A DNA stretch of 64,000 nucleotides from an uncultured Bacteriovoracaceae bacterium (GCA_964012805.1 CAXGUD010000007.1:32001-96000); one strand, 5' to 3'; shown: positions 1 through 64,000, counted from the stretch's first letter. Notes: generated by a model not told the origin, from the sequence alone. Numbers and translations are program-made.

Positions 1-9868: not shown

Positions 9869-10369
9869 CTACACCTCCTTATCGGTGGTTTCGTCCAAGA
9901 TATTTTGAAAAAAGTTAAACTCACTAGTTAGGTTGAATAATACTCTTTGTTTTTTTGCGTTTTCTTTGATGAAATTTAGTTTTTTGAATTCATCGATGTT
10001 ACTAATTCTTTCTGCATTAAGTAGAATTTTTTTTAATGAATCGAGTTCTCTCGCTTTTAATTTTTGTAGATCTTTTTTAAAAAATACTGGGAGCTCTTTT
10101 TTGGATTTAAATATAATATTTTTTGTTCCAAAACTTTTTTCGGTTGAGCTGATAATATAAACTGGGTAGGGAAAGAATAGATTGAACTTCCTATCTTTTA
10201 TGATATCAAAGAAAAGAGAAATGAATTTTTCTTGCAGCTGTTCTTCTAGGTCATTAAGAAAAAAATAAATAGGGATAGTTCCGAATTTTAAGTTTTCAAT
10301 AATGACTTTCCACGACTCAATGTCTTTTTTATCGATTCGAATTTCTTCATAGAATGGTAATTTAATCAT
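9869..10369 (-). CDS. Hypothetical protein
   Basis: 166-aa ORF, operon-like spacing with 9483-9866. Confidence 0.7.
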   Translation of the reverse strand: MIKLPFYEEIRIDKKDIESWKVIIENLKFGTIPIYFFLNDLEEQLQEKFISLFFDIIKDRKFNLFFPYPVYIISSTEKSFGTKNIIFKSKKELPVFFKKDLQKLKARELDSLKKILLNAERISNIDEFKKLNFIKENAKKQRVLFNLTSEFNFFQNILDETTDKEV

Positions 10370-10429
10370 GGTAATATTATATTTGAAAAAACAGTCCTTC
10401 TTTTAAAAAAAAACCTGGGGAAAAAATGT

Positions 10430-11131
10430 ATGGAATTAGGTAAGGAAAAAGGTCAGGGGATTGCGAGTAACCAATTCATTTCTTTAAGTTTACCTAATGA
10501 TTTTACTCATCTTTTAAAGATAGATATCCATAAAAAGGGTTCTCTTATTAATTATTTAAACTCTTATATTTTAGATAGGCCAAGCCTTTATGTTCTTGTG
10601 GAAAAATATTTAGCTAAGAGCAGCAGTGGAGATAGTTTGGAGGGCTTTTTGCACTCTACAAGTTGGTACAACTTACGGGCCAAAATCGCCTCTATTTATA
10701 TAGGTTATAAAGAGGGAGGAGCTTGGCCAGAAAAGGTCGACCCATCATACGTCGATGAATTACTTCTTTTTGAAGAAAAAATTAAAAAATATTCGGTAGA
10801 TGGTTATTCCAGAGGCTTCCTTTTCGCATTCTATTTGAAAATGATTCAGGTTCATATGAAAGAAATAAACTCTTTTTTCCCTTTATCGATAATTAATTTG
10901 TTACCTTTGACTAAATCAAAGTCTATTAAAATAGATTGGCTTTTGTTTATTCTTTTTAAGTTTCAGCAATTTTTTGGAGAAGAGAAATTAATTAAAAATT
11001 TAAAAATGGGAATACCTTTTGAGAAGAACTTTGGCTCCTTATCTGCTGATCAGAAAGAGGATTTTTATAATGATGGTTTAAGCTATTCTTATTCAATTAA
11101 TGATAAGGAAACCCTTTTAAATCTCTTCTAA
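10430..11131 (+). CDS. Hypothetical protein
   Basis: 233-aa ORF filling the gap between minus-strand genes. Confidence 0.7.
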   Translation: MELGKEKGQGIASNQFISLSLPNDFTHLLKIDIHKKGSLINYLNSYILDRPSLYVLVEKYLAKSSSGDSLEGFLHSTSWYNLRAKIASIYIGYKEGGAWPEKVDPSYVDELLLFEEKIKKYSVDGYSRGFLFAFYLKMIQVHMKEINSFFPLSIINLLPLTKSKSIKIDWLLFILFKFQQFFGEEKLIKNLKMGIPFEKNFGSLSADQKEDFYNDGLSYSYSINDKETLLNLF

Positions 11132-11851
11132 CCTTTTGTACTTTTCATTAATTTTTTTTTCATTTAGAGGTGGAAGAATAGAATTTTCGCTTAAAGTTGA
11201 GTACTTAAGGGCATTTTCTTTATCAACTCTTTGTTTGTTTTTTCCGAATCCTTTTTCGATAATAGACTCTTTTAAATTGTCATAATTTGTTTTTATCCTG
11301 AAGCGGCTTGTTTTCTTTTTTTCTTTTAGGTTTGAGTAATCAACAGGCTTTTTTCTTTTGGGTCTTTCCATATCATTAATGGCAGAAAAATCTCCCTTTG
11401 GCTTTTGTGAAAGAAATCTTGTTGCAAAAGTTCGTTTACTTTTAGATCTATTTGACACCACTATCTTGTCTTCCTTCCCAGAAAACGTTTCGCTTTTAAA
11501 AACTTTTTTAGTGATGTCATTTGTAAGTATAACCTTCTTAGTAATTATTAAATTTAAAACTCGTCCCTTTTCAACTATCTTTTTATTTCTGTATTTAAAT
11601 ACTGACCATAAAGACCTTGTTGGAGATGCTTTAATCAAAGTGGCTCTCGCAACTAAATTTTCAGAGTTTAGAAAAAACTTGGCTTGGTCACCTTTTTTAA
11701 GACCATTTTCCAATCCTTTATTTATTAATAATGTCCTTTTAGTTTTTGAAAAATTTATTATTGAAAACAGAAGTTTTTTGTCAACTTCTAAGGAGAAACT
11801 ATTTTGTTGGATTAAAAAAGTTAAGCATAAAAGAATTAGTAGTTTTTTCAT
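11117..11851 (-). CDS. Hypothetical secreted protein
   Basis: MKK signal peptide; INKGLENGLKKGD beta-rich motif; basic low-complexity C-terminus. Confidence 0.7.
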   Translation of the reverse strand: MKKLLILLCLTFLIQQNSFSLEVDKKLLFSIINFSKTKRTLLINKGLENGLKKGDQAKFFLNSENLVARATLIKASPTRSLWSVFKYRNKKIVEKGRVLNLIITKKVILTNDITKKVFKSETFSGKEDKIVVSNRSKSKRTFATRFLSQKPKGDFSAINDMERPKRKKPVDYSNLKEKKKTSRFRIKTNYDNLKESIIEKGFGKNKQRVDKENALKYSTLSENSILPPLNEKKINEKYKRLEEI

Positions 11852-12300
11852 AAGTTTTTAATACTGACAATTTTACCAGGGAAACCTGTTACTTTTACTT
11901 TTACCTGTTTATAAAGTGGATTCCAATTGTTGGTTTCTATAACATATTGTGGAGACATAATGACATCGGCACGACTTGTTCTAATCGCATTGTAAGCTGC
12001 TGCCGACTTAACCGAATGGGTAAGACTAAAAATTCTTTCAAAAAAAGGTGTTTCCTTTTGATTATAAGAGACGCCATCGCCAAACCTATCGTCTCCACTA
12101 ATTTTAAAAAGGTGGAATAAATAGACACCAGAAGCGTATCCGATGAGTTTTTTTGATGTATCCACTTCAATAACTGCTTTTAAATCACTTTTTACGCTAA
12201 TTTCAACAGAAGAATTGAGGTGACTTTTTTTTATAGAAGTACAGCCAAAAGATAAGAGAAAAATTATAAATATTTTTTTCATTTCTGACGATATCCTCAT
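11848..12300 (-). CDS. Putative lipoprotein (start possibly at 12282, MKKIF)
   Basis: Lipobox LSFGC; AAAYNAIRTSRADVIMSPQY...VKVTGFPGKI resembles TRL/YbjQ-like small oligomeric folds. Confidence 0.65.
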   Translation of the reverse strand: MRISSEMKKIFIIFLLSFGCTSIKKSHLNSSVEISVKSDLKAVIEVDTSKKLIGYASGVYLFHLFKISGDDRFGDGVSYNQKETPFFERIFSLTHSVKSAAAYNAIRTSRADVIMSPQYVIETNNWNPLYKQVKVKVTGFPGKIVSIKNL

Positions 12301-12461
12301 AGGTAGATAAGTCTTAGGAAAATTTTGAATAATGGGAGTAGGTCTGTCAAATTTTCTTTAAAAAGATTGTTCGAATAGTTGATTTGGAAGTGCGGATAAG
12401 AGAACGATCTTATTTATTGAAAATTTAATTAAAGGTTTTAAAATAAGAATGATACTTTAGT

Positions 12462-12875
12462 ATGGGAGTCATGGAGATGTTTAGTAAAGAGACAAAATTC
12501 TTAATCGTAGATGATATGCTTACTGCAAGGAAGTTTATTACCAAAAATCTTCGAGAGCTTGGCTATACTGAGTTCATTGAAGCTAGAAATGGGGAAGTTG
12601 CTTGGCAGATATTGTCGAAAGAAGATACTGAAATTGACTTCATTATTTCAGATTACGATATGCCTGTTATGTCTGGTTTTGAACTTCTTAAAAAAGTTAG
12701 AGCTTCCGAAAAGTTAAAAGAAACGATATTTTTAATGATTACGGCAGTCGGGCAAGAAAATAAGATGATGGAAGTTCTCGATGCTGGAGTTAATAACTAT
12801 CTTATCAAACCATTTGATAAAGAAGTCCTGGCAGAGAAACTAGAGTCTACTTGGGAAAGTATAAACAATAGGTAA
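12462..12875 (+). CDS. CheY-like response regulator
   Basis: LIVDD, ISDYDMPVMSG, LMITA, YLIKPF. Confidence 0.9.
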   Translation: MGVMEMFSKETKFLIVDDMLTARKFITKNLRELGYTEFIEARNGEVAWQILSKEDTEIDFIISDYDMPVMSGFELLKKVRASEKLKETIFLMITAVGQENKMMEVLDAGVNNYLIKPFDKEVLAEKLESTWESINNR

Positions 12876-12924
12876 AAGATTAATTTTTTTAAATTATTCT
12901 CGTGAAAGCTTTCTACGATTAATT

Positions 12925-14256
12925 TTATTTTATAATATAGGCGTCCAACCAGTTTTCTTCAGAAACGAAACGTATTCGGATGGCGCCTTTTTTTCCAACT
13001 GCGTCCGCAATTTCATCTCTTGTTTTTAATATTTCAATAGAAGAGGGAGCGATCTTGTTATCTTCAGTCGATTTTAACTTTGCTCCATCAATAATCTTTT
13101 CAATATGTAATGATAATTCTCTCGCAGGAATAGAGGACGGGTTATCCTCAAGAATCTTTTTTATAGTTTTTTCGGAGTAAGCAAACAGGAGTCCCCCTTT
13201 AAATTTAGGATCGAAAAAGCGAATTAGAGATGCAAATTGCACTGTTGGATCATCAAACTTTATGCAAAGTCTAGGTCTTTCAACAATGACATTCTTTCCC
13301 TCATTCTCCTTGAAGAGTTCTGAGCCAGCGGCCAGAAAAGGGTTAATGACATTAACATTCATTTTCATCCCAGCTCCACCGCCTTGGCTTCCACCACTGG
13401 AAGGTTGGGAGGCTGGTTTATTTTTCTTTTTAACGTCAATATTAATTGTTTTTAAAGCGTCTTGAAGGTCTTTTCTTGGATTAAAGGTTCTGTCTATACC
13501 CTTGTTTTGAAGAACTGTTAAGAGCTCTGAAGGTACATTTATAGACGATATAGGCAGTTTATTTTTTTCAGACTCTTTACAGTATTCCATGAGGACCTTT
13601 ATTTCTTTGTCGCTCATTCTTTCTTTTGACTTTTTGAAATCTAAAATTTGAATCATAACATTATTGTTAAGAAGAGCACTGTTAAGAGATTTGAATTCAT
13701 TAAAAAGTGCTGCATCCATTTCATTAGGAATATAGATATAGTAGATACCCTTTTTGAAAGCCGTTTTTAAAGATTTTGGTCCTTCTGGATATGAGCTCTT
13801 TATCAAGTTAACAAAATCCGTTCCTAAGCTTGATCTATATCTTTCTTTATTAATAAATTTAACTTCACTATCATTTCCCATGATTTCTTCATCTTCTGCG
13901 GAGATATCATCCCCTACTACCAGGACAGGAGTTGTAAGGTATAATTTATCGCATCGTGTTTTCCCAAGTATATCCTTCGGGTTTGTGAGGCCTTCGTCCG
14001 CAAATTGATTGCTTGTGTTAATAATGAGGATGAAGTTGTATGGCAGGAGCTTGTCTGCGCCTAAGATCAGCTTTTCTCTAGCAAGCTTGATTGTAGGAGA
14101 AAAGTCTGTAATTTCTACTTTTAATTCTTCAAAAATTTCTTTGGCCTGGTTAACCATTTCTCTGTCATTGGATATGATCATGGTTCTGAGTTTACTAGCG
14201 TATTTTTCATCAAAGTTTTGGTCTTCCATGAATTTCCTCTTTTTAAAAAATGCCAT
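12925..14256 (-). CDS. Signalling protein: degenerate receiver-like + STAS + CheX-like domains
   Basis: STAS-like middle (ILDFKK...INVPSELLTVLQNKGIDRTF); Gly/Ser linker; CheX-like start MNVNVINPFLAA and GGLLFAYSE. Confidence 0.5.
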   Translation of the reverse strand: MAFFKKRKFMEDQNFDEKYASKLRTMIISNDREMVNQAKEIFEELKVEITDFSPTIKLAREKLILGADKLLPYNFILIINTSNQFADEGLTNPKDILGKTRCDKLYLTTPVLVVGDDISAEDEEIMGNDSEVKFINKERYRSSLGTDFVNLIKSSYPEGPKSLKTAFKKGIYYIYIPNEMDAALFNEFKSLNSALLNNNVMIQILDFKKSKERMSDKEIKVLMEYCKESEKNKLPISSINVPSELLTVLQNKGIDRTFNPRKDLQDALKTINIDVKKKNKPASQPSSGGSQGGGAGMKMNVNVINPFLAAGSELFKENEGKNVIVERPRLCIKFDDPTVQFASLIRFFDPKFKGGLLFAYSEKTIKKILEDNPSSIPARELSLHIEKIIDGAKLKSTEDNKIAPSSIEILKTRDEIADAVGKKGAIRIRFVSEENWLDAYIIK

Positions 14257-14363
14257 CCTCTCTTATTTTAAGCTAATTAGTTTTTCTTTTTAAGGGGTAT
14301 GAATGTGACACTTTTAGTAATTTTCCTATTTTGTTGTGAGTTAACCATCTAAAAAAAAATAAG

Positions 14364-14393
14364 TTGACACTTTAACTTTATTTTAAGAACACT
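14364..14393 (+). promoter_or_regulatory. Possible sigma70 promoter of the BMC locus
   Basis: Perfect TTGACA at 14364-14369; the -10 match is weak (AACACT at 18-bp spacing). Confidence 0.3.
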
Positions 14394-14491
14394 GTTTACT
14401 TACTTTTTTTTTACCCACCTCTTTGGAAGGAGGGTTAATTAAAAATAATTAATAAATAAAATCAAGACTTTTTTAAATAAGGGAGTAGAAA

Positions 14492-14845
14492 ATGTCTCAA
14501 AAAGTAGAAGCTTTAGGAATGATCGAAACGAGAGGTTTTGTCGCTATGGTAGAAGCCTCTGATGCAATGGTTAAAGCTGCTAATGTTCAGCTTGTGCGTT
14601 ATGAGAAAACTGGTGGTGGTTTTACAACTGCTGTCATAAGAGGAGACGTCGCTGCTGTTAAAGCCGCTATTGAAGCCGGTGAAAGGGCCGCTGAAAAAGT
14701 TGGGGAGCTTGTTTCTGTTCATGTCATTCCTAGACCTCATGCGAATGTTGATCTTGCTCTTCCACTTGGTGGGAAACATGAAGGTGCTGGTTACCAGGGT
14801 TCTAGAAAAGAAGTTTATGTTCAATCTGAAGGACCAACTGCTTAA
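14492..14845 (+). CDS. BMC-H microcompartment hexamer shell protein with C-terminal extension
   Basis: [27 protein letters not shown]...[10 protein letters not shown]...VHVIPRPH (Pfam00936 type). Confidence 0.97.
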
Positions 14846-14876
14846 GAGATTCATATTAAATTTGATCAAATATTTG

Positions 14877-14920
14877 GGGGAAGGGAAAGAGAAGAAAATC
14901 GACTCCCTTCCTCTTTTTTT
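14877..14920 (+). terminator. Intrinsic terminator-like hairpin after BMC-H
   Basis: GGGGAAGGGA (14877-14886) pairs with TCCCTTCCTC (14904-14913, one GU), 17-nt loop, followed by T7. Confidence 0.55.
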
Positions 14921-14965
14921 CTGTGGTCAATAGGAATATTAAAAAGGGACTTTAGGGAGCAATCA

Positions 14966-15256
14966 ATGCAAATTGGTAAAATTATTGGAACTGCCGTTTC
15001 TACAAAAAAAGATGAAAAACTAGAAGGGCTTCGTTTTCAAATAGTTGAATATATAGAGCCCTCTGGAGAGTCAACAGGTAACCATGTTATTGCAGTCGAC
15101 TCTGTGGGAGCAGGAGTAGGAGAAGTGGTTTTAGTCGCATGTGGTAGTTCTGCCCGTCTTACAAACACTTCAAAGGACAAACCAGTAGATGCCATTATAA
15201 TGGCGATTGTAGACTCTTTAGAAGGAGAAGGGAAAACCTATTACCAGAGCTACTAG
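14966..15256 (+). CDS. BMC-P vertex protein (EutN/CcmL family) 1
   Basis: GKIIGTAVSTKKDEKLEG...AVDSVGAGVGEVVLV..GSSAR...PVDAIIMAIVD. Confidence 0.96.
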   Translation: MQIGKIIGTAVSTKKDEKLEGLRFQIVEYIEPSGESTGNHVIAVDSVGAGVGEVVLVACGSSARLTNTSKDKPVDAIIMAIVDSLEGEGKTYYQSY

Positions 15257-15358
15257 AGTATTTATTCACGAGAAATTTTAATTAAGTCAGTTTAGATTCT
15301 TTGTTTGAAAGGTTTAAGCAATGAAGACAATTGAACGAAGATCCGGAGAAAGAACGCT

Positions 15359-16825
15359 ATGAATTTTACTGATCAACAAATTAACTCTATCGTTGATAAA
15401 GTCATAGGACAACTTTCAAACACGAAGGGAAGTCCTGCGGAAGCTGTTAAGGAGGGGACCAAGGAGAGTTCAAAGTCCATACCCTCCAATTATATCACCT
15501 ACCCTCAATCATCTGGAAAGTTAGGTTGTTTTCTCGATATTGATTCCGCTATAGAAGCGGCTAGAAAAGCTTTTGAGGAATACAAGCTGATACCCTTAAA
15601 GCAAAGAAAAAAAATAATCGAAGCAATAAGAGTAATATGCCTTGAAAATGTAGACGAGATGTCCAAACTTGCTGTTGAAGAAACTGGTTTAGGAAGAGTT
15701 GCAGATAAGGTAAATAAGAATATTCTTGCCATTGAAAAAACCCCAGGAGTAGAGGACCTAAAGCCTTATACTTATACTGGAGACGATGGTTTAACTCTTT
15801 TGGAAAGGGCACCTTTTGGTGTTATTGGAAGTGTAACACCTTGTACGAATCCTTCAGAGACCATTATAAATAACGGAATTGGTATGATTGCTGGTGGAAA
15901 CTCCGTTGCTTTCAATCCACACCCTTCCGCCAAAAAAGTCTCTGCCTTCACAGTGAGCCTTATGAACAAGGCGATAATATCTGAGGGGGGACCTCCAAAC
16001 CTTCTTACAACAGTTGCGAATCCAACTATTGAATCGGCCCAAAAATTAATGGTTCATCCAAAAATTCGACTCCTTGTCGTTACAGGTGGACCTCATGTTG
16101 TGAATCAAGCAATGAAATCTGGTAAAAGAGTTATTGCCGCAGGACCTGGTAACCCTCCTGTTGTTGTTGATGAAACAGCTGACTTGGATAAAGCAGGTTG
16201 TGACATCGTGAAAAGTGCAAGTTGCGATAACAATATTATTTGTGTTGTTGAAAAAGAAATTATTGTAACTCATGCAGCTGCTGAAGGTCTAAAGAAGTCT
16301 CTCATTAAGCATGGAGCCGTGGAGTTAAGCCCTTACCAAACAAGGCGTTTAGAGAAGGTTGTTCTTACAGAGAATAAAAAGGCTAACAAAAAATGGGTTG
16401 GTAAAGACGTTCAGGAAATTTTAAAAGAGATTGGAATGGACGTAGATCCATCAAAAAGGTTGGCTTTTATGGAAACCAAGGCCGATCATCCTTTTGCAGT
16501 TGAAGAACTGCTTATGCCTGTTATTCCTCTTATTAGAGTTAAAGATATAGATGAGGCGATAGAGCTTGCTTACAAACTCGAAAAAAACTGCTTTCATACA
16601 GCAGCGATCCACTCAAAAAATATAGATCATATGCATAAAATGGCGGTGAAGATGAACTGCTCAATTTTTGTAAAAAATGGACCTGCTCTTGCTGGACTAG
16701 CGATGGAGGGGGAAGGACCAACGACTTTTACAATTGCTTCTCCTACTGGTGAAGGAAACACGACGGCCCGTCACTTCACAAGAACAAGACGGTGCGTTTT
16801 ATCAGGAAATTTTAGAATCACCTGA
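15359..16825 (+). CDS. CoA-acylating aldehyde dehydrogenase (EutE/PduP family) with N-terminal encapsulation peptide
   Basis: ETGLGRVADK, APFGVIGSVTPCTNPSET, VVTGGP, AGPGNPPVVVDE, DNNIICVVEK (catalytic Cys), ASPTGEG; N-terminal helix DQQINSIVDKVIGQL followed by a linker. Confidence 0.95.
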   Translation: MNFTDQQINSIVDKVIGQLSNTKGSPAEAVKEGTKESSKSIPSNYITYPQSSGKLGCFLDIDSAIEAARKAFEEYKLIPLKQRKKIIEAIRVICLENVDEMSKLAVEETGLGRVADKVNKNILAIEKTPGVEDLKPYTYTGDDGLTLLERAPFGVIGSVTPCTNPSETIINNGIGMIAGGNSVAFNPHPSAKKVSAFTVSLMNKAIISEGGPPNLLTTVANPTIESAQKLMVHPKIRLLVVTGGPHVVNQAMKSGKRVIAAGPGNPPVVVDETADLDKAGCDIVKSASCDNNIICVVEKEIIVTHAAAEGLKKSLIKHGAVELSPYQTRRLEKVVLTENKKANKKWVGKDVQEILKEIGMDVDPSKRLAFMETKADHPFAVEELLMPVIPLIRVKDIDEAIELAYKLEKNCFHTAAIHSKNIDHMHKMAVKMNCSIFVKNGPALAGLAMEGEGPTTFTIASPTGEGNTTARHFTRTRRCVLSGNFRIT

Positions 16826-16863
16826 TAAATTTTAGATTTTAGTGTAAAGGAATGTTTTAATTA

Positions 16864-18231
16864 GTGAGACCAGAGAATAAAACCAAAGATATTATGCTAA
16901 GAATGAGAAATGCTGGCGTTGTTGGTACTGATAAATTGTCCGTGCCAACTTACGTTAAGTTATCATCTAAAGCCGATTTGGTCATAGCAAATGGAGCGGA
17001 GTCTGAGCCTCTTTTACATTCTGAAAAGTCCCTTCTCCATGAAAAACCAGAACTTATTATTGACGGCATAAAAATAGCTATGGAAGCTACTGGGGCGCCT
17101 AAAGCCGTGATAGCTGTTCGTTCTTCTGAGAAAGAAAGAATGAGGTCTCTTTACTCACTTTTAAAAGAAGAGAAGAACATAGATATCTTCTATTTGGAGG
17201 ATTTTTATCCATCTGGAGATGAACCTATCCTAGTTTACGAGGTGACTAAAAAATTGATTCCCGAAGGGAAGACACCTTTAGATAAGGGAATTGTTGTAGA
17301 GAAGCTTTTAAGTTTTGCTTGGATGTATCAAGGTTATCATGGGAAACCAGTTACAGAAAGACCGATAAGTGTTGTTGGCGAGGTCCAAAGACCTCAGGTC
17401 ACTTGGTTTCCAATTGGGACTCTTTACAAGGATATTTTAAATTTTGCAGGTGGAACAACAGTTGATCTAAAAAATGCTGTTGTTTTTGATGGAGGACCTC
17501 TTCAAGGTGAGGTTGTTAAGGACCTAAATATTGGTATAGGTAAAAATACATCAGCCGTCATGGTGTTACCTAAAGACCATAAAGTTTCAAAAGTAAAAAT
17601 GAAAAATTTAGAGGAAATGATCCTTCAAAATCAGGGAGTCAGTGGTGACAGCTCTATGATGGAAGACCTTTGTCCCCGCTATCAATTGGGGTATGATATT
17701 CATCCATCTGAGGTCATAAAAAGTCTTCATTTTCCTTTGATGATGAAACCTTCTTCTTTGAGATCAGCTTACTCATGTAACGACTGCTCATTATGTGAAT
17801 ATATGGGGTCCTCGACTTTAAATGAATCCCCTCGATTAATTTATAATGAATTTAAAAAAAATCTTGCTCGTCAGGAAAAGAAAGTTTCTTTAAAAAGTGG
17901 TGAGAAAGTAAATAAAGTAAGGTTAAACTACCATTATAACAAAGTTTCATGTTCTCACTTAATCAAGCAGGTTCAAGTTGAGAAGTATGATTCTTTTAAC
18001 CGCTCGATCCTTCCAAAAACAAACCCTCAAAAAGTTCGGGTACCAGTGACGAGGCACAAAGGAACTCCAGCTAAACCTGTCGTTGTTGAAGGTCAAACTT
18101 TGAAAATGGGAGATGTTATTGCTTTTTCTCCTCCCGGCGAATTGGGGACAACTTATCATGCCTCTATTCCTGGCAGAGTGAGTGAAATTAATGATCACTG
18201 GGTTGAGATTATTAAAGGGAGGAATTCATGA
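16864..18231 (+). CDS. PduS/RnfC-like SLBB-domain protein, degenerate
   Basis: NGAESEPLL, FYPSGDE, VGEVQRP, GGPLQG, CPRY, CNDCSLC, C-terminal HKGTPAKPVV...YHASIPGRV. Confidence 0.88.
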   Translation: MRPENKTKDIMLRMRNAGVVGTDKLSVPTYVKLSSKADLVIANGAESEPLLHSEKSLLHEKPELIIDGIKIAMEATGAPKAVIAVRSSEKERMRSLYSLLKEEKNIDIFYLEDFYPSGDEPILVYEVTKKLIPEGKTPLDKGIVVEKLLSFAWMYQGYHGKPVTERPISVVGEVQRPQVTWFPIGTLYKDILNFAGGTTVDLKNAVVFDGGPLQGEVVKDLNIGIGKNTSAVMVLPKDHKVSKVKMKNLEEMILQNQGVSGDSSMMEDLCPRYQLGYDIHPSEVIKSLHFPLMMKPSSLRSAYSCNDCSLCEYMGSSTLNESPRLIYNEFKKNLARQEKKVSLKSGEKVNKVRLNYHYNKVSCSHLIKQVQVEKYDSFNRSILPKTNPQKVRVPVTRHKGTPAKPVVVEGQTLKMGDVIAFSPPGELGTTYHASIPGRVSEINDHWVEIIKGRNS

Positions 18232-18794
18232 AAGAACCTACCTTAGGGATGATAGAGCTAAAATCTGTAGCAAGAGGTATTGTTGTTACAGATGCTATAG
18301 CTAAAAAAGCACAGGTGAAAATATTAGAGGCCCACGCGGTCCAGCCAGGTAAATTTATTATTTTAATCTGTGGTGAAGTAGCAGATGTTGAAGAGTCCTT
18401 GAAAGAAGGTGTTGAGGTCGGCTCCGACTTTATTATTAATTACCTCTTCCTTCCTTACATACACAGAGACATAATTCCGGCTTTGAAGGGCAACCTTGAA
18501 AAAGAGAAAAAAGGTCCTTTGGGATCCGTTGGTATTTTGGAGTCTTTTTCTATGGTCTCTTGTGTAAGGGCCTTAGATATTGCTTTAAAAAATACACCCT
18601 TAAAGTTACTGGAAGTTCGACTTGCTAAAGATTTAGGGGGGAAAGCCTATTTCGTTTTAAGTGGTCTTCTACCTGATGTTCAGGACTCTTTAAAGCTAGC
18701 AAGTGATTCAGTGAAAGAAGAGGGAATGTTGACGAATGTCGAAATAATACCAAACCCTCATTCAGACCTTATTGAGAAAGGTCTCTATTGGTAG
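18228..18794 (+). CDS. PduT-like BMC-T shell protein
   Basis: Tandem BMC domains LGMIELKSVARG...PGKF and VGILESFS...LAKDLGGKAY...IIPNPH; ATGA overlap with the pduS-like gene. Confidence 0.92.
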   Translation: MKEPTLGMIELKSVARGIVVTDAIAKKAQVKILEAHAVQPGKFIILICGEVADVEESLKEGVEVGSDFIINYLFLPYIHRDIIPALKGNLEKEKKGPLGSVGILESFSMVSCVRALDIALKNTPLKLLEVRLAKDLGGKAYFVLSGLLPDVQDSLKLASDSVKEEGMLTNVEIIPNPHSDLIEKGLYW

Positions 18795-18803
18795 GAATTA
18801 AAT

Positions 18804-19109
18804 ATGAAGTTAGCAAAAGTGATCGGTACAGTTGTTTGTACGGTAAAAGATCCTTCTTTAGATGGTCAAAAGATCCTTCTCATTCAACCTTTGGATGATG
18901 ATCAAAAACCGGCCGGGAGACCAATCGCCTCAGTCGATACGGCCAAGGCCGGAGAAGGTGATTTGGTTTATTGGGTATTATCGAGAGAAGCTGCTTTTGC
19001 TCTTCCCAATTCATTTGCCCCTGTGGACTCTGCAATCGTGGGGATTGTTGATGATGTTCATAAAGAAGACGTAGGCATAACAAATAAAGAAGAAATTTTT
19101 AGAAATTAA
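18804..19109 (+). CDS. BMC-P vertex protein 2
   Basis: MKLAKVIGTVVCTVKDPSLDG...AGEGDLV...PVDSAIVGIVD. Confidence 0.95.
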   Translation: MKLAKVIGTVVCTVKDPSLDGQKILLIQPLDDDQKPAGRPIASVDTAKAGEGDLVYWVLSREAAFALPNSFAPVDSAIVGIVDDVHKEDVGITNKEEIFRN

Positions 19110-19130
19110 AGTGAAAGGAAGGCCTAAAAG

Positions 19131-19406
19131 ATGATTTTAGCAAGAGTAATAGGAAATGTGGTTTCTACAGAAAAGCACCCTTGTTACAAAGGCCATAAGA
19201 TTATGATTGTCCAACCAGTCAATGCTCACGGTGAGGATAAAGGATATTCCTTTTTATCTTGTGATGCTACTCAAGCGGGACCAGGTGACCTTGTTTTAGT
19301 TCAGCAAGAAGGAAATACAGCAAGGCAATTGTTGGGAACAAAAAATGATCCATTCCATTCCGTCATCGTAGGGATTGTTGATGAGATTCATGTTCCAAAG
19401 GAATAG
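19131..19406 (+). CDS. BMC-P vertex protein 3
   Basis: MILARVIGNVVSTEKH...AGPGDLVLV..EGNTAR...HSVIVGIVD. Confidence 0.95.
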   Translation: MILARVIGNVVSTEKHPCYKGHKIMIVQPVNAHGEDKGYSFLSCDATQAGPGDLVLVQQEGNTARQLLGTKNDPFHSVIVGIVDEIHVPKE

Positions 19407-19444
19407 TTTAAAAAGTATTAATTAAAAAAATTGAAAAGAATAAT

Positions 19445-20392
19445 ATGGGAGAAGGTCAAATGATAGAAAAAAACACGAACTTGGAAGACGTTGTGTCTCT
19501 CATTAGTAAGAAGGTTGCAGAGAGGCTTAATGGTCAAATGACAGGAACAAATCCCTCAACGACTCATAAAATTGAAAAGAAGACTGAGGAAAGCGCAAAT
19601 GATTACAATCAAGAGCTAGCTTCAATGATTGATCACACTTTTTTAAAGCCTGAGGCTTCTAAATGCCAACTAGAGAAATTATGCGAAGAAGCAAGAGCTT
19701 ATAAGTTTGCTACAGTTTGTGTTAATTCTTGTAATATTCCTTTGGTAACAGAGCTTTTAAGAGGTTCTTCTGTTAAGCCTATTGCTGTTGTTGGTTTTCC
19801 TCTTGGAGCAGCGACGACACAATCAAAGGTCTTTGAATCAAAGGAAGCCATCAATCAGGGTGCAAGAGAGATTGATATGGTTGTTAACCTTGGGGCCCTA
19901 AAAAGCAAGGACTACGGGACAGTTTTTGAAGATATCAAGCAAGTTGTTGAAGCATCGGCTCCTTATCCAGTTAAAGTCATACTAGAGACTTCGAGTCTTA
20001 ATGATGAAGAAAAAGTCGTTGCTTGTGCTCTTTCAAAAACAGCGGGAGCTGCTTTTGTTAAAACTTCAACTGGTTTTGGTGGCGGCGGAGCAACTGTTGA
20101 CGACATTAAATTAATGAGGCGTATTGTTGGCAATTCAATCGGTGTTAAAGCTTCGGGTGGAGTCAGGACAACTCAAGACGCCAAAAATATGGTTGAAGCT
20201 GGAGCTAACAGAATTGGTGCTTCTTCAAGTATCTCTATTGTTAAGTTATCCTCTGATACAAGTAGTACAAAAGGCGGAAGAAAAACCTATGGCAAAAGAT
20301 ATGAGAGAAAACCTTATGTAAGAAGAGGATCTCGAGTCGTAGGATCTTCAACGATAGCGAAACCTCAAACTGGAAAAAGTGGGGGCTATTAG
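19445..20392 (+). CDS. deoC: Deoxyribose-phosphate aldolase with N-terminal encapsulation peptide and long basic C-terminal tail (start may be 19460)
   Basis: IDHTFLKP, VVGFPLGA, EIDMV, KVILET, FVKTSTGF, GVKASGGVR, RIGASS; N-terminal helix LEDVVSLISKKVAERL. Confidence 0.95.
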   Translation: MGEGQMIEKNTNLEDVVSLISKKVAERLNGQMTGTNPSTTHKIEKKTEESANDYNQELASMIDHTFLKPEASKCQLEKLCEEARAYKFATVCVNSCNIPLVTELLRGSSVKPIAVVGFPLGAATTQSKVFESKEAINQGAREIDMVVNLGALKSKDYGTVFEDIKQVVEASAPYPVKVILETSSLNDEEKVVACALSKTAGAAFVKTSTGFGGGGATVDDIKLMRRIVGNSIGVKASGGVRTTQDAKNMVEAGANRIGASSSISIVKLSSDTSSTKGGRKTYGKRYERKPYVRRGSRVVGSSTIAKPQTGKSGGY

Positions 20393-20506
20393 AATAAGTT
20401 CCAAATCTTTCAAAGAAATTAAGACGGATATTAAGTATTCAATATTAAAAACTAAATAATTAAATAATTACATAATTAAAATTTTAAGACTATTAGGGAG
20501 TAAAGA

Positions 20507-21157
20507 ATGTCAAAAGCGAATTTTGAATTGAGAACGTTAAGTTTTATAGACAGCCTTCAACCACAATTGGCCCAATATATGGCAAAGGATAATAGAGTTT
20601 ATGATCCTGAGGAGTATGATTCGGCCCTTTTTATTGAAATTGCCCCCGCCATGGAAATTCATGAAATGATTGATATTGCCCTCAAGTCAACAAGCTGTCG
20701 TCTTGGAACAGTTGTGACTGAGAGAGTTTTCGGCCTTATGGAAGTTCACCACAAAGATCAAGGTGAAGTAAGAGAAGCAGGCCACGCGATTCTTGAAGCG
20801 ACAGGCCTCACTGAAGGTGACCGCGCTGAAGTCAAAGTCATGTGTAATAAAATTATTAGAAGTATTGAGCAAGACCACTCCATTATGTTTACAGGGCTTT
20901 CCAGAGGAAACATGGTTCTTGCTGGTGAATCAGTCTTTATTATGGAAGTAACTCCAGCTGCTTACCTTTCCGCTGCTTGTAACGAAGCTTTAAAAGCTGC
21001 TGACGTTAAGCTTATTGATGTTAAGCCTTATGGTGCTTCTGGAAGGCTTATTATGAGTGGTGAAGAATCACAAATTGATTCAGCTGCTGAAGCTGCCAAT
21101 AAGCTTATTGCTAACTTAAACCAAATGAAAGAAACAGGCGGAAATCAATTAGGCTAG
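20507..21157 (+). CDS. Circularly permuted BMC-T (BMC-Tdp, CsoS1D/CcmP-like) shell protein
   Basis: ELRTLSFIDSLQPQLA, EIAPAMEI, VTERVFGLMEVH, EVTPAAY, ACNEALKAA, GASGRLIMSG. Confidence 0.92.
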   Translation: MSKANFELRTLSFIDSLQPQLAQYMAKDNRVYDPEEYDSALFIEIAPAMEIHEMIDIALKSTSCRLGTVVTERVFGLMEVHHKDQGEVREAGHAILEATGLTEGDRAEVKVMCNKIIRSIEQDHSIMFTGLSRGNMVLAGESVFIMEVTPAAYLSAACNEALKAADVKLIDVKPYGASGRLIMSGEESQIDSAAEAANKLIANLNQMKETGGNQLG

Positions 21158-21208
21158 AAAGGAAACCCTTTCACCGAGTCTTAAGTAAAGTTTATCAGGA
21201 ATAAAAAA

Positions 21209-21979
21209 ATGGGGAATCGGAGAGAATATATAATTAGAGGCATTGTTGATATTTGCAGTAAGCTTGATCAAAAAGGGTTTGTTGCAAATCATGATGGCAA
21301 CGTGACAGCTAAGTTTGAGGATGGTTTTCTCGCGACTCCTACAGCAGAGGCGAAAGCCGCTATTACTCCTGAGATGATTTTAGATCTTGATAAGGAAGGA
21401 AAAAAGACTGGTGGGATTGGGAAGCCTTTTAGTGAATTGAACCTCCACCTTGCTGCATATAATGAAAGGGAGGAAGCTCGGGCCGTTGTTCATGCTCACC
21501 CTCCCTTTGCAACAGCAAGAGGGCTTGTGGGAAAACCACTCGAAATTTCTCTTCCTGAAGCCGTTGTTTCCATTGGTCACATCATTCCCGTAGCTGATTA
21601 CTCCATGCCGGGTAGTGTTGCTAATGATCGAGTCGTGTGCGAAGCTTTAAGACAAAGTGATGTCTTCATGATTGCAGGCAATGGTGTTTTAAGTATTGGT
21701 AAAAACTTAGAAGAAGCCTATTTGAGAGTGGAACTTCTAGAACATGTGGCCAAGATTGATTTTTATGCTACTTCTATGGGACCAGTGATGACTTTGCCAG
21801 AAGCTGACCTTCAAAAGCTTTTAGAAAAAAGAGCAAAGCTTGGTTTAGGGCCTAAAGCTTCCAATCACGTTACGAAAAATATTTTGGAAAATTATGATCA
21901 AGAAAAAGATAATATTCAATTTGGTCAACTCCAGGATATTATTGCTAAGGAAGTAAACCGGTATCTTGAAAATTCTTAA
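21209..21979 (+). CDS. Class II aldolase/adducin family (FucA/RhaD-like) with C-terminal encapsulation peptide
   Basis: ANHDGNVTAK, ATPT, SELNLHLAAY, VVHAHPP; C-terminal helix QLQDIIAKEVNRYL. Confidence 0.88.
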   Translation: MGNRREYIIRGIVDICSKLDQKGFVANHDGNVTAKFEDGFLATPTAEAKAAITPEMILDLDKEGKKTGGIGKPFSELNLHLAAYNEREEARAVVHAHPPFATARGLVGKPLEISLPEAVVSIGHIIPVADYSMPGSVANDRVVCEALRQSDVFMIAGNGVLSIGKNLEEAYLRVELLEHVAKIDFYATSMGPVMTLPEADLQKLLEKRAKLGLGPKASNHVTKNILENYDQEKDNIQFGQLQDIIAKEVNRYLENS

Positions 21980-22008
21980 AACGACTTAGACCTATTGAGG
22001 AGTAACTT

Positions 22009-22770
22009 ATGAGAGTTCCTTTTATCGCAGGCAATTGGAAGATGAATATGACAATCGCTGAAGCGGTTGAACTAGTCAATGGCATTCAGATTGGATTGAA
22101 GTGGCCTGAAGAAGTGGACGTGGTGGTTGCTCCACCTTTTACTGCATTAAAAATGATTTCTGAGGTTTCAAAAGATAGTTATATAGCAGTTTCAGCCCAA
22201 AATATTCATCAAGAAGAAAATGGCGCCTATACCGGTGAAATAGCTGCTTCATTCGTGAAGGATGCGGGCGCAACTTATGCCATCATTGGTCACTCAGAGA
22301 GGCGTCAATACTTTGGTGAAACTGATGAGGTGGTTAATAAAAAAGTAAGAGTTGCTTTAAAGCATGAACTTAAGCCTATTGTTTGTGTTGGTGAAACATT
22401 AGAGCAGCGGGAAAAAGGTGATTTTTTCACAGTCATCGAAGAACAGCTTTCAAAAGGCTTAGAAGACCTGACAAAAGTTTTGGCCTCTGAGATCGTCATT
22501 GCTTACGAGCCAGTATGGGCCATTGGAACTGGGAAAGTGGCGACTCCAACTCAAGTTGAAGAAGTTCATGAGAAAATAAGAAATTTCCTTAAAAAGACTT
22601 TTTCTGATGAAGTGGGAGAGTCTGTTCGAATCCTCTATGGGGGAAGTGTAAAGCCTAGTAACAGCCAGGAAATTCTGGCCCTTCCAAATGTTGATGGAGC
22701 TCTTGTTGGGGGAGCGAGCTTGAAGGCGCCTGATTTTATAAATATAATAAAAAGCCTTCCGTCAAAGTAG
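22009..22770 (+). CDS. tpiA: Triosephosphate isomerase
   Basis: AGNWKMN, IIGHSERR, AYEPVWAIGTG, YGGSV, LVGGASL. Confidence 0.98.
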   Translation: MRVPFIAGNWKMNMTIAEAVELVNGIQIGLKWPEEVDVVVAPPFTALKMISEVSKDSYIAVSAQNIHQEENGAYTGEIAASFVKDAGATYAIIGHSERRQYFGETDEVVNKKVRVALKHELKPIVCVGETLEQREKGDFFTVIEEQLSKGLEDLTKVLASEIVIAYEPVWAIGTGKVATPTQVEEVHEKIRNFLKKTFSDEVGESVRILYGGSVKPSNSQEILALPNVDGALVGGASLKAPDFINIIKSLPSK

Positions 22771-22779
22771 TGATCTTTC

Positions 22780-22807
22780 TTTACAGTAGAGCTTTTTAAG
22801 GTAGAAT
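22780..22807 (+). promoter_or_regulatory. Candidate sigma70 promoter of fabI
   Basis: TTTACA-N16-TAGAAT. Confidence 0.45.
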
Positions 22808-22849
22808 TTTGCACACAAATCGTAATCTCTCTAACGGGAAGAGGTATCT

Positions 22850-23617
22850 ATGAAATTATTAGAAGGAAAGAAAGCGCTAATTCTAGGAATCGCAAATGAT
22901 AAGTCTATTGCTTGGGGCATTACCAAAGCTCTTAAGGAGCATGGTGCCCAAGTTGGTCTTTCATACCTTAATGAAAAGCTGAAAACTAGAGTTCAGCCAC
23001 TTGCTGACGAAGTAGGTGCCGACTTTACTTTTGAATTAGATGTCACAAATAATGATCATTATGACAATATGCGGAGAGAAGTTATTGAAAAATGGAAGAA
23101 TGTTGATATCGTGGTCCACTCGTTGGCCTTTGCAAACAGAGATGACTTAAGAAGAGACTTTTCTGAAACATCAAGAGAGGGCTTTGCTCTCGCTTGTGAC
23201 GTCTCAGCTTTTTCTCTCATTGGTGTTTCAAATGCCTTAAAAGACTTAATGAACCCAGGTTCATCGATTATCTCTATGACTTATCACGGAGCTCAGCAAG
23301 TTATTAGCGGTTACAATGTAATGGGTGTTGCTAAAGCTGCTCTTGAAGCATCTTCTCGCTACTTGGCTTCTGATTTAGGAAATAAAGGAATTAGAGTTAA
23401 CTGTATTTCAGCTGGCCCTATTAAAACCCTCGCTTCTTCAGCCGTAAAAAATATAAGCGGCTTTACAAAAGTTATTGAAGAGAAAGCACCTCTAAAAAGA
23501 AATGTGTCGCCAGAAGATATTGGTGGAGCTGCTGTTTACTTGTCCTCTCCTCTATCAACAAATGTAACTGGTCAAGTTATCTACGTAGATTCAGGAATTT
23601 CAATTATGGGGGCTTAA
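22850..23617 (+). CDS. fabI: Enoyl-ACP reductase
   Basis: GIANDKSIAWGI, VHSLAFA, YNVMGVAKAALE, ISAGPIKTLAS. Confidence 0.97.
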   Translation: MKLLEGKKALILGIANDKSIAWGITKALKEHGAQVGLSYLNEKLKTRVQPLADEVGADFTFELDVTNNDHYDNMRREVIEKWKNVDIVVHSLAFANRDDLRRDFSETSREGFALACDVSAFSLIGVSNALKDLMNPGSSIISMTYHGAQQVISGYNVMGVAKAALEASSRYLASDLGNKGIRVNCISAGPIKTLASSAVKNISGFTKVIEEKAPLKRNVSPEDIGGAAVYLSSPLSTNVTGQVIYVDSGISIMGA

Positions 23618-23654
23618 TGACTCCCATCTATTTCAAAGGCTGAAAACAAGTTTC

Positions 23655-25631
23655 TCAGTTTAAAATAGGTAATTCAATAAAGAAGGTTGTTCCTTGATTT
23701 ATTTTGGAGATCAAAGAAATTTTTCCACCAAGTCTTTCAACCTCTTCTTTAACTGCATCTAACCCAATACCTCTACCAGAGACGGTTGTAACTTCGTCTT
23801 TTGTAGAAAAGCCCGGGCTAAAAACCATTTTAATTATTTCTTCATCATTTAAGCTTTTTACTTCATCGCTAGATTGAATTTTTTTTTCAATAAGTTTACT
23901 TCTTATTATGTCTGGGTTTATTCCTCTCCCGTCATCCTTTATTGAGATAAAAATTGTTTCTTTAACTCTTTCTAAAGCAAATTTTACATTTCCATTTCGA
24001 GATTTGCCTTTTTCAATTCTCTCTTCTACTGTTTCTATTCCGTGATCGACCATGTTCCTAAAAATGTGAATTGAGGTATTTATAAAATTACTATATCTAT
24101 TTGTATTTACTTTAATCTCATCACCTGTAATTTCGAAATTGACAAACTTTCCTTGTTTTTCAGCCACTTCTTTAACAAGACTTTCATATCTTTTAAACTT
24201 TTCCTTTAAACTAACAAGTATATATTCTTGGTAAATAAATTCTTTAAGCTCTTCTACGGAATTGTTAGAACTGTTTAATTTTTCTAGCATGAGACTAGCT
24301 TGTATCGCATTACCTTCATCAGCAAGAAATTTACTGGCAGCCTCAATAATCAATTTATTTTCTTTAACAAAATTATTAAGAATTACGCGGAACTTATTTA
24401 TAAAAATGTCGATTTTTTTTAGATCCTTTTTAGAAATAGTTGTTTCTATTTTATTAATTATATTGGTAATTTTTTTTATTCCGTATTGTCCAAAACGGGC
24501 CTTGAGGGTATGAAATTTTCTAAAAATCTCATCAATATCCATTTCCTTAATTGTTGGGTAGGCTTCCAGAAGTTCATAGGTTTCATCAAGAAGTTCTAAA
24601 AATTCACTTGGGTTCTGAAGACAATTTTTTGTGAATATTGCTTTTTGTTTATCTAACTCTAGTTGATTTTCTAGTCTGATTTCTTTTGTTTTGTCTGTTG
24701 CAACGCAAATAATTTTATCAATTTCCCTTTTTGAATCTTTTACATAAATAGGCCTATATTCCAAGTCAATATAAGATCCATCATTGTTCTTGTAGAACTT
24801 TGGACCGAAACCTTTTAAATCTTTAAAAGATAAATGACCCTTCCAAACATTAATTAGCCAGCGTTCGTATATATCTAGGTTTTCTCCTTCTAAATTTATG
24901 ATATTATGAAATTTTTTACCAACAAGGTCTTCTTGAAAGAAACCTTTAGTAATTTCTGTAGCACCATCTTGAATAAATCCATTTTTATCTATTACCATGA
25001 AACCTTGACCGAGATTTTCCAAGAGACTTCTATTTTCCATTCTCTTTTTTTCAAGAATTTTTCTGTTAATATTAAAATTAGATTTTAGTTTTTTAACAAT
25101 TATAGATATAGGGTTTGTAAAAATAAGAAAGAAAAAACCCATTGAAAAGTAAAGATAATCTGACCACCCAAATTTATTTCCAATTAAAAAATAATAATTA
25201 ATAACATAAAAAAATACGTAAAAAAATTGAGAGAAAAACAGCCTTAATGGGCTAAAGCTCCCCAACATACTTCCATAGTAAATGCATAAACCTCCTAACC
25301 AAAAAAAAGTGTTAATGTGAGGCTCGTTGATACATAGGTTTACACATAATAATGAACCAAAGTTAACATTAAGATCTGCTAAAAATAAAAGAATACTTTT
25401 AAATTTCTTCTCACTCTTATAAATGAATGAAAAAAATAAATTTGTAAGGATTACAGATAAAGTTGTAAGAAATGCCCATAAAATATTGAGTTTTAATTCA
25501 GTAAATAATTTACTAAAAATTAATATAAATAAGAAAAGGAATCCCCAAAACCAAATCATGCCGATTAGAAAAAAACTTTTTTTCGAATCAACAATTGAAG
25601 ATTTTTTAACTTTTTTTGAAGTAGAAATCAT
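23655..25631 (-). CDS. Membrane-bound CheA-like histidine kinase (TM, PAS-like, HPt, HATPase; no CheW domain)
   Basis: About five hydrophobic segments; LLENLGQGF; IFRKFHTLKA; HIFRNMVDHGIE; DDGRGI; FSPGFST; SGRGIGL. Confidence 0.85.
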   Translation of the reverse strand: MISTSKKVKKSSIVDSKKSFFLIGMIWFWGFLFLFILIFSKLFTELKLNILWAFLTTLSVILTNLFFSFIYKSEKKFKSILLFLADLNVNFGSLLCVNLCINEPHINTFFWLGGLCIYYGSMLGSFSPLRLFFSQFFYVFFYVINYYFLIGNKFGWSDYLYFSMGFFFLIFTNPISIIVKKLKSNFNINRKILEKKRMENRSLLENLGQGFMVIDKNGFIQDGATEITKGFFQEDLVGKKFHNIINLEGENLDIYERWLINVWKGHLSFKDLKGFGPKFYKNNDGSYIDLEYRPIYVKDSKREIDKIICVATDKTKEIRLENQLELDKQKAIFTKNCLQNPSEFLELLDETYELLEAYPTIKEMDIDEIFRKFHTLKARFGQYGIKKITNIINKIETTISKKDLKKIDIFINKFRVILNNFVKENKLIIEAASKFLADEGNAIQASLMLEKLNSSNNSVEELKEFIYQEYILVSLKEKFKRYESLVKEVAEKQGKFVNFEITGDEIKVNTNRYSNFINTSIHIFRNMVDHGIETVEERIEKGKSRNGNVKFALERVKETIFISIKDDGRGINPDIIRSKLIEKKIQSSDEVKSLNDEEIIKMVFSPGFSTKDEVTTVSGRGIGLDAVKEEVERLGGKISLISKINQGTTFFIELPILN

Positions 25632-25676
25632 TATTTCTTTCTTTAATTAATTTATATTCACGGATTATTTAAATCA

Positions 25677-28600
25677 TTATCTCGACTTTCCAACACACCA
25701 TCCATGAATACTACACTTTCTAGCCCCATCACATTCGCAGTCATTTGCGCATTGATTTGATCCACGTTTATTTTTCGCCTCATCATGATAGTAATTTTTT
25801 GATGTACAGCTTGGAGGTTTTGGCTTTGGTTTAGGCTTCGGTTTCCGAGCTTCTCCTTGACACCATTTCCACGGAGAGCAAGTTCTTTTCCCATCACATT
25901 CACAGTCATTATCACATTGATTCGGCCCTCTTTTATTTGATGACTCATTATGTTTATAATCAGGACTTTTACAGTTCTTAGGATTAGGCTTAGGCTTAGG
26001 CTTAGGCTTTAGTTTATCCTTTTCTTTTGGTTTCCGGGCTTCACCTTCACACCATCCCCAAGGGGAACAGGTCCTCTTTCCATCACATTCGCAATTATTG
26101 TTGCATTGATTAGGGCCCTTTTTATTTTTAGCTTCATCATGCTTATAGTTAGGACTTTTACAGTTTATGGGTTCAGGCTTAGGCTTAGGTTTTGGTTTTG
26201 GTTTTGGTTTTGGTTCCCTTGCCTCCCCTTCACACCAGTTATAAGGAGAACATGTCCTCTTACCGTCGCAATCGCAATCATTATCACAACGGTTTGAACC
26301 TTTTTTATTTTTAGCTTCATCATGTTTATAGTCTGGGCTCTTACAGTTTACTGGCTCAGGTTTTGGCTTAGTTTCCGGTTTAGGTTTAGGCTCTCGTGCT
26401 TCCCCTTCACACCAATTATAGGGAGAACACGTTCTTTTTCCGTCACAATCGCAGTCATTATCACAACGATTTGAGCCTTTTTTATTTTTAGCTTCGTCAT
26501 GTTTATAGTCTGGACTCTTACAGTTTATAGGTTCTGGCTTCGGCTTTGGCTTTGGCTTTGGTTTAGGTTTAGGATCTCTTGCTTCACCTTCACACCAATT
26601 CCATACAGAGCAAGTCCTCTTTCCATCACATTGACAATCATTACTACAAGTATTCGGACCTGATGGATTTTTTGATTCATCCACATTGTAATTGGGATCA
26701 GTACATGAAAGATCTTTATCAACATTGATATTTTTATTGGGATCAGTTTCTTCCTTAGTATCTAGTGGTAAAATTTCAGACCGACCTATAAAAGGACCCT
26801 TATGATAGAGGTTATAATTTAAATCGTGAAAGAATCTTTCTCCATCGCTATTATTAAATATTCCTACGAAAAAATTATCTGAATCAACTAAAAGAGTTGT
26901 TTCTAAATTTACCATACCTCCTGATGAGGTTTGTATAGTTTTTTGTGTCGTCCAGGTTTGACCATCACTACTTGTTGCAAGTGAAACTTTATAGACTTGG
27001 CTTTGATTTGTCGTTTGATTCGTTTCTTGATTTTTAACTTTTATTAAGCGGTTACTGGCAGTTGCAAAGAAGTTAAAATGATAAAGGCCTTGCATTTTAA
27101 AAAGGTGAATTGAGTTTTTATAATTTCCATATTGACTTTGAACCTTTCTGGAAAGACCAAAAGGGAACGTATTTTTTATATTTTCACCACCTATGGGAAG
27201 AAGATGACCCTTCAAAACTTTCCCATTATTAATTCCTAAAATCTTCTCACAAGTTCCGATTCTATGGTGTCCATAACCAGATCCCACAGGGCTACATTTT
27301 CCTTCATATTTAGCTGGGCATTTTGGGTAGGCACATCCAACAAACCCTGTTTCCTTTAAATTAACTCCTGTCTGCATCTGTCCATTAAAAAAACAGCTCT
27401 CACATTTATTTTGGCAGGCGATGTTTATACCACCAAATTTGGGTTCAAGGCAGGTCGTGAGTCCTACATTGGAGGTAGGATTATCTCTATGGATGAAGTA
27501 TAAGACCTTAGTTTGTTTTATTTTCGTTACCTCTTTAACCCTATTTTCAAACCATTCTTTAGAAATAGGCTGATCTTCTCTTTCCGGAAAAGCAAGAGAT
27601 GAAAGGTTATATCCTCCAAGGAAAATAGTCCCATTGACTTTTAAATTACCATCAACTTCCAGTTTCTCACTACCAGACTTTGGAATTCCAAATGATACAC
27701 CGGGTTTTATTTGAAAAGAGTTTTCATTACCCATTTTAATTTTTTCTCTTAAGCCTCTTGGCGAGACTGTTTCAAAATACCCTCCTCTTAAAAGGTAGAA
27801 CTGGTCATCTTGATTTGTTTGGAAATCTGAAAAAAGTGAGAGAGTTTCACTTTGTTCTTGAATATCAATGCCAATTTTTAGATCTAAATTTTTTCTTGCT
27901 TCTTTTTCACTTTCAGAATCTAATCCACCCCTTTTTAATGAAATCTTAGGTATCGAACTGAAGCTTCCGCCTTGTTCATCATTAATTAAAATATTTTTTG
28001 GGCTTCCTTTTAAAATTTTAATTCTTTTTATAGAGGCATCAGATTTAAAGTGTTTATCAGTAAGAGAAGATTTTAAAATATGATAAGTTTCAACGGCTCC
28101 TTCAGAAATTTTTGAAAGAGTAATCGATCCATTTTGTATTTTACTATTTGTAACAGAGTCGTTTTTAAGATTATTACCTGATATTGATCCAGTATTTATT
28201 TTGCTTGAATCAATGGCATTATTTTCAATATCTTTAACTTTAATTTCCAATATTTTAGGTTGCCACTTCTTTATGGATAAATTAAAGGATAAAATAGACT
28301 GGCAGTCATCATTACATTCGGCTTGATCCTTTTCTTCTTCTTTGAGGGGAAGAGTATCAGAAAAATCAAGGAGTTTGGAGGTCTCTTTTTCTATTTGCTC
28401 GAAGCTATAATCACCTTTTTGAGGTAAAATGGTGCCCTCTCTTCCCATAAAATTGGAAACTTTACCTGTATTTTCTATTTTTTGCCATTTTTTACCGTCT
28501 GAAATGGCCCAGTCTCCTTCATACCAGTTCTCTTTTTTATCTCTATCTAAAACTGATGCTTTACCAGATTTTGTAACAATAAAGTAATGACCACGGGGAG

Positions 28601-28979
28601 GGGGATCTTCCAAACCTCCAGGTGACCTAGATTTTTCTATATTCCAATTACCCCTTAGTTTAAGTCCACTCAAAGGAGAAGATATCCATTTTTTATTGTA
28701 AAACTTAAGAAGATTTCCATCATTTATTTGAAACCCTGATAAGTTATCTTTTGATAAAGAATTATTCTTAATTTTTTCTATTGTAATAGAATTGTCAGTA
28801 AAGGATCTTCCATCTACGGAATTATTTCTAATATTGGGAATTATGATTGAAAAATTATTTTGAGTGTAACAATCAATTGAAAATAAAAATAATATAATGA
28901 ACGATATGGGGCACCTTAATCTTTTGATAAGATTAATAATTTTTAATTTATGAATAAATTGACTAATTTTAAGTCCCAT
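25677..28979 (-). CDS. Phage-tail-fibre-like surface protein with C1q-like head and C-terminal Cys-rich repeats
   Basis: SITxxKI repeats, WYEGDWAISDG, GREGTILPQKGDYS, EKLEVDGNLKV, GLYHFNF; six 6-Cys modules at the C-terminus. Confidence 0.65.
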   Translation of the reverse strand: MGLKISQFIHKLKIINLIKRLRCPISFIILFLFSIDCYTQNNFSIIIPNIRNNSVDGRSFTDNSITIEKIKNNSLSKDNLSGFQINDGNLLKFYNKKWISSPLSGLKLRGNWNIEKSRSPGGLEDPPPRGHYFIVTKSGKASVLDRDKKENWYEGDWAISDGKKWQKIENTGKVSNFMGREGTILPQKGDYSFEQIEKETSKLLDFSDTLPLKEEEKDQAECNDDCQSILSFNLSIKKWQPKILEIKVKDIENNAIDSSKINTGSISGNNLKNDSVTNSKIQNGSITLSKISEGAVETYHILKSSLTDKHFKSDASIKRIKILKGSPKNILINDEQGGSFSSIPKISLKRGGLDSESEKEARKNLDLKIGIDIQEQSETLSLFSDFQTNQDDQFYLLRGGYFETVSPRGLREKIKMGNENSFQIKPGVSFGIPKSGSEKLEVDGNLKVNGTIFLGGYNLSSLAFPEREDQPISKEWFENRVKEVTKIKQTKVLYFIHRDNPTSNVGLTTCLEPKFGGINIACQNKCESCFFNGQMQTGVNLKETGFVGCAYPKCPAKYEGKCSPVGSGYGHHRIGTCEKILGINNGKVLKGHLLPIGGENIKNTFPFGLSRKVQSQYGNYKNSIHLFKMQGLYHFNFFATASNRLIKVKNQETNQTTNQSQVYKVSLATSSDGQTWTTQKTIQTSSGGMVNLETTLLVDSDNFFVGIFNNSDGERFFHDLNYNLYHKGPFIGRSEILPLDTKEETDPNKNINVDKDLSCTDPNYNVDESKNPSGPNTCSNDCQCDGKRTCSVWNWCEGEARDPKPKPKPKPKPKPEPINCKSPDYKHDEAKNKKGSNRCDNDCDCDGKRTCSPYNWCEGEAREPKPKPETKPKPEPVNCKSPDYKHDEAKNKKGSNRCDNDCDCDGKRTCSPYNWCEGEAREPKPKPKPKPKPKPEPINCKSPNYKHDEAKNKKGPNQCNNNCECDGKRTCSPWGWCEGEARKPKEKDKLKPKPKPKPNPKNCKSPDYKHNESSNKRGPNQCDNDCECDGKRTCSPWKWCQGEARKPKPKPKPKPPSCTSKNYYHDEAKNKRGSNQCANDCECDGARKCSIHGWCVGKSR
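25680..26705 (-). repeat. Six tandem ~43-aa six-cysteine modules separated by (KP)n linkers
   Basis: Consensus C-x4-Y-x-(H/V)-(D/N)-E-x-(K/S)-N-x2-G-x-N-x-C-x-N-(D/N)-C-x-CDG-x-R-x-CS-x3-W-C-x-G-x-(A/S)-R; linkers PKPKPKP. Confidence 0.95.
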
Positions 28980-28984
28980 AAAAA

Positions 28985-31066
28985 TTAATTTAAATTACCT
29001 ATTTTATTAACCGTATAATCAAAATATTCAAAAGATCTTTTATCATCACTTTTATTAATAACTTTTATTAAGGCAAAATCATTTGATGAACTAATTTCAA
29101 AAATTGTTTCTGCTATAATTAGTGTATTTCCAAAAGTTTTTGACTTGGCTAAAGTTTCCCAGCTGCTACTATCTTTTTTCTTAATCATAAGTTCTATCGA
29201 AGTCATTTTAGACGACTGAGAATTAGTACAGTTTGCCTTAAAAGAAAATTTATAAAGTCCTCTACCATTTACTTTTAAAACGTTATCTTTTCTTTCAATG
29301 AATTCATTAATATTTTTTGAACCCAATTTGTCTATTCCATTCATTGGAAGATTCTTATCTTTTTGAACTTCTTTAGTTTCACTAATTTGATGGCTATAAA
29401 ACAAATGACTTTGAATATTTCCGATTTGCTTTTCTGCCCAGCCTTTATTAACAGCGTCTGTATCTTTTTCTGGTGACCCCAGTCCTGTGATATTAAAAGA
29501 GTTCATGAAAAGATTTCCTCTAAGATTTATATTGCCATTAACCTCGAGTTTCTCACTTGGCATTGTGGTTCCGATTCCAATATTCCCATCTTGACTTATA
29601 TAGAAGTCCTGAATATTTCCAAGGTTTAATATATTTCTGATTTCGGAAGCCTCTTTAAGGACAATTTTTGAACCATCGCTTCCGATGAGAGTATTTTCTT
29701 TAAGTTGAAGTTTAGATATCTCTGTAAGCCGGTCACTGTACTTTTGAACATCTCTTCCAGGCCTTAAACCTAAGTTGCTTTGGGCAGCACTAATTGAACT
29801 TGCCCCTGTTCCCCCTCTTTCAATATCTAAAACCTCTATCGAACTTATATTTCCTGATTCATCATTGATTAAAATATGGCCAGGACTTGAGGGGTCACTT
29901 TCTAATTTAGACCTTTTGATATTTGCACCATCGTTAATATCTTCATCAATGATTGATCCATCAGCAATCTTTTCAGATGAAACGGAATTATTAGCAAGTT
30001 TTTCATTTGTAATAGACTCATCTAAGATTTTATTCCCACTTATTGATAAATCGCTCATTTTTTCTGTAGATATAGCGTTATTTTGAATCTTATCATTGGT
30101 AATTGAGTTGTCTTTAATATCTTCATTTTTAATTTTTAAGTCGGACGGAAGCCATTTTTCTTCATCTTGGTTCCATGTGAGAACTTGCCCATCAGCAGGG
30201 ATGACGTCTCCTACATCACCAAGGTCAGATATTCTAGAGTTTTCCTTATTTATTTGGTCCCAACTATAATCCCCGTAAGTTGCCTCTATTGAGCCATCCC
30301 TACCAAAAACACTTGTTATTTTTCCAGAATTATTTATTCTTTTCCAATTATCTCCATCGCTAATTATCCAGTCACCTTCATACCAACTTTCATTTGCTTT
30401 AATTATATTTGAGATACCGGATTTACTAACAATAAAGAAATCTCCAACTTGTCCAATTTCTTTATCTTCTGAAGGTGAATCTGGATTATTCTCAACATTC
30501 CATACGCCTCTAAATTGAATACTATTTAGGGGCGTTGGTTCCCAAGTTTTATTTTTACTATCCCACCTTAAGTAATCTCCGTCTTTGGCGCCCATGCTGG
30601 ATAACTTAGAGGAATTTATTGACCCTTTTTTTAATTTTTCTCCATTAATACTTCCATCTATTATTTTTTCATTTGATATACTATTCTCTGGAAACCTTAT
30701 TGATACTAAAAAAGGTGTTTGGCCATATGAATTCTCAATAAGAAAGATATAGGTCAGTCCTCCAGTTAAAAGTTCTAAAAAACCTTTGGGAGAAGCCTCA
30801 ACTTCATAAGGGTCTGTTTTATTTATATTAAGTTTATGATCTAAGTTATTCCCTGTTATTTTAATTGATTTAACTCCAATGAGGTTTTTTCCAGAAATTA
30901 AAAAACGATCATTTTTAAATAGAATTGATGAGACTTGTGGAAGTCCTTTATCTCTTCGTTCTTCGTCCGACTTACTAAAAATAAGCTGCACTTTTTCCTT
31001 TTTAAGAGGGAGACATGAGCTTATAGATAAGAATGTAATTAAAAGAATAATTTTTTTTCTAATCAT
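28985..31066 (-). CDS. Phage-tail-fibre-like lipoprotein, paralog of 25677-28979
   Basis: Lipobox LSISSC; SIxxxKI repeats; WYEGDWIISDG; FGRDGSIEATYGDYS; GNIGIGTTMPSEKLEVNGNI; DAVNKGW; C1q-like GLYKFSF head. Confidence 0.7.
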   Translation of the reverse strand: MIRKKIILLITFLSISSCLPLKKEKVQLIFSKSDEERRDKGLPQVSSILFKNDRFLISGKNLIGVKSIKITGNNLDHKLNINKTDPYEVEASPKGFLELLTGGLTYIFLIENSYGQTPFLVSIRFPENSISNEKIIDGSINGEKLKKGSINSSKLSSMGAKDGDYLRWDSKNKTWEPTPLNSIQFRGVWNVENNPDSPSEDKEIGQVGDFFIVSKSGISNIIKANESWYEGDWIISDGDNWKRINNSGKITSVFGRDGSIEATYGDYSWDQINKENSRISDLGDVGDVIPADGQVLTWNQDEEKWLPSDLKIKNEDIKDNSITNDKIQNNAISTEKMSDLSISGNKILDESITNEKLANNSVSSEKIADGSIIDEDINDGANIKRSKLESDPSSPGHILINDESGNISSIEVLDIERGGTGASSISAAQSNLGLRPGRDVQKYSDRLTEISKLQLKENTLIGSDGSKIVLKEASEIRNILNLGNIQDFYISQDGNIGIGTTMPSEKLEVNGNINLRGNLFMNSFNITGLGSPEKDTDAVNKGWAEKQIGNIQSHLFYSHQISETKEVQKDKNLPMNGIDKLGSKNINEFIERKDNVLKVNGRGLYKFSFKANCTNSQSSKMTSIELMIKKKDSSSWETLAKSKTFGNTLIIAETIFEISSSNDFALIKVINKSDDKRSFEYFDYTVNKIGNLN

Positions 31067-31103
31067 GTTTTTTACCCAAAAATGAGATAGGTTTCTATGA
31101 TCA

Positions 31104-31130
31104 TTATCGGCAAATAGAGGGAGTACTTGA
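31104..31130 (-). promoter_or_regulatory. Sigma28 (FliA)-type promoter of the fibre operon
   Basis: Minus strand reads TCAAG-N14-GCCGATAA, 37 nt upstream of the ATG at 31066. Confidence 0.7.
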
Positions 31131-31180
31131 GTATGAAGCTTGGTTTTTTTGTCAATAAAAAATGAGGAGGGGGATTTTCT

Positions 31181-32509
31181 TTAGATGTAAGAAGCTTTGT
31201 GATGGTCTAGGGTTTGATAAATATTTTTTAAATAGTCTTTTCCCTTTTTAGTAACTTTAAAGGAATTTAATGAGCCTTCGAGTATTTCATCTTTTTGAAA
31301 TGAGTGAAACCAATTTTCGATGGAGGGTAAGTCTTTTATAAGGGATTTGGGTAATTTACAGTTGTGTCCAGCTATAAGATCTTCATAAATATTTTGAGTG
31401 ATATTTTCTTTATTCGATTGCTTATGATTTCTCCATATCGCAAAGCTTTTTTTATCAATTTCAAAAATGTATTTTTCTAAGATCCTTTCATTTTGAAAGT
31501 ATACATCATTGACTTGGCTCATAGCTGAAACACCAAGACCAAGGAGAAAATTGCTCTTACCAGAATAAATACCCATCATATTTCTTTTTAATGACTTCTC
31601 CTCAAATGCCTTACCAAGACGACCTTCAGGTTTTATAAAAAAGCCCATCCCAGGATGGTAATAATTTTTACTCTCAAGAAGCTGTTTTCCTTTTAAGTAA
31701 AGGGCAAATTTATCTTCTAGGCCAGGGGGGGAGAAGTTGCCAAAAGCTTTTTGTCCTTTCTTTTGCCATGGTACATTGGCAAGAGAGTAGAACGCAATTA
31801 AGTCAGGAGATAATTCAAGCAAATATTCGAAAGTTTTTTCCAAGCTACTAACGCTTTGAAAAGGGAGTCCATAGATGAGATCAAAGGCAATTTCCTCGAA
31901 ATCTAGATCTTTTGCTAAATCGACAACTTTCACTAATTTTTCTTTGGATTGTTTACGGTTAACGTTTTCCAAAACATCAATGTCTAAATCTTGAACGCCA
32001 ATGGATATCCTTTTTATCCCATACTTTTTAAATAACTTTAGTTTTTCCAGAGTTACAAAGCGCGGGTCAATTTCAACTGTTCCCTCTTTCAGTTTTTGAG
32101 GGCCATTTGGAAAAAGAAAAGAAAAGAGTTTTGCTAAGGATTTTTCTGATAGGAAAGTTGGAGTTCCTCCTCCTAAGTAAACGGATGATATTTTAGGTTC
32201 TTGATCTGTTATGTTCTCTTTGAAAAAATTCCACTCTTTTTCAAGAGAGTCGACATAGGAGATGCCCTCTTTGTGATTCTTTGTAATTTTTATATTACAT
32301 CCACAAAAAGTACAAAGGCTTTCACAAAAAGGAATGTGGATATAGAGGTCAATGCCTTGTTTGGGATTATAAGATTTTTGCAAGTGGGATATGAGACCAT
32401 TTTGTGAAACTGAGTTTTTCCAATAGCTCACCGAAGGAAAGTAACTGTACCGACTTCCAGGGCTATGGTATTTAAGCATTAAATCTATCTCAGATTTTAT
32501 CAGTTTCAT
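31181..32509 (-). CDS. hemN: Oxygen-independent coproporphyrinogen III oxidase (radical SAM)
   Basis: LYIHIPFCESLCTFCGC, GGGTPT, SIGVQD, DLIYGLP; located in the heme operon. Confidence 0.88.
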   Translation of the reverse strand: MKLIKSEIDLMLKYHSPGSRYSYFPSVSYWKNSVSQNGLISHLQKSYNPKQGIDLYIHIPFCESLCTFCGCNIKITKNHKEGISYVDSLEKEWNFFKENITDQEPKISSVYLGGGTPTFLSEKSLAKLFSFLFPNGPQKLKEGTVEIDPRFVTLEKLKLFKKYGIKRISIGVQDLDIDVLENVNRKQSKEKLVKVVDLAKDLDFEEIAFDLIYGLPFQSVSSLEKTFEYLLELSPDLIAFYSLANVPWQKKGQKAFGNFSPPGLEDKFALYLKGKQLLESKNYYHPGMGFFIKPEGRLGKAFEEKSLKRNMMGIYSGKSNFLLGLGVSAMSQVNDVYFQNERILEKYIFEIDKKSFAIWRNHKQSNKENITQNIYEDLIAGHNCKLPKSLIKDLPSIENWFHSFQKDEILEGSLNSFKVTKKGKDYLKNIYQTLDHHKASYI

Positions 32510-32524
32510 AAATTGTGTTTTGCT

Positions 32525-33571
32525 CTAGTAGTTAAAATTCTCGTGAATATAGCTGACAAGTTTTTTAACATTATCTTGTGGAGTCGTTCTAAGAACGCCA
32601 TGGCCAAGACCACATATCCATTTGTCTAGGTTAATATTTGGCGTATCGATTAATTTGTTCCAATAATTTGAAGCGTATTTTTCAAGCTGTTCCCAGGGTA
32701 AATGCAAGTAAGATGGGTCTATATTTCCTTGAATGAAGTAATCATTTCCGAGTTCTTTTAGAGCAACTTCAATTGAATGCCTCCAATCAATACCTAAAAC
32801 GTCAATGTTGTCATCTTCCAGAGCCTTAAGGTAGTTAAGGTGAGTTAATTTAGAATAATAGATTATTTTTTTGTTTGGATATTTGGCTTTAAAGTTACCC
32901 GTTAATTTCTTAATCCTTGGGATAATAAATTGTTTAAAGTCATCTAAGGTTAGTTCTCCAACGGCAGTATCAAAGAGGCAGAGAGCATCCGCTCCTCCTT
33001 CTGCTTGGATTTCCATATTTTTCTCAAGCTCTGGGAGTAAGATGTCCATAAACTTGTCAAAACGACCATCGTAAAAGCCAAGCTTTGAGTAGGTTAGGTT
33101 CCCTGCGTGGGAACCTTCTGTTGCATAAGTATATAGAGTGAAGGGGGCACCGACAAAACCGAGCAACGTCTTTTGAGGAGGAAGAGCTTTTTTAAGTAAG
33201 CCTAAAGCATCTCCTTGAAATTTATAGAATTCTTCTGACTTTTGAATAACCTTTAGATTTTTTAAAGAGTCAAGAGAGTCCATTTTCCACTCAAGTGTTG
33301 GTGGTCCAGTGTGATAACTTAGCCCCATGTTTAATTGTTCAAGGGGGAAAAGAAGGTCTGAAAATAAAATAGCAGCATCAAAATTGAAGTCATCAATAGG
33401 TCCCATTGTTATCTCGAGGGCCAATTTAGGATTTTTACACATTGTCATGAAATCAGAGTCTTTTTTGATTCCCTGGTAATGGCTGTGGTAACGACCTGCT
33501 TGCCTCATAAACCATACAGGGACTTTTGTTTTTCCTTCATTTGTCTTTTCTCTATTTTCAAATAAAATCAT
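32525..33571 (-). CDS. hemE: Uroporphyrinogen decarboxylase
   Basis: PVWFMRQAGRY, DAAILFSDLL, GAPFTL, QGNIDP, LGHGV. Confidence 0.96.
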   Translation of the reverse strand: MILFENREKTNEGKTKVPVWFMRQAGRYHSHYQGIKKDSDFMTMCKNPKLALEITMGPIDDFNFDAAILFSDLLFPLEQLNMGLSYHTGPPTLEWKMDSLDSLKNLKVIQKSEEFYKFQGDALGLLKKALPPQKTLLGFVGAPFTLYTYATEGSHAGNLTYSKLGFYDGRFDKFMDILLPELEKNMEIQAEGGADALCLFDTAVGELTLDDFKQFIIPRIKKLTGNFKAKYPNKKIIYYSKLTHLNYLKALEDDNIDVLGIDWRHSIEVALKELGNDYFIQGNIDPSYLHLPWEQLEKYASNYWNKLIDTPNINLDKWICGLGHGVLRTTPQDNVKKLVSYIHENFNY

Positions 33572-34333
33572 CTATTTTTCCTCGTTAGTTTTTTCGTTTT
33601 TGAGGGACAACATATAACCAATGCCTCTAACACTTTTAATTTCAGCTATTTTATTTGTGCTTGGATGTGGCGAGTTGTCGGAATCAAAAAGTTTTCTTAG
33701 TTTTACGATGTAATTATCGACAGTTCTATTGGATGGAAAATGATTGCTTCCCCAAATCTTCTCAATCATGGTCTCTCGGGTGACAGCTTTATTTTGATTT
33801 TTATAAAGAAGCTCGAGAATCCGGCATTCTTTTTGTGAAAGAGTCGTAGATTGACCGTCTAACGCTTCGATTTCAAACCGGTCCGCAAAAAGTGTCATCG
33901 CTCCAATTTGAATAGGTTCAGAAGAGTTTAGATCATTCGAAATATTTTCTTGTGTTTCTAAAATCCTTTTAAGTCTGATTACAATTTCTTTAAGTGCGAA
34001 AGGTTTTGTAATATAATCTCTAGCACCAATTTCTAAACCTTCAACTTTTATATCCGGGTCATTTTGCGCTGATAGAAAAAGGAGGACAAAGTCTTCTCTT
34101 TCAAGTCTTAGTTTTTTTGCTAAATCAAGTCCATTGGTATCAGGTAACCCTATATCCATTAGAACGATGCGAGGCTTTTCTTTTTTAAAGACTTGATAAG
34201 CATCTCTACCATTAGTTGCTAAAAAGCATGCATAACCGATACTTCTTAGGTATTCAGAAAGGGTCACTCCAAGATTCTTTTCATCTTCAACAATAAGGAT
34301 AGGGAGGCCAGGGCCAGCTTCTAAATGATTCAT
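33572..34333 (-). CDS. OmpR/PhoB-family response regulator (HemR-like)
   Basis: IVEDE, MDIGLPD, KPF; winged helix RTVDNYIVKLRK...SVRGIGY. Confidence 0.9.
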   Translation of the reverse strand: MNHLEAGPGLPILIVEDEKNLGVTLSEYLRSIGYACFLATNGRDAYQVFKKEKPRIVLMDIGLPDTNGLDLAKKLRLEREDFVLLFLSAQNDPDIKVEGLEIGARDYITKPFALKEIVIRLKRILETQENISNDLNSSEPIQIGAMTLFADRFEIEALDGQSTTLSQKECRILELLYKNQNKAVTRETMIEKIWGSNHFPSNRTVDNYIVKLRKLFDSDNSPHPSTNKIAEIKSVRGIGYMLSLKNEKTNEEK

Positions 34334-35226
34334 ATAAGGGCCCTCTTTTTATTAAATGAGTCTCCTCTTTTGAAAGAGAGTTGGAAAGATAACTGAGGTC
34401 CCAATTTGAAGAAGACTTGGCCATTCATCTTCTTTATAAGCTTCTTTATAAGGTATAGGCCAATCCCAGACCCTTTCGGAGAATTATGTTTGTAAAAAAG
34501 GGTGCCCAGTTTTTGAGGGTCACCTCTAAAGATACCTTGGTCTGAGTACTCAATAAGGATTGTATCTGAAGCCTTTTCTGAAATGTCGATCGTGATAAGT
34601 TCATTTGGGGAATGATTTTTCGAGTTCTCTAGAAGGTTTCTAAAAATCAACTCTAAAGCAAAAGGGTCTGCTAGAACCTGAATATTCTTTTTAATCGATC
34701 TAATCTGAAAGTCTTGTTCACCTAAACTCCATTTACTTAATGTTTCTTTAATAAATGAATGAATTTCGAGACTAGATGGATTGAGGTTTCCTCCCTGCTC
34801 CATTCTTGAAAGCTGAAGGATTTTATCCATCTGTGTTTCAAGATTTTTAGTGTCTTCAATCATCCTTTCAGATAGGCTGTGAAGTTGTTTGTTTTTTGAT
34901 GATTCAAGAAGATTACTAATGACATCTGCTTGAAGTCTTATACTCGCTAATGGCGTTTTTAATTCATGAGTAAGAGAGGAGAAAAATGCTTGAACATCTC
35001 GAGTTTTTTTCTGATCTTTTAAATAATAAGCAAAAATAATGGCCGAAATTAAAGATATTAAAATTAAAAAAGTGGCACCCTCCCAGGCTACCATGGATAT
35101 AAAGTTTTCTTTGGTATTAATACTCTTAAGGTTTACCAAAAGGTAAAACCACCAAGTTGCTATCCCAAGAAGAACTAGTGCCAGAAGGGCAAAAAGAATA
35201 ATGAGTAATTTATTATTCTTTTTCAA
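34330..35226 (-). CDS. Sensor histidine kinase (HemK-like of the HemKR system)
   Basis: Two TM helices with a very short loop; THELKTPLAS; RNLLENS; GSGIGL. Confidence 0.9.
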   Translation of the reverse strand: MKKNNKLLIILFALLALVLLGIATWWFYLLVNLKSINTKENFISMVAWEGATFLILISLISAIIFAYYLKDQKKTRDVQAFFSSLTHELKTPLASIRLQADVISNLLESSKNKQLHSLSERMIEDTKNLETQMDKILQLSRMEQGGNLNPSSLEIHSFIKETLSKWSLGEQDFQIRSIKKNIQVLADPFALELIFRNLLENSKNHSPNELITIDISEKASDTILIEYSDQGIFRGDPQKLGTLFYKHNSPKGSGIGLYLIKKLIKKMNGQVFFKLGPQLSFQLSFKRGDSFNKKRALI

Positions 35227-36494
35227 TTATAAAGCCTCCTCTCTAGGTCTTTAAGAACCTCTGAATCGTGGGCCAAGCTCACAAAACCTATTTCATAAGC
35301 ATTTGGAGAGAGATAAATACCTTTCTCTAAAAGTGTCTCAAAGAGAGGAAGAAACTCTTGTGTTAGGTTCTGCGGAATATCGTCTATTGATTTGAGGTTT
35401 GAGTTATTGGGAGCAAACCAGAAAAGAGACTTGTATCTGATTATTTTATAATGAGAAAATTTACCATTTTCATAACTTTTAAACCAATCGTTAAAAAGCT
35501 CTTCAATTTTTAGGGCATTATCATCAACTTTTTTGTAAGTAGCTTCGTCTAATTGTTGAAGGGTTGATAAGCCTCCTACCATGGCAAGAGGATTAGCACT
35601 CAATGTTCCTGCTTGGTAGACATCACCTACGGGAGCAAGAGTTTCCATAACAGACTTAGTCGCAGCGATGGCGCCTACAGGAAGGCCTCCCCCTATAACT
35701 TTTCCATAAGTCACAATATCAGGTGTGATGTCTAAATCATGGGCCATACCAGAGAAGTTAACTCTGAAACCAGAAATAACTTCATCAAAAATAAGAAGGC
35801 TTCCATTTGCTTTACAAAGACTGTTTATTTTTTTGAGGAAGTCAGGGTTTTGTATAAGAAGGCCATTATTCGCTGGTAGCGGTTCAATAATGACTCCTGC
35901 AATCGATTCACCGTGAACGTCAAAACACTCTTGAAGTGCTTTTTCATCATTTAAATCTAAAATAAGCGTATCTTCGGCTACATTTTTTGGGATACCCTTT
36001 GAGCTTGCTGTCGATGTGCCCGCTAACCCAGAGCCGGCTTTAATTAACATTGAGTCAACATGACCATGATAACAACCATTAAATTTAAGAAGTTTATCTC
36101 TCCCCGTTTTTCCTCTTGCCAGCCGGAGGGCCGTCATAACGGCTTCTGTACCGGAGTTCACGAAACGTATTTGATCTAAAAAAGGAATCCTACTTAAAAT
36201 ATACTCTGCAAGTTCTAGCGAATAAGGTTCACATGCACCATAGGACCAACCTTTTTTGAGCGCCTGTTGGAGGCTTTTTTCTACCTTACTATTTTTGTGC
36301 CCTAAAATTAAAGGACCAAAGCTCATGCAAAAATCGATATATGATTTTCCTTCAGTATCTTGTATATAAGCACCTTCTGCTTTTTCCATAAAGCGCGGAG
36401 TTGACTCGAGTCCCTTAAAGCTTCTCACTGGAGAATGGACTCCTCCCGGAACCAATTGTTTTGATCGTTCAAAAAGATTTTTTTGATTTTCCAT
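35223..36494 (-). CDS. hemL: Glutamate-1-semialdehyde 2,1-aminomutase
   Basis: PGGVHSPVR, NSGTEA, YHGH, FDEVISGFR, GKVIGGGLP, YQAGTLS. Confidence 0.97.
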   Translation of the reverse strand: MENQKNLFERSKQLVPGGVHSPVRSFKGLESTPRFMEKAEGAYIQDTEGKSYIDFCMSFGPLILGHKNSKVEKSLQQALKKGWSYGACEPYSLELAEYILSRIPFLDQIRFVNSGTEAVMTALRLARGKTGRDKLLKFNGCYHGHVDSMLIKAGSGLAGTSTASSKGIPKNVAEDTLILDLNDEKALQECFDVHGESIAGVIIEPLPANNGLLIQNPDFLKKINSLCKANGSLLIFDEVISGFRVNFSGMAHDLDITPDIVTYGKVIGGGLPVGAIAATKSVMETLAPVGDVYQAGTLSANPLAMVGGLSTLQQLDEATYKKVDDNALKIEELFNDWFKSYENGKFSHYKIIRYKSLFWFAPNNSNLKSIDDIPQNLTQEFLPLFETLLEKGIYLSPNAYEIGFVSLAHDSEVLKDLERRLYN

Positions 36495-36534
36495 AGGGCA
36501 GTTCCTTTTATCTTTGCATCGTCATTTAAAATTA

Positions 36535-38163
36535 TTATTTTAAGGATGAAGAATTAATCCATGATTTGAAGTCATCCATATGAGCAAAGGGAGTTACGAT
36601 TGTATTTGTCTTTTTAAAATTTTCTAATGTTTTTCCTAATCCACAACAATGAATACGATCTCTAATAAAAGGAAACCGCTCTTTATATTTTTCGTATTGA
36701 AAATAACTAGTCCAATAAAAGACTTGAGCATTTTGAATTTCTTTCTCATAATCCTCAGGGCTATCTTGGACAATTCTAGTGTAAGCAGGGATAGATCTTC
36801 CTATCAGGCTTTTTGCTTGGTCATTAGTCAAAACCCACCAAGGGTGATCGATCGTGTTTTTGTCTGATACTCCTAAAAGAAGCTGAATCGTGTGAGATTT
36901 TTTTAACGATAGAATTTCATTTTCTCCAAATGAATCTGCTGTTCCGTTAACCCAGTATCCATTTTGTGCCAGCTTTTTCATCGTCTTGCTACCTGAAGCC
37001 CAGAGTGAGCAAGGGTTTGAAATACCTTCTAAGGCCTTAGTACAGTAATCACTTGTTATATAGAAATGGCCTTTATTGAGCTCAGCTTCAAAGTTTTCTG
37101 ATAACGTTTGAGGCTTTTTTTGAATAATTTGATCAAAGAGAATTTTAGAGCCTTTTAGTTCCCAATCTTTTTCAGACTTAAACTTATTTTGTATTTTATC
37201 AATTGGGAGGCCAACAAAGATAGATTTGCCTTTAGGAAGTTTTGGTAGATTAGATTCTCTTTCAAAAAATTGTTTCTCAACAATACCCTCTTTTTCTGAA
37301 TGACCTTGATGAGTATGAATAAATCCACCAACAATTTTTTTCACATGTATTCCAACAGCTAGGTGACATCCTCCGCCATATTCGTTGAATGCTTTTCGTT
37401 CCCTTTGAATTTCACTTGAAGTTTCGCTGTCATGAATTTTATTTAAAGCCGACAGCAGCTCATTATTATCATTTCTTTCTTTTAAGCATTCAATGGCGAG
37501 AGCACCTTGGGATGCGGCAGCTGGAAATGTACTTTGAGGAAGAACCATAAAGTTGAGGTCTTTAAGAAGCTCTTCAAGTTTTGGTCTAGACTCTTTCCCA
37601 AGTGCCAGTCTTTCAAGGCCGGCGAGCGCGAGAACAATCCCATGATACTCACCTTTTCTTAATTTTTCTATTCTCGTATTAACATTACCTCTTAGTGGCT
37701 CCGTTTGAACTTCTACAGGGGCACTGTGTAAAGGTAAATAGTCCTTAAGGTAAGTTTTTAAATTATGCATACGTCTTGGCGAGCTTGTTCCAACTTTAAA
37801 GACTTTTAGGTTTGACCAGTTTTGTATAAGTTCTTTCTTTACAAGTAAGACGTCATGGCCAAATTGTCTTTTTGTTATAGCAGCAAGTGTTAATTCAGGA
37901 GGTCTTTGTGAGCCTAGGTCTTTATGAGAGTGAATCACTAAGTCAACAGCTTTGGTCTTTAAAGCTTCATCAAGTTCTTTAGTGAAAAAATTTTGTCCTT
38001 CAAGCTGCCACAAAGGGACTTTTTGATTTAAGTCACCCTGTGTTTTAATGACTTTAAGCTCGTATTGGTGTCCAGTAAGTTCTTCTAATTGTCGTCTTGT
38101 TTGATCAGCTTGCGTTAAGGCGAGAAGGCTCCCACGAGTTCCTATAGTAAATGTTTTAGGCAA
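36535..38163 (-). CDS. hemC: Hydroxymethylbilane synthase fused to a C-terminal HemD-like region
   Basis: IGTRGSLLA, FTKELD, HSHKD, GTSSPRR, RGNVNTR, GGGCHLAVG; ~230-aa extension. TTG at 38163 has a GGAGG SD, so preferred over the track start at 38226. Confidence 0.9.
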   Translation of the reverse strand: MPKTFTIGTRGSLLALTQADQTRRQLEELTGHQYELKVIKTQGDLNQKVPLWQLEGQNFFTKELDEALKTKAVDLVIHSHKDLGSQRPPELTLAAITKRQFGHDVLLVKKELIQNWSNLKVFKVGTSSPRRMHNLKTYLKDYLPLHSAPVEVQTEPLRGNVNTRIEKLRKGEYHGIVLALAGLERLALGKESRPKLEELLKDLNFMVLPQSTFPAAASQGALAIECLKERNDNNELLSALNKIHDSETSSEIQRERKAFNEYGGGCHLAVGIHVKKIVGGFIHTHQGHSEKEGIVEKQFFERESNLPKLPKGKSIFVGLPIDKIQNKFKSEKDWELKGSKILFDQIIQKKPQTLSENFEAELNKGHFYITSDYCTKALEGISNPCSLWASGSKTMKKLAQNGYWVNGTADSFGENEILSLKKSHTIQLLLGVSDKNTIDHPWWVLTNDQAKSLIGRSIPAYTRIVQDSPEDYEKEIQNAQVFYWTSYFQYEKYKERFPFIRDRIHCCGLGKTLENFKKTNTIVTPFAHMDDFKSWINSSSLK

Positions 38164-39091
38164 AATGTAATTCCTCCCAACCGAAGGGGTAATTGTACGA
38201 AAAAGAGTAGAATCTTTTTTCAACAATTCGATTGATTTCTTTCTGGGCCCTTTCTATTTTTAGTGTTTTTTCGTCGTTAAGGAATGTTCCTCGTTTAAAA
38301 ATATCATCAAGCCTGAATACGTTACTCTTAGCAGTTAGCTCCGTGTCTATCACAGAGGGATGCCCTAGATCAATAAAAAGCTTCTTCGGACAGGAATTCG
38401 ATGGAACGTCGTGCCATTTTTTGAAAAAGCTTCTATCAAATAGGATGCCTTCGGCTCCTATCGTGTTGATAACATTATAGGATTTAGCTATAGAACTTTT
38501 TTCTGCCCAGTGAATTGATTTTGTCTCATATAGATCGCAGATTTCCTTAACTTTTCCTTCATTTCTACCTGAAATTGTGACATTGAATTTTTTCTTAAGG
38601 ACTTTGATCAGGCTATGACACAATGCTCCTGTTCCTGTGATAAGAACATCGTTTGATGTAGAGTGTTGGAGAAGTATTTTTTTTGAAATTGAGCTGTATG
38701 ACTGTTGCCCAATTTCCCCTAGAAAATCAGTTTTAATATCTTTTGAGTCCTTAAGCAGTTTTTCAAGGACAGAGACAAGGAATAGGTTTTTTTGTGAAGA
38801 TCTTAAATAATTTCTAAAGGCGTGCTTAAATTGGCTAGCAATCTCATTCTCACCTTGCAATCTACTTTTTAGGCCGCAGATTGTTTCAAGCAGAAATGAG
38901 TAGGCTTTAATACCCTCTAAAGGTGTGTGCTCTGGAAGTGAAAAATGGACTATTTTCTTTAGAGAAAGGCTTTGTTTTAAGCCGACAATTAAGGTCCTTT
39001 GGCAGGTTTTAAGAATAAAGAGGTCTGATTGATCCAGATCAGGAGTTTTGATCCCTTGCGGAAAATGGTAAAGAGAGATTAAATCGATCAT
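38156..39091 (-). CDS. hemA: Glutamyl-tRNA reductase, compact form
   Basis: LKTCQRT (catalytic Cys), GLKSRLQGENEIASQFK, GTGAL, IDLGHP; first gene of the heme operon. Probable start is ATG at 39091 (track gives 39202). Confidence 0.75.
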   Translation of the reverse strand: MIDLISLYHFPQGIKTPDLDQSDLFILKTCQRTLIVGLKQSLSLKKIVHFSLPEHTPLEGIKAYSFLLETICGLKSRLQGENEIASQFKHAFRNYLRSSQKNLFLVSVLEKLLKDSKDIKTDFLGEIGQQSYSSISKKILLQHSTSNDVLITGTGALCHSLIKVLKKKFNVTISGRNEGKVKEICDLYETKSIHWAEKSSIAKSYNVINTIGAEGILFDRSFFKKWHDVPSNSCPKKLFIDLGHPSVIDTELTAKSNVFRLDDIFKRGTFLNDEKTLKIERAQKEINRIVEKRFYSFSYNYPFGWEELHFA

Positions 39092-39218
39092 CTTTTTGTA
39101 AGCCTTTTTGTGATCTGCAAAAAAAGGAGGTCTTAGTCCTTTTTTTGAAAGCCAAGAATTTGCCGCTGGGCATTTATATTTCCTCTGAAAGAGTTGTAAC
39201 ATTAAAAGGGTTTTTAAT

Positions 39219-39234
39219 TGTCACAAAATTGTAG
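39219..39234 (-). promoter_or_regulatory. Candidate HemR-type box upstream of hemA
   Basis: Minus strand CTACA-N6-TGACA versus the Leptospira HemR motif TGACA-N6-TGACA. Confidence 0.4.
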
Positions 39235-39360
39235 GATTTGAAATGTCTAAAAGATTCTTTTTCTTTTTGAATGTTGAGTCATTGATATCAAAAAGGTTTT
39301 GGTATAAATAACTTCTAAAACATACAAAATAAGTAATGCGTCCATATATAATTGAATGAA

Positions 39361-39396
39361 TATTAGAATAGATATTAGAATAGATATTAGAATGAA
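39361..39396. repeat. 12-bp tandem repeat, three copies
   Basis: TATTAGAATAGA, TATTAGAATAGA, TATTAGAATGAA. Confidence 0.9.
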
Positions 39397-39402
39397 TAAA
39401 GG

Positions 39403-39747
39403 ATGAGGGGTAATTTTTTGGGCCAATCTACTAAAATTCAAGAAGCTTCTCCAAAAGAGCCTAAAGAAAAGGCTGGACTTTTAAAGAAGGTATGGCTCTT
39501 TGTAAAAGCGCAGGCAAAGAAGTTTGATAATGCTGTGGATGGCGCAGCAAGCTTTTTTTTCAAGAATTATGGAAAAACTCGTTTCATGATAGCGATGAGT
39601 AAAAAGGCTCAGTATTTAGGTCTTGAAAGGCTTTTTGAAAAAGGCCCTAAGGCTTTTGCATATTTTTTTCTATTTTACCTTGTCAGAGATACCATCCTAT
39701 ACATTATTATTCCTATTTATTTTGCAAAATGGACTTCTGGGAATTGA
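39403..39747 (+). CDS. Small hypothetical membrane protein
   Basis: C-terminal hydrophobic AFAYFFLFYLVRDTILYIIIPIYF. Confidence 0.7.
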   Translation: MRGNFLGQSTKIQEASPKEPKEKAGLLKKVWLFVKAQAKKFDNAVDGAASFFFKNYGKTRFMIAMSKKAQYLGLERLFEKGPKAFAYFFLFYLVRDTILYIIIPIYFAKWTSGN

Positions 39748-39783
39748 CCTAAAATTTTAAAGTTAAGGTTTTCGGGAAACATT

Positions 39784-41586
39784 ATGAATGATGAATTGAA
39801 AAAGATCGTCTTATCTTACCCAAAGTTACAAAAAAGAATACTGGAAAAAAAAGTCACCGAAGAAAAGGTGCTGAAGCTCCTTAGTGAGATAGCAGCAACT
39901 TATTCTTCCAAAGTGATGGAATACTTCGAAAAGTTTTTAGATGTCTCTTTAGAAAAGCTCTACGACGGAATTAATTTTAATTATCCAAAGGGAATGGACT
40001 TTCAGAAGTTGTGTGAGGAAAACAATGTTGTTCTTGTTCCTAATCATCAATCCCACGCTGATTATTTGGCCATAAATTATATGGTTTTTAAGCATTTTAA
40101 TTTTCCGCTCTATGTTGCAGGTGGCATTAATTTGAACCTTTTTATGGTTGGTGACCTATTTAGGAAGTCAGGATGCTTTTTTATAAGGAGAAGTTTTCAA
40201 AGTGATGTATCTTATAGATTTGTTTTAGAGGCATACCTTTATTATTTACTTGAAACTGGAAAAACCATTGAGTTTTTCTTTGAAGGTGGAAGAACTCGTT
40301 CAGGAAAATTGTTGTCCCCTCGATTCGGGCTCTATCAGATGCTTATAGAATCTCATGCTGAGATTCCTATAGAGAGGAGAAAAAAGCTTCTTTTTATTCC
40401 AGTGAGTATTGTGCACGAATATGTTCCAGAACAAAAGACTCTTGCTCAAGAATTGGAGGGTGAGAAAAAGAAAAAAGAAAATTTCTTACAGGTTTTTAAA
40501 GTATTAAAGTTATTTTCAAGGCAATTTGGAAATGTTCATATCAACCTTGGAAGCCCTGTTGAGGCTCCGGAGCTTAATGAAGGGGAGATAGCCGATAAAA
40601 GGTCTTTAACTCAAGGGTTAGCTTTTAATTGTTTTAGGGCCGTGGGAAAAAACTTTTTGGTTACGCCTACAGCACTTCTTTCTCTTGTTCTTTTAGAGGA
40701 TCCAAGTGGGGCTTTGAAATGGAATGATATTATTCATAAATGTTATTATATCGTTGAGTTTTGTAAGAAGTTTAAAATTCCTTATGTTGCTTCTCTTAAG
40801 GATGAGAATTTTTCCTCTACTATTGATAGAGCCATGGAGATTTTAGTCGGGAATGGAAAAGTTGAAATTATAAAAGGTCGTGAACCGGAAAACGTATTTT
40901 ACTCTATAAAGTTAAATGCTAGAAAAGAGCTTCTTTACTCAAAAAACTCTATACTCCATCACTTTTTAGTTCCTTGGGCCATCCACTCAGCTTGGATAAA
41001 AGTTTTTAAAGGAAGTATTAGAAGTGTTGAAGAGTTAAAAGCTTTTTTCCTTAGAGAAAGAGATCAGCTCAAGCACGAATTTTATCTACCAACCACTAAG
41101 GAGTTTTTACAACATGCCCTCCATATTGTGTCTGAAATCATAGGGCGTAAAATTAGGAGCCTTGAAGAGTGTTTAAAGCTTGAATATAAAGAGCTTTATT
41201 TGGTGGCTTCTTCAACTGGTATATTTGCTCGGTCTGGATCCTACTTATTTGAAGGTTATTACCTCGCAGGCCTTGCTATTAAGGAACTTGGTTATAAAGC
41301 TTCCTCAGATGGTTTTAAGTTTGACCTCTTTAAAAAAACTGTTCAAGCTTTGTATGACGACGAAAAAACTTTGGATAGGTTCATAAAATATCCTGAGGCT
41401 TGTTCTTTACCTCTTATGAAAACGAGTTTGAAGTTTTTTACTCATCAAGGCGTTATTGAAAATCCAGGAGGGGGTTTCTTCGTTGTAAATCATAATAAGC
41501 TAGATTCTTTGACAAAAGAGTTGGGTGGTAATCTTATGGACGGGTCAACTTTCAATGTAAGTCCTGAGGTTCCTCCTATGAATTAA
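39784..41586 (+). CDS. plsB: Glycerol-3-phosphate acyltransferase (PlsB/GPAT family)
   Basis: PNHQSHADY, GCFFIRRSF, FFFEGGRTRSGKLL, IPVSI. Confidence 0.8.
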   Translation: MNDELKKIVLSYPKLQKRILEKKVTEEKVLKLLSEIAATYSSKVMEYFEKFLDVSLEKLYDGINFNYPKGMDFQKLCEENNVVLVPNHQSHADYLAINYMVFKHFNFPLYVAGGINLNLFMVGDLFRKSGCFFIRRSFQSDVSYRFVLEAYLYYLLETGKTIEFFFEGGRTRSGKLLSPRFGLYQMLIESHAEIPIERRKKLLFIPVSIVHEYVPEQKTLAQELEGEKKKKENFLQVFKVLKLFSRQFGNVHINLGSPVEAPELNEGEIADKRSLTQGLAFNCFRAVGKNFLVTPTALLSLVLLEDPSGALKWNDIIHKCYYIVEFCKKFKIPYVASLKDENFSSTIDRAMEILVGNGKVEIIKGREPENVFYSIKLNARKELLYSKNSILHHFLVPWAIHSAWIKVFKGSIRSVEELKAFFLRERDQLKHEFYLPTTKEFLQHALHIVSEIIGRKIRSLEECLKLEYKELYLVASSTGIFARSGSYLFEGYYLAGLAIKELGYKASSDGFKFDLFKKTVQALYDDEKTLDRFIKYPEACSLPLMKTSLKFFTHQGVIENPGGGFFVVNHNKLDSLTKELGGNLMDGSTFNVSPEVPPMN

Positions 41587-41615
41587 GGTGTGGTGAAACT
41601 ATAAAGTGAGTTGAT

Positions 41616-42518
41616 ATGGAAAAAGAGCTTTTGCTTCGTGAAAAAGAGATTAAGAAAGTTCTTTTAATAGTCCTATTTCTTAATCTTTTTATTGCTGCTT
41701 TAAAAATTGGCGTAGGCTTTAATTCTCATTATATCTCTCTAGTCTCTTCAGGGATTGACTCTTTATTTGATAGTGCTTCCAATTGCCTGGCACTCATTAG
41801 CATTTACTTTGCTTTTAAACCCGCAGATTCAGGCCATAACTATGGTCATTACAAATTTGAAACTTTTGGCAGTTTAGTGATTGGGATACTTATTCTTTTC
41901 TCCGGTGTCCAATTTCTATTGAGTATGAACCTTTTTGGAAAAAAGCTTTTTAAAGAGCCTGTTTTCAGCATTTTTCCTTTCGTTTCTGTTCTTGTGTCCA
42001 CTGCAGTTAGCTTTTTTGTTTCTAAGTATGAGAAAAAGAAGGGTAAAGAGCTCTCCTCTTCCATTCTTAATTCAGATTCCGCTCATACCTATGGAGATTT
42101 CTTGATAGGTTTCGGGGTTTTAATATCTCTTGTATTTTCTTATTTCAGAGTCTACTGGGTAGATGTCTTCGTAGGGGGGGCCATAGGTTTATACCTCTTT
42201 ATTTTGGGCATTGAAATTCTGAGAAAGAACCTGCCGGAACTTTTAGACGGCTCTCCTGTTATTGAAAAAGAGCTTGTTAAAAAAGTAGAAGAAATTGAAC
42301 ATATAAAAGACATTCATAAGTTTAGGGCCAGAGGCAACCAGAACTGTATGTTTATAGACTTTCATCTCTTACTTGATGAGGACCTATCTCTAAAGGAAGC
42401 TCATAAAATTGGGCATGACGCAGAGGGAATGATTAAGAACCTCCTTGAAAAGTATGCCAGGAAGATTGATGTTACAGTTCATGTAGAGCCCTATGAAGAA
42501 AATCATCTTGATGATTGA
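41616..42518 (+). CDS. Cation diffusion facilitator transporter (FieF-like)
   Basis: DSLFD, PADSGHNYGHYKFE, DSAHTYGD, HVEP. Confidence 0.92.
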   Translation: MEKELLLREKEIKKVLLIVLFLNLFIAALKIGVGFNSHYISLVSSGIDSLFDSASNCLALISIYFAFKPADSGHNYGHYKFETFGSLVIGILILFSGVQFLLSMNLFGKKLFKEPVFSIFPFVSVLVSTAVSFFVSKYEKKKGKELSSSILNSDSAHTYGDFLIGFGVLISLVFSYFRVYWVDVFVGGAIGLYLFILGIEILRKNLPELLDGSPVIEKELVKKVEEIEHIKDIHKFRARGNQNCMFIDFHLLLDEDLSLKEAHKIGHDAEGMIKNLLEKYARKIDVTVHVEPYEENHLDD

Positions 42519-42533
42519 AATTAAAGGACTTGG

Positions 42534-43034
42534 GTGTTAGAGAGGGGCATGGAACTTTCTCCCACATATTCTCCAAATAAGAGGATTCTTTACACCAAAA
42601 CAAAGTTGCCGGCGATGTTTTGGAGCAAGGATCTAGCGAAGGTCGACCAAATCGTCAATTCGTCCAGTGATTTGTTTTTTGCGTCAGGATGCTCGGTTTT
42701 ACACTTTCCTGGAAAGTATGGAGAAAAAGAAATGAGCTTTTTGCCCTTAGACGATGATAGTTTTTTCGTTGGAAGGGAGGTAACTGGCTTTTTAGATTTG
42801 GCTCCGGGTTTTTGGTTTTTGGATTTGCCAGAGTGCGAACAAGTAACTTTTAAGCTTCCTAATGACTCTACTTTCGAGGACTTGGTGTCGCGAAGTGAAG
42901 AGATTTCAGGAAGTTTGCCATTAGAGTTTGTTGATAAGCTTCTTTTGAAGCATGTTTCCATCTTTGAAGATAAGGAGAAAGATGGTTTGGCAGGGCTAAG
43001 TGTTGAGCTACAATATTTTTTTGGGTGGACTTGA
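42534..43034 (+). CDS. Hypothetical protein
   Basis: 166-aa ORF following the CDF gene; contains GREVTG. Confidence 0.55.
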   Translation: MLERGMELSPTYSPNKRILYTKTKLPAMFWSKDLAKVDQIVNSSSDLFFASGCSVLHFPGKYGEKEMSFLPLDDDSFFVGREVTGFLDLAPGFWFLDLPECEQVTFKLPNDSTFEDLVSRSEEISGSLPLEFVDKLLLKHVSIFEDKEKDGLAGLSVELQYFFGWT

Positions 43035-43133
43035 CGAGTCGCATTTTTGTATCTTAAATAGTCTATTTTTATAGGTTAATAGTGATTAATGGAGTAACAA
43101 AATAATAAGTTTCTTTTCAAATGGAGGTAGATC

Positions 43134-43754
43134 ATCGGAGAGAATAAGGTAAGAGACAGCAAAAAAAAGGGTCCTAGAGTAAACTCTGCGATTCGCTTAG
43201 TTGAGTGCAGGTTAATAGGTGATGATGGAACTCAGTATGGTATTGTCTCAATGACTGAAGCTAATAGAATTGCTGAAGAACAAGGATTGGATTTGGTTGA
43301 GGTTTCCCCAACGGCAAAGCCTCCTGTAGTTAAAATAATTGACTATGGGAAATTTAAGTATATGCAGCAGAAAAAGGCAAACGAAGCTAAAAAGAAGACG
43401 GCTACGGTTCAATTAAAGGAAATTCAGCTTAGACCAAATATTGAGTCTCACGACTTAGAAACAAAGTTGAAAAGAGCTTATAAATTTTTAGACCAAGGCG
43501 ATAAAATCAAGATGGTCCTCCAATTTAGGGGGCGTGAGATGAGTTATCGTGAGAACGGAATGAAAAAGTTCCGAGCTATAATTGAGAAGGTTGAAGAGTA
43601 TGGTGCAGTTGTTGAGTCTGAGCCTAAAATGGTTGGGACTCGTATAATAGCCATTCTTGCATCGTTAAAAAAACCTGTAAAAAAGCCTGAAGGAAAACCA
43701 CAAAAAAAGGAAAAAGGTAGCAATAGTGCTTCTAAGGATAACGTAAACGCCTAG
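43134..43754 (+). CDS. infC: Translation initiation factor IF-3, non-canonical ATC start
   Basis: GGAGGT SD at 43123-43128, in-frame TAG at 43128-43130, ATC at 43131/43134; N-terminal PRVNSAIR...CRLIGDDG, LDLVEVSP, KEIQLRP, FRGREM. Confidence 0.93.
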   Translation: MGENKVRDSKKKGPRVNSAIRLVECRLIGDDGTQYGIVSMTEANRIAEEQGLDLVEVSPTAKPPVVKIIDYGKFKYMQQKKANEAKKKTATVQLKEIQLRPNIESHDLETKLKRAYKFLDQGDKIKMVLQFRGREMSYRENGMKKFRAIIEKVEEYGAVVESEPKMVGTRIIAILASLKKPVKKPEGKPQKKEKGSNSASKDNVNA

Positions 43755-43896
43755 AATATATAGTGTTTACTAGTTTTGTGCTGCGAGTTGTTCTCAGTTA
43801 AGAGAATAAGCCACCAAGGATTTACAAAGGCTTTAAGAGCTGATAGAAGAAACCTCCTCTTAGGAGAATTTAAATTAAACTTGAAGGGATTTTATT

Positions 43897-44094
43897 ATGC
43901 CAAAGATGAAAACGAGAAAGTCCGCCGAAAAACGATTTTCTGCGACAGGTAGCGGAAAAATAAAGCGTAGAAGAGGTGGTCTCAGACACAATCTTGGTAA
44001 GAGAACGACAAAGTCGAAGACTCTTGCAGGAAAAACAGACTACGTTCATGAAGCTGATGAAAGCAGAATTCGTAGAATGTTGCCTTACCTATAA
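43897..44094 (+). CDS. rpmI: 50S ribosomal protein L35
   Basis: MPKMKTRKSAEKRF..TGSGKIKR. Confidence 0.97.
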   Translation: MPKMKTRKSAEKRFSATGSGKIKRRRGGLRHNLGKRTTKSKTLAGKTDYVHEADESRIRRMLPYL

Positions 44095-44212
44095 TCTTAT
44101 CTAGCTTTTGATTGAGGTTATTTTAGAGAAGGCTTGTAGTTAATTGAACAGAGTCTTGGGAAACAAAGATCTTGCTTAGAAAGACCCCAAGAATCGTGAA
44201 GGAGAATGAAAA

Positions 44213-44557
44213 ATGGCACGTGTAAGAAGAGGCTTTAAAGCCAGAAGAAGAAGAAACAAAATTTTGAAGAGGGCCAAAGGCTTTCAATTTGATAGAAGAA
44301 GAAAGTTTCGTCATGCTGCTCAGACAGTCGTTAGAGCCATGCACTACTCTTATATCGGTAGAAAACTATTAAAGAGAGATATGAGAAGGCTTTGGATTCA
44401 GAGAATTAGTGCAGCATCTAAGACTGTAGGAAGTTCTTATTCAAAGTTTATGGGTGCGTTGAAGAAAAAAGGAAGTACTCTTAACAGAAAAATGTTGTCA
44501 GAGATTGCAGCAAGAGACTTTGAAGGATTTAAAGCTATTGAGCAAAGCCTTCATTAA
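44213..44557 (+). CDS. rplT: 50S ribosomal protein L20
   Basis: MARVRRG, KRDMRRLWIQRISAA, LNRKMLSEIA. Confidence 0.97.
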   Translation: MARVRRGFKARRRRNKILKRAKGFQFDRRRKFRHAAQTVVRAMHYSYIGRKLLKRDMRRLWIQRISAASKTVGSSYSKFMGALKKKGSTLNRKMLSEIAARDFEGFKAIEQSLH

Positions 44558-44591
44558 GCCGACTTAGAACAAACTACTTTTTGAAAATAAT

Positions 44592-44624
44592 AAAAAACCT
44601 CTTTTATAAAAGAGGTTTTTTTTT
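44592..44624 (+). terminator. Intrinsic terminator after rplT
   Basis: Perfect inverted repeat AAAAAACCTCTTTTATAAAAGAGGTTTTTT followed by more T residues. Confidence 0.85.
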
Positions 44625-44791
44625 GTCTTTTTCCAATAGAAGAAAATAATTATCTAACTTAATCATTCTTCTGTTAGGTTTTTCTTGTCATTTTGTGAAA
44701 GTTCTTTTTAAAATTTTCATCGATAAAAATTGTTGAACGGTTGTTGTTCAAAATATTTCTAAGGGCCTCAAGGATCATTAAGGAGTTTTTA

Positions 44792-45700
44792 ATGAAGAAG
44801 CTTTTTAAAAGCTTAATGGTTATCGCTTTAATCTTCCCATCTTTGTCATATAGTTGCGATGAGCATGGCTTAACAGGAATCATGGAAGAGAATGATCTTT
44901 ATATTGGCCCTCATGAAAAAGGGGTTTCGAAGGTCTCTTATGCAGATTTCAAGGATGTTATTGAAAGAATAACAAGGTTGTATGAAAAGGACTTTGAAAA
45001 AAGAGGTTTAAAGCTTTTTATCCAAGACAGTTGGGCAAACGGTAGTGTTAATGCTTATGCTCAAAGAAAAGGTCGTACGGCTTTAGTTAATATGTTCGGT
45101 GGTATAGCCCGTCATGAAACAATGAGTAAGGATTCATTGGCCCTTGTTACTTGTCATGAACTAGGACATCACATTGGAGGAACTCCAAAGAAAGAGCGTT
45201 CAGGGTATGGTTATGGAAGTTCTGGGAGAAAAGTCTACACATGGGCCAGTAATGAGGGGCAAGCAGACTACTTTGCTTCCATGAAGTGTTTGAGGCGTTA
45301 CTTTGAAAGAGAAGATAATGTGAAGGCAATAGAAGATAAAGAGGTTCCATCTTTTGTAAGAATTTCTTGTCAAAATCAATTCAACTCAGCTGAAGACGTT
45401 GCAATTTGTATAAGGAGTGCCTTGGCGGGGTACTCTTTGGCCAACCTTTTTAATAGTATTAGAGGACGTTATTCTTTATTAAGCTTTGAAAATAAAGATC
45501 CATCTAGAGTGCTAAAGACTTATGACAATCATCCTGCTCCACAATGTCGTTTAGATACTTATTTTGCAGGTGCTTTATGTGATAAGGATTTATATGATGA
45601 AGTTAGTGATAGTCAAGTTGACAAGGGTGTTTGTTCAAGAAGAGAGGGCTATGTAATTGGAGTCCGACCTCTTTGCTGGTTTAGACCTTTTTATCAATAA
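44792..45700 (+). CDS. Secreted zinc metallopeptidase-like protein
   Basis: AAGGAG SD then MKK signal peptide; VNAYA, CHELGHHIGG, NEGQADYF, HPAPQCRLDTY (M48-like). Confidence 0.75.
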   Translation: MKKLFKSLMVIALIFPSLSYSCDEHGLTGIMEENDLYIGPHEKGVSKVSYADFKDVIERITRLYEKDFEKRGLKLFIQDSWANGSVNAYAQRKGRTALVNMFGGIARHETMSKDSLALVTCHELGHHIGGTPKKERSGYGYGSSGRKVYTWASNEGQADYFASMKCLRRYFEREDNVKAIEDKEVPSFVRISCQNQFNSAEDVAICIRSALAGYSLANLFNSIRGRYSLLSFENKDPSRVLKTYDNHPAPQCRLDTYFAGALCDKDLYDEVSDSQVDKGVCSRREGYVIGVRPLCWFRPFYQ

Positions 45701-45706
45701 TTAATC

Positions 45707-46651
45707 TCAATATGTAGATGAGCAGCTAGAACCACCTAGAACGCAGAAGCTTGAGCAGAATGGGTGGTTCAAGAATACTTTTTTCGACGATTCCGATAAA
45801 GACTCACCGAGCTCGAATTCTTTATTGTAAGGAATGAGAGTGCAGGCTTGCACTTTTGTTTTGTTTTGGCCTTTAGGCTTTACCACCATCCTTTCTGAAG
45901 AGCACATTAGAGACTCAGGGCCTTTTCCTAAGATAGACCAACAAGATGTTGTAATTTCAGGAGTGTTAAGGTTTTTTGAGTCCATTTCAGGGAAAAGAAC
46001 AAGGTTGTCTTCACTCAAACTTAGGGGCACTTCATGTTTTTTAAAAAGAGATTTGAACCCATCAAGAGCTTCAGTATAGCTTTCTGATTGGAGGAACCTT
46101 CCTGCGATGCTGACATTAAAACTTTTGCTAATGAGCCAACCGATACTTTCAAGTGTCGGTAAAAAAGTATTATATCCTCTTTCCTTTTCATGAACTTCTT
46201 TTGTGAAGTGGTCTAAAGATACCCTTAGAAATAGCTTGTCAGGAAAAAGTTGATTGAGGGTAAGAAGTTTTTTATCCCACCTTGAAATCACTTTATATGC
46301 ATTTGTTAATACAAGGGCCTTATGACCTGCTCGTAAAATAGTTTCAATAATATTAATAATATTTGGGTTTAGGAAGGGTTCACCCCCTGTAATGCCAATA
46401 AGTTCTACTGGTAAAGAGTTCTCTTCTATTTCTTTAATGTAAGGAAGAACATCATCTTTTGTAAGGTAGAGGAGGCGGTCATTTTTTGGACTAGACTCGA
46501 TATAGCAGTTTTGGCACTCTAAGTTACAAAGTGTTCCAGTATTGAACCAGAGGGTCTTAAGCTCACCCATGTCAACGGAAGCTCTTTCCTCACCCTTTAA
46601 TGTTTTAAAAGGGTCTTGGAATTTTAGTTTATTGTCCAAAGTTTTTCCCAT
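45707..46651 (-). CDS. Radical SAM protein (ArsS-related candidate)
   Basis: CNLECQNC, TGGEPF, RVSLDH; Cys-rich C-terminus CSSFCVLGGSSCS. Confidence 0.85.
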   Translation of the reverse strand: MGKTLDNKLKFQDPFKTLKGEERASVDMGELKTLWFNTGTLCNLECQNCYIESSPKNDRLLYLTKDDVLPYIKEIEENSLPVELIGITGGEPFLNPNIINIIETILRAGHKALVLTNAYKVISRWDKKLLTLNQLFPDKLFLRVSLDHFTKEVHEKERGYNTFLPTLESIGWLISKSFNVSIAGRFLQSESYTEALDGFKSLFKKHEVPLSLSEDNLVLFPEMDSKNLNTPEITTSCWSILGKGPESLMCSSERMVVKPKGQNKTKVQACTLIPYNKEFELGESLSESSKKVFLNHPFCSSFCVLGGSSCSSTY

Positions 46652-47743
46652 TTAGCAGCAAGATATTGAAGGGTCTTTTTCTTCAGGGCCGCTTTTTTGA
46701 GGTTCATTGTCGTAGGAAAGCTCATGGACAATAGTTTTGGAATTGCAATTTTGAAATATTCCATGATGAGTGTCCCAACTTCCTGCAAATTCAAAGTATT
46801 TTCTCATTCTGCTTTGGTTTAACATAAGGTAAGTATTGCCACATACTTCTTTAAATTTTCCTTTTGGAAAGGTGTGTTCTTGATCAAGCTTTATCGAGTG
46901 GGGCGAACCATCCAAATTTCCCTTGTAACAGACAGCTTGTCCATAATCTTCACAATCAGGTTCCAGGTCCTGAATTTTAAAAAGCCTGTAGGTAATAGAG
47001 TAAAACTTGATAGGGTCGACAAGATTTCTTACCTCTTTATTCATAATATCAACTGGTTTAACAGAAACAACTCTTGGGTCTTTAAATCCAGCATTTTTAG
47101 CAAGGTTTGAAAAATCATTCCAATAGAGGGCCCCACTTAAGCATTCACCATAAAGGAGTTCATTATTAGTGAGGTGTTCGGGAATTCTCCTGTCTGAGTA
47201 AATGTCTGAGAAATAAAACTCACCACCAACCTTTAAAAGCTTATAAGTGTCTTTAAGAACTTTTTCTTTATTCGGTACGAGGTTAATGACACAGTTAGAG
47301 ACGATTAGATCAAAAGAATTGAGTTGCAAAGAAGTATCGAGTATATTTTCAATTTTTCCATGAACAAATTTTAAGTTTTTATCCTCTAAGTCAAAGAGTT
47401 CTTCATGGTACTTTTTGTGTTTTTGAGCTATTTCAATTTGCTCTTTAGTCATGTCGACACCTACAACGCGCCCTTTTTTCCCGGCCAAAGAAGCAAGTAT
47501 AAAACTATCTCTACCTGAACCTGAACCAAGGTCCAAAATATGGGACCCTTCAATAGCTTCTGGAATGATAAGTCCACACCCATAAAACTTTTCATTGACT
47601 TCCGGATGTATGGAATTGATTAGGTCTTTTAATTTTTTTGACGCTTTTAGGTCTATGCTACAAGCAGAAGTTTTTAGGTCACGGTTTGTTTTTAAAACTT
47701 TCCCATAGTAGTTTTTAACACTTTCTTCAATATTATTGTTCAT
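46652..47743 (-). CDS. arsM: Arsenite methyltransferase-like (ArsM/AS3MT family)
   Basis: DLKTSAC, FYGCG, LDLGSGSGRD, VSNCVINL, LYGECLSGAL: all four AS3MT-type Cys positions are present. Confidence 0.75.
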   Translation of the reverse strand: MNNNIEESVKNYYGKVLKTNRDLKTSACSIDLKASKKLKDLINSIHPEVNEKFYGCGLIIPEAIEGSHILDLGSGSGRDSFILASLAGKKGRVVGVDMTKEQIEIAQKHKKYHEELFDLEDKNLKFVHGKIENILDTSLQLNSFDLIVSNCVINLVPNKEKVLKDTYKLLKVGGEFYFSDIYSDRRIPEHLTNNELLYGECLSGALYWNDFSNLAKNAGFKDPRVVSVKPVDIMNKEVRNLVDPIKFYSITYRLFKIQDLEPDCEDYGQAVCYKGNLDGSPHSIKLDQEHTFPKGKFKEVCGNTYLMLNQSRMRKYFEFAGSWDTHHGIFQNCNSKTIVHELSYDNEPQKSGPEEKDPSISCC

Positions 47744-47847
47744 AACTTATCCTTTTAAATTAAGGTTTGGGTAAAGTTAAGGTTGCCTTTTCTTATTAGT
47801 TTCATAGGGAACATATAATCATTGAGTAGAAAAAAGGAAGGAAAAAA

Positions 47848-48726
47848 TTAAATTTTATGTTTGTGAAGAAACTTTTTTTTACCATTATGTTTTAGCCAAC
47901 ATTCACCCCACGCATTAAGTTCTATAACCCCTCTTTCAATTTGGGGAGGTGCTTCTTTTTTATCATTGTTTGTACGTTCTTTTTTAATGATTAAGGAACT
48001 TCCAATCATAATTTGAGGCTGTGCTAAATAGTTATCTTGCAGGTTTTCTTTATCTTTTAAAAAGAGGTTTCTCTTAACATCTGAAGAGTTCAAAAAAGGA
48101 TTCATAATGGATAAACTCTTTTCTCCATTATGATGGGGTAAGCCAAGAAGGTGACCTAGCTCATGAAGGAGAACAGTTGGAAGGTCGTAATGAAAGCTTT
48201 CTTCTTCATTCATTGTAAAAATATAATCTCTGTAATTGAATATAATATCTGCATGAATGAGCTCAAGGTACTCTGATGATGTTCCTTTATTTCTTCTTAT
48301 TCCAAAATATTGTGTGATAGCTAGAACGCCATCTGGCAATTCTTCGAACCACTTGTAAGACTTATAGACACCTACTTCGTCATCATTGAATTCGTAAAGA
48401 GTTTCATAGTTTCTATTTTCAGTGAATTTAGCAGGAGTATTAAATATTTTTTTATTTATTATACTTTTATCCCAATTTACTAACATTTCATCTAACGTTG
48501 TAAAGTCTTCTTTAAGATGATCTCTTTCAAGAAAGTCGTTTTGAAAATCTTCTGAAAAATTTAATTTAATAGGTAGGTTTTCTGTGTCCCATCTCATAAC
48601 TTTTTTAGTTAACTGAGATGATTGGTCATGGTAAGAGTTTAAATTTAGATACTGACCATCTTTCCCACAGCTAAAAAGAAAAAAGAGCAAGATAAAAAAC
48701 GAGCTTTTATTTGAGAAGGCTTCCAT
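47848..48726 (-). CDS. Matrixin-family metalloprotease lipoprotein
   Basis: Lipobox LFSC; HELGHLLGLPH zinc motif; Met-turn SIMNP. Confidence 0.88.
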   Translation of the reverse strand: MEAFSNKSSFFILLFFLFSCGKDGQYLNLNSYHDQSSQLTKKVMRWDTENLPIKLNFSEDFQNDFLERDHLKEDFTTLDEMLVNWDKSIINKKIFNTPAKFTENRNYETLYEFNDDEVGVYKSYKWFEELPDGVLAITQYFGIRRNKGTSSEYLELIHADIIFNYRDYIFTMNEEESFHYDLPTVLLHELGHLLGLPHHNGEKSLSIMNPFLNSSDVKRNLFLKDKENLQDNYLAQPQIMIGSSLIIKKERTNNDKKEAPPQIERGVIELNAWGECWLKHNGKKKFLHKHKI

Positions 48727-48756
48727 CTCTCCATCTCCTAGAAGTTCTATGAAGAT

Positions 48757-48783
48757 TTATCGGATGAAAGCCTGAAAATATGA
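48757..48783 (-). promoter_or_regulatory. Sigma28-type promoter of the matrixin gene
   Basis: TCATA-N14-TCCGATAA on the minus strand, 30 nt upstream of the ATG. Confidence 0.5.
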
Positions 48784-48805
48784 GGGTTCTTATTTAGCTA
48801 GCTTT

Positions 48806-49456
48806 TTAATTTAAATTATTTGCTTTTTTATGGTCATTTAAAAAAGCTTCTAGCCCTTTATCTGTTAGCGGATGCTTAAAAAGAGATTTAACGACTTTAA
48901 AAGGCATAGTTGCAACGTCAGCACCAACCATTGCGGCTTCTCTTACATGTAAAGCATGTCTAATGGAAGCGGCCAAAATTTTTGTCTCAAAGCCGTAGTT
49001 ATCATAGATATTCCTTATTTCTTCAATAAGGCCTGGTCCATCATGCCCTATATCGTCTAGGCGCCCAATAAATGGGGAAATGAAGGTCGCGCCATTTTTG
49101 GCAGCAAGAAGTGCTTGGTTCACAGAAAAACAGAGTGTTACATTTGTTTTAATTTGATTGTCGCTAAACCACTTACATGCAGTAATTCCTGCTTCTGTAA
49201 GGGGAAGTTTTATAACAACATTTTCGTGAATATTAGCGAGTTCTTCACCCTCTTTGATCATGCCATCTACATCTGTTGCGATAACCTCAGCAGATATCGG
49301 TCCGTTAACAATTTCTACAATTTCCTTTATAACATCAAACTGGTTTCGGCCTGATTTAGCTATAAGGCTAGGGTTTGTTGTCACACCATCAATGATACCC
49401 CACTTGGCTGCTTCCTTAATTTCATTTACTTCACCTGTATCAAGAAAAAAGTCCAC
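48806..49456 (-). CDS. tal: Transaldolase (small TalC/FSA-family type)
   Basis: [19 protein letters not shown] (Glu) and ISPFIGR (Phe) are the transaldolase rather than FSA residues. Confidence 0.9.
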
Positions 49457-49573
49457 TATGGTCCCCTTATGTTTAAGTCTGCTATTAGTTGAATAAAAGA
49501 TTTAAATCAAAGGCAAAATAACAGTCAGATAAAGGAGAGACAAGTTTTCCAGGATACCTTTTTTTGCTATTGT

Positions 49574-50416
49574 GTGTCACTTTATAGTATGGGAACTAAG
49601 TCTGTGCGTTCAATTATTGTTTTTAATCTTATGTCTTTTTTCACGTTCAATTTGCTTCAGTTATTTGTGCTGCAAAAAACGTTAGCTGATGATTTTGCTA
49701 GAGAGAGTGAACCTAAGCTTCAAAAAAAATTAAAAGATAAGCTTGAAAGTCTTTTTGATCCAAATTTGGATTATAAAAAGTTTTCAGGTCGTATGACTGA
49801 TAGAGATAAAGTCGGAGATATTTTGAAGGTCTTCACTGAAAATAAAAACATCAAATTTTTTAGACCTGGTGATCCCCTTGAGTTTCGCTTACCCAACCAA
49901 AGTGATTCCTTATGTCGGGGGTTCATAAAGGTTGTGGAAAAAGATTATCTTACTCTTTATGTTAAGAACCTCTTTAGTTGTTTTAAAAAAGGTGAGTATA
50001 TGAGAAGAGGCTCTCAAATGGTCTTTTATGCACCTGTTTTGGAGGAAAGGATAAAGGATGCTGGCTTGTACAGGGTGATTCTTCTGAGGAAAAAAGAAGA
50101 GTATTGGAATCAGTTGAGAAAAATGAACCAATTTATTTGGAATTATGACCAGAGAAAAATTAAAGTTTCAGCTGATTATGATAAGCGGATTGTAGCTTTA
50201 GAAAATAAAAAGAGGAAGGAGCTTGATATTCTATTAGGAAAAAAAAGAGATCAAGTTCTTTTGCAAAAGGAAATCGTAAAAAAAATAGAAATGTTGGATA
50301 GTGATTTAGACTTTTATATAATAGATCAATATGAACCTGAGCTAGATCGGTGGCACCTAGACCATGACTTAGGTTTACCAGTCGGGAAGAAACCTCAAAA
50401 GAAAAAACAAATATAA
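49574..50416 (+). CDS. Hypothetical exported protein with coiled coil
   Basis: 280-aa ORF with an N-terminal hydrophobic segment. Confidence 0.7.
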   Translation: MSLYSMGTKSVRSIIVFNLMSFFTFNLLQLFVLQKTLADDFARESEPKLQKKLKDKLESLFDPNLDYKKFSGRMTDRDKVGDILKVFTENKNIKFFRPGDPLEFRLPNQSDSLCRGFIKVVEKDYLTLYVKNLFSCFKKGEYMRRGSQMVFYAPVLEERIKDAGLYRVILLRKKEEYWNQLRKMNQFIWNYDQRKIKVSADYDKRIVALENKKRKELDILLGKKRDQVLLQKEIVKKIEMLDSDLDFYIIDQYEPELDRWHLDHDLGLPVGKKPQKKKQI

Positions 50417-50452
50417 AAACTATTTGAATTGAATCAAATACGGGGTAACTGT

Positions 50453-51394
50453 CTAGTGAAATAAATCTGAATAAATATGTTTTGGTAAATGTTCTTTGTA
50501 GTGTTTTAAACTGTAGCTTGGAGCGACCCCCATCCATTCCTTAATGTTTTCTTCATTCTTATCTTTAAGCCAGTTAAATATACAAGCTTGTCTTAATGAT
50601 CTAGGAGTAAGCTCTATTTTTAAATTCTCGCTGTACTCTTTAAAGATGATTTCAAGCCCCCTGGAAGAAAGTCCTCCTGATAAAATTTTATAGGGATTGG
50701 CATTGAAAAGGAGTTCTTCAAATTCAATGTTTTGATTTGCCATTTCTATTTTTAATAAGTCCAAATATTTAACTAAAAAGTTGTCAAACTCATTGGGAAG
50801 AGGAATTGAAAAAGGGTCTCTTTTTGGAGGAGTTAGCATAACTCTTGGGTTTTTTCCTAAAAAAATATGACACCTTTTTAAGCATGATAGATCAGAAACT
50901 TTGAGTCCTCCTTTAAAAATAAGAAGAGTTATAATTAGATTTCTAAATGAGATTAGCTTTTGCAGGTTTTTAGATTCATCTATTTCCTGCAAAAGGTGAT
51001 TCCAAAATATTTTCAAATTCTTAAAGCTTGTTGGTCTTGGTACATCAAGAAACTTGGGGGATGTTGGTATAGACCTTACTGGGTTATTAGGAACTTCACC
51101 TTCGGAAAGCAAAAAATCAAAAAAGTTTCTTAACGTTTGAAGTCGTCTTCTTCTGGAATTATCTGAAGAATACTTTTTATCTAAAAAGTGAGCATAATGC
51201 CGAATAAGAGAGTTTGTGAGTGATTTTCTGCAGGGAACCCACCCATTATCATTTAGGAAGTTATTGAAACAATTCAGGTCAGTTTTATAATTTTTTAGAG
51301 TGTTGGGGCTTTTACCTTGTTTTTCGCATTTATCAATAAAATTTATTTGTTGCTTGAAAAAAAAGGCATGAGTGGTATCTATTTGTTTTTCCAA
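50453..51394 (-). CDS. Tyrosine recombinase-like (XerC/D-like) protein with degenerate active site
   Basis: N-terminal SPNTLKNYKTDL, RRRLQTLRNFFDFL, NNPV; catalytic domain GGLKVSDL, TPRSLRQAC, EWMGV. Confidence 0.75.
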   Translation of the reverse strand: MEKQIDTTHAFFFKQQINFIDKCEKQGKSPNTLKNYKTDLNCFNNFLNDNGWVPCRKSLTNSLIRHYAHFLDKKYSSDNSRRRRLQTLRNFFDFLLSEGEVPNNPVRSIPTSPKFLDVPRPTSFKNLKIFWNHLLQEIDESKNLQKLISFRNLIITLLIFKGGLKVSDLSCLKRCHIFLGKNPRVMLTPPKRDPFSIPLPNEFDNFLVKYLDLLKIEMANQNIEFEELLFNANPYKILSGGLSSRGLEIIFKEYSENLKIELTPRSLRQACIFNWLKDKNEENIKEWMGVAPSYSLKHYKEHLPKHIYSDLFH

Positions 51395-51616
51395 AAGTTA
51401 TCCTTCTGCAAGAGAGACCATATTATTTACTTTTACCTATCAGAGTCGTAAAAATTACAGGTTTCCGGTGCATAAAATGATACGTAAGTAAATAATCATA
51501 GACAACTAAAAAGGATTCTTTTAAATTCAGGTCTCATTTTTAAGCATGAAAATTGAATATTGAATAAAGAAAGTAGATGAGGATGAGAAGTTACTTAAGA
51601 GGTATGGGGTTTTCTC

Positions 51617-52438
51617 GTGAGCGTACGTTTGTCATTAATTGAGGAACTTGATGACTTTTTCAAGTTAAGACATACACAGAAAGATATTGCCAAAGATGAA
51701 GCGCTAAGTGACGTCATTGCCTTTATATATTCTCATCCTGTAACATCGAAGTTTCTTTCGGATATTGATATTCAGTTTAAGAGTGAAAAGTTATTTGTTG
51801 AAGCACTAACTCATACTTCTTTTGTCAACGAACAGGCAAATTTTCCTTTCCTTTCTTTTGAGCGTTTAGAGTTTTTCGGAGACTCTCTTTTTAATTTCTT
51901 TGTTAGCGATTTTTTAATTGAGAACTTTCCAGATTTGAAGGAAGGGCCTTTGTCTCGCTTTCGGGGCGCTGTTGTAAATGAAGGGAGCATGGCCGAACTT
52001 GCTAGAAGCATCTCATTAGGTTCCTGCCTTCTTTTGGGGAAAGGAGAGCTTAAGTCTAGAGGTCATGATAAGGATGCGATCCTTGCAGACTCATTAGAAG
52101 CAGTCTTTGGAGCAGTTTTCTTAGATCAAGGCTTTGAAGGTGCGAAAAAACTCTTTTATAGTATACTCGAAATTTTTGAAAATAAAAATTGTTTACCTTA
52201 TATATCCATGGAACGCTTGGAAAACTTTGACCCCAAGTCGTTGCTTCAGGAAAAAACAATGTCCTTATATAAAGAGGTTCCTGAATATAGAGCTATAAAG
52301 TTCGATGACGAACTTTTTCAAGTGGATATTCTTATAGGTGGAAAACAGATTCTTTCCACCAAAAATAGATCAAAGAAAAAAGCTGAAAAATTTTTGGCGA
52401 AAGAAATATTAAAAAAAGAGTTGTACCTTTTACCCTAG
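51617..52438 (+). CDS. rnc: Ribonuclease III
   Basis: ALTHTSF, ERLEFFGDS, ADSLEAVFGAVFLDQG, dsRBD DPKSLLQE...SKKKAE. Confidence 0.93.
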   Translation: MSVRLSLIEELDDFFKLRHTQKDIAKDEALSDVIAFIYSHPVTSKFLSDIDIQFKSEKLFVEALTHTSFVNEQANFPFLSFERLEFFGDSLFNFFVSDFLIENFPDLKEGPLSRFRGAVVNEGSMAELARSISLGSCLLLGKGELKSRGHDKDAILADSLEAVFGAVFLDQGFEGAKKLFYSILEIFENKNCLPYISMERLENFDPKSLLQEKTMSLYKEVPEYRAIKFDDELFQVDILIGGKQILSTKNRSKKKAEKFLAKEILKKELYLLP

Positions 52439-52445
52439 GAAAAAC

Positions 52446-53444
52446 ATGTTAATCGAGCATCAGCACCCTTCAAATAAGTCAATCATGGTCTCAGTATTAG
52501 GAGCTCCAAACGTTGGAAAGAGTTCATTTGTTAATAATTTAATGGGCTTTGATCTTTCTGTTGTTACCAATAAGCCGCAAACAACTAGAAACAAGTTCCA
52601 TTGTGTAATCAATATAGATCACACTGAAATTATTTTAGTTGATACTCCAGGTGTTCACGTCAATAAAAAAGAAATAAATAAAAGAATGAATGAGCAAGCT
52701 AAAGAAGGAGTCCAAGGTACTGACATTAATTTACTTCTCATTGACCTTAGTAAAGAAATTTTTAAGCAATTTACAGAGTTCAAAGATATTATGAAAACAG
52801 ATTTAAACCGTACATGGGTTGTTTTCACTAAGACTGATAAGGTTGAAGACTTTGAGAAGTTGCCGTTAGATGAGGTTGTAGAAAAAGCAAAGACTCTTCT
52901 ACCTTCGATAGAGAAGTTTTTCTCAATAAGTTCAAAGACCGGAGATAATATTCACCTTATTACAGGTGCACTATGTGATGAAGCTCAGTCTGGCCCCCAC
53001 CTTTATACTGATGGAGCTGTCTCAAATAAAAGTGAACGTTTTTTTGTAGCTGAGTATATACGTGAACAAGCATTTTCTATTTTAAAAGAAGAACTTCCTT
53101 ATGAAATTGCTGTGACTGTTGAAGAATTTATGGATAACAGAAAGAAAGGCTTTTCCAAAGGTGCGGCTGAAAGAACAATAAAGCCATCTATTGCTTCTAT
53201 GATTTCAGCTTCTATTTTGGTTAATAGGGCAAGTCAAAGGGCCATTGTTGTTGGTTCTAAAGGCTCCGTTATAAAAGAAATTGGAACTAGGGCCAGAAAA
53301 AAAATTGAGTCAATGGTTGGTGGTCAAGTTCACCTTAATCTACACGTTAAAGTTTCTCCAAATTGGTTTAAAAATAACTTTGTTCTTGAAGAATTAGGTT
53401 TACCAAGGGCAACCGACTCCTCTCGAGTCTGGAGAAAAAAGTAA
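52446..53444 (+). CDS. era: GTPase Era
   Basis: GAPNVGKS, KPQTTR, DTPG, EELPY, KH domain VVGSKGSVIKEIG. Confidence 0.96.
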   Translation: MLIEHQHPSNKSIMVSVLGAPNVGKSSFVNNLMGFDLSVVTNKPQTTRNKFHCVINIDHTEIILVDTPGVHVNKKEINKRMNEQAKEGVQGTDINLLLIDLSKEIFKQFTEFKDIMKTDLNRTWVVFTKTDKVEDFEKLPLDEVVEKAKTLLPSIEKFFSISSKTGDNIHLITGALCDEAQSGPHLYTDGAVSNKSERFFVAEYIREQAFSILKEELPYEIAVTVEEFMDNRKKGFSKGAAERTIKPSIASMISASILVNRASQRAIVVGSKGSVIKEIGTRARKKIESMVGGQVHLNLHVKVSPNWFKNNFVLEELGLPRATDSSRVWRKK

Positions 53445-53505
53445 AATTTAATATTTTTTATAAAGGCTTTTTCATTTTTTGATGAAAGAGAAGAAGGATT
53501 ATTTT

Positions 53506-55257
53506 ATGGCTCGTTCAATGGTTATTTCACTTATAGGGAGACCTAATGTTGGGAAAAGTACCCTTTTTAACCGTCTGATGAAGAAGGCCCATAAAGCTAT
53601 AACTTTCGACCAAGCAGGAGTAACAAGGGATCGTCACTACGGAATTGCCACTTTTAATGAAGGTGAAGAAGATAAAGAGAGGCAAGCGGTTTTAGTTGAT
53701 ACCGGAGGGTTTTACCCTCAACAAATTCACGATATTGAGAAATTTGATGAGCATAGAGGTCAAAACGATACGTGTGACCATTTTTTCAATATTATGAAAG
53801 AGCATGCTGAAATGGCAATTGAGGAGTCCGATTTAGTCCTTTTTATGACGGACGTTCGTGAGGGTGTACTCCCTTTTGATCACGATATTGCGCACTTTAT
53901 CCGATCTAAAAAGAAAGAAGTTTGGTTAGTCGTTAATAAATATGATTCTGATGCTCAGGCAGGTGAAGAAGCTGAATTTTACTCTTTGGGTTTTGATGAC
54001 AAATCACTTTACCTTCTTTCCTCCTCTCATGGTAGGGGAGTAGATGATTTGATAGAGTCTCTTGGAAAAAAGATTATTCAATTAGAGGAGACTAAATCTT
54101 CTGAGGACCTCTCTTTGCAATCAGGTCTAATTCCTAAGCAAAATGTTGTTTCAAGGTTGGCCATTATTGGGGCTCCTAATGCGGGAAAATCAACCCTTTT
54201 AAACCGTATTTTGGGAGCGAAAAGGGCTTTAGTAAGTGACGTCCCAGGAACGACAGTTGACCCTATCGGAGGCTATTTTGACCTTGATTTTGGAAAAAAT
54301 GCTTACCTTTTAGATAAAAAGCAGGTTGAGTCTTCTTGGGATAAAAAGAAGATTTTTACTTCTGATTTTGAGTTAAAGCAGTCTAAAGTCTTTGAAGAGT
54401 TTGGAGATACGGATTCTCCTTTTGAGCTAGAAAAATCCCTAGAGGAAATGTATAAGACTGTTTTTATGGATGATGAAGCTTTAGAAGAGAAAGGCGAGAT
54501 TTTGGAAGATGAAATCGTCGAAGATGAAATCGTTGAAGAAAACTCTAAGGAGTCTTTAGTTAACAATGTGAGATCAATTCATATTGTAGACACTGCAGGA
54601 ATTAGACAGAAGAAAAAAATAAAGTCATTTATAGAGTCACAATCTGTTTTTCGATCTTTACGCTGTATTACAGAAGCAGATGTTGTTATTTATCTTATGG
54701 ATGCAACCAAGGGGATAGGTCATCAAGACAGAAGACTTTTGGGGATTGCTCTGGAAAAAGGTAAGTCTATTATCATGGCACTTAACAAAGTGGACCTTTT
54801 AAAAGAAAAGCTTAAAAATCAAAAAGATAGAGAAAAATGGCTTCAGAATTTGAGAGATGAAATTCCTTGGCTTGAATTTTGTGATTTGGTGACTCTTTCT
54901 GCAAAGGAAGGGAAGGGAATCAAGCGTCTTAAAAGAACAATTCAAAAGACGATTTTTGTGAGAAAGAAAACTGTATCAACAGGGCATTTAAATCGTTTCG
55001 TTCAGTTCATTGTAGATAAAAACCCGATTGTTGTTCAAAAAGCTCGAGGAGCGAGGTTTAAAGTCAAATATGCTCTTATGGTAAAAAATGGCCCTCCAAC
55101 TTTTCTTTTATATTCCAATAAGTCTATGGGTATTCCTGAAAATTATAAGAGGTACATAAAAAATAATTTAAGAAGAGAGTTTGATCTTTATAATACTCCT
55201 GTTCATGTAATATTTAGATCGAGCTCAGACCAAGAAAGAGGAAGGCCCAAGGACTAG
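53506..55257 (+). CDS. der: Ribosome biogenesis GTPase Der (EngA) with acidic insertion in GD2
   Basis: Two G domains (GRPNVGKST/DTGG/NKYD and GAPNAGKST/DTAG/NKVD) and a C-terminal KH-like domain. Probable ATG at 53506 (track gives 53479). Confidence 0.93.
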   Translation: MARSMVISLIGRPNVGKSTLFNRLMKKAHKAITFDQAGVTRDRHYGIATFNEGEEDKERQAVLVDTGGFYPQQIHDIEKFDEHRGQNDTCDHFFNIMKEHAEMAIEESDLVLFMTDVREGVLPFDHDIAHFIRSKKKEVWLVVNKYDSDAQAGEEAEFYSLGFDDKSLYLLSSSHGRGVDDLIESLGKKIIQLEETKSSEDLSLQSGLIPKQNVVSRLAIIGAPNAGKSTLLNRILGAKRALVSDVPGTTVDPIGGYFDLDFGKNAYLLDKKQVESSWDKKKIFTSDFELKQSKVFEEFGDTDSPFELEKSLEEMYKTVFMDDEALEEKGEILEDEIVEDEIVEENSKESLVNNVRSIHIVDTAGIRQKKKIKSFIESQSVFRSLRCITEADVVIYLMDATKGIGHQDRRLLGIALEKGKSIIMALNKVDLLKEKLKNQKDREKWLQNLRDEIPWLEFCDLVTLSAKEGKGIKRLKRTIQKTIFVRKKTVSTGHLNRFVQFIVDKNPIVVQKARGARFKVKYALMVKNGPPTFLLYSNKSMGIPENYKRYIKNNLRREFDLYNTPVHVIFRSSSDQERGRPKD

Positions 55258-55282
55258 AGCTTTAGTTTTAGTTAGTTTCATT

Positions 55283-56071
55283 TTACCAGCCGAAAATATA
55301 ACTTATTTTTGTCGTATAGCCTAAACCAGCAAGATTTTGGTATCCAAAACCAGACCCTGTTACAATTGGCCTATACTTCTGTGTATATTTATCATGAAAA
55401 TTGATTGAGTGTATTAAAAATTCAACGCCGAGGTATGTATCCCTTAGCTTTATAGGGAATTCAAGCCCTCCACCATACCCAAATCCAAAGCCACCACCTT
55501 TTTCATTTTCTAATTGAGATTGGTCTATGAATCGGTTTGTAACATACCAATACTCCATTGAGAGAGAAAGATAAGGATTTGCATATGTAATGGCCGTACC
55601 TAAGTTAGAAGTATCAAGATAATGTCTATAGTTTATAAAAAACCGAAGACACCTTACTGCAATAGCACCAGGAGGATCAGGGTTGTAGCCATTAACAGCT
55701 TGGTCAATGAAAAAGTGGTGTTGAGAGTAGGCCCAGCCAATTCCCATTGATGTTTGAAAGTTAATAAAGTAATTAAGTGAAAGACCAAAGGTCGGTGGTT
55801 CGTTTACGTAAGCACTGCCTCTATTTCCATCAAACATTGTGTGACCTATTGTTAGGGCCACATTATAAAATCTTGCATATTGATAAAAATTTTCGTCCTC
55901 TAAAACTTTTGTATCTTCATAGTCTTCTTTAAAGTCATTAAAGATATCATTACCACCCAAGTTGAGGTCATCATTTTCAATTTCCATTGGCTCTAATTGG
56001 GCCCTGACGGTGCTTGGAGACCAACAGAAAAATAGGGCCATAAAAAGAGTAAGAAGTATATTTTTAAACAC
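55283..56071 (-). CDS. Putative outer-membrane beta-barrel protein
   Basis: Signal peptide, alternating aromatic strands, C-terminal ISYIFGW. Confidence 0.65.
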   Translation of the reverse strand: MFKNILLTLFMALFFCWSPSTVRAQLEPMEIENDDLNLGGNDIFNDFKEDYEDTKVLEDENFYQYARFYNVALTIGHTMFDGNRGSAYVNEPPTFGLSLNYFINFQTSMGIGWAYSQHHFFIDQAVNGYNPDPPGAIAVRCLRFFINYRHYLDTSNLGTAITYANPYLSLSMEYWYVTNRFIDQSQLENEKGGGFGFGYGGGLEFPIKLRDTYLGVEFLIHSINFHDKYTQKYRPIVTGSGFGYQNLAGLGYTTKISYIFGW

Positions 56072-56082
56072 TGAAAGGGCCT

Positions 56083-56586
56083 TTATAAATAGAAATGCAC
56101 TCCAGCTGTTAGAATGTGATTTCCTCTAATTTCGATTGCAAAGTTGTCTAGTTTATTTAGTGAAACTCCAAACTCAAAACTAAAGCCTATACTCTCTATA
56201 CCTTTAAGGTGAAACTCCGTTCCTAGATTAAAGTCAAATTGAAAACCTGATTTACTGGTTGTTCCTGACTTCTGGCCGAGAAGGCCCGCAAGAAGCGACC
56301 CATAAAAGTTAAGCTGTGGCTCTTCAAAAATAAGTCTATAAACTTTGATTCCTGCTCCATGTCCACCGCTTGTTTCGTTTGTGCTTAGTGCAATTATGCC
56401 ACCCAGCGCAAGGGTGGGCGACTTTTGAAGTTTAAAGCTTATTGCGGGAATACCTGTTATAAGCTGGTTTGAAAAGCCTAGCCCAAGTCGGCCTCTTTGG
56501 TGTGATGCGAAGCATTCTATTTGGAATACAAGTGTCAAGATTAGGGCAATTACGTAGGAAAGATAAGGGGGCGAAACTCTTTTCAC
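56083..56586 (-). CDS. Small putative outer-membrane beta-barrel protein
   Basis: Signal peptide; Gly/aromatic strands; C-terminal beta-signal AGVHFYL. Confidence 0.7.
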   Translation of the reverse strand: MKRVSPPYLSYVIALILTLVFQIECFASHQRGRLGLGFSNQLITGIPAISFKLQKSPTLALGGIIALSTNETSGGHGAGIKVYRLIFEEPQLNFYGSLLAGLLGQKSGTTSKSGFQFDFNLGTEFHLKGIESIGFSFEFGVSLNKLDNFAIEIRGNHILTAGVHFYL

Positions 56587-56646
56587 TTCAGATCTCTCTT
56601 TTTTTGCTAAAAGGTCATTTTACTTATTCTAACACGGCCTGTATTT

Positions 56647-56675
56647 TTGACAACTTCGTTGGAGGTTACTAAACT
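56647..56675 (+). promoter_or_regulatory. Sigma70 promoter of yfgM-bamB
   Basis: TTGACA-N17-TAAACT. Confidence 0.7.
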
Positions 56676-56716
56676 GTGACAGTTCTAGAGTACGTATAAA
56701 ATGGAGAGGAATAAAG

Positions 56717-57409
56717 ATGAATGAAGTAACTGCTACAGCTCCTTATAATGGACCTGAAGGTTCAGGGGTCCCTCTAAGTGATGATGATAGTATAGAGGCT
56801 CAGTGGAGTAAGTATAAAATACCAATTATTTCTTTGGTTGCAGTGGTTGTGCTTGGTGTTGTAGGGTTTGGCCTTTTTTCTAATCACAAAGAGAATAAAA
56901 ATGAAGAATTTGGTGAGAAAGTTTATCGTTTTACTCAAGCTCACTCTGCTAAATTAGAAAAAGGAACTTACGACGCAGCGTCTTACATTGCTTCTTTTAA
57001 AGTTTTGTTAAAAGATGTTGATGGGTTTGAGGGGGCATTTCCTCTTCTTCTGAACTCTGCAGATAAGGTTATGGAAAAAGGAGATTTAAAAGAGTCTCTT
57101 GAGCTCCTTCAGTTAGGTGAGAGTCAATACTCAAGTAGTAATGCTTATAAGGCTTTCTTTGTTAGAATTCGACTGGCAGCTCTTTATGAAGATATGGGTA
57201 AGTTTAATGAGGCTTATGAAGTTCTTCAAAACCTGTTAAAGTCCCCTGTTAAGCTTTTAGAATCGAAAGTCTATCTTGATTTAGGAAGGGTTCATCTAAA
57301 AATGGGTGAAAAGGAAAAGGCCAAAACCACTTTTCAATATGTAATTGATAATGGAAAAAGTGGTGATGACGTCGTTAAAATGGCGAGGCTTTACATATCT
57401 AACATGTAG
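56717..57409 (+). CDS. YfgM-like membrane-anchored TPR protein
   Basis: Single N-terminal TM helix, C-terminal TPR repeats, located upstream of the bamB-like gene. Confidence 0.75.
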   Translation: MNEVTATAPYNGPEGSGVPLSDDDSIEAQWSKYKIPIISLVAVVVLGVVGFGLFSNHKENKNEEFGEKVYRFTQAHSAKLEKGTYDAASYIASFKVLLKDVDGFEGAFPLLLNSADKVMEKGDLKESLELLQLGESQYSSSNAYKAFFVRIRLAALYEDMGKFNEAYEVLQNLLKSPVKLLESKVYLDLGRVHLKMGEKEKAKTTFQYVIDNGKSGDDVVKMARLYISNM

Positions 57410-57470
57410 TTAAATGCACTAAAATAACTTTAAAATTGCTGAAGCTTTTGACTTTCTAAAAAGGTTTTCC

Positions 57471-58598
57471 ATGAAAAAATTCTTGAATGAATTTATACCT
57501 TTTGTTGTTTTACTTGTGATGGTTTCTTGCTCCTCTATAAAGAAGGTTATACCTATAAAGGGCACATCTTTAAAGAAGCCAGTTTTTACTGTTCTTTGGT
57601 CCAAAAATTATGATCCAGATTATAAAACAGGCAATTTGCCTATTGCTCTTAATGGTCCAATTACCAGTGAAGGAATTGTTTATGCTGGACATAATGAAGG
57701 AGAGATGAGGGCCTACGATGTAGAAACAGGTAAAAGTGCTTGGGTAGTAAAAGATGGTGGTCTTTCTCACTCTACACCAATAGTTTACAAGGATTTATTA
57801 ATTTACGGTACGCTACAAGGCAGGCTTTTTGCTAGAAACCGGATCACTGGAAGTTTGAAATATAGTGTAGAGTTAGGTTCTGGAGTAGAGACCCAAGGTG
57901 TGATTTATAAAGATAGGCTCTATGTTCATTTGAGAAATCACAAGATTTTTTGTCTTGATGCTCAAACTGGGGCCATTATATGGGCCTATAAAAGGTCTAT
58001 GTCCTACAAAACAACTCTTCAAAGGGCTTCTCGGCCATTTATTTCTAAAGATAAGCTATATGTAGGCTTTGCAGACGGATATTTGGTATCATTTTCAGCT
58101 CAGGATGGATCACTTCTTTGGGAAACTAAATTGGCAGAGGACGTAAAATTTCTTGATGTCGATACTGCACCGAGGTTATTTTTTGGGAAGATTTTTGCTG
58201 GAGTATCAGAAGGAGATATTTTTGTTTTAAACCCAAAGAATGGAGAAGTGCTTAGCAAGTTGCCTTTTTCGTCTTTAAGGGATCTAAAATTAATTGAGGA
58301 CAAAATCTTTATCGGAACCAAAAAAGGTAACGTTGTCGTTTTAGATGAAAGTTTGAAAATGGTTAAAGAGTCCAGGACATTAGATGGAGCGATAACCGGA
58401 TTGGCCGTTTGGAAAGACCGCTTTATAGTTGTAGGGACTATTAGGGGAACATTATACGCTTTAGATACGAAGAGCCTTGAAATCGTTGACCATTTGAACT
58501 TTGGTTACGCTGGAACGCCCCACTTCAATGAGGCGAGCATAGATGGCCCTTTTCTTAGTATCATTTCAAGTAGGAACAGACTCCATTTAATAAAGTAA
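57471..58598 (+). CDS. bamB: BamB-like PQQ-repeat beta-propeller lipoprotein
   Basis: Lipobox MVSC; repeated AxDxxTGxxxW blades; adjacent to yfgM. Confidence 0.72.
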   Translation: MKKFLNEFIPFVVLLVMVSCSSIKKVIPIKGTSLKKPVFTVLWSKNYDPDYKTGNLPIALNGPITSEGIVYAGHNEGEMRAYDVETGKSAWVVKDGGLSHSTPIVYKDLLIYGTLQGRLFARNRITGSLKYSVELGSGVETQGVIYKDRLYVHLRNHKIFCLDAQTGAIIWAYKRSMSYKTTLQRASRPFISKDKLYVGFADGYLVSFSAQDGSLLWETKLAEDVKFLDVDTAPRLFFGKIFAGVSEGDIFVLNPKNGEVLSKLPFSSLRDLKLIEDKIFIGTKKGNVVVLDESLKMVKESRTLDGAITGLAVWKDRFIVVGTIRGTLYALDTKSLEIVDHLNFGYAGTPHFNEASIDGPFLSIISSRNRLHLIK

Positions 58599-58611
58599 TT
58601 AAATAACTGAC

Positions 58612-64000: not shown

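Follow-up and report, generated by a model that had tools for sequence, protein, structure and literature searches.

A variant SPU5 microcompartment operon that probably degrades deoxyribose-5-phosphate, with an electron relay predicted to be non-functional

The SPU5 type of bacterial microcompartment (BMC), a subtype of the sugar-phosphate-utilising (SPU) loci, combines an AldDH with a DERA and a class II aldolase that carries a C-terminal encapsulation peptide (EP), has no RPI, and is nearest to the HO type (Sutter et al. 2021, PMC8217296 supplement; Dwyer et al. 2024, PMC11585597); its AldDH is likewise closest to that of HO (PMC8217296 supplement). Bdellovibrionales account for two of the five curated SPU5 loci (PMC11585597 Dataset S1), the locus titled Bdellovibrionales GWA2_49_15 (hereafter L033) is entered there as SPU5, and the catalogue trees include a Halobacteriovoraceae SPU5 BMC-H. 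The HO BMC (Haliangium ochraceum) has two BMC-Tdp, no DERA in its main locus, and PduS/T as a rare satellite only. In the MNdh/BMC-TSE module (Sutter et al. 2024, PMC11626177), a pore Cys is present on all BMC-T paired with MNdh, and the regeneration of NAD+ in metabolosomes that have neither recycling system was left as an open question.

The window analysed here is a 64,000-nucleotide stretch from an uncultured marine Bacteriovoracaceae bacterium (GCA_964012805.1, CAXGUD010000007.1:32001-96000), in which an operon of 11 co-oriented ORFs, every one of them open, occupies positions 14492-22770 on the + strand. The first ORF encodes a BMC-H shell hexamer (14492-14845; PF00936; 117 aa) that is extended at its C-terminus by ~25 aa and shares 79% identity with the L033 BMC-H. 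It is followed by the first BMC-P pentamer (14966-15256; PF03319) and by an acylating AldDH (15359-16825; PF00171) with intact catalytic motifs, which scores 655 bits on NCBIfam PRK15398 (cut-off 403) and is 53% identical to E. coli EutE. A degenerate PduS/MNdh homologue (16864-18231; PF01512, PF10531 and PF13375) and a PduT-like BMC-Ts (18228-18794) with the pore motif QPGK in place of CPGK precede the second (18804-19109) and third (19131-19406) pentamers, both PF03319, which complete a BMC-P triplet with two of its three genes adjacent. The signature enzyme, DERA/DeoC (19445-20392), scores 271 bits on TIGR00126 (cut-off 117), retains D144, K206, K235 and the terminal Tyr, and has a Lys/Arg-rich insertion in its tail (20246-20389). 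The remaining ORFs encode a BMC-Tdp of the gated, double-stacking trimer type (20507-21157; 74% identity to the 216-aa L033 Tdp; 192 bits on the CcmP model, under its cut-off), a class II aldolase-fold protein (21209-21979; PF00596), and a TPI (22009-22770; PF00121) with intact catalytic motifs and no terminal extension. Pfam searches revealed no RpiB, PTAC, alcohol dehydrogenase or acetate kinase among the eleven ORFs, and both this inventory and these absences agree with a preliminary description of the same DNA. Altered cofactor sites in the PduS-like and PduT-like proteins and in the class II aldolase had been overlooked there. A scan for promoters and terminators was uninformative (14 promoter-like sites where 19.9 are expected, and 13 terminator-like ones where 7.8 +/- 3.1 are).

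The same 11 genes in the same order make up L033 (Bdellovibrionales bacterium GWA2_49_15, A2X86_), whose shell ORFs of 97, 186, 102, 95 and 216 aa have the lengths given in the catalogue trees, and all proteins except MNdh (36%) share 55-79% identity with their L033 counterparts. Comparison with the loci fetched with the aldolase showed the full 11-gene order in 12 of 79 and the first ten genes in 5 more; the catalogued SPU5 locus L041 has its first ten genes in this order, which also occurs in Aminicenantes and Gammaproteobacteria. L022 and L023 were dropped as alignment rows because their content repeats that of loci already included. A DERA (PF01791) and an AldDH with intact catalytic motifs lie in one BMC locus, as in other SPU loci, and as in SPU5 there is no RPI (PF02502) in the locus, the EPs are on the expected termini, and the PduS homologue adjoins the BMC-Ts; PTAC and alcohol dehydrogenase are missing from L033 as well. 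By gene content and order, the locus almost certainly belongs to the SPU5 type. However, the cysteine pore motif of the BMC-Ts is replaced by QPGK, and the locus is therefore filed as an SPU5 variant rather than as a typical member. It further differs in its degenerate MNdh, in the insertion in the DERA tail, in its TPI being the only one in the genome, and in an EP-bearing satellite aldolase, while the catalogue, where satellites are defined from shell genes, lists none for SPU5. With the HO BMC it shares one BMC-H, the BMC-P triplet, a Cys-less BMC-Ts, an AldDH with an N-terminal EP and a class II aldolase from the same clade, but it has a single BMC-Tdp in the genome and carries DERA, MNdh and TPI within the operon.

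The preliminary description had proposed a novel SPU/HO hybrid that processes deoxy-sugar phosphates taken from prey, possibly those of fucose or rhamnose among them. What stands of this proposal is a metabolosome for deoxyribose-5-phosphate that is related to SPU as well as to HO and belongs to a host in Bdellovibrionota. The novelty of the hybrid does not stand, since a gene-for-gene match to a catalogued subtype, which that description had itself named as removing it, is provided by L033, and a new hybrid type was rejected. The organelle type is a known one, of which this locus is a variant, and SPU5 as well as its presence in Bdellovibrionota MAGs had already been catalogued. The closeness of the SPU5 AldDH to HO agrees with the hybrid reading, as does the placement of the host in Bacteriovoracales, based on L036, the closest relative that has a name (79-93% identity except for MNdh; FabI 88%). 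Nevertheless, E. coli queries for fucI, fucU, fucP, rhaA, rhaB and rhaT found no homologues in this 100%-complete genome, a search that very divergent ones could escape, and the sole match in the fucose search was a distant FucK-family one, so that the isomerase and kinase that mark a PVM-type BMC for these sugars were not found; together with the metal ligand missing from the locus aldolase, this argues against the suggested fucose or rhamnose substrate. Moreover, the locus also occurs outside predatory phyla, and the host retains trp, leu/ilv, met and pheA genes (his and arg genes were mostly not found), costly pathways whose retention is atypical of obligate predators. The hybrid reading is very improbable.

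The SPU5 operon probably degrades 2-deoxyribose-5-phosphate (Dr5P) from salvaged deoxynucleosides, and Dr5P is very likely its main substrate. Activity on Dr5P has been shown for an SPU6 enzyme closely related to the DERA (PMC11585597), and a nucleoside salvage cluster (C8:88139-92790) encodes NupC, thymidine and purine nucleoside phosphorylases, and Cdd, which would together yield deoxyribose-1-phosphate. DeoB was not found in the genome (TIGR01696, 0 hits; PF01676, one weak 71-residue match), so the Dr5P supply depends on a presumed stand-in, which may be an enzyme of the phosphohexomutase family encoded on C3. Encapsulated DERA would then cleave Dr5P to GAP and acetaldehyde, and AldDH would convert the acetaldehyde to acetyl-CoA and NADH; GAP would leave the shell, and the EP-less TPI, the only one in the cell, is likely cytosolic. 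A second DeoC without an EP (C1:236589-237356) could do the same job as the first in the cytosol.

A search for satellite rpiB, pduL, adh and deoB, suggested in the preliminary description, yielded no partner for the locus. The only RPI (PF02502) match in the genome (C10:80266-80733) has a catalytic-region Cys and no EP, and was rejected as a lone housekeeping RpiB; PTAC gave 0 hits in the genome. The Fe-dependent alcohol dehydrogenase on C26 is a single-copy gene without a terminal extension in an unrelated cluster, and no EutB/EutC/EutL module was found in the genome. As PTAC is missing, the locus lacks an alcohol dehydrogenase and the electron wire is very likely cut (see below), the gated pore of BMC-Tdp would let CoA and NAD(H) pass to and from the cytosol, and the cofactors are likely recycled by a route other than the MNdh/BMC-T wire.

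EP-type extensions are present at the N-termini of AldDH (helix ~15368-15418) and DeoC (~19478-19531) and at the C-terminus of the class II aldolase (~21899-21973), and encapsulation of the three proteins is predicted. Their best 14-residue hydrophobic moments (0.54, 0.49 and 0.56, respectively) compare with a 90th percentile of 0.47 and a 95th of 0.53 among all 14-mers of the four enzymes, so that the moment by itself gives modest support. Stronger support comes from the conservation of the helices among orthologues, from the low moment (0.26) of the EP-less DeoC paralogue, and from the AlphaFold2 model of the locus aldolase, in which a helix (231-255) stands behind a low-confidence linker. 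The EP-like helices noted earlier on these three enzymes thus hold up.

The MNdh and BMC-T of this operon share adjacent genes, the same four domains and a predicted docking on the trimer pore with the MNdh/BMC-TSE module, but have lost the glycine-rich FMN/NADH loop and five of the nine cluster-ligand positions. In MNdh, the four Cys of one 4Fe-4S cluster are replaced by S260, S263, M266 and S316 (codons 17641, 17650, 17659 and 17809), leaving C270, C305, C308 and C311 of the other cluster out of the eight Cys expected; the glycine loop (16924-16947) is replaced, and ECEP has become ESEP. In BMC-T, the Cys of the CP(G/S)K pore motif has become Q39 (codon 18342-18344). With five cluster-binding cysteines gone, the relay of electrons through the shell is predicted not to work, and the MNdh/BMC-T wire is, judging from these residues, very likely cut. 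An initial guess, based on how the cysteines of NuoF are spaced, that the FMN-proximal cluster had been lost was dropped because the profile left that part of NuoF unaligned and the complex model places the lost ligands at the pore. In this model, the segments of MNdh around the lost ligands (residues 257-265 and 317-319) touch the pore loop of BMC-T (39-42); at least 79% of the contacts are shared between runs, and the partner pLDDT is at least 86. The score of 0.75 (best of 3 controls, 0.00) passes a mark that 116 of 157 solved pairs and 2 of 215 mismatched ones also reach, counts that apply only roughly to this job, and because intact homologues dominate the input alignments, the pass may reflect family likeness rather than binding by this copy. 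The degenerate MNdh may remain bound to BMC-T and act there as a plug or as a structural partner.

Of 58 aligned MNdh sequences, 52 are intact and six lack exactly the four Cys of one cluster, with no mixed cases; P0001, the present copy, and P0068, with 28% coverage, were dropped from a further alignment. A metagenome scan for degenerate MNdh found two loci among 327 candidates, and the pore Cys is retained in 15 of 17 SPU5-order loci. A second loss lineage (P0035, L221) retains most of the glycine loop, and L024 has lost the MNdh gene altogether. A single origin of the cysteine loss was rejected by an AU test (p=0.0007) on 30 of 80 tree rows, with the group defined by its motif after the first tree had been seen; the 80-row set left out P0006 (a fragment) and 18 distant outgroups. 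The cysteine loss, as read from these trees, arose at least twice.

The MNdh gene is under relaxed but purifying selection, with a dN/dS of 0.083 against L110 and 0.25 against L036 (AldDH, 0.027 and 0.041). Since the conserved flavin-domain residues P28, K32, N43, E46 and E48 are kept together with one full cluster, MNdh may remain a redox enzyme, with FMN and the remaining cluster oxidizing luminal NADH and handing the electrons, within the shell, to a small carrier or to oxygen; NAD+ would then be recycled without crossing the shell. The invariance of these flavin-domain residues and of the cluster B ligands, the purifying selection and the largely retained glycine loop of the P0035/L221 lineage fit this scheme, and oxygen has been raised as a possible acceptor (PMC11626177). 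However, the glycine loop of the present lineage carries bulky, charged replacements that vary between close relatives. MNdh is also only 55% identical to the L036 copy where AldDH is 89% identical, while an intact pair at equal AldDH distance shows 88%, and the gene is dispensed with in L024. A remaining redox role is unlikely.

The locus aldolase has the fold of FucA/DrdA (Ald2) (Foldseek TM to target 0.90) and retains the equivalents of Glu73, His92, His94, Asn29 and Ser72, but at 24-29% identity it differs at His155 (Asn), Gly44 (Ala), Ser71 (Phe) and Thr26 (His). Glu76, His95 and His97 of the locus protein are retained, and Asn158 (21680-21682) stands where the third metal His, which we take to be His155 of FucA, is expected, so that the set of three metal His and a Glu is incomplete. 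In the phosphate pocket, Ala46 and Phe74 replace Gly44 and Ser71 (FucA numbering), two of the five residues, Asn29, Thr43, Gly44, Ser71 and Ser72, that form it in FucA (PMC11841055). An extra, conserved His28 lies in the active-site loop. Asn at the His155 column and Phe at Ser71 occur together in all 29 SPU5-order rows, and His at the His155 column in 23 of the 24 rows without His28, the exception being a truncated SPU5-order fragment. All 62 His28 rows retain Glu73, His92 and His94, with 57 Asn and 5 His at position 155, and they fall in one clade of 65 rows spanning SPU5 and HO-type loci (SH-aLRT 99; L054, a fragment, was omitted from the tree). The protein is probably no ordinary DHAP-dependent aldolase, and the predominant lack of a metal ligand in the HO aldolase clade argues against the fuculose or FBP chemistry assumed for it. 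Family models and the tree did not yield a substrate: in a quick tree, E. coli FucA, RhaD and AraD sat on long unplaced branches, and none of the three aldolases of the genome scored above any NCBIfam cut-off among the matches listed.

There is an even chance that the locus aldolase is mainly structural, an EP-bearing protein that would pack the core, the role suggested for the SPU RPI, which is weakly active and absent from SPU5. Its retained Glu76, His95 and His97, the conserved His28 and a dN/dS of 0.053 are as compatible with an active enzyme as with a scaffold. In that alternative, His28 would replace the lost His in a rebuilt metal site, and a different, perhaps non-phosphorylated sugar would yield a second aldehyde, a signature chemistry common to SPU5 and HO. 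It is favoured by the invariant metal residues and the single clade described above, by the position of FucA loop 23-27 at the border of the active site (PMC11841055), and by the decarboxylases and oxygenases that the fold also hosts. The replaced Gly44 and Ser71, and the lack of a kinase or isomerase among the eleven genes that could feed the aldolase, speak against it, and we regard it as possible but somewhat doubtful. A published hypothesis (PMC11585597) has TPI and the class II aldolase condensing GAP with DHAP to give fructose-1,6-bisphosphate inside the shell, and TPI does lie directly behind the aldolase (or its duplicate) in 12 of 12 full-order loci. However, the protein has a FucA fold (PF00596) rather than belonging to the FbaA family, its metal and phosphate sites are altered, and the genome holds a separate FbaA (C80, 41% to E. 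coli); a TPI that is EP-less and the sole copy would be needed in the cytosol. The condensation is improbable.

With three genes altered at cofactor sites and an MNdh evolving faster than in intact loci, the operon might be decaying and its organelle no longer made. This is extremely improbable, as every ORF is open, dN/dS is 0.005-0.12 in the other genes compared, and DERA, AldDH and TPI have intact catalytic motifs. A weak hint of expression comes from contigs of RNA libraries in two studies: 10 pieces of 148-380 nt lie on the operon and cover parts of six genes, and the pieces listed for a neighbouring 9.2 kb control stretch, not a proven silent one, are all at most 38 nt. The RNA runs were picked because they contain the operon, and three of the six listed contained next to no operon words.

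A second aldolase, on contig C33, is intact and carries a targeting-type helix at its tail that is conserved in two further genomes (G001, G002). It groups with a second aldolase inside operon L055 (SH-aLRT 98). On balance it is expected to be cargo, and it is a likelier source of a second aldehyde than the locus aldolase; its substrate may tentatively be 5-deoxy- or 5-methylthio-ribulose-1-phosphate from MtnA. No C33-type aldolase was found among the PF00596 matches of two SPU5-bearing genomes, G016 (87% complete) and G022 (99%), so this partner is not obligatory.

In the literature consulted, which covered few subscription papers, no mention was found of the MNdh/BMC-T loss, the loss of the third His in the aldolase, or the C33 EP-type aldolase. 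One speculative reading is that SPU5 loci show how the HO organelle was reached repeatedly, with the wire dismantled inward (pore Cys, shell-facing cluster, gene) and the MNdh body retained at the pore in a structural or regulatory role. The His28/Asn158 aldolase, which SPU5 and HO have in common, would then represent a distinct enzyme or pseudoenzyme family, paired with a satellite EP-bearing aldolase feeding an aldehyde derived from 5-deoxypentose. If true, this would allow a direct test of aldehyde metabolosomes without internal NAD+ recycling and of HO function. The locus presents a conserved exception to the pore Cys published as universal beside MNdh, with at least two origins and intact sister loci for comparison. 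It bears on the NAD+ supply of metabolosomes with neither recycling system and on what the HO shell, chief among the structural models for BMCs, does in the cell, and the HO-clade aldolase offers a simple assay target.

The stretch 14492–22770 is filled by eleven open reading frames in the same orientation, which Pfam and NCBIfam identify, in order, as BMC-H, BMC-P, acylating aldehyde dehydrogenase (AldDH), a PduS-like protein (MNdh; 16864–18231), a PduT-like BMC-T (18228–18794), two BMC-P, DeoC (DERA), BMC-Tdp, a class II aldolase (21209–21979) and triosephosphate isomerase (TPI). These calls confirm the eleven-gene microcompartment (BMC) locus of the preliminary description, and no further shell genes were found in the 4.47 Mb genome, rated 100% complete, in which the window is C7:32001-96000. 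On sequence grounds, the operon is an SPU5 locus, a catalogued subtype of sugar-phosphate-utilising BMC loci. The catalogue supplement records AldDH in all SPU5 loci, RPI in none, DERA in 4/8 and a PF00596 aldolase in 5/8, and the catalogue describes encapsulation peptides (EPs) on AldDH and aldolase, a BMC-P triplet, PduS-associated BMC-Ts with a pore cysteine, BMC-Tdp in some cases and an AldDH closest to that of the Haliangium ochraceum (HO) type (PMC8217296). The same EP pattern, plus TPI, is given in PMC11585597, which lists five curated SPU5 hosts, including two Bdellovibrionales; a 117-aa Halobacteriovoraceae SPU5 BMC-H is present in the catalogue trees (PMC8217296). Among the best 79 of 312 loci retrieved with the aldolase, 12 share the full eleven-gene order and five more the first ten genes. 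These 17 SPU5-order loci include L033 (Bdellovibrionales GWA2_49_15) and L041, the titles of which agree with two curated SPU5 hosts, and the shell ORF lengths of L033 equal the catalogue lengths. The proposal of an uncatalogued SPU/HO hybrid was not borne out, since catalogued SPU5 locus L033 matches the operon gene for gene. Overall, the locus type is known, as is the host group, and the operon shows a conserved, repeated loss of its electron-export site and an altered aldolase.

Electrons are reported to pass through MNdh from NADH to FMN and three 4Fe-4S clusters, and a pore cysteine is reported on all BMC-Ts paired with MNdh (PMC11626177). In the window, BMC-T carries QPGK as its pore motif, and MNdh has a replaced glycine loop and lacks four cysteines. 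Three of these belong to the first ferredoxin motif, and the fourth is the final cysteine of the second motif. By the usual ferredoxin pattern, these four make up exactly one cluster's set; of the 70 possible four-cysteine losses from eight, only two would empty a single cluster. The same cysteines are lost in seven proteins among the window MNdh and 118 database matches, and a column census of 58 sequences comprised 52 intact, six with the same loss and no mixed cases. The pore cysteine is kept in 15 of the 17 SPU5-order loci, the exceptions being L036 (Gln) and L043 (Ser). In the phylum sample of 29 BMC-Ts, 24 have neither an MNdh within ~1.5 kb nor a pore cysteine, three have both, and two, from the window genome and from G195, have an MNdh without the pore cysteine; the G195 MNdh lacks the same four cysteines. 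The G195 locus (L221:5073-11073) is shortened, with BMC-H, one BMC-P, AldDH, the degenerate MNdh, a Ser-pore BMC-T and BMC-Tdp, and no DERA, aldolase or TPI was found within the 19.5 kb read; it is possibly a step towards HO. The Myxococcales locus L043 (730-2652 and 5617-7517) carries in its operon an MNdh with an altered glycine loop but all eight cysteines, together with a Ser-pore BMC-T, and just upstream, inverted, a second, intact MNdh with a pore-Cys BMC-T.

When an MNdh tree was built on an alignment whose motif columns had been masked, one eight-Cys sister was recovered for the window lineage (seven rows) and another for the pair P0035 and L221 (SH-aLRT 100 for each), and a single clade for the loss was rejected (AU test, 30 rows, p=0.0007). 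Selection on the MNdh gene is purifying, though relaxed: dN/dS is 0.083 in comparison with L110 and 0.25 with L036, a pair in which synonymous sites approach saturation. A model of the MNdh/BMC-T complex scored 0.75, against 0.00 for the best control, with at least 79% contact agreement between runs and a partner pLDDT of at least 86; the score mark was reached by 116/157 solved and 2/215 mismatched pairs, counts that apply roughly to this complex. The predicted docking, which may reflect family likeness, places the former MNdh ligand region on the BMC-T pore loop; on this model, both lost clusters would lie on the shell side.

Deoxyribose-5-phosphate would most likely enter the shell and be cleaved by DERA into GAP and acetaldehyde, and AldDH would most likely convert the latter into acetyl-CoA and NADH. 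DERA activity has been shown for an SPU6 enzyme, and exit of acetyl-CoA through BMC-Tdp has been proposed where the PduL-type enzyme (PTAC) is absent (PMC11585597). Because the electron relay through the shell would be cut, NAD(H) would need the same BMC-Tdp route, unless the remnant MNdh acts as an internal oxidase. No prior report of these MNdh, BMC-T or aldolase residue losses was found in the literature searched; the locus diagrams and two large archives of PMC8217296 may depict the Halobacteriovoraceae locus or the residue at its pore.

The locus aldolase has the FucA fold. Relative to E. coli FucA, it carries Gly44 to Ala, Ser71 to Phe, Thr26 to His and His155 to Asn, the last at the position of the third metal ligand. 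Asn29, Ser72, Glu73, His92 and His94 are kept (FucA phosphate residues and Glu73: PMC11841055). Asn155 and Phe71 occur in 29/29 SPU5-order aldolase rows; where the new histidine fills the Thr26 column (n=62), position 155 is Asn in 57 and His in five. SPU5 and HO-type aldolases form one clade of 65 rows in a quick tree (SH-aLRT 99). The strong conservation of the gene (dN/dS 0.053) suggests that its product serves as a scaffold or is an enzyme whose site has been rebuilt. On contig C33 (17977-18750; L128:1456-2229) lies a stand-alone class II aldolase that retains every site and bears an EP-like helix at its C-terminus; it is a candidate satellite cargo. Conserved counterparts occur in G001 and G002, none was found in G016 or G022, and the protein groups with a second aldolase inside operon L055. 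Tandem aldolase pairs lie within the operons L045 (10001-11548; both Asn-type) and L055 (9968-11600; one Asn-type, one intact).

Contig C8 encodes a homologue of thymidine phosphorylase (39% identical to E. coli DeoA) adjoining ORFs resembling purine nucleoside phosphorylase, cytidine deaminase and NupC, as named from sequence reading. DeoB was not found in the genome; a 606-residue phosphohexomutase-family frame on C3 is a candidate stand-in, as enzymes of this family can be phosphopentomutases. The genome has Pta-AckA and Acs, and neither PTAC nor EutBC was found in it; RpiB is a single copy without an EP, and C1 carries a further DeoC that lacks an EP. Fucose and rhamnose, suggested earlier as possible substrates, lost support, as no such pathway was found in the genome. 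On C9 (71965-73658; L149), an intact, tail-less class II aldolase lies directly upstream of mtnA (TIGR00512 over cut-off), an arrangement like that of 5-deoxyribose salvage, in which the aldolase yields DHAP and acetaldehyde (PMC6079011); the two genes are a candidate DHAP-shunt pair for 5-deoxyribose or methylthioribose salvage. The locus TPI (22009–22770, forward strand) is the sole copy in this genome and in G002, and gap and pgk on C86 have no TPI beside them, whereas the same-family SPU5 genomes G016 and G022 have two copies each; the operon copy therefore appears to have taken the native gene's place here.

Of the named loci, L036 (Bacteriovoracales) is nearest, with 79–93% identity for every protein except MNdh, neighbouring FabI included. 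At least half of the words of the stretch were present in eight of the 23 runs listed, five of these labelled marine metagenome. BMC-P genes occur in 9/41 relatives and PduT-like BMC-Ts in 29/401 phylum genomes, so a recurring minority of the phylum carries such loci. The operon's gene order is also found in Aminicenantes and Gammaproteobacteria. Quick trees place the aldolase with Aminicenantes loci and join MNdh to a Myxococcales locus, both apart from other Bacteriovoracaceae-titled loci, and the locus genes have 38–44% GC against 35% for the genome, which hints at horizontal transfer of locus genes.

For the host, earlier described as a probable predator, predation is a possibility. Its genome retains homologues of trp, leu, ilv, met and pheA, and most his and arg genes were not found in it; the Bdellovibrionota average, by contrast, is 7.89 auxotrophies (PMC11988736), and Halobacteriovorax isolates, at 3.1–3.4 Mb (PMC12724312), are smaller than the present host. 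Clusters on C45 (2529-20272) and C47 (15466-21825), named from sequence reading, resemble pathways for myo-inositol catabolism, accompanied by an ABC importer, and for reductive pyrimidine degradation; they suggest uptake of dissolved substrates. The DERA tail (20246–20389, forward strand) contains a 48-residue stretch before the terminal Tyr with 12 Lys/Arg and two acidic residues; a similar insertion is present in L036 and absent from the other 16 SPU5-order DERAs. DNA binding is reported for Lys/Arg-rich disordered regions of Hodarchaeales shell proteins (PMC12747264). On the reverse strand, 25677–28979 encodes a protein of 1100 aa in which Pro-Lys repeats separate four matches to the scytovirin domain (PF20888, E 4.5e-60); it is possibly a surface lectin.
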